The notes beneath the pieces are model-generated. The model was not told the origin of the DNA and searched no databases. It was given only the letters and a program-made list of their open reading frames with translations. This document shows positions 1-29,748 of a stretch of DNA of 29,748 nt, one piece after another. The stretch's first letter is position 1, and each line of letters starts with the position of its first letter. This stretch comes from Synechococcus sp. GTDB taxonomy: Bacteria; Cyanobacteriota; Cyanobacteriia; Thermostichales; PCC-7336. The stretch covers positions 1 to 29,748 of the forward strand of contig JBFRWD010000069.1 in NCBI GenBank assembly GCA_051439425.1. The letters are read 5' to 3'. Both the position numbers and the translations under genes were made by a program.

Positions 1-287
1 GAGGCTGTACATTCACTGCTTGGAACTATTTCTCTGTCATGGTTCGGACGCCCTTGCTCGCTGGGGATTTCAGCCCCCGCTCCCTTGAGCGCTTAACCAA
101 CATAACGACTTCAATTCAACATGTCAACTCCCAATTGTTTTTTTTGACTCAACTCTAAGATCGCTATTGGTAGCGTAGTTAATTATGCCGATGCGGACCA
201 GAAAGATCGTTAAAAAGCAGCAGTGATTTAGCCCTAATGACTGGTTTCGTTGATAAGACAGTGGAAGACTGCGCCAGTGGGTTTTCA

Positions 288-2000
288 ATGATTGAGCATG
301 ACATCGCAATTGTGGGTGGAGGACTGGCTGGTTGCCGTGCGGCATTGGAAGTTAAACGGGCCAACCCTCAACTCAATCTGGCGGTGATTGCTAAAACCCA
401 CCCCATTCGTAGCCACTCTGTTGCCGCACAGGGGGGCATTGCAGCAACACTGAACAACGTTGATTCGGAAGATTCGTGGGAAGCCCATGCATTCGATACG
501 GTAAAAGGGTCAGATTATCTCGCCGATCAAGATGCTGTCGAAATTTTGACGAGAGAAGCTCCCGAGGTCATCTACGACCTGGAGCACTTGGGAGTCCTAT
601 TCTCACGTTTGGATAGCGGCAAGATTGCTCAACGAGCATTTGGAGGACATGCGTATCGACGCACTTGCTATGCCGCAGATAAAACCGGTCACGCTATTTT
701 GCACGAGCTCGTCAGTAGCTTGTTGAAATATGGAACTCATATTTATGACGAGTGGTATGTCACCCGGTTAGTTGTGGAAGACAACGTTGCGAAGGGCTTG
801 GTGATGTACGAGCAGTCGACGGGACGATTTCAGATACTGCGGGCTAAAGCGCTGATGTTTGCCACCGGTGGGTACGGACGAGCATTCAACACAACATCTA
901 ATGATTATTCCTGCACGGGGGATGGGCTGGCGATGACGGCAAGAGCGGGGCTGCCGCTGCAGGATATGGAGTTTGTGCAGTTTCATCCGACGGGGCTGTA
1001 TCCGGTTGGGGTGTTGATTTCTGAAGCGGTACGAGGAGAGGGAGCCTATTTGGTGAATGGCGAAGGCGATCGCTTTATGGCCACATACGCCCCCAAACAG
1101 ATGGAGTTAGCCCCCAGAGACATTACATCGCGCGCAATTGTTTCGGAAGTGAGAGCTGGCCGGGGGGTAGATCGGGAGACGTTCGTCCATTTGGACTTGC
1201 GTCATTTAGGAGCTGAAACTATTCACCAGAGACTGCCCTTCTGTTGGGAGGAGGCCCATCGTCATCTCGGGATCGATGCAGTGAAAGAGCCCATTCCAGT
1301 GCGACCGACAATTCACTATTCCATGGGAGGAATTCCAGTTAACACCGAGTGTCAGGTGAGGAACGGCCCAGATAGCTTAGTAGAGGGGTTCTTTGCTGCA
1401 GGAGAAACTTCTTGTGTTTCAGTTCACGGTGCTAATCGGCTGGGAAGTAATGCACTACTAGAGTGTGTCGTTTACGGTCGACGGGCTGGTGCGGCAATGG
1501 CTACGTATGTGGATGGAAGAGATCTACCAGCTATTGATGAGACGCGATTATTGGCAGAAGCCGAGAACGATCGCAGTCAACTATTCGAACAGCTCGGAGA
1601 GCACCGCTTGGACACGATCCGACGTCAGTTTCAAGACTGCATGACGAACTACTGCGGAGTGTACCGGACAGAGGAACTGATGAAGGAAGGGCTGGAGAAG
1701 CTCGCACAATTAAGGGTGCAGTTAACAAACGTCCAATTGGACGATCGCAGCAAAATCTGGAATACCGAGCTGACGGAAGCTTGGGAATTGCGCAATCTCA
1801 TGACTGTTGGGGCGGCCATCATGACAGGGGCATTGCACCGCAAAGAGAGCCGAGGTGCTCATTCTCGTGAGGATTACCCTGCTCGTGACGATCCCAATTT
1901 CCTCAAGCACACGCTGGCCTATATCAAAGACGGCAACGTGTGTATTGATTACAGGCCGGTTGTCGTCAACCGATTTGAGCCCAAAGAACGAAAATATTGA
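288..2000 (+). CDS. sdhA: Succinate dehydrogenase/fumarate reductase flavoprotein subunit
   Basis: FAD-binding GGGLAG, covalent-FAD His motif [52 protein letters not shown] at 288 (MIEHD...) preferred over the ORF-finder start at 237. Confidence 0.96.
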
Positions 2001-2093
2001 GTCGGGATGAGAGTTCTAGTACTGGTACTGCGAGATTAGTAAGAACTCGAATCCAAACGACAGGCCTCTACCAATGTCTTGAGTACCGCGATT

Positions 2094-3143
2094 GTGAACG
2101 TTGAATTTCGCATTTTTCGTCAACAAGCTCCCGAAGCCCAGCCGAGCATTCAAACTTACGCAATCGATATCGGCCCCAAGAGCACGATTCTCGATGCCCT
2201 AACGCGAATCAAGTGGGAACAAGATGGCACCCTGGCATTTCGCAAAAATTGCCGCAATACCATCTGCGGTAGCTGTGCCATGCGGATCAACGATCGCGCT
2301 GGTCTGGCTTGCCAGCAACATGTTGATGAGGCGCTGCAAGGGCGCGATCACATCGCCATTGGACCAATGGGCAATTTGCCGGTGGTCAAAGACCTGATTG
2401 TAGATATGACAAAATTCTGGGTTGATTTGAAACGTGTCGATCCTTACGTCAGCACAGCATCTCGCACCATTCCGGAACGGGAGTTCATCCAAACACCAGC
2501 AGAACGGGCCAAACTGGATCGCATGGGAAATTGCATCATGTGCGGGGCTTGTTACTCCGATTGCAATGCCAAGGAAGTGAGTCCAGGATTTGTGGGGCCA
2601 CATGCATTAGCAAAGGCCAACAGAATGCGCTTGGATACTCGTGACGATCGCACAGTAGAGCGGGTGCAAAGTCTAAACAGCTTGGATGGGGTATGGGGAT
2701 GTACCCGCTGCCACAACTGCGATGATGTGTGTCCGATGGAGGTAGCTCCTCTAGAGCAAATTACCAGTATTAAGCAAGCAGCTCTCCATCGGTCTGCAGC
2801 CGTTACGGACAACAGTCGAGCTGTTCGCCACCGTCAAACCATGGTGTCGTTGGTCAAAGCTGGCGGATGGGTGGACGAACGTAAGTTTGGCGTCGAGGTT
2901 GTTGGCAATTACTTCAGGGACTTGAAAGGTTTGTTGAGCCTCGCCCCTCTGGGATTACGCATGATTGCTCGGGGTAAATTTCCACTGACGTTTGAGGCAT
3001 CTGAGGGAACGGCAGAAATACGCCAAGTAATAGAAGCAGCGGAAATGGCTGTACCGGCAAGTGCGTTTCTGCCCACAAGCAACACCTCTGGGAACAAAAC
3101 ATCTGAAAGCGACCCCTCTAGAAGCAACACTGAGGAGAACTAG
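2094..3143 (+). CDS. sdhB: Succinate dehydrogenase/fumarate reductase iron-sulfur subunit
   Basis: CRNTICGSC...C [2Fe-2S] motif, CIMCGACYSDC and CTRCHNCDDVCP ferredoxin motifs; follows sdhA. Start probably GTG 2094 (alternative TTG 2079). Confidence 0.93.
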   Translation: MNVEFRIFRQQAPEAQPSIQTYAIDIGPKSTILDALTRIKWEQDGTLAFRKNCRNTICGSCAMRINDRAGLACQQHVDEALQGRDHIAIGPMGNLPVVKDLIVDMTKFWVDLKRVDPYVSTASRTIPEREFIQTPAERAKLDRMGNCIMCGACYSDCNAKEVSPGFVGPHALAKANRMRLDTRDDRTVERVQSLNSLDGVWGCTRCHNCDDVCPMEVAPLEQITSIKQAALHRSAAVTDNSRAVRHRQTMVSLVKAGGWVDERKFGVEVVGNYFRDLKGLLSLAPLGLRMIARGKFPLTFEASEGTAEIRQVIEAAEMAVPASAFLPTSNTSGNKTSESDPSRSNTEEN

Positions 3144-3145
3144 TC

Positions 3146-4033
3146 ATGACTCTGAAATATGCCTATTACCCTGGCTGCGTTGCTCAAGGAGCCTGCCGCG
3201 AACTCTACGATTCAACTGCATTGGTTGCTAAAACTCTCGATATCGAACTGATCGAACTCAAGAAGGCAAGCTGTTGCGGTTCTGGAACCTTCAAAGAAAC
3301 ATCGGAACTCCTGGAGGATTCCGTCAATGCTCGCAACCTAGCTTTAGCAGAATCCCTCAATCTGCCGTTATTGACCCATTGCAGTACCTGTCAGGGGGTA
3401 CTGGGGCGAGTGGATGAAAAACTAAAGGCCGCCCAGCACGATCGCTCCGACTATTTTCAAATGGTTAACGATACGTGTAAATCAGGAGGGTGCAAACACC
3501 TGTACCGAGGAACTGGAGAGGTCAAGCATCTATTGTGGGCATTGGTAGGTGATTATGGCTTGGATGCGATACGCGACCAAGTCACTCGTCCGCTAACAGG
3601 GCTAAAGTGTGCAGCATTCTACGGCTGTTATTTGTTGAGAGCGCAGAAAAACAACCCGGTGGACGATCCCCACAATCCACGTTCGATGGAATCTTTGTTC
3701 GAAGCTCTGGGAGCCACTCCAGTGTTGTATCGCGGTCGCACGCAATGCTGTGGTTGGCCGATTTCTAGCTATGCCCCGGAGCAATCCTTTCATATGGCAG
3801 GCAACCACATCGAAGAAGCGATCGCTGCTGGGGCTGATTGCATAGTGACTCCCTGCCCTCTCTGCCATCTCAATCTTGATTCCCGCCAACCGGAGGTCGA
3901 GAAAACGATCGGAAAATCCTTAAAGCTACCGATCCTTCACCTTCCTCAACTGATCGGGCTAGCTCTGAACCTTTCCCCTCGCGAGCTAGGCTTGCACCGA
4001 CACATTGTGCCTGCGGCTTCAATCGTTGGTTAA
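3146..4033 (+). CDS. HdrB-like CCG-domain Fe-S protein (SdhE-type membrane-associated subunit of a type E succinate dehydrogenase)
   Basis: Two CCG domains: YYPGC...SCCG...HCSTC and FYGC...QCCG...PCPLC. Starts 2 nt after the sdhB stop, with GAGGAG RBS inside the sdhB 3' end. Confidence 0.9.
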   Translation: MTLKYAYYPGCVAQGACRELYDSTALVAKTLDIELIELKKASCCGSGTFKETSELLEDSVNARNLALAESLNLPLLTHCSTCQGVLGRVDEKLKAAQHDRSDYFQMVNDTCKSGGCKHLYRGTGEVKHLLWALVGDYGLDAIRDQVTRPLTGLKCAAFYGCYLLRAQKNNPVDDPHNPRSMESLFEALGATPVLYRGRTQCCGWPISSYAPEQSFHMAGNHIEEAIAAGADCIVTPCPLCHLNLDSRQPEVEKTIGKSLKLPILHLPQLIGLALNLSPRELGLHRHIVPAASIVG

Positions 4034-4287
4034 GCTCGGTCATCTCGCGTACGTACTGGCATCCGCGATCCCGATTGATTTAATTTCTTTAGGTGGGTGG
4101 GCAAGCTAGACATACCCGTTAACGCGCATTATTGTATTGCAGAGACTGTAAGGTTTGACTGCATGGTGCAGTGCGTGGGTCTCGGTTTCAGACCCAATTG
4201 CGGGCTCGATGCCAATCTGGCACGGCTAGCCCTCACTAAGGCTTATTCCATCATTGCGTCCCACCGACTGTCGCGAATCACACACAC

Positions 4288-4542
4288 ATGTTTATTCTTG
4301 CTAGAGAAGACGTCGAAATTTTGAAGGCCAAGCAATCGAGCAAGCCTTCAATTTTGCTGCGCTATCGCAGACGCGTGTTTCGACGGGTCAGCCATTTTGT
4401 CGATATCCAGGCGGCGATCGCGGATTGCCGAGAGAAGTTGGATGGCGGTGATTTTTGCCTGGTGCTAAAAGATGGCTTTAACGGTCAAGAAGTGTGGAAG
4501 GCACTTGGGAAAGAGGAAATGCAGGCGTTGAGGTCGCGTTAG
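4288..4542 (+). CDS. Small cyanobacterial hypothetical protein resembling the N-terminal domain of the Npun_F0813 family
   Basis: MFILxRxDVEI...ILxY...F...CLVL...VW pattern recalled from that family; ATG start; contains a HIP1 site. Confidence 0.65.
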   Translation: MFILAREDVEILKAKQSSKPSILLRYRRRVFRRVSHFVDIQAAIADCREKLDGGDFCLVLKDGFNGQEVWKALGKEEMQALRSR

Positions 4543-4622
4543 AGATCGACACTTAACCTCAGTGGTTGGGCCGCAGGCCCACCAGAATCAAACTCAAAAT
4601 TGAATGGGAATAGCGGGTAATG

Positions 4623-5465
4623 CTATTCCAAGAGTTCTTGAATATCTTCAATTGCTTCCAATATGCGTTGATGTTCTGCTGTGCGATCTTGTTCCCTATA
4701 AAGGTCGGCGGCTTGTTTGTAATCGTCCAAAACAGCTTGAGAATCCCCCATCAGAGCTAGTGCGTTACCGCGATTGATAAAGGTTTCTGCGGAGTTAGGC
4801 TCGATCTCGATCGCTCGGTCGTAGCTAACCACTGCTTTTTGAAATGCACCAAGATTACCCAAGGCGATTCCACGGTTAAACCAGGCTTCGTGGTCTTCGG
4901 TGTTGAGGTAGAGAGCGCGATCGTAGCTAGCGACGGCTTCTTCGTATTGGTTAAGGCGGTTAAGAGCAATACCGCGACGAACCCAGGCTTCGGGATGTTG
5001 GGGCTGTAGCTCGGTGACTCGATTGTGGTGGTGAAAGGCATCCTCGTAAAAGCTGAGTGCCATCAGGGATTCGCCGCGACTGAACCAGGCTTCATCCCGC
5101 TCGGGCTGAATTTCGATAGCGCGGGCATAGCTGGCGGTTGCTGCGTTGTAATGTCCTAGTTTTTCGAGGGCAGAGCCGCGATTTAACCAAGCATCGTAGT
5201 CGTCGGGCTCGATCTCAATTGCGCTATCAAAGCTAGCGACGGCTGCATCGTATTGTCCTGATTGCAATTGCTCGATACCGTCTTGATTGAATTCGGCTCG
5301 AGTTTCATTGCGGTTTGCGCTGTTGCATCCAGAGATAGCGATCGCTACTAAAACGGCCAGACAATTGGCAGTCGGCTTCAGGCAAGCTACCGGATTTTTT
5401 TGAAAGCTACGGATTGAGAAAGGCATAGACTCCGCCGAGGAATGAGAACAAACAGCGCTCGTCAT
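4623..5465 (-). CDS. Tetratricopeptide-repeat (TPR) protein, probable lipoprotein
   Basis: About 6 tandem 34-aa TPRs (AWxNRGxAL...A..SYDRA.EI.P); hydrophobic stretch ending in lipobox-like ISG-C. Start uncertain (5465 or ~5426). Confidence 0.88.
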   Translation of the reverse strand: MTSAVCSHSSAESMPFSIRSFQKNPVACLKPTANCLAVLVAIAISGCNSANRNETRAEFNQDGIEQLQSGQYDAAVASFDSAIEIEPDDYDAWLNRGSALEKLGHYNAATASYARAIEIQPERDEAWFSRGESLMALSFYEDAFHHHNRVTELQPQHPEAWVRRGIALNRLNQYEEAVASYDRALYLNTEDHEAWFNRGIALGNLGAFQKAVVSYDRAIEIEPNSAETFINRGNALALMGDSQAVLDDYKQAADLYREQDRTAEHQRILEAIEDIQELLE

Positions 5466-5569
5466 GATGAGCGGTCACATTGCAATCACTGTACTGTGTA
5501 GAGCAAATCTTGCTCTGACGCACCTAAAAAAGACGGCTATCTCATTGCGCAACAGTAGCCAGTTAACGC

Positions 5570-6187
5570 TTAAGTGAAATCAGAGAGAAGCTTTCGCACG
5601 GGGACTATTTGAAATAAATCGACGAAAAAGAGAGGATTCTTGAATGATTGGAGTATGGCTCGTAAATACCGTTTTCGACGAAACAAATCGATCATGATTC
5701 TGTATTGGAGCTTTCGCTGACAATCACTCAATTTTTCGGCAAGGGAGGCTTTCAATTCAGGATCTGAATTTAATCTCTCATCGTGCAACGTTTCAGCCAA
5801 CTCTCTCTGATAATATCGAAATCTCTCAAGCAGACTTTCGTCATCACGATGACATAAAGAACCAGGGCGAACTAAGTAACAATGAGGGGCGAGCTGGAAA
5901 TAAAAACGAGCCCCAGGAATCAAACAATCAAGGTAGAAGAAACCGTCTTTTCCTACACGTCCTCCTTCTCGGTAGCGAATTCCGTGCTCTTCGAGTAAAG
6001 ATCTGCGAATCATGGGGTTGAGGAATCCCGGTCCAATACCAGTTCCCCACGCTGTATTCGATTGTTTGACGTAGAAAGACGGAGTAATTTGGAGCGGATT
6101 CTTGTAAATGGTTTGATTCCACTCTGAAAACGTGGCCTGTGGTTCCAAAGTGATGCGATCTATGAAATAGAAATCGTCAGCAACCAT
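5570..6187 (-). pseudogene. N-terminally truncated family 2 glycosyltransferase fragment
   Basis: (D)MVADDFYFI, GFLNPMIRRSLLEEHGIRY, GKDGFFYLDCL and VRPGSL resemble the middle and C-terminal parts of GT2 enzymes. The N-terminal IIPxYN/DDxS region is absent, there is an in-frame TGA 9 codons upstream, and the usual ED motif reads KD. Confidence 0.65.
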
Positions 6188-6457
6188 ATCGGTTGAGGCT
6201 GAAACGCAGCCTCAGCAAAAATTTTGTGCCTAATGATTGATAGACTGCCTTGCCTCATCAGGCATAAATTGCTACATCTCTTGCTTTTTACCCCCTACCC
6301 CCTAAAAGCGTCCGGTAAATTCAATGATAGGACTGGTATGCAAGGGCTGCGTTACAAGGTTGTCTCTGCAACGCTCTAGCTCTTCATTATTCGCAGAAGC
6401 GAATGGGGTGGGGGCAGAGTGCTGAATCTTCGTACTGATTTGCACAAGCAATTAACA

Positions 6458-7336
6458 TTACGCCCCATCGTTGTCAGCAATAGCCGTACAGTCTTCTAAC
6501 GCATGAATAAGATGCTTGTGGATCCCCTCATTGGCTGCGATCGCGATTCCCGGCGTGCAATAGTTTTCGCATTCATCCAATCTCGGCAGTGCTCGACCTT
6601 GGTGATCGGTGACAATACATCCTGCCTCGCGAGCTAAAAACGCCAGCGCAGCCCCATCAATAAACTGGCCCTTCGACAGCACAGCCCCTGCCAACTCCCC
6701 TTTCAAGATGCCGTTAGTGCTAGGTATGGCGTTGTCGGGAGAGTAATCTTCGGAGGAGCTGATGATGGAATAGCGATCGCTTAGTTTTGCTCGCAAAGGA
6801 GCCATAAAGCTGGCCAAAAATACTGTGTTGATTGGCGAAATCTCCAATGGTGTCGCATCCTCTAAGTCGCTATTCAAAGGGGCGACATACGTCCCTTGCC
6901 CCCTCAATGCATAGAAGTAGCGATCCTCCTCCGGGCTGATGGCTAGCACGGCTTCAAAATCATCGGCATTCAACACTGTCAAAATAATGAGGTAGTTGGG
7001 CAACCCATCCATGTAAAACAAGGTGCCGTCAATCGGATCGAGAGTAACTAAATAATCATCTTGTGGACCCAATGCAATCGAGCGGAAGTACTTGGTGTTG
7101 TAGGACTGTTCGTACTCCTCACCGTAAAAGCGAATGTTAGGAAAGCTCCCCAGTAGAGCAACTTCGACAAAGGTTTGTACGGATAAGTCGGCGTCGGTCA
7201 AAGCGGACGAAAACTTATTGGCTCCAGCCTTGTCAGGCTGGGCCACAATTCGAGATTGAATATGGCGGGCATACCCAGCGGCTAAGCGCAGTGATGGCAG
7301 AAGAGTTTCGAGGATGATACGAGGTGTAGCAGTCAT
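6458..7336 (-). CDS. Inositol monophosphatase family protein
   Basis: TDADLSVQ, GEE and DPIDGT metal-binding motifs; DGAALAFLAREAGC in the C-terminal motif. Confidence 0.88.
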   Translation of the reverse strand: MTATPRIILETLLPSLRLAAGYARHIQSRIVAQPDKAGANKFSSALTDADLSVQTFVEVALLGSFPNIRFYGEEYEQSYNTKYFRSIALGPQDDYLVTLDPIDGTLFYMDGLPNYLIILTVLNADDFEAVLAISPEEDRYFYALRGQGTYVAPLNSDLEDATPLEISPINTVFLASFMAPLRAKLSDRYSIISSSEDYSPDNAIPSTNGILKGELAGAVLSKGQFIDGAALAFLAREAGCIVTDHQGRALPRLDECENYCTPGIAIAANEGIHKHLIHALEDCTAIADNDGA

Positions 7337-7652
7337 AAATTGAGATGGGACGCTGCGTCACCATTATGGAAGAGTCGCGTAGGCCTGAGAACAAGATGGA
7401 GATAGCAAAAAAGCTTAACTGAACCCAGTAGTCTCGAAGGCTTGCTATGGGGGTCCCTCAAGCGACGAATGCATTGAAGCAAGGCAGAGAGAGCAAGTAT
7501 CCATCACTCCTAAACTGACCGATCGCTAGTCGTTCTACGACATTGACAGCAAGCAACTCGCGAGCCACTATTGCATTCTTAATTTTTTCTTTACATAAAT
7601 CTACAGGAAGTCCATTGACTCTACTGGTTGCCTCGGGATAGTTTTAATGCAG

Positions 7653-7716
7653 GTGAGGAGTGAAACAGAAAAGCCTTTGGGGTCGAAACACGGCAAGACT
7701 CCCAAAGGCTTTTTTT
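7653..7716 (+). ncRNA. yfr2: Yfr2-family cyanobacterial small RNA
   Basis: 5' GTGAGGAGTGAAAC motif, a long stem (AAAAGCCTTTGGG/CCCAAAGGCTTTT) presenting GAAACACGGCAAGA in the loop, then a T-tract. Both motifs match the Yfr2 consensus as I recall it. AT-rich -10-like sequence just upstream. Confidence 0.8.
7669..7716 (+). terminator. Intrinsic terminator-like hairpin forming the 3' part of the Yfr2-like RNA
   Basis: 13-bp perfect inverted repeat followed by a run of T. Confidence 0.7.
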
Positions 7717-7911
7717 GATAAAAGGTTTTGTGTGAACACCAGCAACGTTAAGAGCTTTGTTGTGCTGGCTAACGAATAACCTGCTGGGCTGTTGCAGCCA
7801 GCCAGCAGCAATTGACGGCATTATCTCCGATGCGTGGGTATCGGACTCTATTGAGTGCAATCGTGGGAGGCAGTAGGCTACGAAGGCCAACTGCTGTCCG
7901 TTCATTCTGCT

Positions 7912-9465
7912 ATGTCCGAATCTGCCTTGCCCGCCCTCATTCAGCACATGCTGAAATCCGACTTCTACCCCCATGATGTGCAAGAGCCCATCCAGCTCCT
8001 GCAAACTCATATTTCCTACGTGCTGCTGACCGGAGAGTTTGCCTACAAGGTGAAGAAGCCTATGAATTTTGGCTTCCTAGACTTCACCACGTTGGAGAAG
8101 CGGCGTTTCTTCATTCAAGAGGAATTGCGCTTAAATCAGCGGGGGGCCGCCGAGCTTTACCTAGAAGTGCTAGCAATCTCTAAGCATGAGTCGGGAGACT
8201 ACGAGCTTGGGGGCACTGGAGAGGCCGTGGAATACACCTTGAAAATGCGCCAGTTTCCCCAAGAAACTCTGCTGCCTCAGCTCTTCGATCGCGGCGAGCT
8301 AACCCCCGATCTAGTGGTGGCCTTGGCCAAAGAGATTGCTAGTTTCCACAGCAACCTGACTACCAGCGATCGCATCAGTAGCTTTGGCTCTGTGGCTGGA
8401 GTACGGGCAGCATTTGACGAAAACTACGAACAAACTGCAGGCTTTATCGGTGGGCCGCAAACCCAAGAGCAGTTTGACCAAACGAAGGCACTCACTGACA
8501 GATTCTTTGCCGAACAGGCAGAGATGCTAGAGCGCCGGGTACAGGGTGGCTTCGTGCGAGAGTGCCACGGCGATTTGCACCTGGGCAATATCTGCTACTG
8601 GAACAATCGCTTTTATCTATTTGATTGCATCGAATTCAATGAACCCTTTCGGTTTGTAGATGTGATGTACGACATTGCCTACATTGTCATGGATTTGCAG
8701 TTGCGCAAGCGCCCCGACCTCAGTGCCCTCTTCCTCAACACTTACATCGAACACACCGGCGATTACGAAGGCCTGCAGGTGCTGCCTCTATATGTCAGTA
8801 GGCAATCCTATGTAAGGGCCAAAGTGACTTCGTTTATGCTGGGCGACCCAGCTATTTCTGCTGAAACGAAAGCTGAAGTAACGGCAACGGCAGCAAAATA
8901 CTACCAGTTGGCATTGCAATGCCTGCAGCCTCGCTCAGGCTCCCTATATGTCATGTGCGGATTATCCGGCTCCGGGAAAAGCACCGTGGCTAGCGCGCTC
9001 TCTCAAACGCTCGATGCCATCCATATTCGCTCCGATGCTGTGCGTAAGCACCTGGCAGGAATTAACCTCTACGAGCGTGGCAGTTCGGGGGAATTTGGCA
9101 GCGGCATCTACACCCCGGAGATGACCCAAAAAACCTACGATCGCCTGCAACAGTTGGGGATTCTGTTAGCCTCGCTCGGATATCCGGTGATTCTCGATGC
9201 CAAGTACGACAAGCAGGCATTGCGACAGGCAATCGCTAATGCCGCCAAACAACATCAGCTACCTTTAAAATTCATTTCTTGCGAAGCTCCTCTGGAGACC
9301 ATCCGCCAATGGCTGGGAGCTCGCACTGGAGATATTGCCGATGCCACTGCCGACCTCTTAGACAAACAGATTCAGGCATTTGAACCATTGACGACTGAAG
9401 AACAAATGATGACAAACGTAGTTCGCACCGATGGAGATTTAGCCGCACAAATTGCCAAATTCTAA
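7912..9465 (+). CDS. Bifunctional aminoglycoside-phosphotransferase-like kinase / AAA-33 (gluconate-kinase-like) P-loop protein
   Basis: QTHISYV, YKVKKP, ECHGDLHLGNI and FDCIEFN kinase motifs; C-terminal Walker A GLSGSGKS and RSDAVRK. ATG at 7912 preferred over 7855. Confidence 0.9.
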   Translation: MSESALPALIQHMLKSDFYPHDVQEPIQLLQTHISYVLLTGEFAYKVKKPMNFGFLDFTTLEKRRFFIQEELRLNQRGAAELYLEVLAISKHESGDYELGGTGEAVEYTLKMRQFPQETLLPQLFDRGELTPDLVVALAKEIASFHSNLTTSDRISSFGSVAGVRAAFDENYEQTAGFIGGPQTQEQFDQTKALTDRFFAEQAEMLERRVQGGFVRECHGDLHLGNICYWNNRFYLFDCIEFNEPFRFVDVMYDIAYIVMDLQLRKRPDLSALFLNTYIEHTGDYEGLQVLPLYVSRQSYVRAKVTSFMLGDPAISAETKAEVTATAAKYYQLALQCLQPRSGSLYVMCGLSGSGKSTVASALSQTLDAIHIRSDAVRKHLAGINLYERGSSGEFGSGIYTPEMTQKTYDRLQQLGILLASLGYPVILDAKYDKQALRQAIANAAKQHQLPLKFISCEAPLETIRQWLGARTGDIADATADLLDKQIQAFEPLTTEEQMMTNVVRTDGDLAAQIAKF

Positions 9466-9588
9466 GCCAATCAGACTCCTGGAATCCCTCATATATTTAC
9501 TGGGGGACTTCTCAAGGATCTACGATCTGCACGACTCGCTCGAACAGTCTGAGAGCAAATACAGTGACGACAGTGTCAAACCATGTCA

Positions 9589-10203
9589 TCACCGTTTGGC
9601 TAACACAAATAAGCCAGTTCCAAACAGCACAATTGCAGACGCATAGTTCATAGCCAGCCGTACTTTGGGATGAATGAGAAACGTCCGAGCCCGATCGGCT
9701 AAAAAGGCATACCCAACCTTCACTCCACCAACAGCGATCGCCGCAACCCCCAAAATTGTCCCGACATGCCAAGTCGATAGGGACGATACATCCACAAACG
9801 CCGGAAAGAATCCAACGTAAAACACAATGGCTTTGTAATCTCCTAAGGTAATCAGCAGCCCACTGATAAAACTCGATAGTAATGACGAGTCATCGCGACA
9901 TTCAACATCATGTAGATCGGCGCTAGAAGACCACAATTGGATAGCAAGCCAAATTAAATACAGGCCCCCAACATACTGAAGAGCGACAAACAGATACGTC
10001 ATCGACTCGGCGATCGCGGCCAATCCCAAAACTGCCGCAATGATGAATGCAAAATCTCCAGCGACAATTCCTATCGCCATTGCTAAACCGCCAGCGAATC
10101 CTGAAGAGAGAGACCTCGCAACAACGGCAAAAACGCTGGGACTTGGGAGCAGGGCCAAAACAAACATGGCTCCAAACAATGCAAACACATTACCCAGCGT
10201 CAT
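9589..10203 (-). CDS. LysE/RhtB family amino-acid exporter
   Basis: About 6 hydrophobic helices, LLPSPS (PGP-like) N-terminal motif, GGLYLIWLA, ITLGDYKAIVFY (NPK-like). Confidence 0.9.
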   Translation of the reverse strand: MTLGNVFALFGAMFVLALLPSPSVFAVVARSLSSGFAGGLAMAIGIVAGDFAFIIAAVLGLAAIAESMTYLFVALQYVGGLYLIWLAIQLWSSSADLHDVECRDDSSLLSSFISGLLITLGDYKAIVFYVGFFPAFVDVSSLSTWHVGTILGVAAIAVGGVKVGYAFLADRARTFLIHPKVRLAMNYASAIVLFGTGLFVLAKR

Positions 10204-10299
10204 ATAGTGTTTGCCATTTCAGTTCGAACGAAAGTTTCCAAGCACAGTCAGGGTCGAACATAGCTGAAATATCTACAGTGGTATGGCCACTGCCATAAC
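10204..10299. repeat. Copy 1 of a ~95-bp degenerate, internally palindromic direct repeat
   Basis: Manual alignment to 11134-11228 gives ~71/96 identity with one gap. Contains ATTTCAG...CTGAAAT and CAGTGG-N5-CCACTG inverted repeats. Abuts the LysE start codon. Confidence 0.85.
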
Positions 10300-10335
10300 A
10301 TTCCGCCAATTGAATCAGCTGGAGTTCTGCAAGCG

Positions 10336-10719
10336 CTACAGCTCGTATATCTCCAGAGGCAAATCATCCGGATCTTTGAAAAACGTAAACCGTTTCCCCG
10401 TCAGCTCATCGAGTCGAATCGGTTCGGTATCGATCCCCAGCTCGGCTAACTCGTTTGCAGTGACATCAACATTAGTGACCCGGAACGCCAGATGGCGTAA
10501 TCCACAGGCCTCCGGTCGCGAGGGTCGCTGTGGCGGTACCGGAAACGAAAATAGTTCGAGTTGGCTGTCACCAATTCGGATATCCAGCTTGTACGACTGT
10601 CGCTCTGCCCGTAGCGTTTCTTCCAATAGTTCGGCTCCCGGCAGCGACAGATAGAAGCGCTTCGATCGCTCGTAATCCGAGCAAATGATGGCAATGTGAT
10701 GAACCCCAAGAAATGACAA
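10336..10719 (-). CDS. VOC/glyoxalase family protein (YaeR-like)
   Basis: HHIAIICSDYERSKRFY, SYKLD, LELFSF, RPSRPEACGLRHLAF, FFKDPDDLPLEIYE. TTG start immediately after the upstream TAA. Confidence 0.92.
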   Translation of the reverse strand: MSFLGVHHIAIICSDYERSKRFYLSLPGAELLEETLRAERQSYKLDIRIGDSQLELFSFPVPPQRPSRPEACGLRHLAFRVTNVDVTANELAELGIDTEPIRLDELTGKRFTFFKDPDDLPLEIYEL

Positions 10720-11118
10720 TTAGTTATCCTCCAGTCGCTCGACAGTAATCTCCCATCCCGGTAAATCCCACCAACTGCCGCGCTCTTCCGATTCCGCCCA
10801 AAATTCCAAACGCTCCACATCCCCATTCATCAGCGTCAACTGAGGATAGTCGGGATAATCCACATCCTGAGACTCAATAATCGTCTCCCCCAACATCGTC
10901 ATACTGACCGACAGTCCATCCTCTACCTGCAGCACCTCTTCCCCTTCACCAGACACTGCATCATCATCAAACGAGAACATCCCTTCAAACGTGTTGCCGG
11001 CCAAGCTCCCTTCAGTTACCTCAACAGTAAAGCGATAGGAAACTGGGGCTGCTTGAACCGGAGCGATCGGCAGTAGAGCATATGCGGCAAGGGCAAAAAC
11101 CGTAAAATGACGATACAC
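10720..11118 (-). CDS. Small acidic secreted hypothetical protein (resembles the beta-rich domain of cyanobacterial PEP-CTERM-type proteins, but has no sorting tail)
   Basis: GTG start with GAGG upstream; signal peptide ending PVQA-A; YRFTV...GSLAG..F.G.FSFDD...YP.L.....G pattern. Confidence 0.75.
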   Translation of the reverse strand: MYRHFTVFALAAYALLPIAPVQAAPVSYRFTVEVTEGSLAGNTFEGMFSFDDDAVSGEGEEVLQVEDGLSVSMTMLGETIIESQDVDYPDYPQLTLMNGDVERLEFWAESEERGSWWDLPGWEITVERLEDN

Positions 11119-11133
11119 TCGGACACCTCTGAG

Positions 11134-11228
11134 ATAGCGTTTTTCATTTCAGCAAGGACAAAGCTTTCCAACCACAGTTAGGGGTGGTATGGCTGAAATG
11201 TCCGCAGTGGTGTGGCCACTGCGGTAGC
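11134..11228. repeat. Copy 2 of the ~95-bp structured repeat
   Basis: Perfect CATTTCAGC/GCTGAAATG and CCGCAGTGG/CCACTGCGG stems; ends 15 bp upstream of the GTG start at 11118. Confidence 0.85.
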
Positions 11229-11329
11229 TGTTATCTGCTCACCATAATCCGGCCAGCCCCCAACCCTCAACCGAGGCAATCTCCTCGCACTTGGCATGTG
11301 CCCTCTGAATGCTAGAGCGGCAGCGTTAA

Positions 11330-11785
11330 TTACCGAAATAACCCGAACAACCCTTTGGGACGGCGCGGGGGAATGCGAAGTGGAGGAAGGTGTTGGCGAA
11401 GCTTGATGGCGTCAAAATCTGCTTGTAATGCATAGTCGCAAAGGGTTTCCACTTGCTCCTGCGACCAGTTGTGGTTGTCGATTAGCGATCGCACAGCCGC
11501 AATCAAATATGTTTCTGCCGCAAAGGCATCCTCTTGCAGTAGCTTCCCTGCCGCCGTAGCTTTGACAGAGGTTGGTTTCGATGTCGCCGGTACAGGTGTC
11601 CGCCGGATTTCGTAGCCATAACGAAACGTCTGTGCCCCACGCTCCCACTGGTTGATAAAGTCATCCACGTCTGCATCATTTCTGCATTCCGCCAATAGGG
11701 TTCCATTCACCTTGACGGCAAACCGTTCGTCAGGAAGGATTTCAACGGTCAGAGTAGCTTTGCGATCGAGCGATTTTTCTTTCAT
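11330..11785 (-). CDS. Hypothetical protein
   Basis: Clean ~150-aa ORF filling the gap, with protein-like composition and a HIP1 site. ATG at 11785 preferred over TTG at 11806. No family recognised. Confidence 0.65.
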   Translation of the reverse strand: MKEKSLDRKATLTVEILPDERFAVKVNGTLLAECRNDADVDDFINQWERGAQTFRYGYEIRRTPVPATSKPTSVKATAAGKLLQEDAFAAETYLIAAVRSLIDNHNWSQEQVETLCDYALQADFDAIKLRQHLPPLRIPPRRPKGLFGLFR

Positions 11786-11799
11786 GGCGACGCGAAGGG

Positions 11800-11832
11800 A
11801 TGTCAAACAAGATACTTAAATGTCAAACAAGA
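11800..11832. repeat. 13-bp direct repeat ATGTCAAACAAGA x2 with a 20-bp period
   Basis: Exact copies at 11800-11812 and 11820-11832 in a divergent promoter region. Confidence 0.75.
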
Positions 11833-12132
11833 ATGGGATAGCGTTTACGTCTGTCTATAAGACGGGGGAGAAATAGTGAAGCACCAGGTTTCGAGCCCAG
11901 CACATCCAGAATCACCCCTAGTCGATCCGAGCCAACTCAGAAACATTGCAACTACGACCCAGCGGTGACGGCCCAAACACGCATGAATCGAAAGAAACCA
12001 AGCTGGATAAGCCTGTCTTCGCCTTATTTCAGTCCTCGGTGCCAGAAAAACGTGTAAAAATTTAGAAAAACTATTATTGGCTCCCCAAGGGGATCGGTTA
12101 AGGTGAATTCGAATTCTCAAGAGAGTGAAGGC

Positions 12133-12741
12133 ATGGGAGATCGCGGTCCCTACCAAGTATTGGGGGTAGCTGAAGACGCTTCCTTCGAAGAAATCCAAAC
12201 CGCCCGCGATCGGCAACTGGCCGTGTTGAACCGCGAGGCCGAGCAGCAGGAAGTAGAACAAGCTTACGATGCTATCCTAATGCAGCGTTTGCGCCTGCGA
12301 AAAGAAGGAAGAATTCCAGTCCCCGACCGTATTCGATATCCCGATCGCGAGCAAGTCACCTCACAGCCAAAAGCCAAACCGCTGCGAAAAGAGGCCGTTC
12401 GAGAAAGCTGGGCCTCCGGCTGGGTTGATACCCCGTCCTCGCAAGATATCTGGCTGCCCTTCGCTATTATGGCTGGCCTAGCTAGTTTAACGTCGTTTTA
12501 TCAGGGCGATCGCTTTCCCAGCTGGTCGCTGGCTTTCGGGCTCCTTACCTCTCTCTACTTCCTTTACCGCAAGGAGAAGCGCTTCTGGCGGTCTCTGTTA
12601 ATTGCAGTTGGCGGCTTGTCGCTGGGAATGTTTTTTGCCTTTGCTGTTGTCAGCGGACTCACCTTGTCCAGCACATCCGTTCCTTTAACCGTGGCGCTGA
12701 GTCTGCTCGTGATGTGGTTGTTCACCGCCTTCTTACGGTAA
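12133..12741 (+). CDS. CPP1-like (DUF3353, J-like domain) membrane protein
   Basis: PYQVLGVAEDASFEEIQ...EQAYDAILMQRLRLRKEGRIPVPDRIRYP, followed by C-terminal TM helices ending FLR. ATG at 12133. Confidence 0.88.
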   Translation: MGDRGPYQVLGVAEDASFEEIQTARDRQLAVLNREAEQQEVEQAYDAILMQRLRLRKEGRIPVPDRIRYPDREQVTSQPKAKPLRKEAVRESWASGWVDTPSSQDIWLPFAIMAGLASLTSFYQGDRFPSWSLAFGLLTSLYFLYRKEKRFWRSLLIAVGGLSLGMFFAFAVVSGLTLSSTSVPLTVALSLLVMWLFTAFLR

Positions 12742-12818
12742 CTCTTTGGGTTAATGATTAGAGCATCTGCCCTCTAGATGCCTCGCCATAATCAAGTAAA
12801 CACCACCACATAATCAAG

Positions 12819-12841
12819 AAAAAAGGGAGCGGCTGCTCCCT
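12819..12841 (-). terminator. Intrinsic terminator after amt
   Basis: AGGGAGC-ggct-GCTCCCT hairpin with an adjacent A-run on the + strand (U-tract on the - strand), ~40 nt downstream of the amt stop. Confidence 0.75.
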
Positions 12842-12881
12842 GACTCAATATCAGCTTGTTACGTTGTATTCCTAAGAGCGG

Positions 12882-14291
12882 CTACTCCATAGCGTCAGAA
12901 CCGCTGGGAACGCCAACGAAGTCAGGGTAAGCGACGTTGCCGTGCTCGCCCATGTCCAAGCCAGCCATTTCCTCTTCAGCGGTAACGCGAAGACCAATCG
13001 TGACTTTGAGAAGGAAGAAAACAAGCAACATCGTGATGAAAGGCCAAGCAAAATAGGCCAAAGCTCCGACAGCCTGAACGCCAAGTTGACCCCAGGTAAA
13101 GTCGTAATTGCCATTGGCGAGGAAGGGAAGACCAGAGGCCAATACACCCCAAATTCCGCAAGTACCGTGAACGGAGACTGCACCAACAGGGTCGTCTACT
13201 TTCAGAACAGTCTCGATAAACAGTACGGAAAGAACAACCAGAATTCCTGCAACAGAACCAATAATCAAAGCGCCCACAGGGCCAACGCTGTCGCAAGGAG
13301 CAGTAATACCTACCAGGCCAGCCAGAGTACCGTTACCGGCAAAGGTCATATCGGGCTTCTTGAAGATCATCCAAGAAGCACACATCGCACCAATAGAACC
13401 TGCGGCAGCGGCTAGGAAGGTATTCATAGCAATCCAACCCATATCGGGGATTGCAGAGGTCGTAGAACCAGCGTTAAAACCTATCCAGCCCACAGCCAGG
13501 ATGAAGACGCCTAGCATACCCAACGGCAAGTTGTGACCTGGAATTGCGCGAGGCTCCCCCGTAGAACTGTACTTACCAACACGAGGACCAATGACAACTG
13601 CACCCGCTAGAGCAGCAGCGCCACCTACCAGGTGAACAACACCCGAGCCTGCGTAATCGATGTAGCCCATGGCTTCTAACCAGCCACCAGTGCCGCCGTT
13701 GTAGTCACCGAACAAGCCATTCCAGCCCCAACCACCAGAGATGGGGTAGATGATGCCAGACAGAATCAGCGAGTACACCAAGTAAGAACCGAACTTTGTT
13801 CGCTCGGCCAGGGCACCAGAAACGATGGTTGCAGCGGTTGCAGCAAACACCATCTGGAATACGAAGAAGGTGAACGGCCAAGCATCTACATCAAATGCTG
13901 CTTGCCAGGTGAAGAAGAACCAGCTACCACCAACTATGCCATTGCTGGCACCAAACATCAGACCAAAGCCAATGAACCAGAAGGCGCAAGCCCCCATGGA
14001 AAAGTCCATCAGGTTTTTCATCATGATGTTGGCGGCGTTCTTGGAGCGGGTGAAGCCCGCTTCCACCATTGCAAAGCCAGCCTGCATGAAGAACACCAAC
14101 GTAGCGGCCACAATCGTCCACAGAATGTTGGCGTTGGTCTCAGCTGCAGCAAGTCCTGCTTGCAAAGATTCCAGAGTGACCTCTTCATCTTGTGCAAATG
14201 CCGGAGCCTGGGTGTGAGCGAGCAAGAGAACAGCCACAACAGCAGCTAAGCTCCCCACTCTCAGAAACCTTTGGCGAAATGCTTGAGACAT
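12882..14291 (-). CDS. amt: Ammonium transporter (Amt family)
   Basis: FFMQAGFAMVEAG, FAATAATIVSGALAER, DYAGSGVVH, WIGFNAGS, DDPVGAVSVHG (twin His). GGGAGG RBS before ATG 14291; N-terminal signal peptide. Confidence 0.96.
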   Translation of the reverse strand: MSQAFRQRFLRVGSLAAVVAVLLLAHTQAPAFAQDEEVTLESLQAGLAAAETNANILWTIVAATLVFFMQAGFAMVEAGFTRSKNAANIMMKNLMDFSMGACAFWFIGFGLMFGASNGIVGGSWFFFTWQAAFDVDAWPFTFFVFQMVFAATAATIVSGALAERTKFGSYLVYSLILSGIIYPISGGWGWNGLFGDYNGGTGGWLEAMGYIDYAGSGVVHLVGGAAALAGAVVIGPRVGKYSSTGEPRAIPGHNLPLGMLGVFILAVGWIGFNAGSTTSAIPDMGWIAMNTFLAAAAGSIGAMCASWMIFKKPDMTFAGNGTLAGLVGITAPCDSVGPVGALIIGSVAGILVVLSVLFIETVLKVDDPVGAVSVHGTCGIWGVLASGLPFLANGNYDFTWGQLGVQAVGALAYFAWPFITMLLVFFLLKVTIGLRVTAEEEMAGLDMGEHGNVAYPDFVGVPSGSDAME

Positions 14292-14459
14292 CAAGCCTCC
14301 CGACCCTTTACATAAACTCATGCTTAATTCAACCTTCCATAGAATCCAATGTCACAGGTAAAAGCAGCTACTTGCTTATCACTTAGGGCCTAGCCAAACG
14401 ATCGCGCCAATAGGTGCAACCACCCTGTGCCTGACCCCAAATCGGCAACAAGCTAACCA

Positions 14460-14816
<357 letters not shown>

Positions 14817-14869
14817 CTATTGACTACTGAAGTGCTGGCTTTTTGTATCACCGAGCAGACTCGCGAATA

Positions 14870-14883
14870 GTATCGTAGGATAC
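14870..14883. promoter_or_regulatory. NtcA binding site upstream of glnB-amt
   Basis: Perfect GTA-N8-TAC (GTATCGTAGGATAC, extended palindrome GTATC/GATAC), 72 bp upstream of the glnB start. Confidence 0.75.
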
Positions 14884-15584
14884 CGCTCATCTTATACACC
14901 CTTGCAAGCTGCTTGGCAAAATCTGACTCAGCACAATTGGCTAGGATTCTGTGACGGATGAGAGCGCCCGAGTATTAGCCTTATGTCGAGACTAAGGGTA
15001 TCGCAAATTGATTGAAGAAGCAGGTTTAGTTTTTGGGAAGCCAATTTCATCAATTTTGCTTCGTTTGCATCTATATACGTTTGGGTAAGGGGCTGCATGT
15101 CCGCGAGCACACGACGACAAAATCGCACTATGCTGATGTCGCTGTTTTTCTTGTCTTCCTGCCAGTTCGTTGATGTTGCAATCTTGCCGCTACTGCTAGT
15201 TAGTTTCTTCTAGCCTTCAACACTACTTTTGTGATGTTCTGCCACAACCAAACCCATAATCAAAACAGCTTGAGTGCCAGCGCAACCAAACTCAGCCTTT
15301 CATCATCGATGTCGCTCTTAATGAGCTTGGCAGAATGCAGTTAGGTAGACTGAACTCTTGCGAGTCACAATGCCAAAATCTACCGCACAACAACAACTGC
15401 ACAACAAGCCTGTCGATCTCAATGGAGACAGCGCTCACCGACCGCACCTTATGCCAAAATGAACGGGCAACAGGCATCCTGCTGTACTCATCTTGGCAGC
15501 AGATGTTCTGCATTCGGCAGAACATCGCCAATGTTGCAGTTCACTGCTTTAAGCCCTCTCAGAGCCTTTGTTGGAGAACCTTTC

Positions 15585-18209
15585 ATGTCTAATCTGCTTG
15601 ACGCTTACAGAGCGCATACCGCCGATCGCGCCAAGTCAGATATCCCACCACTGCCGTTAGAAGCGGCTCAGGTTTCCGAACTGTGTGAACTACTAAAGGC
15701 TCCCTCTGCAGGTGAGGAAGAGTACCTTCTGAGCTTGTTGAGAGATCGCATCCCACCCGGTGTTGACCAAGCTGCGTATGTCAAGGCCTCGTTCTTGACG
15801 GCGATCGCCAACGGCGACAGCTCCAGCCCTCTCGTTTCCAAACAGGATGCTGTAGAGCTTTTGGGAACCATGATGGGTGGATATAACGTTCAATCCCTGA
15901 TCGATCTGCTCTCTTGCGATGATGGCAAGCAAGCAACAACAGCTGCAGCCGCACTAAGCAAAACCCTGCTGGTATACGACGCCTACCATGATGTTTTAGA
16001 GCTGGCAGAGGCCGGTAATTCTTACGCCAAATCTGTGGTCGATGCCTGGGCGAATGCCGAATGGTTCACCAGCCGTCCTCAAGTGAGCGAATCCATCACC
16101 ATTACTGTGTTCAAGGTTCCCGGCGAAACCAACACTGACGACTTATCCCCCGCCCCTCACGCCACCACCCGCCCCGACATTCCCTTGCATGCCACCGTCA
16201 TGCTGGAATCCTCCATGCCGGATGCACTGGAGGTTATTGCCAAGTTGAAGCAAAAAGGGCATCCAGTCGCTTACGTTGGCGATGTGGTCGGCACCGGTTC
16301 CTCTAGGAAGTCGGCCATTAACTCGGTGTTGTGGCACTTGGGGGACGATATACCTTGCGTACCCAATAAACGTGCCGGTGGCTATATTTTGGGAGGCAAA
16401 ATTGCACCCATTTTCTTCAATACGGCAGAAGATTCAGGCGCATTACCGATCGAGTGCGACGTTACCCAAATGAATACCGGTGACGTCATTACGATTTATC
16501 CCTATGAAGGCAAGGTCGTCAACGAAGAGGGTGAGACCATCTCCACATTCCAGCTCAAGCCCGACACGATTTTGGATGAAGTACGTGCTGGCGGACGTAT
16601 CCCGCTGCTAATTGGCCGCACCCTGACCGACAAGGTGCGCACCGCTCTCAACTTGTCCCCGAGCGATGCCTTCACCCGTCCCAGTGTCCCCGCAGATTCA
16701 GGAAAAGGCTTTACCTTGGCACAGAAAATGGTGGGCAAAGCCTGCGGACTTCCCGGAGTCCGTCCCGGCACCTCTTGCGAACCGCTCATGACTACGGTGG
16801 GGTCTCAAGATACCACCGGCCCCATGACTCGGGATGAACTGAAAGAATTAGCCTGTCTGGGATTCAGCGCAGACTTGGTGATGCAAAGTTTCTGCCATAC
16901 AGCCGCGTATCCCAAACCCGTCGATATCAAAACCCATCAAGACTTGCCCGATTTCTTCTCCTCTCGTGCAGGGGTGGCCCTGCGTCCAGGAGATGGCATC
17001 ATCCACTCATGGCTGAATCGGATGTTGATGCCCGATACTGTGGGAACGGGAGGAGACTCCCATACTCGATTCCCACTCGGCATTTCGTTCCCAGCAGGTT
17101 CTGGCCTAGTGGCGTTTGCGGCAGCGATTGGGGCCATGCCGTTGGATATGCCCGAATCAGTGTTGGTGAAGTTCACCGGAGAATTGCAGCCTGGGGTGAC
17201 ATTGCGGGATGTGGTGAACGCGATCCCGTATATGGCGATTCAAAAGGGTTTACTGACGGTTGAGAAACAGAACAAGAAGAACGTCTTCTCTGGCCGGATT
17301 ATGGAAATTGAGGGCTTGCCCGATCTCAAAGTGGAGCAAGCATTCGAGCTGACTGATGCGACGGCGGAGCGATCGTGTGCTGGATGCACGGTGAAGCTGA
17401 GTGTGGAGACTGTTTCTGAGTATCTGCGATCGAACGTGGCTCTGCTGAGAAATATGGTGGCGCGCGGCTATCAAGACTCTCGAACGATTATGCGTCGGGT
17501 GGCTCAGATGGAAGCGTGGCTGGCAAACCCAACACTGATGGAAGCGGATGCCGATGCAGAATATGCGGAAGTCATCGAGATTAACCTGAACGAGATTACA
17601 GAGCCAATTGTGGCCGCTCCGAATGACCCCGATAACGTCAAGCTGCTATCTGATGTGGCAAATGACCCCATTCACGAAGTGTTCATTGGCTCCTGCATGA
17701 CCAACATTGGCCACTACCGAGCAGCGGCCAAGGTATTGGAGGGGGTAGGTCCAAATTCCGATGTGCGGCTGTGGATTTGTCCCCCCACCCGTATGGATGA
17801 GAAGCAACTGCGCGAAGAAGGAGTTTACGGTGTCTTTGCTGCCGCTGGCGCGAGAACGGAAATGCCCGGTTGTTCTCTCTGCATGGGCAACCAAGCCCGA
17901 GTGGCGGACAGCACAACCGTGATGTCCACGTCTACCCGGAATTTCAATAACCGCATGGGCAAAGGAGCGCAGGTGTATTTGGGATCTGCTGAATTATCAG
18001 CCGCTTGCGCCTTATTGGGTCGCATTCCAACCCCACAGGAGTATATGGAGATTGTGGCCAGCAAAATCCAGCCGTTTGCAGGGGATCTATACCGCTATCT
18101 CAACTTCGACCAAATTGCTGGTTTTGCCGACGAGGGTCGCGTCATTCCACTGGAGGAAATGCCCGATTTGGATGAAATGTACGGTATTCGTTCTGAGGCA
18201 GCTGTTTAG
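15585..18209 (+). CDS. acnB: Aconitate hydratase B (bifunctional aconitase 2 / 2-methylisocitrate dehydratase)
   Basis: HEAT-like N-terminal domain, GETNTDDLSP, GSSRKSA, GSQDTTG, DSHTRFP, FIGSCMTN, PGCSLCMGNQ. GGAGA RBS before ATG 15585. Confidence 0.97.
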   Translation: MSNLLDAYRAHTADRAKSDIPPLPLEAAQVSELCELLKAPSAGEEEYLLSLLRDRIPPGVDQAAYVKASFLTAIANGDSSSPLVSKQDAVELLGTMMGGYNVQSLIDLLSCDDGKQATTAAAALSKTLLVYDAYHDVLELAEAGNSYAKSVVDAWANAEWFTSRPQVSESITITVFKVPGETNTDDLSPAPHATTRPDIPLHATVMLESSMPDALEVIAKLKQKGHPVAYVGDVVGTGSSRKSAINSVLWHLGDDIPCVPNKRAGGYILGGKIAPIFFNTAEDSGALPIECDVTQMNTGDVITIYPYEGKVVNEEGETISTFQLKPDTILDEVRAGGRIPLLIGRTLTDKVRTALNLSPSDAFTRPSVPADSGKGFTLAQKMVGKACGLPGVRPGTSCEPLMTTVGSQDTTGPMTRDELKELACLGFSADLVMQSFCHTAAYPKPVDIKTHQDLPDFFSSRAGVALRPGDGIIHSWLNRMLMPDTVGTGGDSHTRFPLGISFPAGSGLVAFAAAIGAMPLDMPESVLVKFTGELQPGVTLRDVVNAIPYMAIQKGLLTVEKQNKKNVFSGRIMEIEGLPDLKVEQAFELTDATAERSCAGCTVKLSVETVSEYLRSNVALLRNMVARGYQDSRTIMRRVAQMEAWLANPTLMEADADAEYAEVIEINLNEITEPIVAAPNDPDNVKLLSDVANDPIHEVFIGSCMTNIGHYRAAAKVLEGVGPNSDVRLWICPPTRMDEKQLREEGVYGVFAAAGARTEMPGCSLCMGNQARVADSTTVMSTSTRNFNNRMGKGAQVYLGSAELSAACALLGRIPTPQEYMEIVASKIQPFAGDLYRYLNFDQIAGFADEGRVIPLEEMPDLDEMYGIRSEAAV

Positions 18210-18308
18210 CGCAATCCCTCTAAAGCCTAAATTGTCAGGAATTCTTGGGCGATCGCCTGCATTCATTTTCCACATGTACGGCGATCGCTGTTTCGCGACA
18301 GCACTTGC

Positions 18309-18935
18309 TCACCGTGCAACATTCCAAGCCGCTTGAAAGAAGTCCAGCTCGCACTGCATGGCATATCGATAGACATCTTTAACCAGAGGTGTATCGCTGA
18401 CATATTCAGTTGCCAAAGTCTCGATTGTGTCGACGAGATCGCGAAACTCACCGCTGCTGTAAGTATCAATCCAATCGCTGTAAGCGTGCCTTTTACTTTG
18501 GCACTTCGCTAGCTCTAATCCCAGATAGTTGTAGAGCTTCATGCAGGGAAGCATCGCGGCAGTCGTTACACCCACAGGTTGCGACCAAGCTGTTGCCAGC
18601 AAAAAATCGGTGTACTGGCGAGTCGCTGTCCCTGGCGTCACTGCTGCAATATCAACGCTCCATTCCCGAGCAAAACTGCCATGCAGTTGCAATTCGTCTA
18701 ATATTCCACCAGCCAACGCATAAAACTGTTGTGCCCCCTGCCAATCGGGCGCTTTCGCTGAGGCAATGCTGTATGCCCGCATGAAACTTTCGAGGAAAAA
18801 AGCATCTTGCCCGACGTAGTATGCAAACCGATCGCGGGCCAAACTTCCGTCACCAATACCCTTAACAAACGGATGAGTCAGGCAGGCGATCGCCAACTCC
18901 TGATTGGCTTGCCATAAACTCTGCGCTACCGTCAT
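18309..18935 (-). CDS. tenA: TenA family thiaminase II / aminopyrimidine aminohydrolase
   Basis: HPFVKGIGDGSL, YVGQDAFFL, YTDFLL, catalytic-type LPC, YSDWIDTYS, ELDFF. Confidence 0.9.
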   Translation of the reverse strand: MTVAQSLWQANQELAIACLTHPFVKGIGDGSLARDRFAYYVGQDAFFLESFMRAYSIASAKAPDWQGAQQFYALAGGILDELQLHGSFAREWSVDIAAVTPGTATRQYTDFLLATAWSQPVGVTTAAMLPCMKLYNYLGLELAKCQSKRHAYSDWIDTYSSGEFRDLVDTIETLATEYVSDTPLVKDVYRYAMQCELDFFQAAWNVAR

Positions 18936-19072
18936 ATTTTTACGTCTTATCCAACAACTTCCGTGTCACATTATTGGTCATGTAGCCTTGATGGATGCAA
19001 GTTTTCTCGCAAGCTTCCTCAGCCAATGGGGTCATTCCCAACTAAAGTGAATATAACGATTACATTCCTCCC

Positions 19073-20677
19073 ATGAAGTGGATTGCTGCCGAAGAGTTGC
19101 TTGCTTTTCGTCGCTGTAGGCGGCAGCCCTATCTCCAGCAATTTGGGCCGCAAGAACAGCAAATACCCCCCAGTGACTTCCTAACACAGCTGCGGCAGGG
19201 GCGCCAAAACCACCGCGACACCATCAAGCTCAATGCCCCTGGAATTGATATGGGTGCGCTCAATAGCAAGTCTTGGCCCGAGCTTCACGCTCGGGCTTTG
19301 CGTACGTTAGAGCTGATGGCAGCCGGAGAAGAGCGCATTTACCGGGGGGTGCTGATGCATCCTCTGAATCTGCCTGGAAACCCAATTTTGGTCTGTAAAC
19401 CCGATATTCTGGTGCGCTCGCCACTGCCGCCCCCCCCTGACGAGCCCACACCAGACCGATTAGAGAGCAGCAACTTAGAGCTTCCTAATTCAGCAGCTCT
19501 CCTGGCCACAATCCCATCCGTCGGCCTGTCGTTTTTACATCCCAACGATCGCCAGTGGCGTTACATTCCAGCAGATGCACGCGCCAGCAAACGCGTGAAA
19601 TCTGACTACGCCATGGTTCTAGCCCTACATTCAGAAGTGTTGCGCATGGTGTGGGGGATAGACAGCGATCGGGCATTCGCCATCTTGGCAGATGGGAAAT
19701 GGCGACGGGTAGGATTGCGAACTGCAAAACAGAATGCCCGTCAACTGTTGGTCGACCATGCCAGCGCGATGGCCCAGCACGAACCACCAAACGTACACAT
19801 GACTCGCAGTCGCTGCAGCCTCTGTACGTGGCAAGACCATTGCCGTTCCGTGGCGCGCGCCAACCACCCACTCACTCTACTCCCCGGAGTTACGGCAACG
19901 ATCTATGCCACCCTAAAAGAGATCGGCATCCTCAGCATTGAAGCGCTAGCCGCCACCACCAGCGATCGCATCCAGCATTTACCCGGTATCGGCCAAACCA
20001 CAGCCCACCGGCTCATCCATCAAGCAATGGCCGAGCGAGACGGAACAGCGCTGTCCATCAAGCCCTTCACATTGCCGCGATCGCCAGTCGAACTGTATTT
20101 CGATATCGAAGCAGAACCCCAACGAAATGTGGCCTATTTATTGGGGGTATTAGCCGTCAACCGACAATACAACGAGTCAACCTTCCATCCATTTTTGGCA
20201 GAACATCCTGACAAGGAACGCGACTGCTGGAACGAATTCGTACAACTGACCCAGCGCTATCCCACGGCTCCGATTTATCACTTCCACGCCTTCGAAATCC
20301 ATACCTGTCGTCAACTGGCCGATCGCTACAGTACGTCCCGCACCATTCTGCAGCAAATCCTCAACCGGATGGTGGACCTGCACGAGATTGCCAGCCAATG
20401 CGTAGTCATGCCGGTAGAAAGCTATTCCCTCAAGCACATGGCAAAATGGCAAGGATTTCGCTGGCGGCAGGAGGATGCGGGGGGAGCACAAGCCGTTTAT
20501 TGGTACGCCCAATGGCTGAAGACTGGTGATCGTAGCTACTTAGATGCATCAGTCACTTACAACGAAGATGATTGCCTAGCCACATACCATCTCAAACAAT
20601 GGCTGGAGCGCTGGGAAGCAGACCACTATCCAAGTCCTGTTACCAGTCTGGCGCGCTGCGAGATTCCAGCATCGTAG
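19073..20677 (+). CDS. TM0106 family RecB/Cas4-like putative nuclease with HhH and RNase H-like domains
   Basis: RRCRR...CSLCTWQDHC four-Cys set, KPDIL, LPGIG HhH, YFDIE, SYSLK, YNEDDC. Confidence 0.88.
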   Translation: MKWIAAEELLAFRRCRRQPYLQQFGPQEQQIPPSDFLTQLRQGRQNHRDTIKLNAPGIDMGALNSKSWPELHARALRTLELMAAGEERIYRGVLMHPLNLPGNPILVCKPDILVRSPLPPPPDEPTPDRLESSNLELPNSAALLATIPSVGLSFLHPNDRQWRYIPADARASKRVKSDYAMVLALHSEVLRMVWGIDSDRAFAILADGKWRRVGLRTAKQNARQLLVDHASAMAQHEPPNVHMTRSRCSLCTWQDHCRSVARANHPLTLLPGVTATIYATLKEIGILSIEALAATTSDRIQHLPGIGQTTAHRLIHQAMAERDGTALSIKPFTLPRSPVELYFDIEAEPQRNVAYLLGVLAVNRQYNESTFHPFLAEHPDKERDCWNEFVQLTQRYPTAPIYHFHAFEIHTCRQLADRYSTSRTILQQILNRMVDLHEIASQCVVMPVESYSLKHMAKWQGFRWRQEDAGGAQAVYWYAQWLKTGDRSYLDASVTYNEDDCLATYHLKQWLERWEADHYPSPVTSLARCEIPAS

Positions 20678-20819
20678 CAAGATCGGAATTCAGCTATCTG
20701 AAAGCCCACGAGTTCCCAAGCTCCACAAGATGACGGTCAATTTCAAATCGTTGTCAGCTCTATCTCAAACGATGGGCATCCTCTAGGTAGATCTGACACT
20801 AGGCCTTGTTTTAATTTTC

Positions 20820-22697
20820 ATGTACGATCTGCCCGCTTTCCCCTCCAGGAAGCAGTCGCCAGCCCACTCATTCAAGCTGGTGCGGTATATCTCCATCGCA
20901 AGCTTCAGTGCATTTCTGCTGGCCAGTGCATTGCTCAGTATCTATTGTCGAAGACAAGCGCTGAAGAATGCGATCGTGCAGGTGGAAGAACAAAATGTCG
21001 CGATTAATCGGATGTACGCCAACTTTGTTTGGGATAAATTTTCCGATTTTCTAACAACAACTGATGCCCTGACTGGCGAGGAATTACGCAATCATCCGCA
21101 AAGGGCTGAGCTAATAAGGCAGACTGTGGAGCAGGTGGAAGGATTGTCTGTCGTCGAAGTCAATATTTTCGACCTGCAGGGGCGCAGAGTTTTTTCAACA
21201 CAGCCCGAACTGATTCGCGAACGGAAAGACACACTGGAAGAATTTCAAACTGCTCTGGAAGGAGAAGTCACAACTTCACTGCAAGAACGTGAGCAGTTCG
21301 ACAGTATTTTTGGAGAGTTTGAGAACATTAGCATCGTGTCTAGCTATGTCCCAATTTTTAGTGACGATTCGCTCGGCATAGCTGAGCCAACGATGAACAG
21401 ACCCCCGAGGAACATCATTGGTGTCATTGAGCTGGGCAGCGACTATACGCCGCTCGTGCGACACATTCATGCGACTCACAAAGCCATCCTAACCAAGGCC
21501 ATCCTAATTCTAGGAACGCTGTATTGCTTGCTGCTATGGGTCACTGGATATGCAGATCGCGTCCTCCAGTCGCAATACACAGCCATCCAACAATATGCGA
21601 CTGACTATTACGACCTGGCCCAACAACAAACAGACACGCTGCACAATCTCCGATCTACCCAATCACAACTCATCCACCAAGAAAAGCTTGCTGCCCTGGG
21701 GCAAATAGTGGCAGGAGTTGCCCACGAAATTAATACTCCGTTGGGGGCTATTCAGGCATCTGCGAGCAATATGACAAGAGCATTGGAGGAGTCTCTAACC
21801 GAGCTCCCCAAATTACCCGAACAGTTGAATCCGCAACAGCAAGAGGCGTTCTTTGCTTTTCTCGATGCCGCCCGACACAATGAAAGCTTTTTGACGGCTA
21901 GTGAAAAACGCCCGTTACGCAAAGCGTTGATACAGCAACTCAAAGAAGCTGACATTGAAAATCCCCGGCAAATCGCAAATTTACTCATCGACATGGGGAT
22001 TCACGGCTCCGTCACACCGTATATGGAACTGCTCACCTTTGAATCATCCGCTTGGTTATTACGCTTGGCCTATAACTTAGCCAGACTCCCCGCCAGCAAT
22101 CGGACGATTCTCTCTGCCGTCGAGCGGGCTGGCAAGGTTGTGTTTACCCTGAAAAATTTTGCACATCACGACCACATCGAAGAACTGCAGCTCGTCTCCG
22201 TGATTGATGGAATCGAGACCGTCTTAGAGCTGTACCACAACCAACTTAAACATGGTGTAGAGGTCAAACGTGACTACCAATCAACCCCTCAAGTGTGGTG
22301 CTATCCCGATGAGCTGGTTCAGATATGGAGCAACTTAATTCACAACGGCATTCAAGCAATGGATGGTAACGGTATAATCCTCATCTCCGTGAATCAAGAT
22401 CGAGACTATTGTCGGGTGGCTGTGACCGATACGGGTAAGGGGATTCCTCCCGAACTGCGAGCCAGGATTTTTGACCCCTTCTTCACAACCAAAAAAGCTG
22501 GAGAAGGCAGCGGCTTAGGATTGCATATCAGTCGACAGATAATCGAAAAACATAATGGAACCATGGAGCTTAATAGCGAACCTGGCCAGACAACATTCAC
22601 AATTGGGCTGCCATTACAAGTTTCAAGCACGAGGAAAGAAAATACAGCATCCATTCAGGATGCCTTAGCATTGGAAGGGGAGTTAAATCATGCCTAA
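20820..22697 (+). CDS. Membrane sensor histidine kinase
   Basis: Two TM segments flanking a Cache-like extracytoplasmic region. H-box AHEINTPL, N-box NLIHNGIQA, DTGKGIP, FDPFFTTK, GSGLGL. Confidence 0.93.
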   Translation: MYDLPAFPSRKQSPAHSFKLVRYISIASFSAFLLASALLSIYCRRQALKNAIVQVEEQNVAINRMYANFVWDKFSDFLTTTDALTGEELRNHPQRAELIRQTVEQVEGLSVVEVNIFDLQGRRVFSTQPELIRERKDTLEEFQTALEGEVTTSLQEREQFDSIFGEFENISIVSSYVPIFSDDSLGIAEPTMNRPPRNIIGVIELGSDYTPLVRHIHATHKAILTKAILILGTLYCLLLWVTGYADRVLQSQYTAIQQYATDYYDLAQQQTDTLHNLRSTQSQLIHQEKLAALGQIVAGVAHEINTPLGAIQASASNMTRALEESLTELPKLPEQLNPQQQEAFFAFLDAARHNESFLTASEKRPLRKALIQQLKEADIENPRQIANLLIDMGIHGSVTPYMELLTFESSAWLLRLAYNLARLPASNRTILSAVERAGKVVFTLKNFAHHDHIEELQLVSVIDGIETVLELYHNQLKHGVEVKRDYQSTPQVWCYPDELVQIWSNLIHNGIQAMDGNGIILISVNQDRDYCRVAVTDTGKGIPPELRARIFDPFFTTKKAGEGSGLGLHISRQIIEKHNGTMELNSEPGQTTFTIGLPLQVSSTRKENTASIQDALALEGELNHA

Positions 22698-23078
22698 GGC
22701 CAGTATTTTATGTGTAGATGATGAAATCACCATTCTCGATTGCTTGCGAGAACAACTACTGCGCTGCTTTGGCGATCAATACTTAGTTGAAGTAGCCGAG
22801 AATGCCTCGGAAGCCATGGAGGTGATGGAAGAATTATATGAGGAAGGTATTAAAGTTCTCATTATTGTTTCCGATTGGTTAATGCCGGGTTTAAATGGGG
22901 ATAAATTTCTCATCCAAATTCACGATAAATTTCTTGAGATTGCCACGGTCATGTTGACCGGACAAGCCGATGAAACCGCTATTCAGAGGGCCGCCAGGAG
23001 GCAGAGTTATTCGCCTGCTTAAACAAACCGTGAAAAGAATCGGAACTCAAGCAGGTGATTAGCTCTGCTTTAAATTAA
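22690..23078 (+). pseudogene. Single-domain response regulator (receiver) disrupted by a frameshift and a nonsense codon
   Basis: ILCVDDE, SDWLMPG and LTGQ are intact. After a 1-nt loss near 22991 the other frame reads RQEAELFACLNKP*KESELKQVISSALN*, with TGA at 23031 where the KPW tryptophan is expected. Confidence 0.85.
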
Positions 23079-23173
23079 TCCTCAAGTCTGAGTTGCCGTC
23101 AAAACTTTACAGTACTCAGCGATTAGATTCAATATCTGTTCATACATTTATATTTTAGGTTTTCCCTCCTCCT

Positions 23174-25318
23174 ATGACCAGTCCAGCTATCATTTGTGTC
23201 GACGATAACTCGGGGATTCTCAGTAGCCTTGAAGAACAACTCAGTCGACATTTTGGTGATGAATACGATATCGAACTAGCTTCTGATGCGACAGAGGCAC
23301 TTGAGTTATGTGCTGAATTGATCGCAGAGGGCATTCCCATTCCCGTTGTGATTTCCGATCAGCAAATGCCGGGGATTAAAGGGGATGAATTACTAGTTCA
23401 AATCTACAATCTAAATCCAAACGTACTCACGATATTGCTAACCGGACAAAGTAGTGTCGAAGCCATTCGCAATGCGGTAAACGCAGCGAATCTCTATCGT
23501 TTTATCGCCAAGCCGTGGGATGAAGCCGATCTGATCCTGACTGTTAGGGAAGCGTTACGCCGCTACGGACAAGACCATCAATTAGCGGCTCAGAAAAAGG
23601 CATTACAGGAGGCAAATGTCGAGCTTGAACGTTCGATATCGTTACTGCAAGCCACCTTGGATTCCACAGCAGACGGCATCTTAGTGGCCAATCGTACTGG
23701 CACGATCACCCATTTCAATCGCAAACTAACAGACGTTTGGAAAATCGATGCCAAAAGCGACCCCGCACACATATTCGACAGTATGGTCAGGCAATTAGCC
23801 AATAGCCATCAGTTTGACCTCCAAAACTGGGAATCCGATCGGTGGGGTCAACCCGAAACCAGTGAATCCCTCATTCTTAAGGACAATCGTATTCTGGAAT
23901 GTCTATCTCAACCCCAGTACCTGAACCAACAGGTCGTGGGTCGAGTCTGGAGTTTTCGCGATATTACACAACGCCAAAAAGCTGAGGCAACAATTCGCTA
24001 TCAAGCCAACCACGATGCTCTAACAGGGTTGGTCAATCGGAGACAATTCAAACGTAGTCTGACTCAGTTACTCGCTTCTGGGCCGTCTCAATTCAATCAT
24101 CTGGCGGTCTTCTTCATCGATTTAGATCGGTTTAAAACTGTGAATGACTCGTTGGGCCATGCGGTAGGAGATTGCCTGCTCAAAGAGGTTGCGGAACGAT
24201 TGCAACAGTGTTGCCGCGAGGAAGATGTTCTCTCCCGATGGGGAGGGGACGAATTTACCATGGCAATCCCCAACCTAGACTCCCCAGATACCGCCGCCAA
24301 TATTGCCGAGCGGTTACTAGAGACATTGCTGCCCAACTTTAACTTGCTAGGGCATCCAATTTGCGTCACAAGCAGCATTGGAATTGCCATCTATCCTGAA
24401 GACGGTCAAAACGCTGACATGCTCTTGAAGAATGCCGATGTTGCTTTGTATCAAGCGAAGGAAGATGGTCGGAATCGTTACCGACTTTTCACCCGCTCCC
24501 TCAACGAGCAAGGGCTGGAGCAACTGGCGATGGAATATGCCTTAAATCAGGCACTGGAGCAGGCGGAATTTTCTCTTCATTACCAACCCCAGCTCAATTC
24601 TGCTACGGGCCATATCTCTCATATGGAAGCATTGATTCGATGGCAGCACCCTCAGTTGGGCACCATACCTCCTACCCAATTTATTCCGATTGCCGAACTC
24701 AATGGTTTGATTGTCACCTTAGGTCAGTGGGTACTGGCGACGGCCTGTGCCCAAGCTAAGCAATGGGAAACAATGGGAATGCCCGTGACAGTAGCAGTCA
24801 ACCTATCTCCTCGACAATTAGCTGACCATTCATTACTGCCGATTGTTGAAGACGTTTTGCACGAGACTCGCCTTGACAGTCAGTTTCTCGAGCTTGAGAT
24901 TACTGAATCGGGAACGTTTCACAATATCAAACAAGCCAAACAAACGCTGTCGCAACTCAGCCGTATGGGCATCGGCATCGCCCTAGACGATTTTGGAACT
25001 GGATATTCTTCCCTCAGCTACCTGAAGCAGTTTCCGCTAAATGCTCTCAAGATCGATCGCTCGTTTGTGCGCGACCTACAACATCAAGCAAATGATGTAG
25101 CCATCGCCAAAAGTATCTTGGAGTTGGGTCGTGGATTGGGGCTACGAGTGGTTGCGGAAGGGGTGGAGACAGAAGAGTTGAAGAGCTTGCTGGAATCTCT
25201 AGGCTGCCAGCACATGCAAGGCTATTTATTTTGTCGCCCGCTGACGGCAGAGGGAGCTACTCAGTTCTTACAGCAGCAACACAGTAAAAAAAATCAGGCG
25301 AGACTGCAGACATCGTAG
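23174..25318 (+). CDS. REC-PAS-GGDEF-EAL c-di-GMP cyclase/phosphodiesterase response regulator
   Basis: Receiver (CVDD, SDQQMPG, KPW), coiled coil, PAS-like segment ending RDIT, HDALTGL, REED...WGGDEF, EALIRW, DDFGTGYSSL, KIDRSF, AEGVE, QGY. Confidence 0.95.
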   Translation: MTSPAIICVDDNSGILSSLEEQLSRHFGDEYDIELASDATEALELCAELIAEGIPIPVVISDQQMPGIKGDELLVQIYNLNPNVLTILLTGQSSVEAIRNAVNAANLYRFIAKPWDEADLILTVREALRRYGQDHQLAAQKKALQEANVELERSISLLQATLDSTADGILVANRTGTITHFNRKLTDVWKIDAKSDPAHIFDSMVRQLANSHQFDLQNWESDRWGQPETSESLILKDNRILECLSQPQYLNQQVVGRVWSFRDITQRQKAEATIRYQANHDALTGLVNRRQFKRSLTQLLASGPSQFNHLAVFFIDLDRFKTVNDSLGHAVGDCLLKEVAERLQQCCREEDVLSRWGGDEFTMAIPNLDSPDTAANIAERLLETLLPNFNLLGHPICVTSSIGIAIYPEDGQNADMLLKNADVALYQAKEDGRNRYRLFTRSLNEQGLEQLAMEYALNQALEQAEFSLHYQPQLNSATGHISHMEALIRWQHPQLGTIPPTQFIPIAELNGLIVTLGQWVLATACAQAKQWETMGMPVTVAVNLSPRQLADHSLLPIVEDVLHETRLDSQFLELEITESGTFHNIKQAKQTLSQLSRMGIGIALDDFGTGYSSLSYLKQFPLNALKIDRSFVRDLQHQANDVAIAKSILELGRGLGLRVVAEGVETEELKSLLESLGCQHMQGYLFCRPLTAEGATQFLQQQHSKKNQARLQTS

Positions 25319-25434
25319 CCTAGAGCGCCATAACTTCAGCTCCTACCTGAAGAGTGACAAATGCACGCCGCCCAAAGGAAATGGGAGCGTCTAGACCAAA
25401 ACAAGAAAAGGGCTAGCACTGAGAGATCAAGACG

Positions 25435-25959
25435 TTAATAGGCGTCCTGCAGTTCGTAAAAATCCGGAGTGACGTAATCTTTACGCATGGGCCAACCCAC
25501 CCAATCTTCCGGCATCAAGATGCGCTTCAAGTTGGGATGACCTTCGTAGACGATGCCGTACATATCGTAGGTTTCGCGTTCTTGCCAGTCAGCAGTTTTC
25601 CAGATCCAATATACGGATGGGACGCGTGGGTCTTCCCGAGGCACAAACACCTTGATGCGTAACTCATCGGGGAGATCGGCGCGCTCGGACAGCTTGGCCA
25701 AATGATAAGTACTGACCAGATCCTTACCTGGTCCCAGATCGTAACCGCACTGGCACTGCAAGTAGTTGTACCCCATGCCGTACACCAGCTTGGCAATGAT
25801 GGGGAGAACCTCTCGGGAGATGGAAATCATCTCGACATTGCGGTGGTCGCGCCCCAAGTATTCATGTTCGAAACCGTTCTCGCTCAAAAACTGGGATACA
25901 GGACCGCGATCGAGGGATTCACCTCCATCCTGCGCCGCTAAATCGGTAGTCTCGCTCAT
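25435..25959 (-). CDS. ndhJ: NAD(P)H-quinone oxidoreductase (NDH-1) subunit J
   Basis: [47 protein letters not shown]. Confidence 0.97.
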
Positions 25960-26712
25960 TTACTGTCCGGCCTCCTGTGCCAATCTCTCGGGTTCTGCTG
26001 ACTTCATCGCATCCGGAATTTCGATGCCGTACATTGCAGCAAGCTCGGGGGGAGGAGCCTGGCGGGTGGCAGCTTCTAGATATTCGCCCGTCAGAATTTC
26101 AGGAACTGGCTTAAGTTCGTGCGAGACGGAGTAGTAGCGATGCGTGGGCATTTTATTGCCCAATTCGCGGATATCTTCCGCCGACATTTTCTTCCGGAGC
26201 TTGATGATGGCATCCATGATCGCTTCCGGTCGCGGGGGGCAACCAGGGATGTACACGTCGACCGGAATTAGCTTATCGACACCACGAACGGTGGTGTAAG
26301 AATCGGTGCTGAACATGCCACCAGTAATGGTGCAGGCCCCCATCGCAATCACGTACTTGGGCTCGGGCATCTGTTGATACAGCTTGACTAGCGCAGGAGC
26401 CATCTTCATCGTGACGGTGCCGGCAGTGATAATTAGGTCGGCCTGGCGGGGTGAAGAACGGGGCAGCAGTCCAAAACGGTCGAAGTCAAACCGCGAGCCA
26501 ATCATGGCTGCAAATTCGATGAAGCAGCAGCTTGTGCCGTATAGCAACGGCCAAACACTGGACATCTTGGCCCAACTGTAGAGGTCGTTAATGGTGGTCA
26601 GAATGACATTGTTGGATAGGTCGGACGTAACCTGCGGTTTTTCCACCGGAAACTGCAGTTCCTTCTGGGGATTGGCCCCAATGGCATCCGATTCAGATGG
26701 CGTCATGACCAT
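25960..26712 (-). CDS. ndhK: NDH-1 subunit K
   Basis: [32 protein letters not shown]. Start overlaps the ndhC end (ATG at 26712 or 26706). Confidence 0.97.
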
Positions 26713-27065
26713 TCCAGCGCTCCTTTTCTCCAGGCGTATACGAGTCCAAAAATCAGAATAGTGATGAAGACAATCGCTTCGACAAACGCTAGTAACCCTA
26801 GCTTGTGAAAGGCCACTGCCCAGGGGTATAGAAACACCGTCTCAACGTCAAACACGACGAAGACTAGGGCGAACATGTAATACCGAATGTTGAATTGAAT
26901 CCAAGCGCCCCCTTGAGGTTCCATCCCAGATTCGTAGGTGGTCAGTCGCAGACCGCTGCGCTGTTTCGGGCTTAATAGGTATCCTGCTGTCAGGGCTACC
27001 GCCGATAGCGTGCCACACAACATCAAGAACACGAGAAAGTAGTCGTAACCGGTCAGAACAAACAC
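26703..27065 (-). CDS. ndhC: NDH-1 subunit 3 (C)
   Basis: [47 protein letters not shown] start. Confidence 0.97.
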
Positions 27066-27101
27066 TCGGCCTTCGTCACATTGCTTAACGGCTCGTACTT
27101 C

Positions 27102-27107
27102 AGTATA
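27102..27107 (-). promoter_or_regulatory. Possible -10 element (TATACT) for ndhCKJ
   Basis: TATACT on the minus strand ~37 bp upstream of the ndhC start. Confidence 0.35.
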
Positions 27108-27363
27108 TGCACAGTCCTACAGCGGGATAGAACATTCGCGGCAATCTCACTAAATAACCCACACGACCTAATCTGTTGGGATTTGGTGCTTCATCAAACC
27201 GTCCCTAGGCTTAGATATCGTCATCGTGAATAGCGCCATCTTGAAGTACGTCAAAAGATGAGCGCAGTCAGATCGCCGAGTCGTCCAGGGGGGAGCAAGA
27301 AAGGCCAAGGTTAAGGGGGATGACTCTCCAACAGCCCTTAATAGCGACCAAATAGACTATCCC

Positions 27364-27753
27364 TTATCCCGCTTCCACCATTGCTTTGTAGTCTTCCGCA
27401 GACATGGTTTCGTCCATATCGTCGGGGTTGCTCAGCGAGACCTTGAACAACCAGGCATCGCCATAGGGGTCATCTGCAATACTTTCAGGGCTGTCTACCA
27501 TTGCTTCGTTAATGGCGACGACCGTGCCGCTGACAGGTGCATAGAGGTCTTCAACGGCTTTAACCGATTCGACAGAACCGATCGTGTCCCCCTTCTCCAC
27601 CTCGTCTCCTTCGTCGGGCAGACCCACAAAGACAATATCGCCGAGTTGATCGACCGCAAACGCCGTGATGCCGATTGTTGCGACGTTATCTTCAACCAGC
27701 AAGTACTCGTGCGAGTCAACGTAACGAAGAGTTTCTGGATAATCCAGGGCCAT
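27364..27753 (-). CDS. gcvH: Glycine cleavage system H protein
   Basis: YVDSHEY, GITAFAVDQLGDIVFV, lipoyl-Lys motif VESVKAV, DPYGDAWL. Start at MALDYP (27753). Confidence 0.96.
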   Translation of the reverse strand: MALDYPETLRYVDSHEYLLVEDNVATIGITAFAVDQLGDIVFVGLPDEGDEVEKGDTIGSVESVKAVEDLYAPVSGTVVAINEAMVDSPESIADDPYGDAWLFKVSLSNPDDMDETMSAEDYKAMVEAG

Positions 27754-28087
27754 GGGACGATGCTTCCTTATGCTCAAAATCACCGGCCAGTTGGGCTGTG
27801 TGCTTGCAACCGCCATTCAGGATTAAACCTCGTAATTTGTCTCGCCGTCAAAACCCATCAGTCCAGAATGAAATCGCTCCCACTGATTGTGGTGCCGACC
27901 TCAATAGTTTGCGGGCGCTATTGGCTCAATATTCAATTTCTCCAATCCCCAGCATGACTGGAGTTTGAGATTCGGTTCCGTTCTGAAGCTCGTATCAGCG
28001 AACGGAGCAAGACCACTCCCAATCACTATCCCAGTCAGCACTACAGCTTAGGTAGGGAACAGGAAACAGACCTTACGTTTCTGAAGA

Positions 28088-29563
28088 CTATTCGCAATCC
28101 AATAATTCTGGATCGGGCCGCACTTCTACGTCCATCTGGCGCAGTAGCCTGAGAGAGGCTTCGGAACCGTCAATATGCTTTTCTGCGGTCAGCCAATATG
28201 TTGCAATTCCGAGATCGGCGAGGAAGGTGATGTACTCTCCTAGCGGAGGGCGATCGAAAACAGCAGCTTTGATCACAGAAAATCCCCGCTCCGCCCAAGG
28301 AGCCGCGGCAAAGCGCTCGTAGTAGAACAATTGGCCGATCGTTTCTTGAATGCTTTCTGCCATGTCTTGGTGGTAAAGCAGCTTGACTTCCGCCAACAGT
28401 ACGCGATTATCCTTCACTGCCAGGAAATCGAAAAACTGTCGATCTTCCCGTACCTCAATCCCCGACAATCGGAACCAGCGTCGGAATTGACGCAGCAAGT
28501 CGTTGTGTTTTGGGGTGCGCTCCAGTTGGCGGCGGCGGCGACGCTCGGCCATCAGCGGATCGCACAGATCGCCCGAGGGTAACCCACTGCTGGTGTATTC
28601 AGGAGGCTCGTCAGGATCTAATAGAATGTGACCACCAACGGGCTGGGGCAGTAGTTGGGGAATTGACCAACTACTGAGGCGATCGGTATCGCGCTCGAAT
28701 GGGTCAAAGTCCGGTACCGACTCTTGTTGTTCTGCAAACGTCAAAATGGCGTGGTTGAGGGGAGAATCGGGATTGACGTCGAAACTCTGGCGCAGTTGCC
28801 ATCCTGGCAGTCCTACATCCTCAGCGAACTCTTCGGGGGATATTGATTCACGATTCCGATGGGAATGCTCGTTTCCGAAATAGAGCGCTGCAATTGTTGG
28901 ATAGATCGGAATCGGGTGATTGGAGGGCACCAACATGTTCCACATCGAATCAGTCCAATCGATGCGAAACACCTCAGCATCCGGGCCACTGCCGACAACC
29001 TGAAGCATTTTTGGGAAACCGGGCTGCCATCCACATGGGTGGTCGTCAAAGCGACATCGTTGCCGTCCCTGATCGACAGTCATGGGGAAGCTACCGTCAT
29101 AGAATCGCAGCGGACAGACATCCCGATCGCCATCTAGAAATTCTCGATCCCGCCACATACTGGGGGAACTAGCATGACAACCAATACCGGACTGACCGTT
29201 ACAGGCTTTAAGCCAGCGCCGCTCCCAGTAATGCTCTGCTGCGGACTGAGGCAGGATGGGTTGTGGCACACCACGGCCATCGTGATTAAACAGCGGCCAA
29301 ATCAGAGGAGTGCCGTCCTGCAGACTTGGTAAGTGGGAATGGGACTTGCGATAGAACGGGTCGCAAATGTCAGTGGCAATTTCCATCAGGGTCATGCCTT
29401 TGGCATCTCCGATCCATGGCAGGCGATCGTTCGAGTGGATGGCCAGTGCCACCTCAAGGCCATGAGGATGGAACCCAATTGCAGAGCGACTGTATCGATG
29501 CAGCAGTTGCATCGCCTGTAGGAATAAGTCGTAGCGGCGAACCTGAATCGCTGCCATAGCCAA
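28088..29563 (-). CDS. Hypothetical protein with a C-terminal PD-(D/E)XK-like endonuclease domain
   Basis: 491-aa ORF. The C-terminal HNDLLRQF...FDFLAV...LLAEVK...TIGQLFYY pattern fits a restriction-endonuclease-like fold. Cys-rich unrecognised N-terminal region and Pro/acidic linker. Confidence 0.7.
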   Translation of the reverse strand: MAMAAIQVRRYDLFLQAMQLLHRYSRSAIGFHPHGLEVALAIHSNDRLPWIGDAKGMTLMEIATDICDPFYRKSHSHLPSLQDGTPLIWPLFNHDGRGVPQPILPQSAAEHYWERRWLKACNGQSGIGCHASSPSMWRDREFLDGDRDVCPLRFYDGSFPMTVDQGRQRCRFDDHPCGWQPGFPKMLQVVGSGPDAEVFRIDWTDSMWNMLVPSNHPIPIYPTIAALYFGNEHSHRNRESISPEEFAEDVGLPGWQLRQSFDVNPDSPLNHAILTFAEQQESVPDFDPFERDTDRLSSWSIPQLLPQPVGGHILLDPDEPPEYTSSGLPSGDLCDPLMAERRRRRQLERTPKHNDLLRQFRRWFRLSGIEVREDRQFFDFLAVKDNRVLLAEVKLLYHQDMAESIQETIGQLFYYERFAAAPWAERGFSVIKAAVFDRPPLGEYITFLADLGIATYWLTAEKHIDGSEASLRLLRQMDVEVRPDPELLDCE

Positions 29564-29748
29564 GTATCACGAGAATCGAAGCATTCGCTCTATCGCCGGC
29601 CAATACCCTCTCAATTCAGAGTCGAGTGTTTGCCGGGGCTCATCAAAACATTCATCTAATCGGAGCGATATGTAGTAACAAATTTCCCACCAGAGTACTG
29701 TTCCGAGGACGCGAAGAACAATGGGTTGAATAAATTCGGAGATGATGC

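Follow-up and report, generated by a model that had tools for sequence, protein, structure and literature searches.

The two related repeats on the minus strand of the window, by which we mean the whole analysed stretch of 29,748 nucleotides, are in all likelihood independently inserted copies of one non-autonomous, TA-duplicating MITE of the IS630 type, about 93 nt in length. As far as tested, the family to which they belong appears to be distinct in sequence from known MITE families. In an earlier, sequence-only reading of this DNA the repeat pair had been put forward as a candidate novel system, and the existence of these two copies alone was to count against that idea; both repeats turned out to belong to a MITE family, of which 124 copies were found in the genome. 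One of the origins that had been proposed, a MITE relic, stands as to the MITE and fails as to the relic, as both ends are still present.

Both copies, each of about 95 nt, occupy non-coding DNA (window positions 10203-10297 and 11133-11226 in the register of the family model). The features of the region are as follows:

9589..10203, minus strand: gene for a LysE-family exporter (Pfam PF01810, 3.8e-30), directly downstream of copy 1 and outside the element.
10203..10297, minus strand: copy 1 of the probable MITE, 95 nt including both flanking TA dinucleotides (nhmmer E of 1.5e-35 against the seed, over the full model length).
10336..10719, minus strand: gene for a glyoxalase/VOC-fold protein (Pfam PF00903, 1.6e-17), between the copies and outside the element; syntenic in G003:C70.
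10720..11118, minus strand: ORF of 132 aa with a signal-peptide-like hydrophobic N-terminus (judged by eye), outside the element; syntenic in G003:C70.
11133..11226, minus strand: copy 2 of the probable MITE, 94 nt (nhmmer E of 1.4e-35; boundaries taken from the family model).
11330..11806, minus strand: ORF of 158 aa, upstream of copy 2 and outside the element.

Copy 1, with 86% identity to the family consensus, shares one base with the start codon of the LysE gene (ORF 9589-10203): the A of its 3'-terminal TA, the last base of the element, is also the A of the LysE ATG. The homologue in the complete genome of the congener G002, where LysE lies elsewhere in the genome, aligns with the predicted protein from residue 1; in a second congener, G003 (genome 85% complete), LysE had no match. 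Copy 2 shares 84% identity with the consensus. The TA at its 3' end has degenerated into TC, and this end lies 14 nt ahead of the GTG at 11118 with which the secreted-protein ORF begins. The starts of the two copies are 930 nt apart and their identity in the model register is 75%. A MAFFT alignment of the pair with its flanks gave a mean column identity of 81%, and a repeat search of the window reported only a 34-nt core (10260-10293 and 11189-11222, 85% identity). Most of what had been read from the letters alone was thereby confirmed: two non-coding copies of about 95 bp, about 74% identical and 930 bp apart, with coordinates that were off by 1-2 nt; the position of copy 1 at the LysE ATG, now with the one-base overlap; and the LysE and VOC labels, which agree with the Pfam matches (PF01810 and PF00903). 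The placement of copy 2 before the secreted-protein start was also correct, at 14 nt instead of the 15 bp given. Neither the 132-aa ORF nor the 158-aa ORF matched a Pfam family.

The size of the family was determined in the window's own genome (G000), a draft assembly of 4.8 Mb in 182 contigs. A sequence search with copy 2 returned 40 scored matches among 81 candidates, and three rounds of iterated nhmmer at E≤1e-3 gave 120, 125 and 124 hits, at which point the search had converged. Near-full-length copies, defined as covering model positions ≤5 through ≥94, made up 79 of the 124. Members of the family are scattered one by one across at least 70 contigs, and immediately outside the terminal TA on each side their flanks are unrelated. 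Judged by the median identities (86% between copy and consensus, 76% between copy and copy), the copies are old. When the 79 near-full-length copies were extended to the model ends, the terminal TA was present on the left in 57, on the right in 61 and on both sides in 46. The nucleotides next to the element showed an asymmetric bias, with T at +1, next to the 3' TA, in 35/76 copies and G at -2 in 36/76, which is not explained by a simple palindromic TA target.

The consensus carries imperfect terminal inverted repeats of 28 nt that match at 20 of the 28 positions (manual count). At each end the tip reads TATAGC and positions 24-28 read GGACA, and the motifs that they share can be written as a terminal TATWGCAG and a subterminal GTYAGGACA (positions 20-28). 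Conservation peaks in columns 1-35 and 68-95 and reaches its minimum in columns 36-67, as expected if propagation depends on the ends only; the contrast between conserved palindromes and divergent linkers, noted before for the window pair, thus holds for the whole family. The strong 5' hairpin CAGTGG-N5-CCACTG (consensus positions 5-23) sits within the left inverted repeat, and in the long-range stem ATTTCAG/CTGAAAT a region just inside the left repeat pairs with the right repeat.

We then asked where else the family occurs. Among 40 relatives, the congener G003 was the sole genome with matches at E≤0.001 (22-24 scored, from 113 first-look candidates); the other 39, including the complete genome of G002, gave no match at this threshold. 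No match was found in 11 genomes of the same class from outside the order, and one weak copy (76%) was recorded in G001. When 185,579 species genomes (one genome per species, a set that may lack the window's own genome) were scanned with a 22-nt pattern taken from the 5' end, the pattern occurred in only two cyanobacterial MAGs, at 31 loci in one and a single locus in the other. As judged from these searches, the family is lineage-restricted and confined to one uncultured genus.

BLAST was used to compare the flanks of these 32 pattern-scan loci (31 from one MAG and one from the other) with G000. The element of locus L085 in G003 lies between TA and TA. In G000, the orthologous position (C77, ~39975) is empty and shows these flanks around a single TA; this filled/empty pair corresponds to a net insert of about 93 nt plus a 2-bp TA duplication. 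L085 is one of four G003 insertions that are absent at the orthologous G000 sites. For the others (L067, L077 and L082) the absence in G000 was seen, with the exact TA impossible to locate. One site carries a seemingly shared insertion (L093 and G000:C21:2181-2276). A nested insertion also points to TA duplication: at G000:C14:8072-8166 a full copy sits inside another copy, and the single TA of the host copy is now found on both sides. Since the same nested structure occurs in G003 (C139 and locus L069) and these dimers may go back to one event, they were counted as a single observation of duplication.

The ends of the element led to the IS630 family. The genome contains 12 matches to DDE_3 (PF13358), several of them at contig ends. 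In the element C112:1167-2124, an ORF with HTH_Tnp_IS630 (7.4e-10) and an ORF with DDE_3 (1.8e-36) occupy two frames, and its 28-nt inverted repeats start with TATWGCAG and finish with GTCAGGACA. In at least two further multi-copy, contig-breaking IS types, the 28-nt ends are arranged like the two ends of the MITE. A pattern describing this layout matched the genome 96 times, 55 times within MITE copies, and the other 41 matches include IS ends. On this sequence comparison, a family relationship of the MITE ends to IS630-family ends is clear. A match to a known IS end, which the earlier reading had named as evidence against a novel system, is borne out for the terminal and subterminal motifs, which are common to the MITE and IS630-family elements, and fails at the level of the complete ends, as the best IS ends match the MITE ends at about 17 of 28 positions (manual count). 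With this degree of identity and no exact partner, the mobilizing transposase can only be inferred. No autonomous element with ends identical to those of the MITE was found in the 182-contig draft, in which IS copies lie at contig ends, so that the true partner could be unassembled. A 15-nt end-like motif with ≤3 mismatches had 506 matches, 332 of them outside MITEs, and was too noisy for locating a partner IS; when ≤2 mismatches were allowed, the 2.5 kb around each DDE_3 locus contained no good 15-nt MITE-like end.

The strong subterminal hairpin at consensus positions 5-23 could also suggest a palindromic element of REP or IS200/IS605 origin, mobilized through single-stranded hairpins by an HUH enzyme (RAYT/TnpA), and IS200/IS605 elements are common in cyanobacteria. 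Elements of that origin, however, lack terminal inverted repeats and target duplication and have hairpins at both ends. The present element has inverted repeats, a TA duplication and a hairpin at one end only, and its ends resemble those of IS630-family elements in the same genome. We therefore regard this origin as exceedingly unlikely and retain the IS630-type MITE.

Such a MITE would consist of a non-coding unit of about 93 nt with 28-nt imperfect terminal inverted repeats, flanked by the duplicated TA. A DDE transposase provided in trans by a related IS630-family element would bind the inverted repeats and excise the element, which would then be pasted into a TA dinucleotide with duplication of the TA. 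This cut-and-paste scheme is carried over from the family, the in vitro demonstration being that described for ISY100 (PMC2170065). ISY100, an IS630-family element of Synechocystis, is described in the same source as 947 bp long with 24-bp imperfect inverted repeats; it is reported there to insert almost only into TA, which is duplicated, and 30 bp of each end are given as sufficient for transposition (PMC2170065). Copy 1 would have used the TA of the TATG at the start of LysE as its target, and copy 2 would have entered the spacer upstream of the secreted-protein/VOC gene pair. The internal palindromes, which lie partly within the inverted repeats, would be inherited from a master sequence, with no RNA structure being maintained. 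Selection against insertions in genes may account for the intergenic persistence of the copies.

In the window, the position of the two copies on either side of a two-gene unit had led to the proposal of a non-canonical cassette recombination site, in which the repeats would be attC-like and the 930-nt unit with the secreted-protein and VOC genes a mobile cassette. The arrangement of short, unrelated, co-oriented genes with imperfect palindromes between them fits this idea. The dispersal and the ends of the copies, the gene order in G003 and the sequencing data nevertheless speak against it.

The identity of the window pair (75%) lies at the 47th percentile of all copy pairs, and as nearest relatives of each other the two copies rank only 53rd or 31st of 74. 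By these sequence measures the window copies look like independent insertions and a local duplication is disfavoured. Their similarity is far above chance solely because both are members of the 124-copy family. By our own arithmetic, 124 copies in 4.8 Mb should leave about three neighbour gaps below 1 kb by chance; among separate full-length copies, only the window pair is spaced more closely than 1 kb, and several further pairs are separated by 1.3-2.5 kb. The bracketing of the two-gene unit is incidental.

In G003 an unrelated P-loop ORF is followed, in this order, by the VOC and secreted-protein genes, a 151-aa ORF and a CPP1-like gene, with neither LysE nor a MITE. The counterpart of the 158-aa ORF adjoins the secreted-protein gene there, with no MITE between them. 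This synteny around a site that lacks the copy-2 element indicates that the genes between the repeats are resident and were not delivered as a cassette by the repeats. The copy-2 site is thus filled in G000, and the orthologous G003 spacer is without the element; the spacer has diverged, so that it does not provide an empty site at base level. Copy 1 is located at a synteny break and has no orthologous site in G003, where the unrelated P-loop protein stands to the left of VOC.

Nine sequencing runs were available, eight of which covered part of the region, and the contigs of four DNA runs were examined. In these contigs we saw no empty allele of either window copy, and none joined precisely across either copy or across the 930-nt unit. 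In X2, a related strain (22 differences in 1013 nt), copy 1 occupies the same position and is spanned by one contig; contigs terminate within copy 2. Contig joints from 10223-10251 to 11192 had the internal sequence of other family members, or unknown content, between the two sides; these joints are other copies and do not reflect excision of the 930-nt unit. Read depth was several-fold higher over both window copies, an effect of the repeat family. Family-wide, the copies are scattered singly over the contigs without forming arrays, and their ends are inverted repeats with a TA duplication and without an attC core. The sequence-only reading itself recorded no recombinase gene in the window. 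Taken with the synteny of the VOC gene, the secreted-protein gene and the next upstream gene in G003, these results leave the cassette site with a practically negligible probability, and the MITE copies are best treated as separate insertions beside resident genes.

An undescribed cis-regulatory RNA, that is a riboswitch or leader placed upstream of the genes that it controls, had been the other proposal. Both window copies do lie directly upstream of co-oriented genes, and the minus-strand RNAs of both fold better than their shuffled counterparts (z of -2.0 and -3.2 for the two copies). The plus strand of copy 2, however, folds equally well (z of -3.6), and folding on both strands is expected of a DNA palindrome. 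As RNA.alifold returned an empty structure for the 75 full-length copies, the MFE fold of the consensus was used to examine pairing. The consensus stems were paired in 86.1% of the cells, compared with 85.3 ± 0.3% when the 3' partners were shuffled, indicating that the stems decay about as fast as independent mutation predicts. Double changes were seen in 25 cells against 14.8 ± 4.2 in the shuffles (2 of 500 shuffles reached 25, and slid registers gave 21-35); subfamily relatedness could account for this slight excess. Rfam 15 had no match on either copy, whether at the gathering score over the whole window or at E≤10 over 10000-11500, and neither copy contained a sigma-70-like promoter or an intrinsic terminator in a consensus scan of positions 9400-12200.

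The genomic contexts of the copies were counted with our own longest-ORF proxy as the gene model. Of the 124 copies, 103 lie wholly outside ORFs of ≥100 aa, compared with 14% of 5000 random 95-nt positions. Tandem contexts comprise 36 co-oriented and 25 anti-oriented copies; a further 30 are of the convergent and 21 of the divergent type, 7 lie in ORFs and 5 at contig edges. This mix is close to the background of intergenic types, so there is no orientation bias. With 124 copies beside unrelated genes, no such bias, no covariation beyond that of shuffles and no Rfam match, a cis-regulatory RNA is very unlikely, and the structured appearance of the repeats is attributed to the DNA palindromes of the MITE.

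A side observation concerns the junction of copy 1 with the LysE start codon. Full-length copies with flanks of 400 nt numbered 76. In nine of them the terminal A of the element is also the first base of an ATG, and in five of the 76 this 3'-junction ATG opens an ORF through the whole 133-codon flank (4/75 when the window copy is left out). With TA sites and orientations drawn at random from intergenic DNA, 0.38 such fusions would be expected (P ~4e-5). The 5' ends show five ATGs, none of which opens more than 17 codons. The five predicted junction ORFs look like real proteins: LysE and products of 267, 156, 474 and 381 aa. The 381-aa product carries a GGGIIG nucleotide-binding motif (residues 14-19), and the four genes other than LysE are on the G000 contigs C141, C178, C180 and C26. 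The junction test was made post hoc, prompted by the window copy. The 3' flank could be read in 30 of the pattern-scan copies, 29 of them from G003, and none of the 30 had a junction ATG that opened a long ORF. A count of distances to starts, in which 16 of 57 3' ends lay within 30 nt of a start, was set aside as partly an artefact, since start codons inside the element lengthen the longest-ORF proxies. The excess of start-codon junctions is unexplained and is given here as a side note only.

One reading of these junctions would be an exapted MITE: its 3' end would function as a portable 5' leader, as the context of a start codon or as a weak outward promoter, and fusions to gene starts would be retained by selection. 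The five fusions among 76 copies, against 0.38 expected and none at the 5' ends, agree with it, and a stable hairpin at the start codon in the opposite orientation could explain the asymmetry. Against it stand the post hoc nature of the test, the lower figure without the window copy, the fact that the starts are predicted ones except for LysE, the 0/30 result in the nearly all congeneric pattern-scan copies and the lack of a sigma-70-like promoter in either window copy. We consider exaptation unlikely; if true, it would mean that insertions into the TA of a TATG start are kept, in a single orientation, for the usable start of translation or transcription that the element provides, and that the family rewires the expression of genes such as that of the LysE exporter. 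The insertion of a MITE into TA, as set out above, remains the preferred account of copy 1; should the start-codon fusions turn out to be functional, and only then, the family would be informative on how MITEs rewire gene expression.

For annotation purposes, we suggest masking the repeat in this genus as a MITE family instead of labelling it a riboswitch or an integron-like site. The family marks synteny breaks, such as the one beside LysE, supplies insertion-polymorphism markers between congeners and points to the IS630-family elements that fragment the assembly.

MITEs are a familiar feature of cyanobacterial genomes; Nezha, the MaeMITE groups and thousands of elements in a 17-genome survey are described in PMC3184786. 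The present family most resembles bacterial MITEs derived from IS630/Tc1-mariner elements, for which ISY100 of Synechocystis PCC 6803 is the mechanistic reference and with which it shares the TA duplication, imperfect inverted repeats of 24-28 bp (reported as sufficient in cis for ISY100; PMC2170065) and the occurrence, in the same genome, of DDE_3/HTH_Tnp_IS630 transposases with the same end layout. Compared by description with ISY100 as presented in PMC2170065, it differs in being non-coding and only about 93 nt long. Nezha, found in Anabaena variabilis and Nostoc (Zhou et al. 2008) and described as ~130-170 bp long with ends in common with ISNpu3, is likewise a cyanobacterial MITE with IS-like inverted repeats, flanking direct repeats, a stable predicted fold and filled and empty sites between related species (PMC3184786). 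Again by description, the present element differs from Nezha as given in that source in its length of about 95 nt and in having its 5' pattern in two uncultured cyanobacterial MAGs only, among the 185,579 species genomes scanned. It also recalls Correia, ERIC, RUP and the MaeMITE groups of Microcystis, described as ~100-150 nt long, present in many copies, intergenic and forming stable hairpins when transcribed (PMC3184786). Effects on transcripts are a known feature of Correia and ERIC. In sequence the present family is, as far as tested by the search of Rfam, unrelated to these elements.

In the Synechococcus sp. genome (G000), the ATG of a long open reading frame begins with the 3'-terminal A of the approximately 95-nt IS630-type MITE in 5 out of 76 full-length copies, where 0.38 would be expected; this count was made post hoc, prompted by the copy that touches the LysE ATG in the window (copy 1), and apart from LysE the starts are putative. 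The junctions are:

G000 C141:33172
G000 C178:24688
G000 C180:1749
G000 C26:10829
window 10203 (-), copy 1 at LysE

No junction ATG opening a long ORF was found at the 5' ends of the same 76 copies, nor at the 3' ends of any of 30 MITE copies with a readable 3' flank, all but one from the congener G003. The 3' TA is directly followed by T in 35 of the 76 copies, and 36 carry G at position -2 relative to the 5' end.

The gene order of the two genomes diverges exactly at copy 1 (window 9466-10335 versus locus L042, G003:C70). To the left of the VOC-fold gene, G000 carries an AAA_33/APH-like gene and LysE, whereas G003 carries an unrelated P-loop (ABC-like) ORF; LysE was not found in G003, a genome 85% complete. 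An RNA family match was observed in the window:

7647-7718 (+), Cyano-1 RNA (RF01701; Rfam score 53.5 bits against a gathering score of 41, E 8e-07)

Roughly 140 nt separate this match from the downstream GTG of the 536-aa AAA_33/APH-like ORF (7855-9465), and an ORF on the minus strand (7621-8010) overlaps it. The octamer GCGATCGC, the HIP1 motif, is present in many of the repeat listings of the whole window, as would be expected of cyanobacterial DNA.

Both nested and shortened forms of the MITE were recorded:

G000:C14:8037-8223, nested "dimer"
L063 (G003:C139:4969-5153), nested "dimer"
L069, nested "dimer"
G000 C74:50203-50238, very short derivative
G000 C87:2687-2728, very short derivative
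G000 C104:5166-5238, very short derivative

In all three dimers a second MITE is inserted at the identical internal TA of the host MITE, and the two fully read ones (G000:C14 and G003:C139) share an identical base change just after the insert. The approximately 188-nt dimer may have spread as a unit in its own right. The short derivatives (36-73 nt), barely more than two facing ends, were not picked up by the nhmmer family search of G000; one has two 3'-type ends.

The G003 insertion L085 has a clean TA empty site in G000 (within C77:39596-40275). This G000 region matches the DDE_3 transposase domain and the MITE lies inside its G003 orthologue, therefore it landed in an IS-like gene.

Insertion sequences of the IS630 family occur in G000 itself in three or more types, whose 28-nt ends share one layout:

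listed first: C81, C174, C61, C45, C104, C92, C58
listed second: C177, C23, C30, C65, C87, C78
listed third: C112:1167-2124

Copies are often positioned at contig ends, and these elements are thus multi-copy and fragment the assembly. In the C112 copy, the transposase is split over two frames, an HTH ORF and a DDE_3 ORF.
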